Positions 1 through 64,000 of a DNA stretch of 64,000 bases are shown piece by piece. A program made the translations under genes and the position numbers. A model generated the notes under the pieces. The model was not told the DNA's origin. It did not search any database and saw only the letters and a list, made by a program, of their open reading frames with translations. The DNA comes from Pseudobdellovibrionaceae bacterium (GTDB lineage: Bacteria > Bdellovibrionota > Bdellovibrionia > Bdellovibrionales > Bdellovibrionaceae), in contig JBDHWW010000007.1 of assembly GCA_039810425.1 (NCBI GenBank), positions 1-64,000 on the forward strand, given 5' to 3'. The stretch's first letter is position 1. Every line of letters begins with the position of its first letter.

Positions 1-51
1 TCAAAGAATAACAAGATCGAAGAAGCAGTTTTGCAACTCGTTCAAAATTAA
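1..51 (+). CDS. 3' end of an unknown gene entering from the left
   Basis: Frame 1 is open from base 1 (SKNNKIEEAVLQLVQN) to TAA at 49-51, convergent with the methyltransferase stop. Confidence 0.4.
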   Translation, partial: SKNNKIEEAVLQLVQN

Positions 52-608
52 CCAGACACACAAAATCTTACGCTACCGGATCCCCAAGCACATTCGAGCA
101 AAAGAATCTCGCCTCTCGACGCCAGATGGTCTTTAGCTTTTACAAAGAATTCACGGTGAATGTCCCAGTCTTGGTCAAAATAGACTCTGCGATCAAACTG
201 CCAAATTTCATTATAGTAGTTATGAACATTAAAGTGTGGCGGGTTTCCAACAATAAGGTCAAATTTTTTGCCATGAGAAATCGCCGTCCAGTTATCGCCT
301 TTCGAAATATGCACTCTGCCTAAAAGGCTGTTTTTCATCGCCGTTTTCATTGCTTGGTCAAGAGCGGGGTCGTACACATCAGCCAAATACAGGTTTTTAC
401 AAACGCCCGCACCCAAAAGGGTATAACCGAAAAAACCAGGTCCACTGCGCCATTCATAGCAATTCTCAAAAACCCGTCCCGGAAAAAGCGACTGAACCGT
501 CTGCAGCAGGTCCTCTTTTGTCTGCAATCCGGCTCCGTTAGTTTCCAAAGAGTAAAAAACAGAGATACCCGAGCAGTTTACACTTTCTTCTTTTTGACTT
601 CTAGCCAA
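48..608 (-). CDS. Class I SAM-dependent methyltransferase (small/HemK-like, NPPH motif)
   Basis: Motif I-like EWRSGPG, acidic residue in LADV, and FDLIVGNPPHF motif IV. Confidence 0.75.
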   Translation of the reverse strand: MARSQKEESVNCSGISVFYSLETNGAGLQTKEDLLQTVQSLFPGRVFENCYEWRSGPGFFGYTLLGAGVCKNLYLADVYDPALDQAMKTAMKNSLLGRVHISKGDNWTAISHGKKFDLIVGNPPHFNVHNYYNEIWQFDRRVYFDQDWDIHREFFVKAKDHLASRGEILLLECAWGSGSVRFCVSG

Positions 609-635
609 GGATTAGATCCCTTCCCGTTCTTGACG

Positions 636-1187
636 TTAAATAGCATCTACAGTGATTTGCACAATATCCATATCTTGATCGGAGGAAAAAGCACCGTGCT
701 CGATCTCGGTAGGAGCCATCACAAATTGTGAAAGGCCAGGAATCATGACTTGCTTTGTACCATCCTGCCTATTTGAAAAATAGATACGGCAGCCTTTGCT
801 GCCAGCCACTACTAAAAATAGAATCGGATTGTCCCGGCCGGTAGAACCGTAGTTTGGATCTACATGCAACGGAATGACAGAATTTTTGAAAACTCTTAGT
901 CCTAGAATTTTGAGATCTTTTTTTCCAAAGAGTTTCTCTATCCGTAAAAATCTTTTTCCAGAGAATGCAAAAACTGACATGAGTGGCTTTCCACGACAGT
1001 CGTATACGACATTGTTATGCTCATAAGAAATCTTATTAAAATATTCCCCGATCCGAGCATAGTCCCCTTCCCCGAACGAGAATAATTTTTGGACATTCTC
1101 CTCAACAAGGGCGTACTGCTGGAAGAATAGGTCCGCCAAAGCGGCGCGAATTTCCGTTGTAACTAGAAACTCATTTCCAGAAGTCAT
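636..1187 (-). CDS. Putative 2OG-Fe(II) oxygenase / cupin-fold protein
   Basis: IPLHVD (HxD) plus a distal H (EIEHG) in a beta-rich C-terminal half. Confidence 0.55.
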   Translation of the reverse strand: MTSGNEFLVTTEIRAALADLFFQQYALVEENVQKLFSFGEGDYARIGEYFNKISYEHNNVVYDCRGKPLMSVFAFSGKRFLRIEKLFGKKDLKILGLRVFKNSVIPLHVDPNYGSTGRDNPILFLVVAGSKGCRIYFSNRQDGTKQVMIPGLSQFVMAPTEIEHGAFSSDQDMDIVQITVDAI

Positions 1188-1283
1188 TGCTACGCTCCAT
1201 TCAACAGCCTCGTTTTTCCACGCATTAAACTTTCTTTTGAAAAAACTCTACGACGTCGTATCTGCACCACAAACTCTTTCTTA

Positions 1284-2036
1284 CTATAGCGCCAGAAAAG
1301 TCGCCAGACAAACCATCCAAATTGAGGCGCTGATGTCTAAAAAAATATAGTTGGCGACATGAAGAGTTAAAAGGCCGCCACCAACAAAATATTTACATTT
1401 TCGAAAAAAAATAAGCGGCGAAAAAAGTTCAATCGTGAGAACGCCAAGGGTCAGAAGACTCACTACCCAGGCATTTTCAAAATAGCTTCTGAATTCCGGC
1501 CGGATGGTACTTTGAAAAGATCCTCCACTGAGCCAGCCAACACCCGAGAATCGAATTTTCTGGATTGCAGAAAAAACATAGAGAGAAATAAAAAATACTT
1601 GGAGGTGCCTGACTGGCCAGCCGTCGACCGAAGAAGCCGTCTTTTTAAAAACAAGTCGGTCTAATGAGAAGTGACTCGCATCATCCAGAAAGAACATGTA
1701 AAAACAAAGGAAGAATTCCGGGATGTAGTTGAACAGTACCGCTGAAAAATGCTGGTCGTATTGAGCCACTATTAACGAGCCCAAAACAACAACAAGCTTA
1801 CTTAGTTTTGTGCAAAATCCCAAGCATGCCAGCAAAAGAGCGGCTTTCCATAGCCACTCCAAATAAGAAAAGGCGGCGAAGGGCGGAGATATAAATGGTA
1901 GGTACTTGCCCAAGCCTGAAGGCGACCAAAACTCGGGCCCAAGCTTTGAATAGCCAACCAAACTCAGCGGAAGGTGAATTAGGAATAAAGATCCAAAGAT
2001 AAAAATCCGCAGAAGACTTGCTTTTTTTGCGCTCAT
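1284..2036 (-). CDS. HTTM-domain membrane protein (related to vitamin K-dependent carboxylase family)
   Basis: Polytopic protein with FSLD, LYVFSAIQK...W.SG, E(L)F.P and LH..N motifs typical of HTTM proteins. Confidence 0.7.
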   Translation of the reverse strand: MSAKKASLLRIFIFGSLFLIHLPLSLVGYSKLGPEFWSPSGLGKYLPFISPPFAAFSYLEWLWKAALLLACLGFCTKLSKLVVVLGSLIVAQYDQHFSAVLFNYIPEFFLCFYMFFLDDASHFSLDRLVFKKTASSVDGWPVRHLQVFFISLYVFSAIQKIRFSGVGWLSGGSFQSTIRPEFRSYFENAWVVSLLTLGVLTIELFSPLIFFRKCKYFVGGGLLTLHVANYIFLDISASIWMVCLATFLAL

Positions 2037-2055
2037 GGTTGGAAATAAGAAGGCC

Positions 2056-2447
2056 GTGAAATATTTCAGTGTTCTAATCCTATTCTCTTTTTTAGCTTTG
2101 CAAACTTATTCCGTCGCAATCAATGATGCTATATGGCCGTTTCACAAAATGTCTATGTTTGTTTCAAAAAAAGCTGGCACGTAGGAAAAATCGAGTTCTA
2201 TTTGGTTGACTACGAAGGCAAAGAAATTATGTCTGATGATGTTCTTACATACCCCTTTGGCCCATGGCGTATACAAATTTTGATTCGGAGAAAGTTTAGA
2301 AATGGCACGATTAACAATTTTCTAAACGATTTTTTAAAATATAAAAAAGTGTCTGATCCCGCCGCATATTCAAATATAAAAGGCTTCAGAGTCTACATAT
2401 GTCGCGCCAAAAAAAAGTGTAAAGTCTTAGCGGAAAATTTCGAATGA
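2056..2447 (+). pseudogene. Frameshifted HTTM-partner-like protein (signal anchor + WPF..MF motif)
   Basis: GTG 2056 after AAGAAGG gives MKYFSVLILFSFLALQTYSVAINDAIWPFHKMSMFVSKK, then TAG at 2182. The -1 frame continues from the A7 tract (2166-2172) to TGA 2447. Confidence 0.55.
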
Positions 2448-2463
2448 CGGGGTGTTTTCGTAT

Positions 2464-2502
2464 AAAAAATAACCCACGGCCTTTTTCAAAAACGTGGGTT
2501 AT
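2464..2502 (-). terminator. Intrinsic terminator of the atp F1 operon
   Basis: ATAACCCACG/CGTGGGTTAT 10-bp inverted repeat followed by a U-tract on the minus strand. Confidence 0.7.
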
Positions 2503-2552
2503 GAGCGGGTTTAGCACCCAGATATTTATTTTTTAAATTCTCTGTTTGAACT

Positions 2553-2963
2553 TTACGTCCAAGTTCCAGGAAAGATTTCCATTCCGGTTCTGGCTTTCGC
2601 CACTTCTCTTTGAGCCTCTGCCCATTGCTCTTCATCCAAAGACTCCGAGCTGAGCTTACGCTCTGCTTCGGCCAAAGCCTTCTTGAGATCGTCGATTTGA
2701 AGATCAACAGGAACCGCGGCGTACTCAGCCAAGATGTTAACACCTTGTGGGTTTACCTGGCAGTAACCCCAGCTGATTGCCACCCTTTGCTCAGATTGAC
2801 CTTTGAGTTTGTATCTCAAAATACCCGTCTCTAGCGTCGTGATCAGAGGAGCGTGACCAGGAAGAATATTGAGTTCCCCTTTGAAAGCCGGGACTGTCAC
2901 TTCATCAATTTCTTGATTGATGACGAGTCTTTTTTCCGGAGTCACGAGTGTTAGTGTAAACAT
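2553..2963 (-). CDS. atpC: ATP synthase F1 epsilon
   Basis: LVTPE, GELNILPGHAPLIT; last gene of the operon. Confidence 0.95.
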   Translation of the reverse strand: MFTLTLVTPEKRLVINQEIDEVTVPAFKGELNILPGHAPLITTLETGILRYKLKGQSEQRVAISWGYCQVNPQGVNILAEYAAVPVDLQIDDLKKALAEAERKLSSESLDEEQWAEAQREVAKARTGMEIFPGTWT

Positions 2964-2972
2964 AAGTTATCC

Positions 2973-4391
<1,419 letters not shown>

Positions 4392-4394
4392 CTA

Positions 4395-5276
4395 TTATTT
4401 CAGCGCCTCTGCGCCCGACACGATTTCAGTTAATTCTGTAGTAATTTTTTCTTGTCTCAATTTGTTGTATGTCAGCGTGTAAGAGTTGATCATCTCTTTC
4501 GCGTTGTTGGTCGCATTTTCCATCGCGGTCATGCGAGCGCCATGTTCTGCAGCCACAGATTCAGACATACTTCTGTAAACCTGAAGGTCGAAATGCTTCA
4601 CCAGCAATTGTTCAATAATTTGCTGAGGAGCCGGTTCGAAAATCATATCGACAGAGAAACCCACTGCTGTTCCAGTCGTATCAAAAGAAGTCTTTTGAAC
4701 GTCGATGGGCAAAAGAGTTTCGCAAACCACTTCTTGAGAGATCGCTGATTTGAACTCATTGTAAATCAAACGAATCTCATCATAGTCACCAGCCAGGTAT
4801 TGCTTCATCAAGCGATCCGCCACGTGCGAAGCCAAGTCATATGAAATGTCCTTGTCCAAGCGAGTGATAGCATCGATGGCTTTGTAGCCTTTCTTAGTGA
4901 AGTAATCATTCCCTTTACGACCGATGAAAAGGAAGTCGATCTTTTCTAGTTGTTTTACATTTTGCTTATAATAGTTCTCTGCGAATTTGTTGATGCTCGC
5001 GTTAAAACCACCGCAAAGACCACGATCCGAAGTCAAAACCACCAAAAGCACTTTTTTAACTTCTGGTTTTTGCTCCATCAGCGGATGAGAAACTTTGTTA
5101 GTGATAGCGATATCAGCGATTACTTTTCGCAAAGTAAGAGCGTAAGGACGCATATTTTGAATATTATTCTGCGCCTTACGTAATTTCGCGGCAGAGACGA
5201 GTTTCATCGCCTTTGTGATCTGCTGCGTATTTTTAGTGGACTCAATCCGAGCCCTGATATCCTTTAAGCTGGCCAT
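4395..5276 (-). CDS. atpG: ATP synthase F1 gamma
   Basis: ITKAMKLV, DRGLCG, RQEKITTEL. Confidence 0.99.
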   Translation of the reverse strand: MASLKDIRARIESTKNTQQITKAMKLVSAAKLRKAQNNIQNMRPYALTLRKVIADIAITNKVSHPLMEQKPEVKKVLLVVLTSDRGLCGGFNASINKFAENYYKQNVKQLEKIDFLFIGRKGNDYFTKKGYKAIDAITRLDKDISYDLASHVADRLMKQYLAGDYDEIRLIYNEFKSAISQEVVCETLLPIDVQKTSFDTTGTAVGFSVDMIFEPAPQQIIEQLLVKHFDLQVYRSMSESVAAEHGARMTAMENATNNAKEMINSYTLTYNKLRQEKITTELTEIVSGAEALK

Positions 5277-5288
5277 TGAGGCACCCTA

Positions 5289-7359
<2,071 letters not shown>

Positions 7360-7363
<4 letters not shown>

Positions 7364-7932
7364 GGATTTACCGCCTGTACTTTATTAACGAATTCACTTT
7401 GAAGTTTTTGGTGGTCGGCAGAACCGATGTCTTTAGAAAGGACCGCCTTTGCTGCCGCCAAAGAGTCTTTCAGAAGTTGTTCGCGAAGATGTGTGTGCGC
7501 CTTTTGGATTTCGATCTTCGCAGTTTGTTCAGCTTCGTTCTTAATACGAGCTGCTTGCTCTTGGGCTTCTTTAATCAACGACAGCTTCATGTCGTTTGCT
7601 TCCGCTTTTGCGCGAGCTAAACTGTCGTCTTGAGAAGCCTCTAGCTGATCGAGCTTATGTTTGATGTCTACGAATTGCTTCTCAGCGGCTTCGCGAGCCG
7701 CTTGAGATTTTTGAGCTGCAGCCAAGTAGCCCGTTTTTCGACTAGAGTAGAATTTTACAACCGTGCCTCTTAAAATATAGAAAATACCGCCGAACAAAAT
7801 AGCTACATTTATTGCTTGATATAAGACAACCCTGGGAACTTCAATTGGTCCTGACTCATGCTCGCCGTGGCCACCCGCCGCGAAAGTTGCGCTTGTTCCA
7901 AGTACCAAAAGAAACGGAATCCACTTATTCAT
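7360..7932 (-). CDS. atpF: ATP synthase Fo subunit b
   Basis: TM segment (QAINVAIL) followed by Ala/Glu/Lys coiled coil; position in operon. Confidence 0.9.
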
Positions 7933-7942
7933 ATTGTCTCTC

Positions 7943-8377
7943 TTACTTTCCCAAAAGCTTTTGAGTGATCGCGACGGATACGTTTGTAGTTTCCGCCCTC
8001 AGCGCCGCCGTTGTGGCTTGAATAGATTTCGCAATTTTTTGATTGTTCGCTTCGAGCAACGAGGTGGCCTCGGTTCGGGCCCTGCCAACAAGGGTATCGA
8101 ACTCTTTCAGAGCATCTGAACGATGGGCATCGTAGATGTCTTTGATTTTCTTCGTCACTTCTTTTGCTTTAGTTTGGTACTCAGAGTGAAGCTCGGTCGA
8201 CTTTTTTTGGAACTCTTGTGCCAAGTCTTCGCCGCCTAAAGTGCGCTTTTCGCGCTCTTCGAGAGCTTTGTAATATGGTGTAAAGAGATACAAATTTAAA
8301 AAGAAGAACGCACAAATAAAAATTCCGAACTGGATCAGTGCGGTCCCATTAATTCCTAATTGGTGGATAATTTCCAT
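7943..8377 (-). CDS. ATP synthase Fo subunit b'
   Basis: N-terminal TM, LF.PY..ALEERE and coiled coil; ATG 8377 chosen. Confidence 0.88.
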   Translation of the reverse strand: MEIIHQLGINGTALIQFGIFICAFFFLNLYLFTPYYKALEEREKRTLGGEDLAQEFQKKSTELHSEYQTKAKEVTKKIKDIYDAHRSDALKEFDTLVGRARTEATSLLEANNQKIAKSIQATTAALRAETTNVSVAITQKLLGK

Positions 8378-8412
8378 TTTATTGAAATCCCTGCTGTTTT
8401 TTTGGAACCTCG

Positions 8413-8442
8413 GGATTAGCATTTTTGGAAATAAATGGTCAA
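8413..8442 (-). promoter_or_regulatory. Putative sigma70 promoter of the atp operon
   Basis: TTGACC-N18-TAATCC, with TG extended -10. Confidence 0.4.
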
Positions 8443-8483
8443 GGTGAAACTGGCTTTAAATCAGCGTAAACAAAGGACTTTGA

Positions 8484-8849
8484 CTAGGACTTCGGCATGT
8501 AAGAAGCACCCTCAAAAACGACACCTTCGTCGATTCGAAGGCTTGGCGAAGTTACGGTGCCTTTAAAAACCGCGGGCGGGTGCATTATAACTCTGCGGCG
8601 AGCAAAGAGATTTCCCTCCACGCGGCCAGAAATAATGATGGTGTCAGCCTCAACTTGTGCTTGGATATTGGCGGTGTTGTTAATTACCACCGTATCGTTA
8701 GTAAAGATTTCACCGACGAACTCACCGCCGATTTGGACCGTGCCCTCAAAGCTGAGCTTTCCCTCAAAACGAGTCCCATAGTCTAATATAGACGTTACGT
8801 GACCCGTGAGAAAATCATCATTGCCAGTAAGAGCTTTTAGTTCCGCCAT
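8484..8849 (-). CDS. Bactofilin (polymer-forming cytoskeletal protein)
   Basis: Beta-helix repeats: FEGKLSFEGTVQIGG...ISGRVEGNL...LRIDEGVVFEG. Confidence 0.92.
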   Translation of the reverse strand: MAELKALTGNDDFLTGHVTSILDYGTRFEGKLSFEGTVQIGGEFVGEIFTNDTVVINNTANIQAQVEADTIIISGRVEGNLFARRRVIMHPPAVFKGTVTSPSLRIDEGVVFEGASYMPKS

Positions 8850-9883
8850 CCTTGTTTCAACCTATCCACGATTTGAGTCAGCTCATCATCTGAATAGAAA
8901 TGAACCGCAATTTTTCCTCTGGAATTAGCATAATCAATATTGACCTTGGTTCCTAGGATCTTTTGCAGTTCATCGCAAAGGCCCGAAATGAGTCTCTGCG
9001 TCACGTTTTGATCGATGGTCGACTCACGCTCAGGGGAGGAGCTTGGATTTTGAGCGTCAGCCACCATTTTTTCCAATTTACGTACAGAAAGTTTATCACT
9101 GATAACCTTCTTCGCGAACTCTAGTTGCATCTTTGCGTCCGGCAAAGACAAAAGTACCTTTGCATGGCCTACAGAAAGTACGCCATCAACGATGAGTTTT
9201 TTGGCCTCGATAGGGAGGGACAACAGACGAACCGCATTCGCCACAGTTGCGCGATCACGGCCCACCTTATCTGCCACTTGTTGTTGAGACATTTTAAACT
9301 CATTAATAAGACGGGCGTAACCATCGGCCTCTTCAATTGGATTCAAATCTTCACGTTGAATATTTTCGATAATCGCAAGTTCAAGAGTCTCTTGGTCATC
9401 AAAATTCTTAATCAAAACTGGAACTTCATGCAGCCCTGCCAACTGCGCGGCCCTCCATCGGCGCTCGCCCGCGACAATCTCAAGTCGGCCCCCGGTGATT
9501 TTGCGTGCAATGATCGGCTGAAGAATACCGTTTTCCTTAATGGATTGAGCAAGCTCTTGAAGGGCTTCTTTTTCAAAACTCTTGCGCGGCTGAAATTGGC
9601 CTGAGGCCAGTTTATCTATGGCAACCTGCCAAACTTTTCCCTCAGTATTAACAGGAGCCGCCGCCATCACAACTGCGGACGTTGCAACACTCGGTGTCGA
9701 CTTCGCCGTGGCGCCTGCAAAGTTCTGAACCGGCTTGTTTTGAATAACCTTTTGAGTATCCAAATTGTCAGCCATCGTCTTGCTCGCCATACCTTCGGCT
9801 GCAGGGCCTCCACCCAACAAAGATCCGAGGCCGCGTCCTAGGCCCTTCTTTTTGTTAGTGTTTTCAGCATTTAAATCAGACAT
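8837..9883 (-). CDS. parB: ParB/Spo0J partition protein
   Basis: LGRGLGSLL, QPRK, GILQP, GERRWRA, ENIQRE and HTH. Confidence 0.97.
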   Translation of the reverse strand: MSDLNAENTNKKKGLGRGLGSLLGGGPAAEGMASKTMADNLDTQKVIQNKPVQNFAGATAKSTPSVATSAVVMAAAPVNTEGKVWQVAIDKLASGQFQPRKSFEKEALQELAQSIKENGILQPIIARKITGGRLEIVAGERRWRAAQLAGLHEVPVLIKNFDDQETLELAIIENIQREDLNPIEEADGYARLINEFKMSQQQVADKVGRDRATVANAVRLLSLPIEAKKLIVDGVLSVGHAKVLLSLPDAKMQLEFAKKVISDKLSVRKLEKMVADAQNPSSSPERESTIDQNVTQRLISGLCDELQKILGTKVNIDYANSRGKIAVHFYSDDELTQIVDRLKQGWRN

Positions 9884-10688
9884 TTACAGTCTCCTGTTGC
9901 GGTCTTTGTTCGGTTGCCTTTACCATCGTTCGCTGCTCAACTTCTTTGGCAAGGTCGTAGTACTTGGTCGCGCCGATTGATTTTTGATCATATTCAAAGA
10001 TGGATTGGCCATGGCTAGGCGCTTCGCTTAAACGAACATTTCTAGGAATGATCGCATTGAAAACCTTGTCACCAAAATGGTTCTTAATCTCAGTCACAAC
10101 TTGGTGGCTGAGATTATTTCTCGTATCAAACATCGTTAAAACGATTCCCTCGATATGCAACTGCGGGTTGAGATTTTTCTTAATCAGCCCTGCGGTATTG
10201 AGAAGCTGGCTTAAGCCTTCGAGGGCGTAGTATTCGCATTGCAGCGGAACTAAGAAACTGTCTGCCGCTGTGAGCGCATTTAATGTCAGTAGGCCCAATG
10301 ACGGCGGGCAATCAATAAGAATATAGTCGTAAAGCTCGCCTATGCTCGCAATTGCAGACTTTAGTCTGTATTCTCGCTGCGGCATGTCAACAAGCTCTAT
10401 TTCGGCGCCGACTAGATCTGGATTTGCTGTGATTACTTGTAGGTTCTCATCTTTTGTTTTTTGAATAGTCTCTTGAATATCTCTTTCGCCAATCAAGACG
10501 TGGTAGACGTTCGAATCCTGGCTCTCGTATCGCTTGATGCCCAGGCCGCTGGACGCATTTCCTTGCGGATCCATGTCAATAAGTAGGACCTTCTTACCTA
10601 GCGATGCCAAAGCAGAAGAAAGGTTTACTGAAGTAGTGGTCTTGCCTACTCCGCCCTTTTGATTAGCTATGCAAATTGTCTTAGCCAT
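9876..10688 (-). CDS. parA: ParA/Soj ATPase
   Basis: NQKGGVGKTT, DMDPQGN, DCPPSLG. Confidence 0.98.
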   Translation of the reverse strand: MAKTICIANQKGGVGKTTTSVNLSSALASLGKKVLLIDMDPQGNASSGLGIKRYESQDSNVYHVLIGERDIQETIQKTKDENLQVITANPDLVGAEIELVDMPQREYRLKSAIASIGELYDYILIDCPPSLGLLTLNALTAADSFLVPLQCEYYALEGLSQLLNTAGLIKKNLNPQLHIEGIVLTMFDTRNNLSHQVVTEIKNHFGDKVFNAIIPRNVRLSEAPSHGQSIFEYDQKSIGATKYYDLAKEVEQRTMVKATEQRPQQETVNV

Positions 10689-10752
10689 ATTCAATTCCTC
10701 CGTGATCTATCAAAAGTCCTGCATTTTTTTCATGATGGCAAGTTTTTCCTAA

Positions 10753-10768
10753 TGTTTTACGTAAAAAA
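10753..10768. promoter_or_regulatory. Degenerate parS-like site
   Basis: TGTTTTACGTAAAAAA, 3 mismatches to TGTTTCACGTGAAACA, next to a stronger site. Confidence 0.35.
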
Positions 10769-10773
10769 TCCGA

Positions 10774-10789
10774 TGTTCCACGTAGAACA
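10774..10789. promoter_or_regulatory. parS site
   Basis: TGTTCCACGTAGAACA just upstream of parA, within a longer palindrome at 10770-10793. Confidence 0.8.
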
Positions 10790-10799
10790 TCGGGTGACC

Positions 10800-11330
10800 A
10801 TGCGTATTTTCGCTATTTTTTTTATAACTATCGGTCTTTTTGGCTGCAATAAGCCCAATCCGAATCCGGAATTGGCAGATGAGATCTATCAAGACCTTAC
10901 CACGAGAGCTGGAGAGGTGAAAAAAGAGGCCGAGGCGGAAAAAAAGAAGCTCGAAGGCTTTAAAAAAGACGTCGAAAAGGCCGTCCCGCAAACTGGCGAA
11001 ATTAAGTACGCTCAAAAACGATATTTTGAGTCTGAGTTACGGGTTCAAAAACTTGAGCAGCTTGCAAAGTACTACGAGATAAAATCCGCAAACAGAATGC
11101 ACTATACACAAAGCGAGTATCTCAAAGCCTTTAAAGTCGGTAAACCGTGGCCCACAGAGGAAGAGCTTACAGCTTACAAGCAATACAAACTCTCATCCCA
11201 ACTAGATGGCGGTTGGGATTCGCGTAAACGTGTGAAGGCATATGAAAAAGATCGCGGAATCGCATCAGAGAGTTTAAAAAGTACAGAAAATGGTACAAAA
11301 AAACCCGAATCTGAGCCAAAGGGCGAGTAA
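10800..11330 (+). CDS. Hypothetical lipoprotein, helical/coiled-coil
   Basis: MRIFAIFFITIGLFGC lipobox from ATG 10800. Confidence 0.8.
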   Translation: MRIFAIFFITIGLFGCNKPNPNPELADEIYQDLTTRAGEVKKEAEAEKKKLEGFKKDVEKAVPQTGEIKYAQKRYFESELRVQKLEQLAKYYEIKSANRMHYTQSEYLKAFKVGKPWPTEEELTAYKQYKLSSQLDGGWDSRKRVKAYEKDRGIASESLKSTENGTKKPESEPKGE

Positions 11331-11342
11331 TCGGGTCAAATA

Positions 11343-11358
11343 TGTTCTACGTGGAACA
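11343..11358. promoter_or_regulatory. parS site
   Basis: TGTTCTACGTGGAACA, the exact reverse complement of the 10774 site. Confidence 0.8.
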
Positions 11359-11360
11359 AA

Positions 11361-12020
11361 TCAGGCTAACTTATCTGTCTTAATCACCGAAAACTTCACT
11401 TCACCAATCGGTAAGCGGTACTCGCCCACTAATCCTGGCGTCCACAGAGAACAAAGCTGAATCGGAATTTCAGAAACTTCCATCCCCCATTGTTCCCCCT
11501 TAAGGTGGTATACGATACCGCCCTTTGGAACAATCTTACGAAGTAGAAGAATGACTTTCGAAATTGAAGCAAGTCCTCGTGTCATCACATACTGTACACT
11601 GCCCTCTTTCAAAGTATCAGGCTTTATATTCAAAACATCCGCGTTCGGAATCTGGGCAACCGCAATGACGTGTTTTAAAAACTCACACTTACGTTGGTCC
11701 GGATCGACGACGTGAACTTTAATTTTTGGATTTAAAATAGCAAAAACAAGCCCTGGAAATCCATTGCCTAAACTTAGGTCGTAGATTTCACTCATTCGTG
11801 AATTAGCCTTAGCTATGACGCGCGATGCCAGAATGCTGTCGGCAAAATGAAGAGCGTCTGCCATCGGAATAGTTTTTGGAGAAACCAAACTCAACGTCTT
11901 ATTAAATTTTGCGAGCTCTTCGTTGTAGGTTTTAAACTGCTTTTGAACCTCTGGACTCAAGTCTGAAAACCAGGCTTCCAGACGCCAGTGATTAGTTGGT
12001 AATTCTTGATTCTCCGACAA
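11361..12020 (-). CDS. rsmG: 16S rRNA m7G527 methyltransferase
   Basis: HFADS, GNGFPG, RKCEFL, LKG; follows mnmG. Confidence 0.9.
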   Translation of the reverse strand: MSENQELPTNHWRLEAWFSDLSPEVQKQFKTYNEELAKFNKTLSLVSPKTIPMADALHFADSILASRVIAKANSRMSEIYDLSLGNGFPGLVFAILNPKIKVHVVDPDQRKCEFLKHVIAVAQIPNADVLNIKPDTLKEGSVQYVMTRGLASISKVILLLRKIVPKGGIVYHLKGEQWGMEVSEIPIQLCSLWTPGLVGEYRLPIGEVKFSVIKTDKLA

Positions 12021-13899
12021 GAGCGACCTCTTTCAGCTTTTTGTGACCCTTTAGATGGATCATTATAGCTTGAATCGCCGACGGATTAACACCACTTATG
12101 CGCTGAGCTTGGCCTAAGGTACGTGGCCGAACTTGCGAAAGTTTTGTGACCTCTTCGTTCGAAAGACCACGAATTTCCTTGTATGAAAGTTCCTCTGGGA
12201 GACGCAATTCTTCGAGCCGCTTGGATTGCTCGATGAGCTCCATCTGTCTCTTTACGTAGCCCGAATATTTCACCTCAATCTCGACCGGCTCAGATACGTT
12301 AGGATCTAAATCCATCTCAAAACCAAATTCATGAAGTGTAGAACAAGAAATCTCTGGGCGACGCAATAACTCCTCAAAACTAACGGGTTTTAACAAAACA
12401 GAAGTTCCCAAATTCGTCAACTTTTCCTGTGTTTCTGCGACCGGAAAAAGGCGCTCCGAACGCAATTTACCGATCATAGTCGAGCGACGTTCTTTCAGAC
12501 TTCTCAATGCTTGAATTGATTCGGTATTTACAAAACCATTGCTGATTGCAACCTCACCTAAGCGATCAATAGTATTATCTTCTCTAAGAACAAGGCGATG
12601 TTCTGCTCTTGAGGTAAACATCCGGTAGGGCTCATTCGTTCCTTTGGTCACCAGATCATCGATAAGGACACCTATATAAGCTTGATCACGACTGAGCACA
12701 AATTCTTCGCGGCCCAAAACCGACTGAGCTGCGTTCACGCCCGCAATTAAACCTTGCGCGCCGGCCTCTTCGTAGCCGGACGTTCCATTGATTTGACCCG
12801 CTAAGAACAGCCGGCGGATCGTGCGAGTTTCAAGACGATGCCAAATTTGCGTAGGTTCGATGAAGTCGTACTCAACTGCATACCCTGGACGAACAATTTT
12901 TACGTTTTCAAGACCGGGAATAGTTTGCAAAAATTCGTACTGGACCTCTTCTGGCAAGCTTGTTGAAATCCCCTGAAGATAAATCAGATCCGTGTTCAGA
13001 CCTTCCGGCTCCAAAAAAGTTTGGTGGCTGTCTTTATCCGCGAAGCGCGTGATTTTATCTTCAATGCTTGGGCAGTACCTTGGTCCGGTGCCCTCGATAT
13101 TGCCACAGAACATAGGAGACTTATCAAGGTTCGCACGAATTATTTCATGGGTTTTCTCTGTCGTCCGGGACAAGTAGCACGCCACTTGCTGAAGCTTGAA
13201 CTTCCTCTCTGAACGGAAGCTAAACGGATAAAACTTTTCATCCCCATACTGTGGCAACGTCTTGCTCCAGTCGATGCTGTCTTTATGAAGGCGCGCCGGC
13301 GTCCCCGTTTTAAGTCGGCGAACCGTGAAACCAAAATCCGCAAGCTGATTTGACAGGCCGACAGAGGCTTTATCCCCTACACGTCCACCCGGCGTTTGGG
13401 TCAAACCGATATGCATAACCCCGTTCATAAACGTCCCGGCGGTGATGACCGTCGCCTTCGACCGGATTTCAGAGCCGTCTTGCAAAACCACGCCAACACA
13501 GAGGTCTTTTTCTAAAATCAGGCGTTTTACTTCACCCTGAAGCAGCGAAATATTCGGATGATTGCGGAGTTGGTTCGTCATGTACTGAGAGTAAAGTTGC
13601 TTATCAGATTGAACGCGCGTGCCGCGAACTGCGGGACCTTTACTAGCATTAAGGCGTTTGAACTGAATGCAAGTTTCATCCGCCGCAAGACCCATTTGGC
13701 CGCCGAGCACGTCGATCTCGCGAACCATGTGACCTTTTGCAAGACCACCGATCGAGGGGTTGCAGCTCATGTATGCGATACGATCTAAATTGGTTGTAAC
13801 TACGAGCGTGTTCAATCCCAGGCGCGCCGAAGCAAGACCTGCTTCTACTCCGGCGTGGCCGGCGCCGACTACAATAACGTCATATTGGGATATGCTCAT
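11992..13899 (-). CDS. mnmG: tRNA U34 modification enzyme MnmG/GidA
   Basis: GAGHAG, MSCNPSIGG, GPRYCPSIE, AGQINGTSGYEEA. Confidence 0.99.
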   Translation of the reverse strand: MSISQYDVIVVGAGHAGVEAGLASARLGLNTLVVTTNLDRIAYMSCNPSIGGLAKGHMVREIDVLGGQMGLAADETCIQFKRLNASKGPAVRGTRVQSDKQLYSQYMTNQLRNHPNISLLQGEVKRLILEKDLCVGVVLQDGSEIRSKATVITAGTFMNGVMHIGLTQTPGGRVGDKASVGLSNQLADFGFTVRRLKTGTPARLHKDSIDWSKTLPQYGDEKFYPFSFRSERKFKLQQVACYLSRTTEKTHEIIRANLDKSPMFCGNIEGTGPRYCPSIEDKITRFADKDSHQTFLEPEGLNTDLIYLQGISTSLPEEVQYEFLQTIPGLENVKIVRPGYAVEYDFIEPTQIWHRLETRTIRRLFLAGQINGTSGYEEAGAQGLIAGVNAAQSVLGREEFVLSRDQAYIGVLIDDLVTKGTNEPYRMFTSRAEHRLVLREDNTIDRLGEVAISNGFVNTESIQALRSLKERRSTMIGKLRSERLFPVAETQEKLTNLGTSVLLKPVSFEELLRRPEISCSTLHEFGFEMDLDPNVSEPVEIEVKYSGYVKRQMELIEQSKRLEELRLPEELSYKEIRGLSNEEVTKLSQVRPRTLGQAQRISGVNPSAIQAIMIHLKGHKKLKEVALVGESRITN

Positions 13900-13901
13900 A
13901 A

Positions 13902-15302
13902 TTATTTTCCGAGACAAAACTCTTTAAACACACGATCCATTACTTGGTCGTCAAAGCGCTTACCGAGGGTTTCTTGGACGGCAATCAAAGCTTCCTTGAG
14001 TTCAATTGCGAGAAATTCTGAGCCAAGACCTTCTTTCAGCAACTGCTGACAACGAATGCTGTTTGAAAGGGCTCTCGAAAGATTCTCATAGTGACGAGCA
14101 TTCGAAAGTAAGACGTAATCTTGAAGATCCGTCTGTGAGAATCGCTTCGAAATCTCTTTCAAAATCAGCGCTCTGGCATTTTGATCGAGAGCGCTGACAA
14201 AGAAAAGGTTTCTCTTGGCGAAATCCGCGTATTGGGTAAGTTTTTCAAACCCCGGCGTCTGCGTCGGCTCCTTTAAAAGATCCGCCTTATTGCCAATCAC
14301 AAAGGGCTTGGCTTCGGAAAGCTGCTTTAAAAGCTCTTCATCCTCAGGCTGAAACCCCACCGTGAGGTCAAATACAAAAAGAACTACATCGGCCTCTGCA
14401 TGGGCTTCCCGGCTTTTTTTAATACCGATCTGCTCAACAATGTCTGCCGTATGGTTGCGAATTCCAGCCGTGTCTAAAAACGTGAATTTAAGGCCATCAA
14501 ACTGTGTGTCCCCAGCAATCACATCCCGAGTAGTCCCTGCCACATCCGTAACAATGGCACGCTCCTCTTCCAGGAAAAGATTTAAAAGACTCGATTTACC
14601 CACATTCGGGCGTCCCGCTAAGGCGATACGGACACCATCTTTCAAAATTCTTCCGGCCCTATAGGATTGAACCAGTGACTTAAGACCCTCTTCAACATCC
14701 TGAAGGCGAATTGTAATGATATCGTTAGATACAAGCTCGAGGCCTTCGGTCGAAAAATCAATGCCGGCTTCCATATGGGCCATCAACCACGTCACATCGT
14801 TTTCAATACTCTCAAGCTTCTGAGAAAGCTGGCCTTTGAGTTGCCTGAGAGCCAATTTTTGTGCCTTATCGCTTTGGCTTTCAATCAAAGCCAAGACGCT
14901 TTCCGCCTGAACCAAGTCCACATTGCCGTTCATAAACGAGCGATACGTGAATTCGCCCTTATCGGCGCTGCGGGCGCCGCCGGCGATAAGGAGATTTAAT
15001 ATGCTCTGACAAATTTGCGGGTTTCCGTGGCAAGAAATTTCAAGCGTTTCTTCGCCCGTGAAGGATCGGCCTTTTTGGAAGTACGTGACGAGCACTTCAT
15101 CAATGTCTTCCTGAGCTTGCGGATCATGAAGAGTGCCAAAATAAACTCTGTGCGTTTCGACTTTAGAAGGTAAAAAACGCGCAATCCCGCGAGTCACCTC
15201 TAGAGCCTGGGGCCCAGAGATGCGAATAACAGAGATCCCGCCCACACCGTGAGGTGTGGACACCGCACAGATCGTTTGGGAGTCTCTGTCACTACCATTC
15301 AT
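13902..15302 (-). CDS. mnmE: tRNA modification GTPase MnmE
   Basis: GRPNVGKSS, GTTRD, DTAG, C-terminal FCLGK. Confidence 0.99.
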   Translation of the reverse strand: MNGSDRDSQTICAVSTPHGVGGISVIRISGPQALEVTRGIARFLPSKVETHRVYFGTLHDPQAQEDIDEVLVTYFQKGRSFTGEETLEISCHGNPQICQSILNLLIAGGARSADKGEFTYRSFMNGNVDLVQAESVLALIESQSDKAQKLALRQLKGQLSQKLESIENDVTWLMAHMEAGIDFSTEGLELVSNDIITIRLQDVEEGLKSLVQSYRAGRILKDGVRIALAGRPNVGKSSLLNLFLEEERAIVTDVAGTTRDVIAGDTQFDGLKFTFLDTAGIRNHTADIVEQIGIKKSREAHAEADVVLFVFDLTVGFQPEDEELLKQLSEAKPFVIGNKADLLKEPTQTPGFEKLTQYADFAKRNLFFVSALDQNARALILKEISKRFSQTDLQDYVLLSNARHYENLSRALSNSIRCQQLLKEGLGSEFLAIELKEALIAVQETLGKRFDDQVMDRVFKEFCLGK

Positions 15303-15308
15303 GGACGA

Positions 15309-15869
15309 CTACTCTCCAGCCGTCTCTTGGGCTTGAGCATTGTTACTAGTGCCCTTTGCTGGGTAAATTTTTATCTTTTTATAAAGGCCTTCTCCCAAAG
15401 AGCGGCTTTTTACGCGTGGGTCTTGGGCCAAATATTGGTGAACAACTTTGCGATCTTTTGGCGGAAGAGCACGGTAGTACACAGACTTACCTTGCTCGAT
15501 CGCGATTGTTTTCAAGTTTTCCGCGCGCTCGATCAAGGCCGCAGCAGACTCATCACGGTAACCACCACAGTCTACTGTGATATTAGTTTTGTCGTCGGGG
15601 AAGTTGTGTTGAACAACCCGCTTCAAGAACAATTGGAGAGCATCCAACATTTGTCCCTTTTTATCTTTCAAAAGCTCTTCGTCAGAACCAGAGAATTCAA
15701 TCGCCAAAACACCTTCCGTGTCAGATTCCCTCTCATAGTTAGTTTTGAATGAAAGATCGAATTGCCCTTTTTCGATAATACCAGTCAAGGTGTCGTGAAC
15801 GAGGGTTTCTACTTCGCCACCAGAACTTTTGCTTTTGCCGCCAAACAGTTTACTAAAAAATCCGGCCAT
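15309..15869 (-). CDS. jag: Jag/EloR/KhpB-like RNA-binding protein (KH + R3H)
   Basis: GQMLDALQ and RKVVH (R3H); lies between yidC and mnmE. Confidence 0.85.
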   Translation of the reverse strand: MAGFFSKLFGGKSKSSGGEVETLVHDTLTGIIEKGQFDLSFKTNYERESDTEGVLAIEFSGSDEELLKDKKGQMLDALQLFLKRVVQHNFPDDKTNITVDCGGYRDESAAALIERAENLKTIAIEQGKSVYYRALPPKDRKVVHQYLAQDPRVKSRSLGEGLYKKIKIYPAKGTSNNAQAQETAGE

Positions 15870-15878
15870 AATTTCCTC

Positions 15879-17492
15879 CTAGGCAGTCGCTTTTTTTGAG
15901 TCTCTTAAGAAAAAGAATTGTTGAATAATACCGAAGACCGCACTGACCGTCATATACAGGGTCAGTCCGCTCGGAAGTTGAAGCATGAATAAAATGAAAA
16001 TTAACGGCAAAAACGCCATAATCTTCGCTTGTGCGGGATCCATCGTGGTTGGTGTCATCTTCTGTTGTAAGAACATGGTTCCACCCATCAAGACCGGCAA
16101 CACATAGAACTTATCCGCAGAGCTCAGGTCATGAATCCAGCCGTAAAATGGAGAGTGATAAAGTTCAATACTAGAGCCGATCACGCGATAAAGGGCAAAA
16201 AACACGGGAATCTGAAGGAGCATAGGCAAGCAACCACCAATGGGATTGGCTTTATGCTCTTTCATCAGCGCCATTGTTTCACGGTTTAAAGCCATTGGAT
16301 CGTCTTTGTATTTCTCGCGCAAAGTCTGCAACAAAGGCTGGATCTTCTGCATCGCCTTCATTGATTTTGCGGACATCAATGCAAAGGGAAGAACACAGAG
16401 ACGTACAAGCAAAGTAAGACAGATAATCGCAAGACCCCAGTTGCCAACAACTGTATAAAATGCCTTCATAATATAAAGCAGTGGTCGCGCTATGAAGCCG
16501 AAAAAGCCGTGGTCAATAATACTGGGCAGTTCCGCATCGATGGCTTTCAATGTCTCGATAGATTTGGGACCGGCGTAAAGGATCTGTTCCAATGCGATCG
16601 TCTGACCTGCTTGAGCCGGCTTATAGGTCAATTCCGCACGTGCTGTTTTAGCAGAAACACTTGAACTTAAGGCTGTCTCAGGAATGATTTCGGACTTATC
16701 CACGATCGCCGCTGAGAAATACTGGGTGCTTGCTGAAAGCAAAGACACCTGTTGAAATGACTTCGCCACGTTTTCTTTCGCAGAGCTAAAGTTCACAACC
16801 TCAGACTTGCCAGCGTTGTGTTTTACGAAGAAGTCTTGGTGTTGATAAGACGGCATCAGGAATGACGTCGATTGCGGCACTGTCACTTTCTCTGGGATAA
16901 CCAACGTCACGCCTTGAGCCATTTCAGCCGTGGGCTTTTCAATCACGACTTTATTAGTGAACGCTTGTTTCTCTCCATCGTACTTCAAAGTACGCGTGAC
17001 CGTCGACTCACCAACTTGAGCTGTTCCTACATATTGGCCAGGGGCCTCTTCTTTAAGGTCGAAAGTTAGAGGGTTTGCCTGGGTCGCAAGCTTTAACTCG
17101 AAGAGGGATTCGGTATCTGATTGGCCTACTTTAATAGGATTTTTATCGTAATCGACATACTTATTGAGTACGACATTCTTTAGGCCCATCCCGTGATTCG
17201 TGATGGTGAATGAAATATTGTCGTCTTTAAACTCGAAGGCTTTTTCAGCAATAACTTGGCCCGGTGTTGATTTCGTTTCAACCGTTTGACCGGAAGCTCC
17301 TGTGGTCGCTTCGGCCGTCACGGGTGCGGCAGCGGTCGTCGATTCAGCTGTTGCGGTTTTTTGTGCCGGTTTATTGTAGTTCGGGTATTTCTTCGTGAGA
17401 TACGTTTGCCAGCCAAACCATACAGCACCAACCAGGACAAGGGCGAGAATCGTTTTGGGGTCAAAGAATGAGCTTTTATTTTGCTCTTGCAT
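15879..17492 (-). CDS. yidC: Membrane protein insertase YidC
   Basis: GNWGLAII, GGCLPMLLQIP, LPSGLTLY and a periplasmic domain. Confidence 0.97.
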   Translation of the reverse strand: MQEQNKSSFFDPKTILALVLVGAVWFGWQTYLTKKYPNYNKPAQKTATAESTTAAAPVTAEATTGASGQTVETKSTPGQVIAEKAFEFKDDNISFTITNHGMGLKNVVLNKYVDYDKNPIKVGQSDTESLFELKLATQANPLTFDLKEEAPGQYVGTAQVGESTVTRTLKYDGEKQAFTNKVVIEKPTAEMAQGVTLVIPEKVTVPQSTSFLMPSYQHQDFFVKHNAGKSEVVNFSSAKENVAKSFQQVSLLSASTQYFSAAIVDKSEIIPETALSSSVSAKTARAELTYKPAQAGQTIALEQILYAGPKSIETLKAIDAELPSIIDHGFFGFIARPLLYIMKAFYTVVGNWGLAIICLTLLVRLCVLPFALMSAKSMKAMQKIQPLLQTLREKYKDDPMALNRETMALMKEHKANPIGGCLPMLLQIPVFFALYRVIGSSIELYHSPFYGWIHDLSSADKFYVLPVLMGGTMFLQQKMTPTTMDPAQAKIMAFLPLIFILFMLQLPSGLTLYMTVSAVFGIIQQFFFLRDSKKATA

Positions 17493-17778
17493 GGGAGTCT
17501 CCTGAGCAGCCACAAGCCGGAACCGGATCAAACCCAAAAGTTCCGCCAGGACGGCATTTCAAAATTCTTTTACTGATTAAATAAATCGCAGAGAAGAAGT
17601 TGTGAGTTTTGACGGCCTCAACAGCATACTCAGAACAACTCGGAGTGAAGCGGCAAGCTCCGCCCATGTGAGTTGTTCCCAGAGTCCTATAAGTAGCTAC
17701 AAACAAAAGCAGCAAAGACTTAGAAAGACTTTGAAAGAATCTCAAGACCGGTGTCCATGGCTTTTTTGAACTCATCAT
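17476..17778 (-). CDS. yidD: Membrane protein insertion efficiency factor
   Basis: CRFTPSCSEY, RILKCRP, GFDPVP. Start uncertain; overlaps rnpA. Confidence 0.9.
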   Translation of the reverse strand: MMSSKKPWTPVLRFFQSLSKSLLLLFVATYRTLGTTHMGGACRFTPSCSEYAVEAVKTHNFFSAIYLISKRILKCRPGGTFGFDPVPACGCSGDSHARAK

Positions 17779-18091
17779 ATTTGAGTCCTTTGTAAAAGCC
17801 CTGGTCGATGGGTTTAAAGATAATGTTGATGGAGACGTCAATCGGCGATCCTGTCTGATTCGACCTATCAACGAAGTCCCTAAAGTATTCTCGTGCCCAA
17901 CGCTTTAATCTATTGCGAACAACTGCAGAACCGACTTTACGGCTTGCCGTCACGCCAAAATGCAGTCCCTTTGGACCCCTATTAGAGTAGTTCAAAAGGA
18001 GCCATTTCGTTGGCCAGGCTCTTTTTCCAGTCTTTTTGAGAGAGAGAAATTCGGAACTTCGTTTAATTACAACTGGTCTACTATTTTCCAC
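17720..18091 (-). CDS. rnpA: RNase P protein
   Basis: [13 protein letters not shown] (RNR motif). Confidence 0.95.
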
Positions 18092-18230
18092 CAGTTGAAA
18101 CCGTTAAACGTTTTCTTCCTTTTACACGACGGCGAGAAATAACATCTGTACCGGCTTTAGTAGCCATTCTTGCGCGGAAACCGTGTTTGTTTTTACGACG
18201 ACGATTGGATGGTTGGTAAGTACGTTTCAT
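18081..18230 (-). CDS. rpmH: 50S ribosomal protein L34
   Basis: MKRTYQPS...HGFRARM. Confidence 0.98.
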
Positions 18231-18295
18231 TTTCAACTCCTGGTGAAACATTTTTGACGCTTTAGGACGTCCTGCCACTCTTTTTGGTGGACGCC

Positions 18296-18357
18296 GAATT
18301 AATCACAATGCAGCAATAAGGTCAACTGTTGAAAACTTCGACAGGCCCTGCTAAAGA
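18296..18357. promoter_or_regulatory. Back-to-back putative promoters of rpmH (-) and dnaA (+)
   Basis: Minus strand TTGACC-N18-TAATTC; plus strand TTGAAA-N17-TAAAGA with TG extension. Confidence 0.4.
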
Positions 18358-18414
18358 TTTTTTGCGTTTCTGCTGCAGTTTTGAACACGCAAACTGAGGG
18401 GTCGGTTTGAGGGG

Positions 18415-18430
18415 TTATCCACGTGGATAT
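18415..18430. promoter_or_regulatory. Paired DnaA-box-like sites overlapping the dnaA start
   Basis: TTATCCACG and inverted CGTGGATAT around the GTG start codon. Confidence 0.55.
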
Positions 18431-19850
18431 TAATAGTTCGTTTTGGGTTCATATAAAAACCAAGATGAAAAGTCGAAATCTGAATAACAAGTATCTTGAA
18501 ACATGGTTGGATCCTATCGAGTATCTGTCCACGTCCGGGTCTTCAGAGCGCCCTCGCATTATCCTTGGTGTCCCCAATGCCCTTCATCAATACTACGTGA
18601 CTCAGAATCTGCAAGATCAGATTTATACTGAAATTTCAGATAGTTACAAAAATCCTTTCGAAGTGGAGTTCGTGATCACCGGCAACAAGCCACCTCTTCC
18701 GCCAGAGAATCCTTTGGCTTTGGATGAAGCGATCAACGCCAACGAGCAGGCGCAGTTCCGCCCGCAGGTTTCAACACCTACTCAACCCGCGGCTCAGGTG
18801 ACTACTCAGAAATCGACTTCTGACTTTTTAAACACAGAATTGACCTTTTCTACCTTTGTTGTTGGAAAAAATTCAGAGTTTGCCCATGCCGCCTGTTTTA
18901 ATGTGGCTAGAAACCCGGGGGCCGACGATTATAACCCTCTCTATATATTTGGGCCTGTGGGAATGGGTAAAACGCATCTATTAAATGCCGCCGGTAATTA
19001 TATCCATGAGCAATTCCCACACCTTAGAATTACTTACATCTCGGCAGAGCGCTTTTTGAATGAGTGCGTTGCGGCTCTTCGCCACTACCAAATGGATAAG
19101 TTCCGTCAAAAATACCGTGAAAACTCCGACATTCTTTTAGTAGATGACGTCCAATATATTGGCCGCGGTGAGGCTGTTCAGGAGGAGTTCTTCCACACTA
19201 TCAATAACTTCATTGACCGTAAAAAGCAGGTTATTTTGGCTAGCGACCGTATGCCTAAGGATATCTTAGGCCTCGAAGACCGAAGTCGCACCCGTCTTGA
19301 ACGCGGTTTAATCGCAGATATCACAATGCCGGATTTAGAAACGAGAATTGCAATTCTTCGCTATAAAGCCGAAAAATTTGGCGTGCGTATGCCTGAGGAT
19401 GTAGTAAATCACATTGCCCGCATTTCTAAACGCTCAATCCGTGAACTTGAGGGTAACCTTAAAAAAGTGAAGATTTATTCTGAGCTTCAGGGGCTTATTA
19501 TCGACTATGAGCTTGTTAAAAAGATTCTTTCACACCATGAAAGTCAGTCAACGATTTCTTTAGAAGAGATCCAAAAGCTCGTTGCCGACCATTTTAAAGT
19601 TAAAATCACGGATCTAAAATCTAGTACGCGCGCTAAACCAATCGTAGTCCCACGACAGATTGCGATGTACTTGATTAAAAAGTTTTTGGATCGATCTCTC
19701 GTAGATATTGGGAAGGCTTTTGGAGGCAAAGATCACACAACGGTGATGAATGCTCTTGAAAGGGTTCAACATCTACAAGCAACCGATCAGGATATTATGA
19801 AAGATGTCGAGGAGTTGGAGCAAAGGATCCACAATATCACAGGGGTGTGA
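18423..19850 (+). CDS. dnaA: Replication initiator DnaA
   Basis: GPVGMGKTHL, DDVQ, RELEG, PRQIAMY, FGGKDHTTV. Confidence 0.99.
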   Translation: MDINSSFWVHIKTKMKSRNLNNKYLETWLDPIEYLSTSGSSERPRIILGVPNALHQYYVTQNLQDQIYTEISDSYKNPFEVEFVITGNKPPLPPENPLALDEAINANEQAQFRPQVSTPTQPAAQVTTQKSTSDFLNTELTFSTFVVGKNSEFAHAACFNVARNPGADDYNPLYIFGPVGMGKTHLLNAAGNYIHEQFPHLRITYISAERFLNECVAALRHYQMDKFRQKYRENSDILLVDDVQYIGRGEAVQEEFFHTINNFIDRKKQVILASDRMPKDILGLEDRSRTRLERGLIADITMPDLETRIAILRYKAEKFGVRMPEDVVNHIARISKRSIRELEGNLKKVKIYSELQGLIIDYELVKKILSHHESQSTISLEEIQKLVADHFKVKITDLKSSTRAKPIVVPRQIAMYLIKKFLDRSLVDIGKAFGGKDHTTVMNALERVQHLQATDQDIMKDVEELEQRIHNITGV

Positions 19851-19851
19851 A

Positions 19852-20065
19852 TGTGGACTGTGGATAAGTCTGTGGAAAGATTTGAGGGTAAAAATGTGTA
19901 TTCAACTTACCCACAAATTTGAAAAATCCTAAGGCGGCCTTAAGAGGTTTTTATCCACGTAAAAAAATGAACGCTTTTAATAGCTTAAAGGGTATTTGGA
20001 TTTATCCACAGTCCTACTACTACTACTAGTATTTATATTAATAGTAATAGATATATAAGAGATTC
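19852..20065. other. oriC (DnaA boxes, DnaA-trios, AT-rich DUE)
   Basis: Perfect boxes TGTGGATAA 19859 and TTATCCACA 20002; near-matches at 19871, 19907, 19951; (TAC)4TAG at 20015-20029, then an AT-rich tract. Gene orientation switches near here. Confidence 0.92.
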
Positions 20066-20083
20066 AAATAAGAGGGATTCATC

Positions 20084-21190
20084 ATGAGATTGGAAATTGA
20101 TAAAAGAGATTTACTAGGGTTAATCGGTAAGACTCAGAACATTGTAGAAAAAAGAAATACAATGCCGATTCTCGTAAATATTCTTTTAGAGGCAGAAAAT
20201 AATGCACTGAAAGTTTTTGCGACAGACCTTGAAGTAAGTCTGACGGACCAAACGAAAATTAAAGTGATCCAACCAGGAAAAGTTGCGGTCAGCGCAAAAA
20301 GCCTTTTTGATATTGCCAAGGAACTTTCTGAAGGAACGATCCAGTTAATTAAGAAAGAAAACAACTGGCTGGAAATTAAACAAGGCCGTTACACTTCTAA
20401 AATTGTTGGTATCAGCGCGGACGAATATCCAATCTTCCCTACTTACAATGCTCAGTCTTTCATTACGGTTCAGGCAGAAGTTTTGAAAGATATGATCGAT
20501 AAGACGATTTTCAGCGTATCCACCGATGAAACACGTTATCACTTGAATGGTGTTTACTTCGAAATCGTTGGCGGCACGGGTTTTAGAATGGTTGCAACAG
20601 ACGGTCACAGAATGAGCATCGTGAATCGTACACAAAACGATTCTAAATCCGCTGCGTCTCCCGGAGTTATCATTCCTCGTAAAGGGCTCGGCGAAATCAA
20701 AAAGTTGTTAGATGGTGTGGATGGAACCGTGGAAATCGCAATTGAAGGTTCTCAATTTATTTTGAAACACTCTTCAACGACATTGATGATTCGTTTGATT
20801 GAGGGAAAGTATCCGAATTATCAACAGTTTATTCCACAGAAGCTTACGCAGCGGGTGCAGATCAATCGCGAACACTTCCTCACTTCTTTGAAACGTGTTT
20901 CATTGTTGGCCAATCAAAAATCAAAAGCTGTTTTATTGAATCTGACAAACGGTAAAATGGAAATTTCTTCTAACAATCCTGAACTAGGAGACGCAAAAGA
21001 AGAGATCGAAGTTGATTACTCCGGCAACGAAATGAAGATCGGTTTCAATGCGAAGTTCATCACAGATATTCTGACTAGCATGAATGACGACCGCGTAGAT
21101 TTTGAATTGAATGATCAACTCTCTCCAGGACTAGTACGCCCTCATAATGACGCGACCTACACTTGCGTTCTTATGCCCATGAGAATTTGA
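20084..21190 (+). CDS. dnaN: DNA polymerase III beta clamp
   Basis: ATDLE, ATDGHR, GKYPNY, MPMRI. Confidence 0.99.
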   Translation: MRLEIDKRDLLGLIGKTQNIVEKRNTMPILVNILLEAENNALKVFATDLEVSLTDQTKIKVIQPGKVAVSAKSLFDIAKELSEGTIQLIKKENNWLEIKQGRYTSKIVGISADEYPIFPTYNAQSFITVQAEVLKDMIDKTIFSVSTDETRYHLNGVYFEIVGGTGFRMVATDGHRMSIVNRTQNDSKSAASPGVIIPRKGLGEIKKLLDGVDGTVEIAIEGSQFILKHSSTTLMIRLIEGKYPNYQQFIPQKLTQRVQINREHFLTSLKRVSLLANQKSKAVLLNLTNGKMEISSNNPELGDAKEEIEVDYSGNEMKIGFNAKFITDILTSMNDDRVDFELNDQLSPGLVRPHNDATYTCVLMPMRI

Positions 21191-22311
21191 TGTTCTTTGA
21201 AAAGATCAGAATCCACAACTTTCGAAATTTCGTGGATTCTCAAGCAGAGTTTTCTCCGAGACTGAATGTCTTTCTCGGAGAAAACGGCCAAGGTAAAACA
21301 AATCTCCTCGAAGCTCTTTATCTGACTCTTCAAGGAGACACCTTTCGCTACGCTGATAGTGTGAATCTCATCCGTAGCAATATTGATTTCTCGCTTCTCC
21401 AAGCACAAGTTCGCCAAAAAGATCTGATCTACGAACTTAAAACGCAAATCATGAAAAGCCGTAAGCATAGTTTCGTGAATGGTAAACGTGTGAGCTCTGC
21501 AGATCTTCGCAAAGAGTTTTCTGCTGTGGTGTTTTCGCCGGAAAGTTTAGCTTCGATCAAGGAAGGTGCGGATTTTCGCCGGACATTGATTGATGATTTG
21601 CTGACGAGTTTCAACAAGCGAAACGTCGATTTGATCGCTGAATTTCGCAAAGCGCTAAAAACGCGTAACAGAATTTTAAAAAATTACGTCGAGAATCAAG
21701 AAGACAAAGCCGGTACATTGCGCTTAATCGAGAGTATAAACCCTTCTTTTCTGCGTTTGGGGGCTCAGCTAGCCACCGCCCGAATTACTGCGCTCCAGGG
21801 TCTTTTGAGAGAATTTAACAGCGCAATGCAATATATTTCCAACAATGACACCGAAATCGGCGTTGAATACGTCATCTCAGGACAAAATGCGCTTAGTTTT
21901 AGTGCACAAGATGTGTTTGATGCACTACAAAAACGCAGTGAAGAATTGCGTGATGCAGAACTCTCTGGCGGAGTCAGTTTGGTCGGTCCACACAAGCACG
22001 ATATTATATTTCTATATGGTCAAAAGGACTCACGTTTTTACTGTTCGCAGGGGCAGCAAAGAGCTATCATATTATCTTTCAAAATGGCTCAAATTGTGTA
22101 TCATAGGAAGGCTCACGACGTTTACCCAATTTTGATGTTGGATGATGTCTTATCTGAACTCGATCAACAGAAGCGGGACTCACTGATTACGTTCTTACAC
22201 GAGATCAATACCCAGATTTTTGTGACGACGACGGACCTCACTCTGCCAAAGAGTTTTTCTTTGGATGAAGTGGCTGTTTTAAAAATTAACAACGGGCAAA
22301 TTCTTCAGTGA
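21190..22311 (+). CDS. recF: RecF
   Basis: GENGQGKTN, SQGQQR, LDDVLSELD. Confidence 0.97.
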   Translation: MFFEKIRIHNFRNFVDSQAEFSPRLNVFLGENGQGKTNLLEALYLTLQGDTFRYADSVNLIRSNIDFSLLQAQVRQKDLIYELKTQIMKSRKHSFVNGKRVSSADLRKEFSAVVFSPESLASIKEGADFRRTLIDDLLTSFNKRNVDLIAEFRKALKTRNRILKNYVENQEDKAGTLRLIESINPSFLRLGAQLATARITALQGLLREFNSAMQYISNNDTEIGVEYVISGQNALSFSAQDVFDALQKRSEELRDAELSGGVSLVGPHKHDIIFLYGQKDSRFYCSQGQQRAIILSFKMAQIVYHRKAHDVYPILMLDDVLSELDQQKRDSLITFLHEINTQIFVTTTDLTLPKSFSLDEVAVLKINNGQILQ

Positions 22312-22326
22312 TTTAATTTTAACTGA

Positions 22327-24783
<2,457 letters not shown>

Positions 24784-24804
24784 TTAATTTTGAATTGGTG
24801 AGAT

Positions 24805-27267
24805 ATGGATAATAGTAATCAAGAAAAAGGCGTAACGGTCGTTGATATCAATAAGGAAATGCGCGATGCATATCTTCAATATTCGATGTCCGTTATCGTA
24901 GGCCGTGCTCTTCCAGACGTGCGTGACGGTTTGAAACCGGTTCATCGCCGCATTTTATTTGCCCAGCACGAACTGAGTAACACGCACGATAAACCTTATA
25001 AAAAATCTGCCCGCGTAGTCGGAGACGTGATGGGTAAATACCATCCGCATGGTGACGCTGCCATTTACGAAACAATGGTTCGTATGGCTCAGGACTTCTC
25101 TCTTCGCTACCCGTTGACGGATGGTCAGGGGAACTTCGGCTCTATCGATGGTGATAACGCCGCAGCCTCTCGATATACCGAAGTTCGTATGACGCGTTTG
25201 GCGGAAGAACTCCTCGCTGATATTGAAAAAGAAACAGTTCCGTTTGGTCCGAACTACGACGACTCTTTGGAAATTCCAACAGTTTTGCCAGCAAAGTATC
25301 CAAATCTTTTGGTGAATGGTTCTTCCGGCATTGCGGTTGGTATGGCGACGAATATTCCTCCGCACAATTTGGGCGAAGTGATCGACGGCGTGATCCACGT
25401 GATTAATAATCCTGAGTGCACGGTTGATGATTTGATGGGCTTTGTAAAAGGCCCGGACTTCCCGACCGCTGGTGTGATTGCTGGGCGCGAAGGTATCATG
25501 CAGGCCTACAAAAAAGGCCGTGGCGTTATCACTTTGAAAGCAGTTGCGGAAATCGTTCAAGCAAAAGATCGCGAAGAGATCATCATCAGCGAACTTCCTT
25601 ACCAAGTGAACAAAGCAAAGCTGATTGAAAGCGTTGCTGACCTTGTTCGTGATAAACAAATCGAAGGCATCTCAGACATCCGCGATGAGTCTTCGCGCGA
25701 AGGTATGCGCATCGTAATTATTTTGAAGCGTGGTGAAAACGCGACCGTGATTTTGAATCGCCTGTACAAGTACACACAAATGCAAGTGAGCTTCGGTATC
25801 ATCATGTTGGCTCTTGATAAGAGGAACCAGCCGGTCACTTTCAATTTGAAAAACATGTTGGAAGCATTCGTTGATCACCGCCGCGACGTTGTTACGAAGC
25901 GTTGTATTTTCGAACTAAAGAAGGCTCAAGAACGCGCCCACATTTTAGAAGGCTTGAAAAAAGCTCTCGATCATATCGATGAAGTGATTGCGACAATCAA
26001 AGCCTCTAAAGAAGCCAATGCGGCTCGCGAAGCTTTGATGGCGAAATTTGCATTCAGCGAACGGCAAGCCGTTGCGATCCTTGAAATGCGTTTGCAACGT
26101 TTGACCGGTTTAGAGAGAGATAAAATTCTTAATGAACTTGCGGAACTCATGAAACAAATCGATTGGTTGAAAATGGTTCTTGCGGACGTTCGTGAGATCT
26201 ACAAAATCATCGTGGGAGAGCTTGAAGATATTAGAAAGCGCTACGCAGACGAGCGTCGTACGCAAATCACGGGCGATTTGACCGATATTGAGGACGAAGA
26301 CTTGATTGCTGATGAATCCATGGTTGTGACGATCACGAACACGGGCTACATCAAGCGCATTCCGACTGAAGAATACCGCCTGCAAAAACGTGGCGGTAAA
26401 GGTCTTAAAGGCATCGAAACCAAAGAAGAAGATTACGTTACCAACATCTTTACGGCGAGCACGAAGACCATGCTCTTGGTGTTCACGGATAAAGGTAAGG
26501 TCTACTGGTGTAAAGTTCATAGACTCCCGCTTGGAAACCGCACCTCTAAGGGAAAAGCGATTGCGAATGTGGTTCAATTGGCTTCCGGAGAGAAGGTTCG
26601 TTCCATCCTCCCGATTGATCAATTCGAAGAGAACAAGTACATCGTTATGCTTACGGAAAAAGGGATTATCAAGAAGACCTCTTTGGATTCCTTCTCAAAC
26701 CCTCGAACGGCCGGCTTGATTGCCCTGACGACAGATTTGGACGATGCGATCATTGATTGCAAAATCTCTGATGGCACGAGTGATGTCTTCATAGCCACAA
26801 AAGATGGCATGTCGATTCGTTTCAATGAAAGTGATGTTCGTGGTATGGGCCGCACAGCCCGTGGTGTGAAAGGTATTACCTTGGCGAAAGACGATATCGT
26901 TATTGGTATGGAAGTTTTCGAAAAGGGCAGCAAAGATACCATCTTGATGGTGACCCAGGTCGGCTACGGCAAACGTTCTGAGCTTGAAGAGTACAGAATT
27001 CAAAGTCGTGGTGGCGTGGGCGTCATCACGCAGAAAACCACGGATAAAGTTGGTATGGTTGTCGGCACGCGCAAAGTAAAAGCGACTCAAGAAGTGATCC
27101 TGTCGACTGATAAAGGTCAAAACATCCGTATGAAGGTTTCTGATATTTCTGTTCTTGGCAGAAATACCCAAGGTGTTCGCCTCATCAATCTTGGCGAAAA
27201 AGAGGAAATGGTAACAAGCCTTGCTGTCGTCGATGACGAAGAGGCAGCGGGCGAGGAAGTTCACTAA
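24805..27267 (+). CDS. gyrA: DNA gyrase A
   Basis: [13 protein letters not shown], GyrA-box QKRGGKG. Confidence 0.99.
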
Positions 27268-27268
27268 G

Positions 27269-28069
27269 ATGTTCAAGCGGGTGCTGATCGTTGGCCTTAC
27301 TCTCGGTCTCAGCGCCTGCTCGCCTCCGGAAGCGAAAGATTACAAGCAGGCCCAGGAGAATGTTACCCAAGGCCACCACCAGGCGGCCCTATCAAGTCTT
27401 GATCGCGTGCTAAAACGGGCCCCCGACAGTGAGTATGCCGTGAAGGCCGCCCGTGACGGTGCTCGAATCGCTTCTCTAGAACTCAAAGATTATAAAAAAG
27501 CCGTCGATTACTATCAATTTTTGGTTTTGCATTCGCCGGACCCTGAAGAGCGTTTGAGTTCCCAGAAGCAGCTTGCCTCCATCTACTTTGATCAACTTCA
27601 AAACTATGACAAAGCTATTCTTGAGCTGAACAAACTGGTGCGCAGCACGGCGTCTGACATCGAAGTCGCTCGATACAAGCTAGATATTGCACGTGCGAAC
27701 TATTACCAGAACAACTTCTTTCAAGCCCATAGTGAGCTGGATGACTTGCTGAAGTTGAACATCGATGATGAAGAAAGATTCTCTGCATGGGTTTTAAAAA
27801 GTAATATCCACATTGCTCTTAAAGAATACGCAAAGGCGATTGAGATTCTTAAAAAGATCACGGCGACTTTTCCGCAAAAATCCCTGCAGGAAAACGTGTA
27901 TCAGACACTCGCCGTCTGTTATGAAGAAAGTGATAACTTTGCAGAGGCCATAAAAACTTTGGAGTCCGTAAAAGATAAGTATCCGCAGCCAGAGTATATA
28001 GAGATTCGGATAAAACGCTTAAAAGATAGGCAGAAAAACCGCCCAGGGGCACGGGGGCTTCGAAAGTAA
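27269..28069 (+). CDS. TPR-repeat lipoprotein
   Basis: LSAC lipobox and TPR-like helical repeats. Confidence 0.8.
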   Translation: MFKRVLIVGLTLGLSACSPPEAKDYKQAQENVTQGHHQAALSSLDRVLKRAPDSEYAVKAARDGARIASLELKDYKKAVDYYQFLVLHSPDPEERLSSQKQLASIYFDQLQNYDKAILELNKLVRSTASDIEVARYKLDIARANYYQNNFFQAHSELDDLLKLNIDDEERFSAWVLKSNIHIALKEYAKAIEILKKITATFPQKSLQENVYQTLAVCYEESDNFAEAIKTLESVKDKYPQPEYIEIRIKRLKDRQKNRPGARGLRK

Positions 28070-28281
28070 TGAAAAAGTACCTGATTTTTACGTCGATCGG
28101 TTTTGAGCTCGTTGGGATTATGGTTGCTTCGATTTATTTAGGTCAGACAATTGATAAAACCTATCAAACAAAGGGTTTAGCATTAATTGCATTGATGTTC
28201 ATTGGACTCGCCAGTTGGCTGACCCATGTGATACTTCTTCTTCGCCGCTTTCAAAAAGACGAACCCGAAGATAAAGAATAA
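28069..28281 (+). CDS. AtpZ/AtpI-family protein
   Basis: Two TM helices with G.EL...G..ID; upstream of atpB. Confidence 0.8.
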   Translation: MKKYLIFTSIGFELVGIMVASIYLGQTIDKTYQTKGLALIALMFIGLASWLTHVILLLRRFQKDEPEDKE

Positions 28282-28283
28282 CA

Positions 28284-28646
28284 ATGAGAATAGTTCTTTT
28301 ATTTCAGCTACTTATAATTTCAATAGGCTACGGCGTATTGCGTGCTGGCGGGCCGCAGTATTCAGATCTGTCTTTTGGTGTCGGCGGCTTGATTGTTACG
28401 GGGAACTTTATTTTTCTCGGATCGGGTTGGAAATTGGTTTTTCGTAAAAAACTGATTGCCCTGTCCGTTCTTATCATTGTATTTAAGTACGCGATTTTAG
28501 GAGTCATTATTTATCATTTCGTGAAGCAGAGCTGGCTGCAACCTTTTTGGTTCGCAACCGGAGTTGCTACCATGATGGGCGCCTCCTTAATCTATGCGTT
28601 AACACAGAGGTTTTTTGAAAAAGAACCCGAAGAAACAAAAGAGTAA
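28284..28646 (+). CDS. atpI: ATP synthase protein I-like
   Basis: Four TM helices; immediately upstream of atpB. Confidence 0.7.
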   Translation: MRIVLLFQLLIISIGYGVLRAGGPQYSDLSFGVGGLIVTGNFIFLGSGWKLVFRKKLIALSVLIIVFKYAILGVIIYHFVKQSWLQPFWFATGVATMMGASLIYALTQRFFEKEPEETKE

Positions 28647-28649
28647 AGC

Positions 28650-29345
28650 ATGGCTTTTAACTGGACACAGCTAATTCCTCAAGTCGGTCACGATCACGAT
28701 AAAGTCGCAGTTGCGACTTTTGCTATCACAAGCATTGCTCTGGTTTTTGTGGGTCTTCTGGGGCGTGCATCTCTTGGTAAAGGGGATGTTGCGGTTGTTC
28801 CTGTGGGCAGGTTCTCTCTTCGCGGAGTCTTGGAACTCATTACTGAGTTCATTGCAAATCTGGTCGACACTGTTATTGGCCACCATGGCCGTCATTTCAC
28901 ACCAATGTTTACGGCGGTTTTTTTCTTCGTATTCGTGAACAACATGGTGGGTGTTATTCCTGGCATGACTCCCGCTACTGAAAACATCAATACTACCTTC
29001 GGTATGGGTCTTTTCATGTTTCTTGCTTACAACACACTTGGCATCAAAGAGAACGGGATCGTGGCCTATCTTAAGCATTTCATGGGCCCGGTGGTTTTTT
29101 TGGCGCCTTTGATGTTTGTGATCGAACTCGTATCTCACTTTGTGCGTCCCTTTAGCTTGGGACTTCGCTTGGCGAATGTCATGATGGGTGATCACACAGT
29201 TGTATCTGTGTTCTTGGATTTGATTCCAATCGGCGTACCACTTCCATTCTATATCATGGGTTTGTTCGTCGCTTTCGTTCAGGCATTTGTTTTTACGTTA
29301 TTGTCTATGGTGTACGTCGCGTTCGCAACAGCACACGATCACTAA
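28650..29345 (+). CDS. atpB: ATP synthase Fo subunit a
   Basis: RPFSLGLRLAN, QAFVFTLL. Confidence 0.98.
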   Translation: MAFNWTQLIPQVGHDHDKVAVATFAITSIALVFVGLLGRASLGKGDVAVVPVGRFSLRGVLELITEFIANLVDTVIGHHGRHFTPMFTAVFFFVFVNNMVGVIPGMTPATENINTTFGMGLFMFLAYNTLGIKENGIVAYLKHFMGPVVFLAPLMFVIELVSHFVRPFSLGLRLANVMMGDHTVVSVFLDLIPIGVPLPFYIMGLFVAFVQAFVFTLLSMVYVAFATAHDH

Positions 29346-29390
29346 TAGTCAGATAAATTTATTAAAATAGAAGTTAAAAGGAGAACACTA

Positions 29391-29702
29391 ATGAAAAACT
29401 TCAGCAAAAAAATGATCGTAGCTTTGGCTTCAACAATGGTAGCTGCACCAGCATTCGCGCAAGAAGCGGCGGCGGCTCCAGCAGAAAAACAAGGCTTGGT
29501 TGCAATCGCAGCGGCTTTGGCAATTGGTTTGGCAGCATTCGGTGGTGCGATGGCCCAGGGCAAAGCAGCTTCTTCTGCTTTGGAAGGTATCTCTCGCAAT
29601 CCAGCAGCGTCTGGCAAAATCTTGACTCCAATGATCATCGGCTTGGCTCTTATCGAGTCTCTCGTGATCTACGCTCTTTTGATCGCTTTGCGCCTTTCTT
29701 AA
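29391..29702 (+). CDS. atpE: ATP synthase Fo subunit c
   Basis: RNP loop and LIESLVIY. Confidence 0.97.
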   Translation: MKNFSKKMIVALASTMVAAPAFAQEAAAAPAEKQGLVAIAAALAIGLAAFGGAMAQGKAASSALEGISRNPAASGKILTPMIIGLALIESLVIYALLIALRLS

Positions 29703-29728
29703 TTTTAAGACCGGAACATTCAATCGAA

Positions 29729-29820
29729 TAACAAAAAAGGCTGCCTTTAGCCCTTACTATTACCCACATCTTTTACCGGATGTGGGTAATAGTAAGGGCT
29801 AAAGGCAGCCTTTTTTGTTA
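29729..29820. repeat. Perfect inverted repeat with 42-bp arms; probable bidirectional terminator
   Basis: Arms 29729-29770 and 29779-29820 with an 8-nt loop and A6/T6 tracts, between convergent genes. Confidence 0.9.
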
Positions 29821-29891
29821 AAAATCGTGGAATTCCCGAGGACGTTCGCTTTGAATCAATAGTCAATTCCGAAAAGCGACCTGGTACCTTT

Positions 29892-31256
29892 TTAGAGGTA
29901 TTTGTTAACGATGGATTCGACTTTGTTGCGGATTCTGTCGAGACCCGATTGGGTTGTTGCTTCGTAACGTACAACTAAAACGGGCTGAGTGTTAGAAGCG
30001 CGGCAAAGCGCCCAGCCGTCTGCAAAGCTTAGGCGGATTCCATCGATCAAGTTTGCTTTGAAGTCTGGTCCGCCCTTGCCGAAAGCCTCAATCATCTTTT
30101 CAACGATCAATACTTTCTTCTCTTCGGTCGTGTCGATGCGAATTTCTGGGGTGTTGAATGCCGGCGGTAACCCCTCCAAAAGCTGCGGGATGTTTTTGCC
30201 GGTCTTGTGCAAGATTTCTACGAGCCTCAGGGCCGCGTAAGGAGCATCGTCGTAACCGAAGTTTCTATCCGCGAAAAACACGTGCCCGCTCATTTCACCG
30301 CCGAAAGGCGCGTGCTCAACTTTGATTTTTTCTTTTACAAGGCTGTGGCCCGTTTTCCACATGATAGGAGCGCCGCCGTGCTTAGCGATATCATCATAAA
30401 GACGATCAGAGCACTTCACGTCGCCAACAATTTTAGCACCTTTTTGAGTGGCGAGAATCGACCGAGAGATAACAACCATCAACTCATCACCGTAAATCAT
30501 ACGACCGGTGTGATCGACAACGCCAATACGATCCGCATCTCCGTCAAAGCCGATGCCACAAACGGCCCCCTCTTTGAGAACTTGCGCGCGAAGATCTTTT
30601 AGGTTCTTTTCCACCGTTGGATCTGGATGGTGATTTGGGAAGCGGCCATCTGGTTCTTCAAATAAGATCGTTGGATTCAGGCCAACGGCATTGAAAAGGC
30701 CGCGAGCTACAACGCCGCCAGCACCATTGCCGCAATCCAAAACAACCTTGACGTTGCCGAGGTTGCCGAATTCTTTTTTGTATTTCTCAAAGTACGCAGG
30801 GAAAATATTGTGGTTGGAAACAGTTCCTTTACCAGTCAGGAATTGGCCCTTTTCCATAATTTTGCGAAGCTTTTGAATCTCCTCACCGAAAATTGTAGCC
30901 TTACCAACAGAGATTTTAAAGCCATTGTAATCCGGAGGATTGTGACTGCCAGTCACCTGAATCGCACCGTCAACAGGCAAAGTAAAGGTCGCGAAATAAC
31001 ATACCGGGCTTGTGACAAGACCCAAGTGAATAACACTGCCGCCGGATTCAGTGATCCCTTTAGTAAGAGCATTGACGATGTTAGGAGAAGACAAGCGTGC
31101 GTCGTTACCAAGAGCGACTGTCGGATTTGAAACGCCCTTGTTTTCTTTCATGTAAACGACATAAGAGCGACCGAGTAACTCAGCAAAAGAGTCGTCGAAA
31201 TCGCCGTTGTAAACACCGCGGATATCGTATTCTCTAAAGATGACTGGTTTAAACAT
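29892..31256 (-). CDS. Phosphomannomutase/phosphoglucomutase
   Basis: FREYDIRG, TGSHNP, DGDADR, GEMSGH, RASNTQP. Confidence 0.97.
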   Translation of the reverse strand: MFKPVIFREYDIRGVYNGDFDDSFAELLGRSYVVYMKENKGVSNPTVALGNDARLSSPNIVNALTKGITESGGSVIHLGLVTSPVCYFATFTLPVDGAIQVTGSHNPPDYNGFKISVGKATIFGEEIQKLRKIMEKGQFLTGKGTVSNHNIFPAYFEKYKKEFGNLGNVKVVLDCGNGAGGVVARGLFNAVGLNPTILFEEPDGRFPNHHPDPTVEKNLKDLRAQVLKEGAVCGIGFDGDADRIGVVDHTGRMIYGDELMVVISRSILATQKGAKIVGDVKCSDRLYDDIAKHGGAPIMWKTGHSLVKEKIKVEHAPFGGEMSGHVFFADRNFGYDDAPYAALRLVEILHKTGKNIPQLLEGLPPAFNTPEIRIDTTEEKKVLIVEKMIEAFGKGGPDFKANLIDGIRLSFADGWALCRASNTQPVLVVRYEATTQSGLDRIRNKVESIVNKYL

Positions 31257-31288
31257 TTGAAACCTCTTTTGTGAATTAAAACACCAAG

Positions 31289-32269
31289 TTATAGATTTTT
31301 TGCCAAGCGGAGACAAGCTTGGACTGCGTCAATCATCGAGTTCGCAAGAGCCTTGTTCTTGCCGAAGAGATCCTTCGCCGTGCCGTGATCGACACTGGTA
31401 CGAACAAAGGGAATTCCGAGGGAAATATGCACGCCGCTCTTTTGGCCGTGAATAGTTTTAAAAGGAATGAGCCCTTGATCGTGGTACATCGCCAGGTAAA
31501 CGGAAAATTTTTTCCAATTTTCTTCTAAAAAAGCGACGTCAGGGACCAAAGGTCCTATGAGAGGAATCTTTGCCTTTTGGGCTTCCGAAATAGCGATCAT
31601 GATATCGGTCTGTTCTTCGAGACCAATCAACCCCTCTTCGCCGGCATGAGGATTTAAGCCCAAGACTGCGATAGGTTTCTTTTGTAGCGGCTTTGGCAGC
31701 TTCAGGCGAAGACTATTTGCCGCCTCAATTCCGGAGAGAAGCTCTCGGACCGTTAGGTGATGTGGCACCTGGGACAAGGGAATGTGGGCTGTATTAAGAA
31801 CAACGTTGAACTTATCTCCAATAAAACCCATGTGCACCTTGTGGGCCCCTGAGACGCGTTTGAGGATATCAGTGTGGCCCATATCTTTAAGTCCGGCGCG
31901 ATGAATTTCGGTTTTAGAAAGAGGGCCCGTCACCATGCCGTTGATTTGTTTTTGCTGGCACCAGATCGTCGTTTGTTGAACCCATAAAGCCGGAGAATCA
32001 GAAGAGACAATCTCTACAAGGTGATTCGACGTCATGTCTGCAGATTGTAAGTAACCCAGCGCTTTCATTGGCGAGGTAAAGCTGACGAGCCTAAATTTCT
32101 TAGAGAGGCTTTTCAGGCTCCTTGGAAAGGCGTTCTCGCCCCGCCAAAGGAGAAAGTGTACACCACGTTGAGGGCCGAGCTTGAGCAACGCTTTTTCGGT
32201 GATCTCGAGACCGATGCCGTCAATATCCCCAGTGGTGATCGCAATCTTTAAAGCGGACCCGGCTTTCAT
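31289..32269 (-). CDS. pdxA: 4-hydroxythreonine-4-phosphate dehydrogenase
   Basis: GHT, NPHAGE, YHDQGL, RTSVDHGTA. Confidence 0.95.
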   Translation of the reverse strand: MKAGSALKIAITTGDIDGIGLEITEKALLKLGPQRGVHFLLWRGENAFPRSLKSLSKKFRLVSFTSPMKALGYLQSADMTSNHLVEIVSSDSPALWVQQTTIWCQQKQINGMVTGPLSKTEIHRAGLKDMGHTDILKRVSGAHKVHMGFIGDKFNVVLNTAHIPLSQVPHHLTVRELLSGIEAANSLRLKLPKPLQKKPIAVLGLNPHAGEEGLIGLEEQTDIMIAISEAQKAKIPLIGPLVPDVAFLEENWKKFSVYLAMYHDQGLIPFKTIHGQKSGVHISLGIPFVRTSVDHGTAKDLFGKNKALANSMIDAVQACLRLAKNL

Positions 32270-32271
32270 GG

Positions 32272-33225
32272 CTACTTTTCGTTGATACGAATGAAAGACT
32301 CTTCGCGCTTTGACTGAAGCCAGTTTTTCATTTGGCGCTTAAAGTTCTGTTCAAAAAGAGCAGACTTAATACGCTCTTTTTCGCGTTCAAACTTAGGGTC
32401 TGTCGTCAGCTTCTTACCAAGAAGCTTCGCGATGTGGTAACCCATGCGGGACTTCACGATACCGGTTGTTTGGCCAGGGTTGAGATTCTGAATAGAGGCC
32501 TCAACCTCCTTCAAGAACTCGCCGGATTTAAAAGTTCCCAGCAAGCCACCCGTTGTGAAGTTAGGATCTTCGCTATTTTGCTCGGCGAGAGTCTCAAAGC
32601 TTTCGCCTTGGCGAAGCTTTTCAAGCACATTCTGGGCGCGTTTGTAAGCCTCATCGGCACCCCCCTTTTTCGGGTTAAAAAAGATATGAGCAATGGTGAA
32701 CTCATTAACGCTCGACTTGTTTTCCGGGTTTTTCTTAAGGTATTCCGCCAACGCATCATCATCAGAAATACGAAGCTTAGAGATGATTTCAGATTCGATT
32801 AAAGACTGCTTTTCTATTTTTTCCTTCAAAAACGCCTGATACTCTGATTGGGAAATACCTTGAGCTTTAAAGGCCGCGAGGATTTCTGGAACAGAGGCGT
32901 TATTCTTTTTCGCCATATCTTTGATCTCTTGATCAACACGCTCCATGGTCACGTTGTGATTCAAACGGTTGATTTCGGATTGCATGATCTTTTCGTTGAT
33001 CAGGTATTCAAGCTGAACCTTGCGGTCTTTCTTTAGATCTTCAACCGACTTACCCATCAAGAGGCTGTCGTCGATTAAAGCGGGAGTTTTCAATTTATGC
33101 TGAAGATCCTTGAAATCAGACTCAAGAACGATTTCGTTGTTTACTATGGCAACGATGCGCTCAACCACCTCGGCTTTTGCACCAAAGGGAATCAGCAATA
33201 AGAAAGAGAGAAGTAATTTATTCAT
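32272..33225 (-). CDS. surA: SurA-like chaperone/PPIase
   Basis: Signal peptide, IVAIVNNEIV and a parvulin domain; upstream of pdxA. Confidence 0.85.
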   Translation of the reverse strand: MNKLLLSFLLLIPFGAKAEVVERIVAIVNNEIVLESDFKDLQHKLKTPALIDDSLLMGKSVEDLKKDRKVQLEYLINEKIMQSEINRLNHNVTMERVDQEIKDMAKKNNASVPEILAAFKAQGISQSEYQAFLKEKIEKQSLIESEIISKLRISDDDALAEYLKKNPENKSSVNEFTIAHIFFNPKKGGADEAYKRAQNVLEKLRQGESFETLAEQNSEDPNFTTGGLLGTFKSGEFLKEVEASIQNLNPGQTTGIVKSRMGYHIAKLLGKKLTTDPKFEREKERIKSALFEQNFKRQMKNWLQSKREESFIRINEK

Positions 33226-34192
33226 TTTCAGTCCTCGTTTCGACAACGATCGAATTGATCAGATCATTGTCTCTGAGAACCTTACTACTTCTGAGTTGGG
33301 CATCCAACCATTTTACGAACTCAGCCTGCTCACGCTGCGCAGTTAAAGTGCGGGCTATTTGATTACGCACCTCTTCCATCGGCGTAGTGCCGGCGGGAGC
33401 CTTTTTTTCTATTTTTACGACGTGATAGCCAAACGGGCTCTTGAGCTGCGTCACGCTGCCGACGGGGGATTTAAACAAAGGATCAAAGAAATCCACAGTG
33501 CCAATCTCGATCCAGCCCACAAGGCCTCCGGCCTTGGCTTCGGGGGCTGTAGAGTACTTCTTAGCAAGTTCGGAGAAGTCTTTGGTCTTAACCTGGGACC
33601 TGAGAAGGTCCGCCTTCCCCTGCTCATCTGTCACGATTTGGCGAAGGTAAACCCGCTCTTTCTTCTTAAACTGCTCTTTATGTTCATCGTAGTAGCGTTT
33701 GACCTCACTGTCCGTTGGCGGCGTTACGCGCTCATTGAGCTTTTTAAACACGGCACGCTCAATCAGCGTGTAGCGAAGTTCCTCACGCCACTCAGAAAAA
33801 GAAAGGTTCTCCTGCGCAAGCAGCCGGCGGAAAGACAAATCATCTGGGTAGTTCGCGCGGTACTTATCCACCTCTTTATCCAGATCGCCCTCGGTGACAG
33901 AGAGGCTGTTGGCGCGGGCCCAATCCAGAGTCAGAGATTTAACAATGAAGGACCGTAAGAGCTCTTCTTTGGTCCTATGGACAGTGGCGGGGTCTTTTGC
34001 AGTTAGAGCATCGAGGTCTTTGAGCTTTCTTGCGAGCTGATTTGAGAACTCTTTGGCCGTCAATACATGATCATTTACCTTCACCACAGGTTTGGATGAA
34101 AGCTTTTGATAATTCGATGTGCAGGCACCACCAGCAAACATCAGACCCAAAATAAAAAGCCCCGTTTGTGCGGGGCTCTTAAGAAACTTCAT
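33218..34192 (-). CDS. Parvulin-type PPIase (lipoprotein-like)
   Basis: FSELAKKYS, GGLVG, SPFGYHVV. Confidence 0.88.
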   Translation of the reverse strand: MKFLKSPAQTGLFILGLMFAGGACTSNYQKLSSKPVVKVNDHVLTAKEFSNQLARKLKDLDALTAKDPATVHRTKEELLRSFIVKSLTLDWARANSLSVTEGDLDKEVDKYRANYPDDLSFRRLLAQENLSFSEWREELRYTLIERAVFKKLNERVTPPTDSEVKRYYDEHKEQFKKKERVYLRQIVTDEQGKADLLRSQVKTKDFSELAKKYSTAPEAKAGGLVGWIEIGTVDFFDPLFKSPVGSVTQLKSPFGYHVVKIEKKAPAGTTPMEEVRNQIARTLTAQREQAEFVKWLDAQLRSSKVLRDNDLINSIVVETRTENE

Positions 34193-34205
34193 GTGCAAGA
34201 TTCCC

Positions 34206-35033
34206 TTATTTCAAAACGCCTGGATTCGTCTTGATTGAATAGCCCTTTTTCAGCTTATCAAAGTATTCATTGAAAGCTTGTTTTCTTTTCTCGTCGAAAA
34301 CCGCAGCTCGAATTTGACGTTTATTAGCGTCTTCAAAAGTTCTTCGACCAGTGATTTTAATGATATGGAATCCGAACGGAGTTTCAACCAAACCTTTAAT
34401 TTCTCCCACTTTTCCTTTAAGCGCCGCCTCATAGTACGACGGAACCAAAGTTATACGAGACTGCCAACCCACATCGCCACCCGCCTGTTTGCTGAGTGGA
34501 TCATCGGAGTACAGCTTTACGAGCTCTTCAAATGGACGCTTAGACTTTCTAACCTCGTCATAGATCTCAGTCGCGCGCTTTTTCGCTTCAGCGATCTGCT
34601 CTGGGGTTGCGTCCGGCTTGAACTCAATAAGGATGTGGCTTGTGCGGACTTCTGGATTGTTTTTATACCAAGCCTTCATTTCCGCATCAGAAACCTGGAT
34701 CTTTTGGACCTTTGGTCCCAAATCTTTTTCGAGCAATGCTTTGTAAGTCTCTTGCTGGATACGATCAATAACGATCGGATCGTTCTGCATATTGCGCTTT
34801 GCGGCCTCCTGCAAGCCGACTTCATAGCGAACCATATCTTCAAGGAATTGATTTTTTGTTGGAGGGTTCAAAGTCTGAGATTTGATCTCATTGAATTTCT
34901 TATTGAATTCGTCGACAGTGATTTTCTTATTGCCGACTGTCGCGACAACTTCAGAACCTTTCGATTGAGCAAATGACATCGAAGCCGAAAGAAGAATAAC
35001 GCTCAAGGCGTACGTAAATGCAGTCAGTTTCAT
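34206..35033 (-). CDS. Parvulin-type PPIase, exported
   Basis: SHILI, GGDVG, TPFGFHII and a signal peptide. Confidence 0.92.
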   Translation of the reverse strand: MKLTAFTYALSVILLSASMSFAQSKGSEVVATVGNKKITVDEFNKKFNEIKSQTLNPPTKNQFLEDMVRYEVGLQEAAKRNMQNDPIVIDRIQQETYKALLEKDLGPKVQKIQVSDAEMKAWYKNNPEVRTSHILIEFKPDATPEQIAEAKKRATEIYDEVRKSKRPFEELVKLYSDDPLSKQAGGDVGWQSRITLVPSYYEAALKGKVGEIKGLVETPFGFHIIKITGRRTFEDANKRQIRAAVFDEKRKQAFNEYFDKLKKGYSIKTNPGVLK

Positions 35034-35092
35034 ACCTTAAAAGTCCCTTTAAAAAGTTGACGACATACCACATTAAAACGCTAGCACCGGGT

Positions 35093-35737
35093 TTAGGATT
35101 CAGCAATGACTTTAAGGGCTTGTTCTTTTGCGCTGTGTAGCAAAGTTTCGAGTTGTTCAGCGAGCTTTGGATCACGCGGGTCCTGGTCTTTCGTCGTAGG
35201 AGGAAGCGGTCCGTGCCACTGAATAACGATTTTCGCGAAGGGTTTTGGAAAGAAGGTTTTATTCCATGCCTTTGGAAAATAAATAGCGCGATCTACACTC
35301 ACCCCACAGTAGTAAATTGGGCTGTCCGAAAGTCTAGAGAGCTCAAACACACCAGGCTTTACTTTGTAGATGGGTCCCTTCGGTCCATCTACGGCAAAAC
35401 TGCAGCTATGCCCATCGCGCATGAGGCGAATCAAACCTTTAAGTCCACCGACACCACCACGAGTAGAAGAACCCGCCGTGGTTTTTGCGCCGAGAAGTCT
35501 GAGAATGACAGACATCATCTGCCCGTCTTTGGATTGCGAAGACATGGTTGCGATATGGTAGCGGCGGCAAAGTTGAATGAGGGCAATCTCATCACCATGC
35601 CAGTGAGCCATCAAGAAAGGTTTTCGATCACGGATTGCTTGTTTGAGTGGTTCGGGTTCAATAAGGCGCACCCTCCACGTCAGCGAAAGGGCGCGATAGA
35701 TAAACCAAACTAAGAAACCTAAAAGATACTTTCTCAA
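35093..35737 (-). CDS. DUF374 lysophospholipid-acyltransferase-family protein
   Basis: WH, S.SKDG, GSS.RGG, DGPKGP, PKPF. Confidence 0.85.
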   Translation of the reverse strand: MRKYLLGFLVWFIYRALSLTWRVRLIEPEPLKQAIRDRKPFLMAHWHGDEIALIQLCRRYHIATMSSQSKDGQMMSVILRLLGAKTTAGSSTRGGVGGLKGLIRLMRDGHSCSFAVDGPKGPIYKVKPGVFELSRLSDSPIYYCGVSVDRAIYFPKAWNKTFFPKPFAKIVIQWHGPLPPTTKDQDPRDPKLAEQLETLLHSAKEQALKVIAES

Positions 35738-35740
35738 GGC

Positions 35741-36709
35741 CTAGTGCTTAAGAACTTTTTTGAATTCTTCTGTGAGCTTAGGAACAACGTCGAAAAGATC
35801 ACCGACAATGCCGTAAGTCGCTTTTTGGAAGATCGGAGCATTTGGATCGTTATTGATTGCAACAACCACTTTGCTGCCGCTCATGCCCGCCAAATGTTGA
35901 ATAGCGCCAGAGACACCAACCGCGATGTACAAAGTGGGTGCTACAGTTTTACCCGTTTGACCCACTTGCATACCGTGACCAACCCAGCCCGCATCAACAA
36001 CGGCGCGAGATGCACCAACAGTTGCGCCCAAAACATCCGCCAAATCATTCAAAAGTTTAAAGTTGCCGGCTTCTTTTAGACCACGGCCACCAGAAACGAT
36101 GATGTTTGCCTCAGTCAAATCGAGCTTCTCAGAAGTGCCCTTAACGATTTCTTTAACCAAAGTTTTCAAATCTGGTTTTGCAAGCGCGTGCTCGACGATT
36201 GTTGCCGTTTTTGCGCTGTCGGCAGCCGCCACGGGCAATTGATTTGCACGCATTAAAACGATTTTGAGCGGACTGTTTTCAAAAGCTACGTTTGCGAAAA
36301 CCTTGCCGGAGTACATAGGCTTTTTTGCAGCCACATTGTCACCAGAAATGCTGAGCTCCGTGCAATCAGAGGCAATGCCCGTCTTCAAACGAGCAGCAAT
36401 TCTCGGGAAAAGGTCGCGGCCCGTGCTTGTCGCGGAGGCGAGCAAGATTTGAGGTTGAGTTTTTTCAAGAACAGAACCAACCGCTGCTGCGTAAAGTTCC
36501 GAGTTGTAAGCATCGAGGCTTGCGTCCTTGATGACGTGAACTTCAGTTGCTCCGTGGTGGCCCATTTCTACCGCAGCTTTGTCAGCGCCAGTTCCAACGG
36601 CCAGGCCAACGACAGTGTTGCCGGACTTTGCAGCGGCCTGTAAAAGCTCCATTGCACCACGCTTTAAAGCACCATTTTTGTGTTCCGCAAATACGAATAC
36701 CTTAGACAT
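35741..36709 (-). CDS. etfA: Electron transfer flavoprotein alpha
   Basis: SGGRG, QVGQTGK, GAIQHLAG. Confidence 0.98.
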   Translation of the reverse strand: MSKVFVFAEHKNGALKRGAMELLQAAAKSGNTVVGLAVGTGADKAAVEMGHHGATEVHVIKDASLDAYNSELYAAAVGSVLEKTQPQILLASATSTGRDLFPRIAARLKTGIASDCTELSISGDNVAAKKPMYSGKVFANVAFENSPLKIVLMRANQLPVAAADSAKTATIVEHALAKPDLKTLVKEIVKGTSEKLDLTEANIIVSGGRGLKEAGNFKLLNDLADVLGATVGASRAVVDAGWVGHGMQVGQTGKTVAPTLYIAVGVSGAIQHLAGMSGSKVVVAINNDPNAPIFQKATYGIVGDLFDVVPKLTEEFKKVLKH

Positions 36710-36718
36710 CGCCAACCC

Positions 36719-37495
36719 CTACAATACTTTCGCTTCATCACGAAGCAGTTTTACAAGTTCAGCAACTTGAGCTGAAGAATCGCCAGTGATTATTTTCACG
36801 GCAGGCTTTTCCGCAGGAAGGCTGAGTTGAGTGTATTTAACTTTTGTGTCCGTTGTTGGAATGTTCAAAGAAGCGAACTCGACCTCTTTCAAAACCTTTT
36901 TTTTCGCCTTCATAATACCAGGCAAGCTTGCGTAGCGAGGGGTGTTGAGGCCTTTGTTGGCGCCAACAACCGCGGGGGCTTTCAAACTCAAAACTTCTTT
37001 TGCGCCACCCTCAATGTCGCGCTCTACCGTCACACCCTCTGGAGACAGAGAGAACTTAGAAACCACCGTTGCGTGCGGCATGCCCAAGAACTCAGCGACC
37101 ATTTGGCCTACTGAAGAGGCATTGTCGTCGATGGCGAGTTTGCCAGTGAAGATCAAATCAGCGCCGCCCTCTGCCTTGATGACTTCTGCCAAAGCGCGGG
37201 CTGTTGAATAAGAGTCGATGTTTTCAGGAGCGTTCACCACGATACCTTCATCGGCACCCATGGCGAGAGCCGTGCGCAATGATTCAGAGACGCGCTTGCT
37301 GGGGCCCACACTTAGAGCAAATACCTGAGTGCCCGCATTGGTCTCACGGTATTTAACCGCCTCTTCGATCGCGTACTCGTCGTAAGGATTGATGACCCAT
37401 TTGATGCCATTTGTGTCGACAGAAGAGGCATCGGGGCCAATTTTAATCTTTGTTTCCGTGTCCGGAACTTGCTTAATACAAACAAAAATTTTCAT
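36719..37495 (-). CDS. etfB: Electron transfer flavoprotein beta
   Basis: KQVPD, NPYDEYA, PRYAS. Confidence 0.98.
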   Translation of the reverse strand: MKIFVCIKQVPDTETKIKIGPDASSVDTNGIKWVINPYDEYAIEEAVKYRETNAGTQVFALSVGPSKRVSESLRTALAMGADEGIVVNAPENIDSYSTARALAEVIKAEGGADLIFTGKLAIDDNASSVGQMVAEFLGMPHATVVSKFSLSPEGVTVERDIEGGAKEVLSLKAPAVVGANKGLNTPRYASLPGIMKAKKKVLKEVEFASLNIPTTDTKVKYTQLSLPAEKPAVKIITGDSSAQVAELVKLLRDEAKVL

Positions 37496-37663
37496 GTTGA
37501 ACCTCGTTGGGTGGTTCTATCCCAAAGACCCCCTTTGGCAAACCTAAAAATCCCAAACTAACATGACGCGAAAACGGCGAGAAGTGCCGTGGACAAGCGG
37601 ACTTAGCGGGAGTAAAAGATAGTGAAACTCAATTGAAAATACTGCAGAAAAAAGAGGTTTATT

Positions 37664-38344
37664 GTGGCTCTTTCATCGTCTCATGGTTTTTTGAGATCTA
37701 CGATCGGCAAAAAATATCTCATGGGGTTGGCAGGTCTGATTTGGGCGGGGTTTGTTTTCACCCATATGGCCGGCAACCTTCTCATCTTTGTGGGCGCCGA
37801 CGCCTACAACCTGTACAGCTACACGCTGACGAGTAACAAGCTTTTGATCGTTGCTGAGGTGATTTTGGTTTTAGCACTGGTAGCCCATGTGTGCTTGGCG
37901 ATCAGCCTGACGAAGCAAAATCGTGTGGCCGGCGGAGCAGGCCGATATGCAGTGAAGGCGAAGGGTGAAAAAAGAGCCCGGTTTGCCTCAACTACAATGG
38001 GCGTTCAGGGCTCTATTGTTCTCGTGTTTGTGATTCTTCACTTGGCGACTTTCAAATTTGGCACTCATTACGAAACGACCGTGAATGGCGTCGTCATGAG
38101 AGATCTCTTTAAACTCATGATCGAAGTTTTCCAAAGCCCAGGCTATGTGGTTTGGTACTTGGTGGCTCTGGTACTTTTAGCATTCCACCTGAGTCACGGC
38201 GTTGGCTCTGTGTTCCAGTCCTTCGGTTGGATGAATGGCCGCCATCAACCGATGCTTCGCAAGCTGGGCGTTGTCTATGCCGTCGTTGTGGCAGCCGGGT
38301 TTATCGCGCAACCTCTTTACATTTTTCTTTTCATGAAGGGCTAG
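37664..38344 (+). CDS. sdhC: Succinate dehydrogenase cytochrome b558 subunit
   Basis: STIGKK, HMAGNL, HLSHG; five TM helices. Confidence 0.93.
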
Positions 38345-38354
38345 GGAGAACGCA

Positions 38355-40271
38355 ATGTCTAAAACTCTAGATAGTAAAATTCCTGAGGGAACAATTGATA
38401 AAAAATGGACTGACCACAAGTTCAAAATGAAACTTGTGAACCCAGCCAACAAACGTAAACACACAGTGATTGTTGTTGGTACCGGTCTTGCGGGCGCGAG
38501 TGCCGCAGCTTCTTTGGGCGAGCTGGGCTATAAAGTAAAGGCCTTCTGCGTGCATGAGTCCCCCCGCCGCGCCCATTCGGTGGCGGCTCAGGGTGGTATC
38601 AATGCGGCGAAAAATTATCAGAACGACGGCGATTCTATCTACCGTCTTTTCTATGATACGGTGAAGGGCGGGGACTTCCGCTCCCGCGAAGCGAACGTTC
38701 ATCGTTTGGCTGAAGTTTCCGTGAACATCATCGACCAAGCGGTTGCCGCAGGTGTTCCTTTGGCGCGTGATTATGGTGGTCTTTTGGACAATCGCTCATT
38801 CGGCGGAGCGCAGGTTTCCCGGACATTCTATGCTCGCGGCCAAACGGGGCAGCAGCTTTTATTGGGCGCATACTCGTCAATGATGAGACAAGTGGACATC
38901 GGCACGGTGGAGTTGAAATATCGTCGGGAAATGCTTGATCTTGTGGTGGTGAATGGCCAAGCCCGCGGCATCATCGTTAGAAACTTGCTCACGGGTGAAA
39001 TTGAATCACACGAAGCTGATGCGGTCGTCCTCTGCACGGGCGGCTACTCAAACGTATTCTATCTTTCGACAAACGCGATGGCGTGCGCCGTAACGGCGGC
39101 ATGGAAGGCCCACAAGCGTGGCGCTTACTTCGCAAACCCGTGCTTCACACAGATCCACCCCACTTGCATTCCGGTTCACGGTGAAAACCAATCGAAACTG
39201 ACTTTGATGTCAGAATCGTTACGGAACGACGGCCGCGTGTGGGTTCCAAAAGCAAAAGGTGACAAGCGCCATCCTAATGACATCCCCGAGGATGAACGCG
39301 ACTACTATCTTGAGCGTGTTTACCCCAGTTTCGGCAACCTGGCCCCTCGTGACGTGGCTTCTCGCCAGGCAAAATACCGTTGTGATGAAGGCCGTGGAGT
39401 GGGCGACTCTGGTAAAGCTGTCTACTTGGACTTCCGCGACGCGATCAACCGTTTGGGGGAACACAAAATCGCGGAACGTTATGGCAACTTGTTTCAGATG
39501 TACGACAAAATTACGGGTGAAAATCCATACAAGCAGCCTATGAGGATCTATCCGGCACCGCACTACACGATGGGCGGCCTGTGGGTGGATTACAACTTGG
39601 AATCAACAATTCCAGGCCTCTTCGTTGCGGGTGAAGCGAACTTTTCAGACCACGGCGCGAATCGCTTAGGCGCCTCGGCATTGATGCAGGGCTTGGCGGA
39701 TGGTTACTTCGTCGTTCCGTACACCCTTGGCAATTATCTTGCGAGCAACAAGTTTGAAAAAGTCACAACAGATCATGCATCCTTCAAAGAGGCGTCTAAA
39801 GCTGTGACTGACGAAATCGCGAAGCTGATGAGCATCAAAGGAAACCGCACAGTAGAAAGCTTCCATAAAGAACTGGGCCACATTATGTGGGAATACTGCG
39901 GTATGGGCCGCAACGAAACAGGCTTGAAGAAAGCTCTCGAGTTGATTCCAAAACTTCGCGAGGAGTTCTGGAAAAACGTGCGTGTTCCGGGTGAAGCAAA
40001 CTACTTGAATCCTGAACTTGAAAAGGCGGGACGCGTAGCGGACTTCCTGGAGCTTGGCGAGCTGATGTGTCGCGATGCTCTGGAGCGCCGCGAGTCTTGT
40101 GGCGGTCACTTCCGTGACGAATATCAGGAGGATGGCGAGGCAAAACGTGATGACGCGAACTTCAGTCACGTTGCTGCCTGGGAGTGGAACGGCACAAACA
40201 AGCCACAAACGCGTCACCAAGAAGAGCTGAAATTCGACAACGTGAAACTTGCAACGCGTAGTTATAAATAA
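38355..40271 (+). CDS. sdhA: Succinate dehydrogenase/fumarate reductase flavoprotein
   Basis: [26 protein letters not shown]. Confidence 0.97.
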
Positions 40272-40280
40272 GGGTGTGAT

Positions 40281-41075
40281 ATGAGTGAATCATCTAAAAA
40301 AATCAACTTGACCCTCAAAGTGTGGAGACAAAAAGGCCCGAAGGACTCCGGTGGCTTTAAAGAGTATGCCGCGAAAGGTGTTTCAACAGACGCATCTTTC
40401 CTGGAAATGCTCGATGCCGTGAACGAGGGGCTGATCTCTAGAGGTGACGATCCCATCGCATTTGATCACGACTGTCGCGAAGGGATCTGTGGCAGTTGTG
40501 GCTTCATGATTGATGGTCAGGCCCACGGCCCGCAAAAATCAACAACAGTGTGCCAATTGCATATGCGCGCATTTAACGACGGCGAAGTTTTGACCTTGGA
40601 GCCCTGGAGAGCATCGGCCTTTCCTGTGATCAAAGATTTAATGACCGATAGAACAGCTCTTGACCGCATTATTAAATCTGGTGGTTATATTTCTGCCAAT
40701 ACAGGTAGTGCCCGTGACGCGAACAGCATTTTGATTTCAAAAGTAGCGGCCGATCAAGCAATGAGCTCAGCGGAGTGTATCGGTTGCGGGGCCTGTGTGG
40801 CTTCTTGCAAGAACGCGTCTGCAATGCTCTTTACCTCTGCGAAGATTTCACACATGGCTCATTTGCCACAAGGCCAAGTTGAACGAAAAAAACGTGCTGA
40901 ACGTATGGTCGGTCAAATGGACAGTGAGGGTTTCGGCGGTTGCACAAGCACCGGCTCTTGCTCGGCCGCCTGCCCGAAAGATATTAGCCTTGTGAATATT
41001 GCTTTAATGAACCGTGAATTCTTCAAGGCGAGCCTTTTAAAAGATGATGAAGTAGAAGTTGGCGGCGGCCTCTAA
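40281..41075 (+). CDS. sdhB: Succinate dehydrogenase Fe-S subunit
   Basis: [17 protein letters not shown].....C...CP. Confidence 0.97.
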
Positions 41076-41106
41076 GTTATCTGGACCAAAATCGAGATTG
41101 AGGGGG

Positions 41107-41145
41107 AGGGGCACTGGATATTAGTCCAGTGCCTTTTTCTTTTTT
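41107..41145 (+). terminator. Intrinsic terminator after sdhB
   Basis: GGCACTGGA/TCCAGTGCC hairpin followed by a T tract. Confidence 0.85.
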
Positions 41146-41234
41146 AGAGCAGACAACGCCGCCAAGCTGCGGCTAACCCACCCTTGGTCCTAAAGAATCC
41201 TAGCAATAAGTCCGAAGAAGGATTCGAGGGACGA

Positions 41235-41507
41235 ATGAAAAAAATTAACGAGCTAATGGACGAATTGGGTTTTGATCCAGAAGGATCTCCGGGCGTCAAA
41301 GAAGCATTTATTAAGTATCTTATTAAGGCGAGCGAAGGAGTGAACGTACTTACTCCGACGGAGAAAGCCCTGATAAAAGCAGATCCAAACAAGATCAAAG
41401 TCCTGTCCACCATGCAACGCCCCGCCCAGAATGCCGAGCAATTGAGTTTTGACTTCCACGCTGAAACGCGACCAAGGTCTAACTTTTCACGCAAAACACA
41501 TAAATAA
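41235..41507 (+). CDS. Small hypothetical protein
   Basis: ATG 41235 after GAGGGA; 90 aa; fills the intergenic gap. Confidence 0.7.
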   Translation: MKKINELMDELGFDPEGSPGVKEAFIKYLIKASEGVNVLTPTEKALIKADPNKIKVLSTMQRPAQNAEQLSFDFHAETRPRSNFSRKTHK

Positions 41508-41613
41508 ATAACGTAACTATTCGACCTTGGTACCATTTTGGAACTAGGTCGATGAATGAGATTCTCTCCCTAAAATTTCATCTCTGATCGAACCATCAAT
41601 CCAAGGAGGGATT

Positions 41614-43251
41614 ATGAAAAGGCTTGTGAAAAAAGCCCGTCTCGCGTCAGTTGTTGGTGCACTCTTCGCTTCAGCGTTCGCAACAGCAGCTCAGCCAGAA
41701 GCAGTTCCAGGTGAGTATGTCGTTAAGTTGAGAGAGCCTCTTTCTACTTACAAAAATCAAATGAATGTCTTGAGCCAAGAGCTTGGGTCTTACATTAAGT
41801 CTTCAATTCCTGGGCAAAACATTGTTGTAATCAAGCGCCCGGTTTTTGAAACGCAGGCATCGGTTGTCAAGACGATGACTCAAAATCCTAACATCGAAGT
41901 GATCGAACCCAACTACATTTATCATGCAAGTAAAACTCCGAACGATCCAATGCTTGGCCAGCTTTGGGGTTTGCTCAATGTCGGCCAAACGGATGCTGAC
42001 AAACAATCAGGCATTGCCGGAACTGACATCGGCGCAACGAGTGCTTGGGATATCGAAACAGGTTCAACAAATGTAGTCATTGCCGTCATCGACACGGGTG
42101 TTGATTATACAAATCCCGACTTGGCTCCAAACATGTGGACGAATACGGATGAATTGAACGGTAAAAAAGGCGTTGATGATGACAGCAACGGCGTTGTCGA
42201 CGACATCTATGGTTACAACACGATCAATAACAGTGGCGATCCTAAAGACGACCACGGTCATGGCTCGCACTGCTCGGGCACTATTGGCGCCAAAGGAGAC
42301 GATGGCAAAGGGATCGTAGGTGTTAACTGGAATACTCGCATCATGGCGGTTAAGTTTCTCGACGCTAACGGTTCGGGCACCCTGGAAAATGCGATCAAAG
42401 GTATCGACTATGCTTCTAAAATGGGCGCGAAGATCATGTCGAACTCATGGGGTGGCGGCGGTGAATCTCAAACCTTGAAAGAAGCTATCGAAAGGTCTAA
42501 CAAAGCAGGCGCGCTTTTCGTAGCCGCGGCGGGTAACGAATCCAATAACAACGACGCGAACCCTTCTTACCCGGCTTCTTACCAAGTGCCAAACATACTT
42601 TCAGTAGCGGCAGTGGATAACAGAGGTCAAATAGCATCTTTCTCTAACTACGGTAAGAACTCAGTTCATGTGGGCGCACCGGGTGTAAACATCGTAAGTA
42701 CAACCACGAATGGCTATGAGGCGTGGTCTGGTACTTCAATGGCGACTCCGCACGTATCAGGTGTTGCCGGCCTGATTGCTTCTCACGAACCAGGCTTAAG
42801 CGCGATTGAAATTAAAAACCGTATTATTACGACAGCCCGTCCGATTGCGGACCTCCGTGGAAAAGTTCGCGGCGCTGGTTTCGTCGACGCCTATGCCGCA
42901 TTGACAAACACCGCGCCACAGCCGGATGCCAACGATCCAGCAAACTGGCAAGCTATGTCTGTGTCCGCAGCGACGGCCCATCCATACGCTGATAAATCGA
43001 ATGAAACTTACGAAGTATCTGTTCCGGGCGCGAAAGAGTTTTCCCTTTACTTCTCGAAGTTCGAAACCGAAAAAGGCTATGACACGGTTCAGTTCTTCGA
43101 TGCTAAAGGCAACCTCGCAGGAGAAATGTCAGGCAATAACGATGACAGTTTCTCTCCTGTGATTACGGGTGATTATGTGAAAATTGTCTTTAAGTCCGAT
43201 GACTCTGTAAGCCTGTACGGCTTTGAAGTAACAAAGGCAGCGTGGAGATAA
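41614..43251 (+). CDS. Secreted S8 subtilase with prodomain and C-terminal CUB-like domain
   Basis: Signal peptide; triad DTG/HGSH/GTSMA; F.TE.GYD.V CUB-like motif. Confidence 0.95.
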   Translation: MKRLVKKARLASVVGALFASAFATAAQPEAVPGEYVVKLREPLSTYKNQMNVLSQELGSYIKSSIPGQNIVVIKRPVFETQASVVKTMTQNPNIEVIEPNYIYHASKTPNDPMLGQLWGLLNVGQTDADKQSGIAGTDIGATSAWDIETGSTNVVIAVIDTGVDYTNPDLAPNMWTNTDELNGKKGVDDDSNGVVDDIYGYNTINNSGDPKDDHGHGSHCSGTIGAKGDDGKGIVGVNWNTRIMAVKFLDANGSGTLENAIKGIDYASKMGAKIMSNSWGGGGESQTLKEAIERSNKAGALFVAAAGNESNNNDANPSYPASYQVPNILSVAAVDNRGQIASFSNYGKNSVHVGAPGVNIVSTTTNGYEAWSGTSMATPHVSGVAGLIASHEPGLSAIEIKNRIITTARPIADLRGKVRGAGFVDAYAALTNTAPQPDANDPANWQAMSVSAATAHPYADKSNETYEVSVPGAKEFSLYFSKFETEKGYDTVQFFDAKGNLAGEMSGNNDDSFSPVITGDYVKIVFKSDDSVSLYGFEVTKAAWR

Positions 43252-43274
43252 GTTAGCGGTACCGCCAATTGGTT

Positions 43275-43299
43275 AAGCCACCGTGATGAGCGGTGGCTT
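43275..43299. terminator. Hairpin between convergent genes
   Basis: AAGCCACCG/CGGTGGCTT. Confidence 0.55.
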
Positions 43300-43303
43300 G
43301 GGC

Positions 43304-44179
43304 CTAAAACCCATGTTTTTTTAGAAAGGCCTCCATCTTCATATTGATGTAGTCCGGAAAATCAAGTTGAGTGCAGTGCGAGCCATAAGGAACAATCACG
43401 AACTCGCTGTCGGCAATCTTATGATGAAACTCTTGCTGAAACCTCTGGGGAGTCACATTGTCGCGCTCCCCCGAGATAATCAGCGTCGGTACGTTCACCG
43501 TTGGAAGAATGAACTCACCATCAAACTTCATGAGCTCTTCGAATAAAACCAGGAATGTGCGGAGATCCATGTGTGCAACCCCGCGGGCATAGACCTCGAT
43601 ATCTTTGAAATGAGTGAGCTTCAAATTGAAGCCGCCTGCGGCGCCCGCGAGTAGCATTGAGAACGGATTATCTACCGCCATTCTCCACAACGTTGTCCAC
43701 AAGTCCGGAAACTTTTCATACTGGGCTTTCACGAAATAGTAAAAAGGTGCAACCACATCGAGACCAAACATTCCCTCAATTGGGTTTTTAGAAAAGCCAT
43801 TGATATATGTCATGGAGCCAATACGATCAGGAGCCACATGGAAAAGCTCCAATAACAAAGGCGCGCCAAAGCTGTGGCCGGCAAAATGCGCTTTTGAAAT
43901 CTGCAGATGATCCATGAGGCCTACAATATCGTCAACAAGGTCAGAGATTTTTAGATTTTGAGGATTTCCAAGAGGCTGGCTCTTGTGATGACCGCGGATA
44001 TCGAAGGTAATCACTTTGTAGTGCTTTGAAAAATGCTCCATCTGGAAGTGCCAATGATTCATGAGGCAGGCAATTCCATAGACCAGAATCAACGGCTCCC
44101 CTTCACCGCGGACTTCGTAATAAATCGGCGTCTTATCGAAACTTTCAAAGACACCACTTTCTTTTTCAATTATTGTCAT
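43304..44179 (-). CDS. Alpha/beta hydrolase
   Basis: DIRGH, GHSFG nucleophile elbow, GERD, GSH. Confidence 0.92.
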   Translation of the reverse strand: MTIIEKESGVFESFDKTPIYYEVRGEGEPLILVYGIACLMNHWHFQMEHFSKHYKVITFDIRGHHKSQPLGNPQNLKISDLVDDIVGLMDHLQISKAHFAGHSFGAPLLLELFHVAPDRIGSMTYINGFSKNPIEGMFGLDVVAPFYYFVKAQYEKFPDLWTTLWRMAVDNPFSMLLAGAAGGFNLKLTHFKDIEVYARGVAHMDLRTFLVLFEELMKFDGEFILPTVNVPTLIISGERDNVTPQRFQQEFHHKIADSEFVIVPYGSHCTQLDFPDYINMKMEAFLKKHGF

Positions 44180-44191
44180 GGGAAGCAGTCC

Positions 44192-44881
44192 TTAAATGTA
44201 CGTGACCTTGATCACGGTTCCGCCAATGCGAATAAGATCCCCATCCTGCAGAGTTTTGGTTTCGACGGGCTGATTGTTGAGACTTAACTTATTTCGGCAG
44301 AGGTTTCTAATTTTGGCCAGACCATCTCCGGGAATGATTTCAAAAGCAAGGTCTGGGGCTTCGGGATCTTGCAAGTCTATGTCTAACGAGTTCGCGCCGG
44401 CAATCCGAGGTCCGTAGCCTAAGTGCAAAGCTTCATCAGCCTGAATGCCCTGAACAAAGCGAAGTTTCAACGTGGGAGAAAAAGGCAGCCCCTTTCCTTC
44501 GGCCATCTTGTTCTGAATCCAGTCAATTGGAAGCTTTTCCACGAGGTTCTCCCGCCAAGAAAGGACCCGGGCAAACTCTTCAGCCGTTGGAGCTTCCACC
44601 GTGAGAACTTTGAAGTTGGTGCGGCCAAGGCGGAATGTGACGCCCGGCAGCATAGAAACCCGCCGGACCCGCCGATTTGAGAGTATGATGCCATTCGAGG
44701 AGTCTAAATCAATTAAAACGTATTGGCCCTTGTTGTCGACCTCAAAGCGGGCGTGCTCGCTGGAGATTTTTTCGTCATTGATGACGATCTCACCACGGCT
44801 GCGGCCGATTTTGTGGCCGTCTTCTATCTTGTATCGCGAACCCTGATGGGGCCCGTCGAGGGCCTCTATGAATAGTATCAT
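44192..44881 (-). CDS. FHA-domain protein (two FHA-like domains)
   Basis: IGR...S..HA...DLDSSNG, and C-terminal LQDGDLIRIG. Confidence 0.88.
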   Translation of the reverse strand: MILFIEALDGPHQGSRYKIEDGHKIGRSRGEIVINDEKISSEHARFEVDNKGQYVLIDLDSSNGIILSNRRVRRVSMLPGVTFRLGRTNFKVLTVEAPTAEEFARVLSWRENLVEKLPIDWIQNKMAEGKGLPFSPTLKLRFVQGIQADEALHLGYGPRIAGANSLDIDLQDPEAPDLAFEIIPGDGLAKIRNLCRNKLSLNNQPVETKTLQDGDLIRIGGTVIKVTYI

Positions 44882-44976
44882 GTATTTATTGTAAGGAGCT
44901 TTTCGAAAAGCTACAACACTCACCGCTTGTGCTTATCCTTTGGGCGTGCTAAACCATCGAGCTCAGTTAAAAAGTC

Positions 44977-45021
44977 ATCCTTGCTCCTGACGTTGGGTCA
45001 GGGGCTATAAACCGAAAGGAT
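44977..45021 (+). ncRNA. S6:S18 ribosomal protein leader
   Basis: ATCCTT pairs with the SD-containing AAGGAT; stem GCTCCTGAC/GTCAGGGGC; unpaired CCG; directly upstream of rpsF. Confidence 0.75.
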
Positions 45022-45025
45022 CGAA

Positions 45026-45550
45026 ATGGAACTATCTAAAGAGACTGTAAAACGTCCTTATGAAGTAATCGTTGTCGTTCACCCAGACGCGACCGTTGAC
45101 GAACAAAAAGAGCTTTTCAGAAAAAACAAAGCCACTATCGAGGGCTTCAAAGGCTCTGTGTTCTCATTGGAAACTTGGGGTAAACGCACGCTTGCTAACC
45201 CGATTGGTAAGTTGAAGAAAGCTATTTTCTTCCATTCTTACTTCGAAGCAGACACTCAAGCGATCAACGAACTTGAGCGTACTATGCGCATCAACGAAAA
45301 AGTACTTCGCTTCATGCACACTCGTCTTGACGAGCGTACAGCGTTGGTGAAGCACGCAGAAACCTTTAAAAAAGGTTTGGCTGAATCAGCAGCACGTGAA
45401 AAAGAGCGCGAAGCAAAAATCGCTGCTCGCAAAGCAGCTTTTGCAGCAGCCAACTCTGAACGTGGTGACCGCGGGGATCGCGGCGACCGTCCAGAGCGTG
45501 GCGAACGCGGTGAGCGTGGTGATCGCGGCGATCGTTTTGAGAGGAAGTAG
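45026..45550 (+). CDS. rpsF: 30S ribosomal protein S6 with C-terminal extension
   Basis: YE...WGKRTLA.PI.K...VLRF. Confidence 0.95.
   Translation: MELSKETVKRPYEVIVVVHPDATVDEQKELFRKNKATIEGFKGSVFSLETWGKRTLANPIGKLKKAIFFHSYFEADTQAINELERTMRINEKVLRFMHTRLDERTALVKHAETFKKGLAESAAREKEREAKIAARKAAFAAANSERGDRGDRGDRPERGERGERGDRGDRFERK
45461..45541 (+). repeat. Nine 9-bp units encoding R-x-D/E
   Basis: RGD RGD RGD RPE RGE RGE RGD RGD RFE, with synonymous variation between units. Confidence 0.85.
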
Positions 45551-45578
45551 TCTCTGACGAAGCTCGAGGGTCTTTAAG

Positions 45579-46472
45579 ATGAGAGTTAAACACTCGCCCC
45601 GAAAATTTCTGGCCATTTTTTCGATTTCAGTTTTGCTATCATTACTGACGGTGATTTTTGGGGCTCCTCTCATGCGCGTATTAAGAGTTACTTACGGCGC
45701 GCTTACTTATTGGCTCTTGGGTGTCGCGGTGGCGGCGTTCTTCTGGTTTATCGAGGCACCAGCTCTCGCACTCTTTGTAGGCTCTATTTGGATGACTTTA
45801 GGGGTTTACATGGAACTGGAGAGAAAAGGCCTTCGATGGACAACCTCCGCCCTCATTGGGATTGTTTCAGGCTGCTTGTTCTTTGCTGGCGCGGCCCTGA
45901 TCAACCTCGATAAAGCAGGGGTGCATGATCTTGCTGCGGCTAAGACCCTTGTAGAACAGTTCATCAACGACAAGATCGTAGCGATGAATCCTGGTTTGCA
46001 AATAGATGCCGGTCTTTTGGTCCAGCTCATCCCATCAGCGATCGTCACTATTTTGGTAGTGGCCCTAGGTGTTGGGTTGATGTTTGAGAAAAGAGTTTTT
46101 TCCTGGTTGGATTTGCCAAGGGAAAGAGTGGCTTCTCAACTCAAATTGTTGGAATTTCGCCTTCCAGATTTTGTGATCTGGGTTGCGATGAGTGCCTTCC
46201 TTCTGACAATGGAGAACTTCAACGTGAAGGCGTTAGAGATTCTTGGATTAAATATCGTCAACGTTTGCACGGTGCTTTATTTCTTCCAAGGCTTGGCAAT
46301 AATAGAGGTAAGCCTCAGATCTTTCAAGGCCGGTGCTTTGCTAAGAGCTGTGACTTATTTATTACTAGTCGGCCAATTGTTCCCAGCAGTGTGTGCAATT
46401 GGTCTGATTGATTACTGGGTTGATTTCAGAAAGCGCCTCAAAAAAATGAGGCTGGCGTCTGGGAAAAACTAG
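45579..46472 (+). CDS. DUF2232/YybS membrane protein
   Basis: Polytopic with QGLA and [12 protein letters not shown]; upstream of rplI. Confidence 0.85.
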
Positions 46473-46488
46473 AAATAGTGAGGATCAA

Positions 46489-46932
46489 ATGAAAGTTATT
46501 CTTTCAAAAGACGTAAAAGATGTGGGTAAAGTTGGCGATCTCGTTAACGTATCTGAAGGTTTCGCGCGCAACTTCTTGTTCCCAAGAAAGCTGGCTTCTG
46601 AAGCTACGGAAAAACGCGTAAAAGAGTGGGAACACTTGAAGCGCGTTGCTGATGCGAAGAAGAAAAAAGCGATCGCAGAAAGACAAGCGGTTTTGGCGAA
46701 AATCAGCGGTACAACTGTAAGCTTCAAAGTGGCTGCCGGCGAGAACGACAAACTCTTCGGTACAGTTACCACCACTGATATCTCTAAAGAGTTGGATAAA
46801 GCAGGTCACTCCGTAGACCGCCGCGATATCCACTTGGAAGAGCCGATCAAAGTTCTTGGCCAACACAAAGCGGTTATCCGTATGGGTGAAGGCTTGGAAG
46901 CTAAGATCATGATCAACGTTGAGCGCGCGTAG
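46489..46932 (+). CDS. rplI: 50S ribosomal protein L9
   Basis: [16 protein letters not shown]. Confidence 0.98.
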
Positions 46933-46961
46933 TTCTGCCGTTGAACTAAGTTCATATTATG

Positions 46962-46994
46962 AAAGGGATCCTGGAAACAGGGTCCCTTTTTTTT
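46962..46994 (+). terminator. Intrinsic terminator after rplI
   Basis: GGGATCCTG-GAAA-CAGGGTCCC followed by T8. Confidence 0.9.
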
Positions 46995-47106
46995 GGACGT
47001 TCCGCCCTTGGTCACCGCGCTTGAAGAGAGTTCATTCCCACCGTATTTCTGGTGGAACTTGCGTGGTGATTTGCTATAACGAGGACGTTTTAACGGGAGA
47101 AAGCCA

Positions 47107-47511
47107 ATGAAAAAGCAAGTTATAGCAACAGCGTTGATGGTCTTAACGGCTCCGAGTGCCTTTGCCGAGAGCTCACTTCGCCTGGGTGCTTATACAGGCC
47201 AAACAGGCGATGGCCGCCAGTGCGGTGTTCGCATCGGCCCGTCGGAGTTTCATGAAGGCAATACGCGTGTTGATTTTTCTTGGCGCAAAGACGGTGGCGG
47301 CTATGAGGCCGGCTATGTTGAGGTGAAATCTGAAGACCAAAGAATCGTCGGAGATACCTTTATCGGCAAGTCGTCGTACGATATCGCTGTGGCGAAGCTG
47401 AAGCTAACGCTCGCTAGTGATGGCTCTCCAGTTGAGGCCAAGATGGGCCTCGGGATGTTCATAAAGTTTGGCTACGATGAAATCTGCTATGAGCTGATTC
47501 GGAACCTGTAG
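47107..47511 (+). CDS. Secreted hypothetical protein
   Basis: Signal peptide ending AFA; two Cys; beta-rich. Confidence 0.8.
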   Translation: MKKQVIATALMVLTAPSAFAESSLRLGAYTGQTGDGRQCGVRIGPSEFHEGNTRVDFSWRKDGGGYEAGYVEVKSEDQRIVGDTFIGKSSYDIAVAKLKLTLASDGSPVEAKMGLGMFIKFGYDEICYELIRNL

Positions 47512-47541
47512 TTCTTTAAATTTCAAGCATCTTTGCTAGAA

Positions 47542-47733
47542 CTAAGAAAGCCGCTCTTTAGCGGCCAAAAGAACGTCTTGCAGGTACTCGGCCATGATCT
47601 CGCGCAAGTCTTCAGTAGTGAGCGTTTCTGCTGTTTTACCGTGTTGCTGCATGAGTGTCTGAAGCTCGCGGCGAATCTCCCCTTCTGGAAGTCCGGTCGC
47701 AAGAATGACCATCTCAAGAAGTGCATTACCCAT
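47542..47733 (-). CDS. Small helical hypothetical protein
   Basis: GGAGG 5 nt before ATG 47733; 63 aa. Confidence 0.7.
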   Translation of the reverse strand: MGNALLEMVILATGLPEGEIRRELQTLMQQHGKTAETLTTEDLREIMAEYLQDVLLAAKERLS

Positions 47734-47886
47734 GTTAGCCTCCATGCTTTGTGGGTTTGTCTTCATGACAAAATCATTGCACCAATCGGTTAGTCGGAAC
47801 TCAACCAAATGGTGGCGCCTTCATCGGATTTAGTCCTAGGTCTTGTCCCAATTCGTCCCCATGGGGGAAGTGCGGAACCGTGCTAG

Positions 47887-49302
47887 CTATGTGCCGGCAC
47901 CAGGGGCGAAATTACGCGGTTTGCCTGACATTGGCGGCGGCGCCTGCGGAGGCGGTGCCATGGTCATGGGACCCACGGCCTCTGGCTCTGGATCACGGAA
48001 GCGTGAGAACTTCGCATCGAAACGGAGCTTTACTGTGCCCGTCGCACCGTTACGTTGTTTCCCGATGATGACTTCGGCATGACCTTGCTTATCTGGATCA
48101 TCTTTGTCGTAGTAGTCGTCACGATAAAGCATCATGATAACGTCGGCATCTTGCTCGATGGATCCGGACTCACGAAGATCCGAAAGCATTGGACGGCGGT
48201 CAGAACGGCCTTCCACGCCACGATTCAATTGCGCAAGTGCAATGACCGGAATCTGCAACTCTTTCGCAAGAACCTTTAAGGCCTTTGAAATTTCGGAGAC
48301 CGCGCGCTCGCGGCTTTCAACTTTTTGTTTCAAATCCATCAATTGTAAATAGTCGATCATTACGAGGTCTAGACCGTGTTGCGCCTTCAAACGGCGGCAA
48401 CGTGCGCGGATCTCGAATGGGCTCACGCCCGGAGTATCGTCGATGAAAAGACTTGCTTCGCTTAAAGTCCCAGCGGCGCTGATGAGCTTCGGCCAAGAAG
48501 AATCTTGGATACGACCGGTGCGGATTTCACCCATACTGACTTTTGCTTCCGCAGAAAGAAGACGCATCATCATCGATTCTTTGCCCATCTCGAGCGAGAA
48601 GTAAGCCACGGTCTTCTTCATGCGAAGAGCGGCGTGCTGGGCGATGTTCAAGCTGAATGCGGTTTTACCCATGGAGGGGCGGGCGGCGATAATCGTCAAC
48701 TCACCTGGATGAAGACCCGCAGTTAGGTCATCCATACCTTTAAACCCTGTTGCCAGGCCCGTAATGTCTGCTTTGCGCTTAAAGAGCTCTTCGATTCTTT
48801 CGATGGAAGATTTTACGATCTCCATTGAGCCGACAAGACCCTGTTTGGCCTTGTTTTCGCCGACCTTCAAAACCTCGGCCTCGGCTTGGTCGATCAAGCT
48901 TTCAATATCAGCGTAGTCCTGATTGTAGGCACGCTCGATCAAACCATTGCTGGTTGCGATCAGGCGGCGAAGCAAAGACTTTTCCCGCACGATCCCGGCA
49001 TGAGTTTGAATGTTGGCTGCTGAAATTGTTTTATCTAAAAGACTAACGAGATACTCTGGGCCACCGGATACCTCAAGTTCATCGCGTGATTGAAGCAAGT
49101 TAGTGACAGTGATGATATCGATCGGCTGGCTTTTTCCGTGGAGATCTTTAATCGCCTGATAAATCTTTTGATTTGCGGGCTTGTAGAAGTCGTCTGTATC
49201 AATCAAGTCTGCAACTTGGTCGAAGGCTTCTTGATCTAACATCAAGCCGCCGATAATCGACTGTTCAGCCTCCAGATGCTGAGGCGGGATACGTGCGCTC
49301 AT
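47887..49302 (-). CDS. dnaB: Replicative helicase DnaB
   Basis: ARPSMGKT, DYLQL, DLRESGSIEQDAD, KQRNG. Confidence 0.99.
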   Translation of the reverse strand: MSARIPPQHLEAEQSIIGGLMLDQEAFDQVADLIDTDDFYKPANQKIYQAIKDLHGKSQPIDIITVTNLLQSRDELEVSGGPEYLVSLLDKTISAANIQTHAGIVREKSLLRRLIATSNGLIERAYNQDYADIESLIDQAEAEVLKVGENKAKQGLVGSMEIVKSSIERIEELFKRKADITGLATGFKGMDDLTAGLHPGELTIIAARPSMGKTAFSLNIAQHAALRMKKTVAYFSLEMGKESMMMRLLSAEAKVSMGEIRTGRIQDSSWPKLISAAGTLSEASLFIDDTPGVSPFEIRARCRRLKAQHGLDLVMIDYLQLMDLKQKVESRERAVSEISKALKVLAKELQIPVIALAQLNRGVEGRSDRRPMLSDLRESGSIEQDADVIMMLYRDDYYDKDDPDKQGHAEVIIGKQRNGATGTVKLRFDAKFSRFRDPEPEAVGPMTMAPPPQAPPPMSGKPRNFAPGAGT

Positions 49303-49408
49303 AACCCCTCCTGAGACACGGTACTACCAAAAACTCTAGAACGACAATGCGGGACACTCATCGTAGTTAACCAAGGATGGCCCGCTGATGAAAAGTCAGG
49401 ACGTTCTC

Positions 49409-49708
49409 TTAGTTATTTTTCTTAACACGAATTTTGTAATTGTCGATTTTCTTTTTCAAAGTGTTGCGATTGATGCCTAGCATTTGCGCGGTTTTAACTT
49501 GGTTACCGTTGTAGGCGCGGAGTGCTAGCTCGAGCAGAGGTTTTTCAACCTGTTCAATAACGACGTTGTAAAGACCGTTCAGCTCTACTTGGGCTTCTTT
49601 TTGCTGCGCAAATAGAACTTCGAGCTTGCTTTTTACAAGCTTTTCGAGGCTTACAGATTGAAGATTAGCAACGAAAAGATTGTCTGAACTGTTCAGGTTC
49701 GGCGTCAT
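49409..49708 (-). CDS. fis: Fis-family DNA-binding protein
   Basis: LY..V...VEKPLL...GNQ..TA.MLGINRNTLKKK. Confidence 0.8.
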   Translation of the reverse strand: MTPNLNSSDNLFVANLQSVSLEKLVKSKLEVLFAQQKEAQVELNGLYNVVIEQVEKPLLELALRAYNGNQVKTAQMLGINRNTLKKKIDNYKIRVKKNN

Positions 49709-49776
49709 GGAACTCCCACTTATTCAAAATGTAATTTGCTGAAATCACAAGCCAGGAAACTTAAGCCGGCTTTTGA

Positions 49777-50430
49777 CTATACTCCGCGTTTTTCAGGAGA
49801 CCAAATATACTTATGCAGTTGCAATTGCAACCTCGCAGATGAATTTTTTTGCAAAATAGTTTCTGCCAACCAGCGTTCAGCAATTTGACCGTATGATGGG
49901 CTGTATAAAACCACATATTTTTCAAATAAATCATGTTGACGACAGAATTCTTCTGACCACTCGAGATCCCCTTCAGAACAAATCACAAACTTGAATTCCG
50001 TGCTGGGAGCTGCGAAGCGGAGATTGTCTATCAGGAAAGAATCTGCAGCACCGCTATCTGGAGTTTTCACGTCGAGAATGACCTTCACCCGTGAATCCAC
50101 ATGCGCTATGCTCTTCGAGCCGCTGGTTTCTAACGAAACAATGTGGTTGTCATCGCACAAGGCCTTCATCAAGGCGTGTACGGGGCTTTGCAACAGCGGC
50201 TCACCACCCGTAATGCAAACATATTTTGTTTTGTGCGATTTAATTTCTTTGATGATGCCATCAAGAGACTGGTTTTCGCCTTCGTAGTAAGAATATTTGG
50301 TGTCGCAATAAGTACAGCGGAGATTGCACGCGGTGGTTCTGACAAAAACCGTTGGGTTGCCCATATAGGTCGTTTCGCCCTGAATGCTGTAGAAGATTTC
50401 ATTTATTTTTAATGTCAGGCTTTTTAGCAT
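49777..50430 (-). CDS. queE: 7-carboxy-7-deazaguanine synthase (radical SAM)
   Basis: EIFYSIQGE, CNLRCTYCDT, TGGEP, QLHK. Confidence 0.9.
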   Translation of the reverse strand: MLKSLTLKINEIFYSIQGETTYMGNPTVFVRTTACNLRCTYCDTKYSYYEGENQSLDGIIKEIKSHKTKYVCITGGEPLLQSPVHALMKALCDDNHIVSLETSGSKSIAHVDSRVKVILDVKTPDSGAADSFLIDNLRFAAPSTEFKFVICSEGDLEWSEEFCRQHDLFEKYVVLYSPSYGQIAERWLAETILQKNSSARLQLQLHKYIWSPEKRGV

Positions 50431-50534
50431 GTTCCAGACCCTTGTCGTGACTCTATGTACCCAGACCATATCCTTAGGTCAAGGCCGGCTCCCCAAAGCT
50501 TTCCCTATTGTAATATGTCCTGTAAATTTTTGTA

Positions 50535-52919
50535 ATGAACCTCATTTTAAAAAAATTCCGTCATGACATTCTCGCCATCTCATTTCTTGGACTTGCGTGC
50601 TTCTTGGGTTTGGCGCTTGCGGGTTTTAACCCGATGGATCCTTCCCTCAACTCGCTGGGGCAAGGGTTAAGAGCGGCGAATTACTGCGGAATAGTGGGGA
50701 GCTTTCTTGCCGATCTTCTTTATCAATTTTTCGGTCTGACTTCGTGGCTTTTGGTGGCGGGTTTTTTGAAGCTCGCAGTGGCGGGCTTCCGTCGCGAGGA
50801 CGTGGATCTGAAGAACATTCGTTTCATCTTGGGCCTGTTGCTTATCATCAACCTATCGAGCCTGCTGTCGCTATACATGCCCGAGAAGAAGATCTTTGCG
50901 AATCAGATTTATCTTGGGGGGCTCTTGGGTTTGGGCGTTTCTCAGGCCCTATTGCGTGCGTTTAACTACGTAGGTGTTCAGGTGGTTCTTTGGAGCCTTT
51001 CTGCGGTTCTGGTGGTGTTCTACTCGGAAAAAACCGTGAAAGAGCTTGTTCGCCTGCCCGTTGAGGCTTGGAACGCCGTTTCTGGGTGGGGTGTTATAGC
51101 CCGCATCCAAAAAATGTTTATCTCTTCTGTGCCTAAGAAAAAAGGCAAAAAAGCTGCGGAACCGGCCTCCAGTAAGGGTTTTTTCAGCATGAAGAATGAA
51201 GAGTTTGTGGAAAAGTCTGAGGATAAGTCGTCACCTGCCCAAGACTTGTCTGCGGCGAAGCAGCTTCGTCTCGAGGACGGCGACGAGGAAGTCGATGGCA
51301 GCGATGAGACCTATGAAGACACTGAGATTCCGGTGTCAAAAATACCCGCTAAGCGTAAAGTCGTTCTGAAGGCGCGCGTTCCCCAAAAAGTCGCTAATTG
51401 GCAGATGCCAAAGCTTTCTTTGCTCGAAGATCCTCCGGCAACCCGTATTAAAGTCGACGAGAAAGAGATCCGCAGAAAAGCGGATTTGCTAGTGGATAAG
51501 TTGAAGCAGTTCAATGTCGAAGGCCAAATCGTTGCCGTAAAACCTGGGCCCGCAGTCACGATGTTCGAATTCAAACCCAACGCAGACGTGAAGCTCAGTA
51601 AGATCACGGAGCTTGCCGACGACTTGTCGTTGGCGCTGAGCAGCGAGTCCTTGCGTATTATCGCGCCAATTCCGGGCCGTGACGTCGTTGGTATCGAGAC
51701 TTCGAATGCGCAACGTGAAACTGTTTATCTGAAAGACATGCTGGCGGAAGATACGTTCTGGTCTGAAGATTTGAAGCTGCCCATCGCGCTCGGTAAGCAG
51801 GCCAACGGTGACCCGAAGATCGTCGATCTTCGTAAGATGCCGCACTTGCTCGTCGCAGGGACGACGGGCTCCGGTAAGTCAGTTTTCACCGTGTCTTCTA
51901 TCACGGGAATGTTATTCAAGCACTCCCCTAAAACTTTGCGCTTAATTTTGGTTGACCCGAAGCAAGTGGACTTGGCGGCGTTCTCGCAAGTGCCTCATTT
52001 GATCATGCCGCCGGTGACAGATCCCAAGAAGGCCGTGTCGGCCCTTCGCTGGGCCGTGAAAGAGATGGAAAAGCGCAACAAATCGATGTCGAAGTTCGGC
52101 GCGCGTAAGCTCGAAGAGTTCAATGAAATGGTTGCGAACATGCCGGCGGATAAAATTGCCGAGCATCAGAAGTTTAATGAAGAACTCGAAAATCAAGGCA
52201 TCGCAAAGCTGGAACAGTACTACTACACGCCACAACCTTACATCGTGATCGTGGTGGAGGAGTTTGCGGATTTGATGGCGGTGGATAAAGTGAATGTCGA
52301 ACAAACGATCATCCGCTTGGCGCAGATGGCCCGTGCATGTGGCATTCACCTGATGCTCGCGATGCAGTCGCCACGCAAAGAAGTTGTAACGGGTTTGATT
52401 AAGACGAATATTCCTGGCCGCATTAGTTTCAAAGTTGCCGGCAAAATGGATTCGCGGATTATTTTGGATGAGATGGGTGCGGAGCGCTTACTTGCAAATG
52501 GGGACATGCTCTTCTTAGCTCCGGGCGTTTCAAAACCAATGCGTCACCACGGTCCCTTCTTGAAAGACCAGGAAATTAATGGCGTTGCCAAATTCTGGTC
52601 AGATCAAGCAGAGCCAGAGTTCGATCCACTGGCGATGAAAGCACTTGATGGCTTCGCGGGTGGCGGCGGGGCCGATGGCGACTTCGCCGGGGCAAGTGGG
52701 GAGGGTTTTGATGACCAAGAGTACGACGAGCGTTATGACGAAATTCTTTCTTGGGCCGCGGACCAAAAAGAAGTGAGCGCGTCGCTCATACAAAGGAAGT
52801 TCCGCCTTGGCTATCCACGGGCCGCGAGAATTATTGAAATTTTCGAGAAAGAAGGCGTTGTGGGACCAGCCAACGGCAGCAAGCCGCGTCAAGTTCTTGT
52901 GAATAGTTTGAGAGAATAG
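50535..52919 (+). CDS. ftsK: DNA translocase FtsK
   Basis: N-terminal TM domain, AGTTGSGKS, and gamma domain QRKFRLGYPRAAR. Confidence 0.97.
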   Translation: MNLILKKFRHDILAISFLGLACFLGLALAGFNPMDPSLNSLGQGLRAANYCGIVGSFLADLLYQFFGLTSWLLVAGFLKLAVAGFRREDVDLKNIRFILGLLLIINLSSLLSLYMPEKKIFANQIYLGGLLGLGVSQALLRAFNYVGVQVVLWSLSAVLVVFYSEKTVKELVRLPVEAWNAVSGWGVIARIQKMFISSVPKKKGKKAAEPASSKGFFSMKNEEFVEKSEDKSSPAQDLSAAKQLRLEDGDEEVDGSDETYEDTEIPVSKIPAKRKVVLKARVPQKVANWQMPKLSLLEDPPATRIKVDEKEIRRKADLLVDKLKQFNVEGQIVAVKPGPAVTMFEFKPNADVKLSKITELADDLSLALSSESLRIIAPIPGRDVVGIETSNAQRETVYLKDMLAEDTFWSEDLKLPIALGKQANGDPKIVDLRKMPHLLVAGTTGSGKSVFTVSSITGMLFKHSPKTLRLILVDPKQVDLAAFSQVPHLIMPPVTDPKKAVSALRWAVKEMEKRNKSMSKFGARKLEEFNEMVANMPADKIAEHQKFNEELENQGIAKLEQYYYTPQPYIVIVVEEFADLMAVDKVNVEQTIIRLAQMARACGIHLMLAMQSPRKEVVTGLIKTNIPGRISFKVAGKMDSRIILDEMGAERLLANGDMLFLAPGVSKPMRHHGPFLKDQEINGVAKFWSDQAEPEFDPLAMKALDGFAGGGGADGDFAGASGEGFDDQEYDERYDEILSWAADQKEVSASLIQRKFRLGYPRAARIIEIFEKEGVVGPANGSKPRQVLVNSLRE

Positions 52920-52993
52920 TCTCTCAAACTTGACTCCGTTTCCGGACATGATCTGATTGTAATCCTTAAACAACAAGTTCAAGGAGGACATCA

Positions 52994-53566
52994 ATGTTTA
53001 AAGCAATCATCGCGGCTCTTGGTTTGGCAGTTACTGTTCAAGCTCATGCGGCCCCATCGGTTTTCGACGTCGTAAGAAATATTCAACAAGCGGCCATCAT
53101 GGACCAAGCTCACACTCAAGGTTTGGATTGGAAAGTTGGCGATTCAAATTCATACACTTTGGACATGGGTTTCATCAAAGGTTCAATGGTTATGACCATG
53201 AGACAAATCGCTGCTGACGGTTACTGGTTGGATCAAGATATGGATTTAGGCTTTGCTGGAAAACAAAAAGCTCAAATGCTTTTGGATCCAAACACGGGCG
53301 AAATCAAAAGAATGGTTGTTAACGGTCAAGACCAACAAATTCCAAAACAAAACATAGAAGTTGTTGAAGTTGTTGAAGACCACATCACTGTACCTGCGGG
53401 TTCTTTCGATTGCATTCATGCCCGCATCAAAGACAAAGACACTAACCAAGAAACAAATGCTTGGATCAACCCACAACTCATCCCACTTTCTGGCATGTTG
53501 AAAACAATCCAGCCGAGCCAATTTGGTCAAGTGACAATCGAGCTGAAGTCTTTCGTTAAAAACTAA
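52994..53566 (+). CDS. Secreted beta-rich protein (DUF3108-like)
   Basis: Signal peptide AHA, ITVPAGSFDC motif, strong AAGGAGG RBS. Confidence 0.75.
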   Translation: MFKAIIAALGLAVTVQAHAAPSVFDVVRNIQQAAIMDQAHTQGLDWKVGDSNSYTLDMGFIKGSMVMTMRQIAADGYWLDQDMDLGFAGKQKAQMLLDPNTGEIKRMVVNGQDQQIPKQNIEVVEVVEDHITVPAGSFDCIHARIKDKDTNQETNAWINPQLIPLSGMLKTIQPSQFGQVTIELKSFVKN

Positions 53567-54441
53567 TGAATTTGATATCGGTAAGAAGAGCTGCGCTACT
53601 TTGTGCGGCTCTTTTCTTTTTTCAGGGCTCCATTGCGGTTTCCGCCGAGAACAAATCTAAAAAAGCGGAGACCTCCAAAGATATTATCGAAAAAGCCTAT
53701 AACCTGAGCTTGCAGAAAGACCGCTCCCAAGCGATCAATATTCTCGTTAATGCGATCAAGCAGGAAAATGCCGGCAAGGTAGATACGACGGAGTTAAGAA
53801 AGGCTCTGCAGCAGGTTTCTTACTTGTTCTATTCCGATCGCGCACAACAGGCCTATGAATTGGCGCTTTCTCTGCGCCGGACCGACCCGGGCCAAGCGCT
53901 TCAGAAAATGAACGAGGCGGTCAGAATCGAAAGTGACAATCTAACGCTGTTTAATGAAATGCAAAGAATGATTTTGATCAAAGGCGACTGTTCGGGGGTC
54001 TTGGAGAATGTCTCCAAAGAGCGTCTGCAGGATCCTTTTGATGAAAACCTGATTCTTTTGCAAGGCCAGGCCCAAGGGTGCCTCAATCAGTGGGATGAAT
54101 ATAAAAAAACCCGGGATCTTTTCGATACAAAGAAATCCACTTTGGCTAAGTTTTGGCAATCGCTCGAAATAGACCTCGCGTTTTTTGAAAAGAGCTCGGG
54201 TCGCGCTAAAGATATGATTGCGGCCCTGCAAAAGATCGACGAGAAGTACCCTGAACTTCACTATTGGCAATGGCGCGTTGCAAGTAGCGTAGACAAGCCG
54301 CCTTTGGCGCAACGTTACCTCAAAGAATGTAAAAACATGTCGGCAACTCTTTACAGACAGTATATGACAGACGTGAATCTCTGTCGTAGAGTAGCCGAAG
54401 TTGAGGCCGCTGCAAAAAGCACAAATGGAACCAATGAATAA
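53566..54441 (+). CDS. Exported helical/TPR-like protein
   Basis: Signal-like N-terminus and helical repeats. Confidence 0.7.
   Translation: MNLISVRRAALLCAALFFFQGSIAVSAENKSKKAETSKDIIEKAYNLSLQKDRSQAINILVNAIKQENAGKVDTTELRKALQQVSYLFYSDRAQQAYELALSLRRTDPGQALQKMNEAVRIESDNLTLFNEMQRMILIKGDCSGVLENVSKERLQDPFDENLILLQGQAQGCLNQWDEYKKTRDLFDTKKSTLAKFWQSLEIDLAFFEKSSGRAKDMIAALQKIDEKYPELHYWQWRVASSVDKPPLAQRYLKECKNMSATLYRQYMTDVNLCRRVAEVEAAAKSTNGTNE
53586..53622 (+). terminator. Terminator-like hairpin inside the 5' end of the next ORF
   Basis: AAGAGCTGCGC/GTGCGGCTCTT followed by a T-rich tract. Confidence 0.6.
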
Positions 54442-54589
54442 AGCACTTTTAGCTACAATCATTGTTTTTGGAATTACCGCCTGCGGGGTGAAGGGGAAAC
54501 CTTTGCCACCACTAGAACCGCCGTCCATCGGGATTGGCGATCCTGTCCCCAACAAAAAAGACGAAAAGAAAAATTATCAGAAAAGGTGA
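54434..54589 (+). CDS. Small LppL/LptM-like lipoprotein
   Basis: ITACGVKGKPLPP, upstream of dapF. Confidence 0.75.
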   Translation: MNKALLATIIVFGITACGVKGKPLPPLEPPSIGIGDPVPNKKDEKKNYQKR

Positions 54590-54594
54590 TGTGA

Positions 54595-55446
54595 ATGGCT
54601 TTCTTGCCAATTCCCCTTGTGAAAATGTCCGGCGCCGGAAACACGTTTGTTTTAGTGGATGCCACCAGCAGATCCACTTGGCTCGATATCGAAAAACAAT
54701 TGCGTATTAAGCGCATTCCATTTGTAAAAATGATTTGTGACAGAACGCTCGGCGTAAGTGCCGATGGTGTTTTGTTTCTGCAAGAAGGCGTTGATGGCAA
54801 TGATTACGTTTGGGACTTCTACAATGCCGACGGGTCCACGGCTGATATGTGTGGAAATGCCGCGCGTTGTTCCGCTTTGTATGTGAATGAATATTTGAGT
54901 ACGGCGGTGACCGGCACATACAAGTTTAAAACGGGGGCTGGCCAAGTGGTTGCACAAGTTCTGGGTGACGAGCGTGTTCGGGTTTTGATGCCACCGGTAA
55001 AAAGTTATCAAGAATTCAAAACCCTCGAGATCGACGGGCATCCGCACACGTTTTCTTATGTGAACTCAGGTGTTCCGCATTTAGTAATGCAGCTTGCGAA
55101 CTACAAACATGCCGCCGACTTAAAAGAGATGGCCCGCAAGGCCCGTCATCATAGCGATCTTGGAGCAGAAGGTGCGAACGTCACGTTCTACGTGCGCGAG
55201 AAAGAGAGCTTGATCAAAGCCGTGACCTTTGAGCGCGGAGTTGAGGACTATACCCAAGCTTGTGGCACAGGGGCGGTCGCGGCTGCCTATGTTGAGTTTA
55301 TGAAATCAAAAGTTCGCAATATTGACGTCCACATGCCGGGCGGAATTTTATTTGTACAATTCCCCGAAGAGGGAAACCATCCCCTGATGACTGGAGAAGC
55401 GGTCTTTGTGATGGAGTTTCAATATTTCTATGAGGTGGTCGGATGA
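54595..55446 (+). CDS. dapF: Diaminopimelate epimerase
   Basis: GAGN, MCGNAAR, GVPH, ERG, ACGTG. Confidence 0.96.
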   Translation: MAFLPIPLVKMSGAGNTFVLVDATSRSTWLDIEKQLRIKRIPFVKMICDRTLGVSADGVLFLQEGVDGNDYVWDFYNADGSTADMCGNAARCSALYVNEYLSTAVTGTYKFKTGAGQVVAQVLGDERVRVLMPPVKSYQEFKTLEIDGHPHTFSYVNSGVPHLVMQLANYKHAADLKEMARKARHHSDLGAEGANVTFYVREKESLIKAVTFERGVEDYTQACGTGAVAAAYVEFMKSKVRNIDVHMPGGILFVQFPEEGNHPLMTGEAVFVMEFQYFYEVVG

Positions 55447-56324
55447 AAAATTTCAAAACTACTATTACAGCCCTCATTACGCCCTTTAGTAGCGGCGCTG
55501 TGGACTTTGTCTCGTTAGAGAAACTGATTCGTCATCAAATTCAAAATGGCGTTGAGGGCTTTGTTATCAACGGCACAACGGCTGAAAGTCCGACTTTGAC
55601 GGACAAAGAGGTCGAAGAGATTTTTAAGGCTGCGCGCGCCACTGTGGGACCGCAGTTTCCACTTATTATGGGTACGGGTTCTAACAGCACGGCGAAAACA
55701 GAGGAAGCTTCTGAAAAAGCGGAAGCTTTGGGTGCTGATGCGGTTTTGATTGTTGTGCCCTACTACAACAAGCCACCTCAGCGTGGATTGGTTCAGCACT
55801 TCTCAGAAGTGGCGAAATCTGTGAGCATCCCGGTGATTCTTTATAATGTTCCAGGTCGTACGATAACAGCGCTGTCCGCCGACAGTATTCGCGAGCTGAG
55901 CCAGGTGCAAAATATTGTCGGCATTAAAGAAGCTTCAGGCAATATTGAGTTTGCATCTGAGATCATCAACAAAACAAGTCCGGAGTTTGTGATGTTGTCT
56001 GGTGATGACGGCACCTATGTCGACTTCTTGCGGGCCGGTGGGCACGGCGTGATTTCGGTCGCAAGTCATGTGATTCCACGTGAAATGCTTAACTGGAAAA
56101 AGCTTGTCAAGACAGGAAAATATGCCGAAGCCGACGCGGATTTGAAAAAGCACAGGGCTTTGATCGACCACCTCTTCGTTGAGGCAAATCCCATTCCGGT
56201 GAAGATGGCATTGTACTACATGGGCCTGATTAAGTCTCCGGAATTGCGCTTGCCACTCGTATCGATGTCCGAGGACTTGGCGCAGAAAATGAAGCAAGAA
56301 ATGAAATCCCTGGGGGTTATCTAG
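55443..56324 (+). CDS. dapA: 4-hydroxy-tetrahydrodipicolinate synthase
   Basis: GTTAE, YNVPGRT, GIKEA, NPIPVK. Confidence 0.97.
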   Translation: MKNFKTTITALITPFSSGAVDFVSLEKLIRHQIQNGVEGFVINGTTAESPTLTDKEVEEIFKAARATVGPQFPLIMGTGSNSTAKTEEASEKAEALGADAVLIVVPYYNKPPQRGLVQHFSEVAKSVSIPVILYNVPGRTITALSADSIRELSQVQNIVGIKEASGNIEFASEIINKTSPEFVMLSGDDGTYVDFLRAGGHGVISVASHVIPREMLNWKKLVKTGKYAEADADLKKHRALIDHLFVEANPIPVKMALYYMGLIKSPELRLPLVSMSEDLAQKMKQEMKSLGVI

Positions 56325-56325
56325 A

Positions 56326-57042
56326 ATGAAACAGAAGTTGAAAGTGGGATTGGTCGGCGCGAGCGGCCGCATGGGACAAGAGATCACGGAGATTTTGAAA
56401 ACAAAATCAGGTCTCGAACTTCATCTCGCGGTTTGCCGATCCGCCTCGTTGGCCGAGTTTGCCTACACCCGCGCGACGCCGAATTGCCCTGAAGCAAAAG
56501 ACGTCGACATCTGGATTGATTTCTCGAGTCCGGAGCTTTTAAAAAAACTGTTATCAGTCGCCTCAAAGAATAAAAAACCGGTGGTCTCTGGAACTACGGG
56601 GCTTGCTCCAATGGATCAGGCGGCCTTGAAGCGGGCGGCGAAGAATATTCCCGTGCTTTGGGCATCGAATATGAGTTTAGGCATTGCGGTTGTCACAGAG
56701 GCATTGAAAGTTTTCTCTCGCATCAGCAAATTTGATTTTCAAATCGAAGAGTTCCATCACAACCGAAAAAAAGATGCGCCAAGTGGTACGGCAAAAAGTT
56801 TGCAAGAAGGCCTTGAAAAAGCAGTTGGCCGAAAACTGCCTGCGCCCCTATCTATTCGCGGTGGCGGAATTTTTGGAATCCACAAGATTCACGCAATGGC
56901 CGAAGAAGAGCATATTGTGTTTGAACATATGGCCTTAAATCGAGCTGTTTTCGCTCGTGGCGCGGTGGAAGCAGCCCAATGGTTGTGTTCAAAGAAAAAA
57001 GGCTTCTACAGCATGCGTGATGTTCTTTACAATAATGGCTGA
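56326..57042 (+). CDS. dapB: 4-hydroxy-tetrahydrodipicolinate reductase
   Basis: GASGRMG, GTTG, EFHHNRKKDAPSGTA. Confidence 0.97.
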   Translation: MKQKLKVGLVGASGRMGQEITEILKTKSGLELHLAVCRSASLAEFAYTRATPNCPEAKDVDIWIDFSSPELLKKLLSVASKNKKPVVSGTTGLAPMDQAALKRAAKNIPVLWASNMSLGIAVVTEALKVFSRISKFDFQIEEFHHNRKKDAPSGTAKSLQEGLEKAVGRKLPAPLSIRGGGIFGIHKIHAMAEEEHIVFEHMALNRAVFARGAVEAAQWLCSKKKGFYSMRDVLYNNG

Positions 57043-57527
57043 TGAAAGTTTTGAATCACCAAACGCTAGTTCACATTGTTACTGATCTTGTCGGTGGTAC
57101 GCCCGTCGCGCAAAGCCTTGTTGCTGAAATGGCTAAGGTAGGCGAAATCACCGCCGTCTCGTCTGTCTATAAACGCTATCTCAGTAATAGCCGTGTGGAC
57201 CTGAATGCAAATATTGAAGCCGTCGCGCGCTTAGGGACGGATTGCGAAGTGGATGAGTTGCTGTGGTATTTCAAACAGTACGTGAAAGATAAACAAGCTG
57301 CCTTGAACCTGCTATCCTACGATGATTTGGTGGTTTTATCGCCACAACTCACCTTGCCACACCCGGCTCTCCATACGGATTTTCTTATCGTTCGCTGTGC
57401 TTCCGAAGCCTGGAGACAGTTTGAGCATCCGATTATGCAAAAAACGCTGGGTGAAATTACCTCTTTGACCTTCCCCGCTACAGATGCTGAGTTTTTCATG
57501 CAAGGCAAAAGCCTGATTGCTTTTTAG
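57042..57527 (+). CDS. Degenerate FolK/HPPK-like protein
   Basis: SSVY, LTLPHP and HP are retained; the catalytic DLD motif is absent. Confidence 0.65.
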
Positions 57528-57565
57528 CATCAGCAGACGTACAAAAAAGGGAACTGGAGGAGACT

Positions 57566-58210
57566 ATGAAGTTCTTTATCGACACGGCTGAAATCGAAGA
57601 AATCAGACAAGCCAACTTGCGTGGCTGGGTAGACGGTGTCACAACAAATCCCTCTTTGATTGCTAAATCTGGAAAAGATTTCTTCGCGGTCATTAAAGAA
57701 ATCTGCAAAGAAGTTTCCGGCCCCGTTTCCGCGGAAGTTATCAGCCTGAAGGCGGATGAAATGGTTCGCGAAGGTTTAGAGCTTGCAAAGCTTGCAAGCA
57801 ATGTCGTGGTTAAAATTCCTATGTGCGAAGACGGCATGATCGCTGTAAAAAAACTGAAAGCTGAAGGTATCAAGACCAATGTCACGTTGGTGTTCTCACC
57901 GATGCAGGCGTTGTTGGCGGCCAAAGCTGGCGCGACAATGGTTTCTCCATTCGTAGGTCGGCTGGATGATATTGGGGTGGAGGGTATGCAAATGGTTAGT
58001 CAGGTTATCCAAATGTATCAAAACTACGACTTTGATACTGAAGTCCTCGTTGCAAGTGTGCGGAGCCCGATGCATATCCAAATTGCCGCCGAGATGGGCG
58101 CGGATATCGCAACTATTCCGTTCAAAGTAATGCAGCAAATGACTCATCATCCGCTGACAGACAAAGGTATTAAAATGTTTATGGATGATTGGGCGAAGGC
58201 TAAGAAGTAA
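57566..58210 (+). CDS. tal: Transaldolase / fructose-6-phosphate aldolase
   Basis: [22 protein letters not shown]. Confidence 0.95.
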
Positions 58211-58213
58211 CCC

Positions 58214-58651
58214 ATGAAAAAGGTCTGGGTATCGCCGTTGTTATCGCTTTTGCTCTTCGCTGGTTGTCAAACCAGCGGAGTCTTTTTGCGTGAGACGCCA
58301 TTAAACGTGAGCGATACCCGTAAAGCCGTTGTTTCCGTCATTGGCCAGCCGCGTTTGACGAGTGAAAATGGTCGTGAACTCCTTTCTAAGTACTATGATC
58401 GTAGGGGAAACTTCGAAGATCAGGTGAAAAATGCTCGTGAGCGCCTCACAACACATATAACAATTCTCGGTGACCGCCGCCCGTATGATATCCAGATCGA
58501 GGTCGTGGTCGAGATCCGCGACAAGGAGGGCGTTTATCAGATTGTCGAGCACGATGACGCCCGGGCCGAAAAGATCGCGAGGGATATCCAAAAAGCTCTT
58601 GTCCAAGGTCGCGACAACCGCAACATCATTGACGATTTCAAGCCTTATTAA
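58214..58651 (+). CDS. Hypothetical lipoprotein
   Basis: FAGC lipobox. Confidence 0.8.
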   Translation: MKKVWVSPLLSLLLFAGCQTSGVFLRETPLNVSDTRKAVVSVIGQPRLTSENGRELLSKYYDRRGNFEDQVKNARERLTTHITILGDRRPYDIQIEVVVEIRDKEGVYQIVEHDDARAEKIARDIQKALVQGRDNRNIIDDFKPY

Positions 58652-58682
58652 ATATCATTAAAGAGTAGTCAAATATGGATGT

Positions 58683-60611
58683 TTGACAGGGGTATATAGT
58701 TTGATTGGCAAAGCGTTGTCTTTACGTATTCTTATGTTCGCTCTCGTTTCGATTCTTCCTATCACGGCAGGAAAATTGAAATTTGTTCCTATTTATAAAA
58801 TTCTAGCGATCAAAGCGAACAAAAAACTTCCTCCCCACATTGCCTACACCGACAGTCATTTCGAATCTCAAAACAATGAGTGGAGTGATCTAGAGAAAAG
58901 AGCCAAGCAGTCGATCGGCGTTGGTTTAAATGATGTCGGTATACAAGGCCCTTACGTGCTGACGCAAAAACGCGAGCTCGAAGGATTTACAATTCGCAAA
59001 AGCGTTGAGACTGTTGCGCCCAACACGTTAGGTGTTTACAAAACGAGCGCGCAAGCTGCTCAGGAAAATGAAGGACCGCAATGGTTGAAAAACATTGTGC
59101 GGGAGCCGGCTGCATTAGGTAGAGCTCCATCCGCCCCGGAAGAGCGCCCACAAAACATGATGGCCGCAAAACGCGTGACGGGCCCGATCGAGCTGACTCA
59201 AGGACTGGCTGTTACAAATGAACATCATATTGAAATTCGCCGCAGTGATGAAGGGGTCTTTCGTGAGATGGGTCACGTTGACCTGATGAAAGGCTCCTAC
59301 AGTATCGATATTGATGATGCCACGGGCGCCATCGTGGCTAGATTGCTAAATAAGGCCGGCATTGTTCTTGGCGAGGGCAGCATTCGCCTGAGCAAGCTTC
59401 AAGTGGGTGAAGGACGCTTGATCTATGGACCGCGCCTTGAAATCTCTCCGAGCCCGACTTGGACCGGAAAAGTTTCCTATCACTATCCGAACCCTAAGAA
59501 GGCAGCGGAACTCCCCCAGGTCACAACATTTGGTGGTCAAAACCCAGTGGTTGTGAATCAAAAAGGCGAAATCAGTTTAGAGAATGTTTCTAAAAACTCA
59601 ACGACCGTTGTGCGCGCGGAAGCCAAAGATTTTATGCCTGCGAGTAAAATCATGGTTGCTGGCGAAAAGTCTTTCGGCATTTCGATGTTTCCGAACTCGA
59701 TGATGGAGGCTTTAAAAACCATCGTTGCAGATCAAAAGAATATCGTTCATAGCCGTCTTAAAGACAGCTCTATCGTTTGGGGAACGGCCACCCTCGATGG
59801 GAAGCCGTTATCAGGTGTTACGGTTATTTCCGAGACCGATCCGGAAGCTAAAGCGATTTACTTTAACGAGTTCCTCATTCCGGACTCGAAATTAACCTCA
59901 ACAAGCTCTAGTGGGCTGTATGCGTTTGTCGACCTTGGCGATGGCTTCCATGCCCTGCTCGCACAAAGAGGAGACGCTTATCTCGGTCATCAAAACGTCG
60001 AAGTGGAAGCTGGCAGTGTTGCGATAGGCGATATTCAAAGCACTTTACATACTGAGCCCGTTCGTGTCCGCGCGTTTGATGCCTTTAGTGGGGAACCTAT
60101 TTCTCTGGTGGCCAATCTGCAAAGTTTGTCCGAGCCATTACAGATTAATGAGGGCTCTGCATCGATCGTATTGCCGCAGGTTTCCCGTATGAGCATGATC
60201 TATACAGAAGCCCCAGCAACCTACGTGAGCGCAAACTATTTCTATAACGATCAGGATTCTTTTATACACTTGCCAATGATTAGCTCTGACTGGCTCGCGG
60301 AACTTAAAACAATTGCCAAGGTGAACGAGACTCCACAGGCGGGAACTATCATAGGCTTCTTTGGTGAAGAAAGATTTGAGGCCTATCTAGCAGGCCAAGA
60401 TAAGGATTCTCCGGCGACAATCATTTACTTTGATGCTGCAGGAAGAGTGGTTGATGGCCGCCAGGGTGTTGCTGGTGGTGGTTTCGTGATCTTCAATGTT
60501 CCTTACGGCACACAAGAGACCGTGATTGTTGGAGTCTCTGAGAAAGTTTTCTCTAAGGTCGTCCCGGTCGACACGGATACGGTTTCAGTTTTGACCTTTA
60601 CTTCTTACTAG
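58683..60611 (+). CDS. Large hypothetical protein with beta-sandwich (carboxypeptidase-regulatory-like) domain
   Basis: Long ORF with DGKPLSGVTV...TSSSGLYAF..L..G. Start uncertain. Confidence 0.7.
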   Translation: MTGVYSLIGKALSLRILMFALVSILPITAGKLKFVPIYKILAIKANKKLPPHIAYTDSHFESQNNEWSDLEKRAKQSIGVGLNDVGIQGPYVLTQKRELEGFTIRKSVETVAPNTLGVYKTSAQAAQENEGPQWLKNIVREPAALGRAPSAPEERPQNMMAAKRVTGPIELTQGLAVTNEHHIEIRRSDEGVFREMGHVDLMKGSYSIDIDDATGAIVARLLNKAGIVLGEGSIRLSKLQVGEGRLIYGPRLEISPSPTWTGKVSYHYPNPKKAAELPQVTTFGGQNPVVVNQKGEISLENVSKNSTTVVRAEAKDFMPASKIMVAGEKSFGISMFPNSMMEALKTIVADQKNIVHSRLKDSSIVWGTATLDGKPLSGVTVISETDPEAKAIYFNEFLIPDSKLTSTSSSGLYAFVDLGDGFHALLAQRGDAYLGHQNVEVEAGSVAIGDIQSTLHTEPVRVRAFDAFSGEPISLVANLQSLSEPLQINEGSASIVLPQVSRMSMIYTEAPATYVSANYFYNDQDSFIHLPMISSDWLAELKTIAKVNETPQAGTIIGFFGEERFEAYLAGQDKDSPATIIYFDAAGRVVDGRQGVAGGGFVIFNVPYGTQETVIVGVSEKVFSKVVPVDTDTVSVLTFTSY

Positions 60612-61887
60612 CATAAAAGCCCCTTACCTTTTCCTTAAAAACACGGCCGCGGTCTTCGAAGCTTTTGAACTCGTCCAGGCTTGTTCCGCCCGGACTTAGT
60701 AAAACGATGTCGTTGCTTTGCACATGAGAAAAAATATCATTCAAAGCGTCGCCGAGTGTTGCGAACTGAGAACCAGGCAGACCAGATTTATCTTGCGCAA
60801 TGGCGCGCGCCTCTCCGAAAAAAGAGAAATGTGTTCTTGGCAAGACTCCGATTTCAGAAATCTCTTCCCAAGGCAGATTTTTATCGCGCCCGCCAAGCAA
60901 AAGATGCAAACGCCCACCCGGAGGCAGATACTCGTGGGCGACTTCGGCGGCAGTGATGACACTGTCAAGAGCAGTTGCTTTGCTATCGTTAATATAGCGA
61001 ACGCCGTCAAAGACGCCGACGTTTTCAAGTCGATGCTCCAGTCCTTCAAAATTTTTCATTGCTTGAATTGCGGAAATCGGCCAGTGACAATCCAAAGCGA
61101 TCCGTGCAGCCAATGCTAAGTTATCTTGATTGTGAGATCCCAGCAGCACACTTTGAGAAAGCGCATGAGGTCTCAAGTTCTTGTCCTGGCGGGAAACAAT
61201 CACACAACGTGAGAACTCCGGCTGCTTTTCGGCGAAGCTGACCAGATCCCCGCCGTTTATATTCAAGAATAAAGACCCGGATGTGTGATCAATCATGCGC
61301 CACTTGGTGAGATAGTAGTCCTTAAGGGAGCTATATCTTTCCATGTGATTCGCGGATAAAAAGGTGATCGCGGCGTGATCCAGCTTGAGGTTTTTACAGT
61401 TTTCTAGTTGATAACTGGAAAGCTCAAGTACAATCCACTGAGCGCGTGGTCTTTGACCGTTGAGGATCCCCAATGCGTAATCGCAAAAGGGAGTTCCAAG
61501 GTTGCCGCCGACAAAACAATTCTTATCAAAGGCGGCCAGACCGGCTCCTAAAAGAGAAACGGTCGTGCTTTTGCCAAGGGAGCCCGTGACGCCAATAACT
61601 TTTTCACCTGCGAGCATCCCACAGGCGAGGTTGATTTCGCTTGTGATTGCCACCCCCGACTTTTGGGCTTCGATAATCCAAGAAGACTTTAGCGGGACCC
61701 CCGGCGAGACGACGAGTGTTTTGGGCTTTCCTTGGGACATCAAAAGTTGAGGGTCTTGAAACTGAGCGGGAGCTTTTTGATCAAAGGTCAGAATGTCTTC
61801 CCGTTTTAGGCCACGGGCCAATAAAAAACGTTCGGCGCTCTCCCCGCTTCTAGCCATCCCTACGATTGCAACCGGTGTTTGAATCAT
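60598..61887 (-). CDS. murD: UDP-MurNAc-L-Ala:D-Glu ligase
   Basis: SPGV, TGSLGKSTT, ELSSYQL, HRLE, NDSKAT, F..RG..F. Confidence 0.95.
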   Translation of the reverse strand: MIQTPVAIVGMARSGESAERFLLARGLKREDILTFDQKAPAQFQDPQLLMSQGKPKTLVVSPGVPLKSSWIIEAQKSGVAITSEINLACGMLAGEKVIGVTGSLGKSTTVSLLGAGLAAFDKNCFVGGNLGTPFCDYALGILNGQRPRAQWIVLELSSYQLENCKNLKLDHAAITFLSANHMERYSSLKDYYLTKWRMIDHTSGSLFLNINGGDLVSFAEKQPEFSRCVIVSRQDKNLRPHALSQSVLLGSHNQDNLALAARIALDCHWPISAIQAMKNFEGLEHRLENVGVFDGVRYINDSKATALDSVITAAEVAHEYLPPGGRLHLLLGGRDKNLPWEEISEIGVLPRTHFSFFGEARAIAQDKSGLPGSQFATLGDALNDIFSHVQSNDIVLLSPGGTSLDEFKSFEDRGRVFKEKVRGFYASKK

Positions 61888-61964
61888 GAACTCCCCCGCC
61901 CTCGCGAAATAATGACTTAAATTTGGCCCTTTGCAAAGGAATGATTCTAGGTCAAAATTAAATA

Positions 61965-63416
61965 ATGAACGGCGAAACTTTTCCAAGCTTCAAAAGCGCA
62001 AAATTCACAGCCATTATCAGCGACCTGCATCTTTGTGAGGCCGAGCCGGTTAATCTAAAGTTTCCGCTCTGGAAGAAGTTTAAAACCAAGCAGTTTTTTT
62101 TCGACGATATCTTCACAGGTTTTTTGCAAGAAATTGAAAATAAAGCCAAGGGTGAGACCGTTGAGCTGGTTTTGAACGGAGACATTTTTGACTTTGATAG
62201 CGTGCTCCGTTTGCCTGAGGAGCCGATTTTTAGGGTGAGCCGGCTTGAAAAAAGGCGCGGTTTGTATCCGCGGGCGGAACGCTCGAGTTTTAAAATCAAA
62301 GTGATTCTTGAGGATCATGCTGTTTTTATGCGGGCGTTGCGTGAATTCATCCGTCGTGGCAATCGTGTTGTTTTTGTAATTGGCAATCACGATCTTGAGC
62401 TTCACTTTCCGGAAGTGCAGCAAGAAGTTCGTCATGCATTAGATTTGACGGAAGAACAGCAATATCAAGTTCGTTTTGTGGAGTGGTTTTATATTTCCAA
62501 CGAAGACACTTTGATCGAGCACGGGAACCAGTACGACCCTTATTGTATGTGCGAGGATCCGATCAACCCCTATGTGCAAGGTTACAACTTTGTTTCGCTG
62601 AGATTGCCGTTTGGAAACCTGGCTTGCCGGTATATCATGAATGGCTTAGGCTTCTTTAATCCACACGTCGATTCAAACTACATCATGGGTATTACTGATT
62701 ATGTGATGGTCTTTTTGCGATACATGGCCCGCGCCCAACCGTTCATGGTTCTAACTTGGTTCTTCGGTTCGATCATGACATTGATTCAGTCTTTTAAAGA
62801 CCGCTTGGCGGCACCCATCCGAAATCCCCTCAAGATTGAAGATCGTATTGAGGCGATTGCCCGCAACTCAAATGCGGAACCAAGAATGGTGCGCGAAATG
62901 AAAGAGCTTTTTGTGGCTCCGGCGGCCAGCAATCCGTTCTTACTGGCCCGCGAATTGTGGCTGGATCGCGCCTTCTTGATTTGTGTCGCGTTCTTTTTGA
63001 TCTTTGAATTGATGATCTTTGTTCGTCAGGTTTATGATTTGTCTTTCTTCTGGGCATTCATTCCGATGTTCATCTTGCTGCCGTTCTTTCTTTTCTATAG
63101 CAAGTCCATTACGTCGCTGGTTTCCAGTTATAAGGAGCCAAACGAAAGAATCCTGGCGATGACGAGTACGATTGCCAAAGTAAAACGTGTCATCTATGGG
63201 CACACCCACCACGTTCGTCATGAAATGATTGGCGCGGTAGAACATCTAAATTCAGGCTGCTGGTCTCCGGCATTTTTAGATATTGAGTGTACAAAACCGT
63301 TGGATCAAAAAACTTACGTGTGGCTTTCTCCTCTGGAAACGGGAGAAAGACAGGCAGAACTTTACAAATTTATTGATGGACAGTCGCAACTCTTTATGTC
63401 GGCGGGCAGCCGCTAG
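61965..63416 (+). CDS. Calcineurin-like metallophosphoesterase with membrane insert
   Basis: SDLH, GDIFD, GNHD, EHG and GHTH, with hydrophobic segments before GHTH. Confidence 0.88.
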   Translation: MNGETFPSFKSAKFTAIISDLHLCEAEPVNLKFPLWKKFKTKQFFFDDIFTGFLQEIENKAKGETVELVLNGDIFDFDSVLRLPEEPIFRVSRLEKRRGLYPRAERSSFKIKVILEDHAVFMRALREFIRRGNRVVFVIGNHDLELHFPEVQQEVRHALDLTEEQQYQVRFVEWFYISNEDTLIEHGNQYDPYCMCEDPINPYVQGYNFVSLRLPFGNLACRYIMNGLGFFNPHVDSNYIMGITDYVMVFLRYMARAQPFMVLTWFFGSIMTLIQSFKDRLAAPIRNPLKIEDRIEAIARNSNAEPRMVREMKELFVAPAASNPFLLARELWLDRAFLICVAFFLIFELMIFVRQVYDLSFFWAFIPMFILLPFFLFYSKSITSLVSSYKEPNERILAMTSTIAKVKRVIYGHTHHVRHEMIGAVEHLNSGCWSPAFLDIECTKPLDQKTYVWLSPLETGERQAELYKFIDGQSQLFMSAGSR

Positions 63417-63524
63417 TAAAAAAAAGCCCCCGTTATGCGGCGCGCGACAAATAAAATTTGTCAATGACCAAGCGCTATGCAAACCTCTTAATGTTTTTAA
63501 AAGCGAAAACGGAGGCTAAGGACT

Positions 63525-63719
63525 ATGTCAGAAGTACTAGTTGTAACTAGCAAAGTAAAAAAATTGATCAAGGAAAAAGGCGGAATGAATACTTCTGCTG
63601 AAACGATCGACGTTTTGAGCAAAGCGATTGAGCAACTCTGCCTTAAAGGCATTGATAGCGCGAAAGCTGACGGTCGCAAGACTGTTATGGCTCGCGATAT
63701 CGTTATTGATCATTTGTAG
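63525..63719 (+). CDS. Bacterial histone-fold protein (Bd0055/HBb-like)
   Basis: 64 aa; basic alpha1 (SKVKKLIKE), long alpha2 and histone L2/alpha3 signature AKADGRKTVMARD; GGAGG RBS. Confidence 0.93.
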   Translation: MSEVLVVTSKVKKLIKEKGGMNTSAETIDVLSKAIEQLCLKGIDSAKADGRKTVMARDIVIDHL

Positions 63720-63757
63720 AAGTTAGCCTTACATCACCAGGCTTTTTATCCCGAACT

Positions 63758-63794
63758 TAAAAAAGAAGCTCGCAAGGGCCTCTTTTTTATTTTT
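63758..63794 (+). terminator. Intrinsic terminator after the histone gene
   Basis: AAAAAAGAAGCTC-GCAA-GGGCCTCTTTTTT. Confidence 0.7.
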
Positions 63795-63816
63795 GCACTA
63801 TGATTTAGATAAAGCT

Positions 63817-64000
63817 ATGGAAAAAACATTCCCTCCGTCGAAAATTCCACTCACGCACGCCCAGTTGAAACGAAGAAATATCAAAGACGTTTATTCCGCT
63901 TTCGAATGTGTCGATAGTGACCGCGCTCGCTTGAGGGAGTTTCTTCCGTGGGTGGATAAGTCGAAATCCGTCGAAGACCAGGTTTGGTATGTCGGCGAAT
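63817..64000 (+). CDS. RimL/RimJ-like GNAT N-acetyltransferase (partial)
   Basis: ATG 63817, MEKTFPP...VDSDRARLREFLPWVD; open to the window end. Confidence 0.65.
   Translation, partial: MEKTFPPSKIPLTHAQLKRRNIKDVYSAFECVDSDRARLREFLPWVDKSKSVEDQVWYVGE

Follow-up and report, generated by a model that had tools for sequence, protein, structure and literature searches.

Histones occur in 1.86% of bacterial genomes (PMC10627809), and the closest described relative of the gene studied here is Bd0055, or HBb, of Bdellovibrio bacteriovorus. As reported in PMC10627809, Bd0055 is the 12th most abundant protein of strain HD100 and tops its nucleoid fraction, 133 and 150 attempts to delete its gene all failed, and the crystal contains a filament that coats straight DNA, with wrapping obtained only once the S45, A48 and I61 sites are changed. 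PMC11317129 describes HBb as a dimer by SEC-MALS that binds DNA non-specifically in the micromolar range and bends it by TPM and circularisation; in the same account MNase gives no ladder, DAP-seq yields no motif, deletion fails and expression follows the growth phase. The original prediction described an abundant, essential histone with a debated binding mode (filament coating or bending), and this agrees with both papers, with the gene being probably essential. In PMC11390915, HBb is placed among the 'bacterial dimer' alpha3 histones, a class defined by sequence clustering, and R48 and N52 of the face-to-face interface (FtF numbering) are described as absent from bacterial dimers. With regard to expression, the bd0055 transcript is reported to peak at 260 min, in the late growth phase (10.1101/2025.09.24.678257), and the start-site study PMC3627812 left the growth-phase promoters unmapped.

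The gene examined here belongs to a Pseudobdellovibrionaceae bacterium and lies in a stretch of 64,000 nucleotides, the whole of which is called the window. Its identification as a positional orthologue of Bd0055/HBb is supported, and the main reading, to which we assign a probability of about 0.93, is that this orthologue is likely an abundant homodimer that bends DNA non-specifically, that its gene has a predicted sigma70-type promoter of its own and a predicted single-gene transcript, and that a GC box upstream is likely bound by a regulator. The features of the locus, in window coordinates, are the following.

61965–63416, forward strand: calcineurin-like metallophosphoesterase gene (PF00149), the upstream synteny marker
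63436–63444, no strand assigned: conserved GC box TGCGGCGCG, consensus YGCRNYGCR, a candidate regulator site 14 nt upstream of the -35
63446–63462, no strand assigned: palindrome GACAAAT-AAA-ATTTGTC, probably incidental (an A/T tract plus the -35)
63458–63463, forward strand: predicted sigma70 -35, TTGTCA, overlapping the right arm of the palindrome
63476–63486, forward strand: predicted extended -10, TATG-C-AAACCT, spacer 17 nt, with TG at -15/-14, A at -11, T at -7 and no T at -12
63511–63515, forward strand: Shine-Dalgarno GGAGG, 9 nt before the ATG, with GGAG(G)-type sites at orthologues
63525–63719, forward strand: histone gene, 64 aa, bacterial-dimer type (alpha3-truncated), Bd0055/HBb orthologue by PDB match and model
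63758–63796, forward strand: predicted intrinsic terminator with a GCAA loop, an A tract before and a U tract after it (fold z -2.8)

The open frame around the histone comprises 72 codons only, and the 64-aa ORF at 63525–63719 (+) carries RKTVMARD as residues 51–58. A PDB search returned Bd0055/HBb as the best entries, with 60 of 64 residues identical (8FVX, 8CMP; E 1.8e-33); the matches to 8FVX/8FW7 and 8CMP/9EZZ/9F0E span all 64 residues (E about 2e-33), and four substitutions (A2S, Q20G, V43I and E44D) separate the protein from HBb. The near-identity to Bd0055 stated in the original prediction is confirmed by this search. Scores from family libraries are marginal, as the Pfam family PF00808 reaches 21.4 bits, which is just at the cut-off, and falls below it in another scan, and the NCBIfam archaea_histone model NF043032 stays under its cut-off, so that the histone assignment rests on the PDB match. 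This agrees with the earlier remark that such genes are usually annotated as hypothetical. The gene is an ordinary one that adds a further orthologue to a bacterial histone already well described.

Sampling of the class gave a histone match (E <= 0.001, the weakest near 1e-4) in 300 of 301 genomes, hence the claim that the gene is rare is correct for bacteria overall (the proportion given in PMC10627809) and wrong for this class. In this genome the histone gene is the single match, and the titled records closest to it come from Bdellovibrio and Pseudobdellovibrionaceae. For counts per genus, the 129 loci were reduced to one for each of 87 genera, of which 40 belong to the family and 47 do not; neighbour counts are lower bounds, with loci spanning 1.5–2.5 kb per side. 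At least 34 of the 40 family genera and at least 24 of the 47 others carry the metallophosphoesterase gene upstream in the same orientation, while a gene that we take from its sequence to be NAD-dependent DNA ligase converges downstream in at least 33 and at least 37 of them, respectively. A run of genes, presumably dnaA-dnaN-recF-gyrB-gyrA, starts at window position 18423, about 45 kb from the histone. On this evidence from sequence and gene order, the histone gene is a vertically inherited positional orthologue.

Adjoining the histone terminator, a RimL/RimJ-like GNAT acetyltransferase gene (PF13302; NCBIfam RimL model below cut-off) occupies 63793–64000 on the forward strand and continues to contig position 64377. 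A GNAT gene stands behind the histone in one of the 40 family genera and, by eye, in about three of six loci of this genus, and this patchy occurrence suggests a chance insertion. The histone N-terminus, M-S-E, is a possible substrate for N-terminal acetylation. Elsewhere, one relative genome holds two singlet histone copies 2.4 kb apart with equal scores (contig C5, 141979–142167 and 144366–144554), and four viral contigs encode distant histone relatives with 35–62% identity over part of the protein. Several small contigs that appear among the motif lists (C88, C94, C113, C124 and C129) are GC-rich and unlike the remaining genome, and are probably contamination (stated contamination 2.74%).

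Turning to expression, the strong RBS that had been claimed corresponds to the GGAGG at 63511–63515, and the claimed terminator of the gene's own to a hairpin with flanking A and U tracts, which folds at 63758–63789 with -13.1 kcal/mol (z -2.8), a stability that 3 of 200 shuffles also reach. A hairpin and a U tract follow the stop codon in most orthologues, as judged by eye. A simple promoter/terminator scan reported neither this hairpin, probably because of an A.C mismatch in its stem, nor a promoter, because the scan is too strict for this -10. The -35 is TTGTCA in 31/31 loci of this genus (g1) and genus g4, and the orthologues have in common TTGTCA, 17–18 nt and then TATG-N-(A/C)A-N-N-CT. 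A permissive promoter pattern in which position -12 is free fits 35 of the 40 family genera (71/81 loci, some calls being weak); over these 35 genera the -12 base is A in 17, C in 17, G in one and T in none, and in ten held-out loci it is A in eight and C in two. When intergenic location is scored with rough gene calls of our own, the TATG.TA...T form with T at -12 is intergenic in 35 of 95 matches in this genome, compared with about 10% non-coding sequence, and the form with another base at -12 is intergenic in 27 of 207, which equals background. The enrichment of the T form supports the -10 register and makes the histone -10 a consistent departure from consensus. The conserved upstream sequence is best described as a predicted sigma70-like promoter with a -10 that lacks the -12 T, together with the GC box treated below, and the monocistronic transcript would run from about 63490–63493 to the hairpin.

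In related genomes the HU promoters combine a near-perfect TTGAC -35 with a -10 that by eye seems to be T(T/C)TNAT without the -11 A, and a non-consensus -10 may be frequent among strong promoters of the family. Because of these HU departures and of a CarD-family gene that is present in the genome, a weak histone -10 need not mean that a specific activator is involved. Other sigma factors were considered and rejected: for sigma32 the spacing is 4–5 nt too short, and the FliA consensus TTAAG-N16-CCGATA (PMC3627812) is mismatched by the histone promoter. Four of 23 public RNA runs gave only short contigs, mostly from other strains.

Upstream of this promoter lies the GC box, the pattern of which (YGCRNYGCR) was defined after viewing the loci. 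With one locus per genus it is found in 28 of 87 genera, compared with 3.4±1.6 in shuffles (17/40 vs 1.8±1.3 in the family and 11/47 vs 2.1±1.5 in other families), and the exact pattern is missing from 59 of the 87. In a held-out set of 45 loci, which remained from 80 metagenome loci after removing seven that were too short and 28 that resembled earlier ones, the box is present in 17 as compared with 2.1±1.4 in shuffles (maximum 8 in 200). When the HU genes of 30 genomes from 30 genera were used as a control, the box was found at none of them and at 14 of 30 histone genes, or at 10 and 23 of 30, respectively, if one mismatch is allowed. Replacing the inner spacer of 3 by 2, 4 or 5 abolishes the enrichment, and a spacer of 1 is enriched largely through overlap with the same GCGC runs. 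Genome-wide, 39 of 1724 upstream windows contain the box, compared with 38 in shuffles (GC-rich windows dropped), which means that there is no large regulon.

The 31 loci of this genus and g4 all place the box 14–16 nt from the -35, whereas the interval between the box and the upstream stop codon ranges from 0 to 36 nt (29 measured). Over genera, the distances to the -35 are 12–17, 21–30, 35–36 and 47 nt in the phasing set, made up of those genera (24 of 31) where the promoter call is good and the box deviates by at most one mismatch; they follow a period of 10.5–11 bp (Rayleigh p about 0.005), a post hoc value from kin that are not independent. The held-out distances of 15, 19, 24, 33, 35 and 35 nt agree with this phasing at p about 0.18, which is not significant. 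The full layout of promoter and box occurs in 11/11 titled Bdellovibrio records picked from the 80 loci. A search for the box, TTGWCA and the extended -10 in 141 family genomes gave 48 matches in 46 genomes, comprising 37 histone promoters, eight copies of one recurring sequence, which we take to be 16S rRNA, and three sporadic hits; no second recurring promoter of the same layout was found among these genomes, and by eye the layout is absent upstream of the HU, IHF-like and Fis-like genes of this genome.

Could the box instead be a structural or repeat-derived sequence that is kept by descent, for example a REP-like remnant behind stop codons? A repeat of this genome with 23 copies ends in a TGC-N3-GC-type sequence and usually follows a stop codon, a related repeat precedes the histone gene at one orthologous locus, the box itself often lies within 20 nt of the stop of the upstream gene, and it is free of genome-wide enrichment. 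However, a remnant of this kind would be expected neither to keep 14–16 nt to the -35 in every g1 and g4 locus while its distance to the stop varies, nor to recur in other families where the flanks are unalignable, and the selectivity for the inner spacer (2 or 4 in place of 3 being unenriched) and the empty HU control also argue against it. A repeat origin is consequently regarded as rather unlikely, albeit with an appreciable share of the probability. The repeat is about 35 nt long, with a short hairpin, a T run and an end that resembles the histone GC box, and its copies, among them those at C7:75484 and C38:16515/16611 beyond the window, are mostly found right behind stops, with one facing pair; the literature searched offered nothing relevant on Bdellovibrio REP elements.

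The preferred reading is that the box is likely a putative regulator site. Some protein-binding role is somewhat favoured, and a specific activator on it, which would compensate for the non-consensus -10, is a more tentative proposal that falls a little short of even odds. As a candidate for the binding protein, a RegA/PrrA-type regulator was tried on the basis of motifs; a short protein motif matched nothing in the genome, and the HTH_8 domain has 14 matches in it. Within the abstracts and paper passages searched, no description of the bd0055 promoter or of the box was found, and as far as this search reaches, the box is an undescribed, modest lead on histone regulation.

The upstream element that the original prediction had put forward is the palindrome, which is present exactly at 63446–63462 but is not what is conserved there. 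The pattern GACAAA..TTTGTC occurs in 5 of 70 orthologous loci and 2 of 87 genera, and in none of the 45 held-out metagenome loci or the 11 titled Bdellovibrio records. Its right arm overlaps TTGTCA, which is the conserved part, and it is read as an A/T tract that happens to mirror the -35; the hairpin has z = -1.07, and the palindrome is probably incidental. That it would be an operator over the -35, bound by the histone itself in autoregulation or by a repressor, is improbable: the perfect 7-bp arms overlap the -35 and the pattern is retained by four of the six loci from this genus and by one further genus, but the left arm is missing from two of these six and from every g4 locus, the held-out loci lack the pattern, 102 of 1565 intergenic windows of 100–110 nt in the genome (6.5%) hold a comparable perfect inverted repeat (arms of at least 7 bp, spacer 3–6 nt), and binding of HBb in DAP-seq is reported to be without sequence preference (PMC11317129).

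If the activator reading is carried further, histone supply in Bdellovibrio-like predators might be under dedicated control, with a putative activator that binds the box and turns histone expression on while the predator grows in its prey. This is a speculative proposal, at slightly less than an even chance, and it takes the box as lying about 15, 25 or 36 nt (one helical turn apart) upstream of a sigma70 promoter in which the -12 T has been lost throughout the family. If true, bacteria would have a counterpart of replication-coupled histone expression, and the box would be a handle on an essential gene that resisted deletion. The protein itself adds little, with five PDB entries already available and an orthologue that is near-universal in the class, and as the checked contact residues all equal those of HBb, this orthologue cannot help settle the question of filament versus bending. 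The upstream architecture is a useful by-product, since bd0055 is tied to the growth phase, its deletion fails, and its growth-phase promoters were left unmapped in PMC3627812. Furthermore, the box is also found in cultured B. bacteriovorus, which opens a route to the regulator that is testable in a laboratory species and offers a way of lowering histone levels without gene deletion.

As for the protein, an AlphaFold model was built from an alignment of 55 sequences (pLDDT 92.8) and used in place of a single-sequence model that was poor (pLDDT 73, rmsd 5.3 A). The model has helices at residues 8–19 and 25–48 and an alpha3 of one turn, with three helical residues (56–58), and it superimposes on 8FVX with an rmsd of 0.9 A and a TM of 0.91, which, together with the reading frame, upholds the 64-aa single histone fold with RKTVxxxD of the original prediction. 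Its top fold matches are 8FVX, 9EZZ, 9F0E and 8CMP (TM 0.85–0.91), followed by the tetrameric HTkC (9F2C) and HLp (9QT0) at a TM of about 0.8. The structural comparison that had been proposed with HMfB gave a TM of 0.58 and 27% identity to 1A7W, vs a TM of 0.91 to 8FVX. All 22 positions taken from two structure papers, which cover the DNA contacts, the RD clamp, the dimer core and the S45/A48/I61 sites, are identical to HBb, and the four substitutions fall outside the listed published DNA and dimer contacts. The RKTxxxxD motif, the RD clamp (D49, R51, D58) and the alpha1 residues S9-K10, K12 and K16 are all present, and S9, K10, K12, N22, T23, S24, R51, K52, T53, R57 and D58 are invariant in 87/87 genera. 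Position 21, on the other hand, is divided among the 87 genera between Met (40) and Cys (41), the Cys21 form occurring mostly in other families alongside a near-invariant Cys39. The protein fits the bacterial-dimer class, with a single fold, a shortened alpha2, an alpha3 of 3–4 residues and no extra domain.

By analogy with HBb, this 64-residue histone-fold protein likely acts as an abundant homodimer that binds and bends DNA without sequence preference, its dimerisation and non-specific bending being inferred from 94% identity. Minor-groove backbone contacts would be made through L1-L2 (T23, S24, A25, K52, T53 and R57) and alpha1 (T8, S9, K10 and K12); the dimer would not proceed to a tetramer, since the HMf histidine site is A48, and bending would take place without nucleosome-like wrapping, although the protein may coat DNA as a filament at high density. 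HMf-like wrapped (hyper)nucleosomes or face-to-face tetramers are very improbable, given that the points in favour (a histone fold that has RKTV and the RD clamp, and the tetrameric HTkC and HLp as next-best structures) are outweighed by A48 (H49 in HMfB), S45 and I61 being the same as in Bd0055, by the one-turn alpha3 and by the position of the four substitutions outside the listed contacts.

The second histone type of these bacteria, the ZZ histone, was searched for with the protein of a relative, assigned by its Cys-rich N-terminus and histone fold following the description in PMC11390915. The studied protein aligns only to residues 99–158 of a ZZ-type histone and has no ZZ N-terminal zinc-finger domain, and the histone half of the query matches this genome only at the studied gene. 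Residues 5–70 of the query match a closed ORF on contig C76 (4639–4866, +), which encodes a stand-alone Cys/His-rich protein of 75 aa that is 70% identical to the zinc-finger half and lacks the histone fold. A finger-only frame of 76–92 codons occurs in four of seven genomes of this genus, in the other three the ZZ query matches the singlet only, and most other family genera retain a fused ZZ-type histone. With these queries, the singlet appears as the sole histone of this genome.

To conclude, the protein shares with Bd0055/HBb (8FVX, 8FW7, 8CMP, 9EZZ, 9F0E) the length of 64 aa, the fold, the DNA-contact and dimer residues and the lack of the tetramer histidine, and titled B. bacteriovorus records have an identical promoter layout and box. 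The locus differs from that of Bd0055 in that the histone is separated from the ligase-like gene by a GNAT gene and a small membrane-protein gene (1/40 family genera), and the genome in that a full ZZ histone was not found in it. The ZZ histone (Bd3044 type), according to PMC11390915 weakly expressed in HD100 and equipped with a zinc-finger domain at its N-terminus, has a C-terminal histone domain that is 47–48% identical to this protein. HTkC and HLp share with it the histone fold, the RKT loop, the RD clamp and a short alpha2 and alpha3 (34–39% identity, TM about 0.8), and HMfA/HMfB share the fold, the RKT loop and the RD clamp (27% identity and TM 0.58 for HMfB). Unlike HBb, however, HTkC, HLp and HMf form tetramers or hypernucleosomes that wrap DNA.
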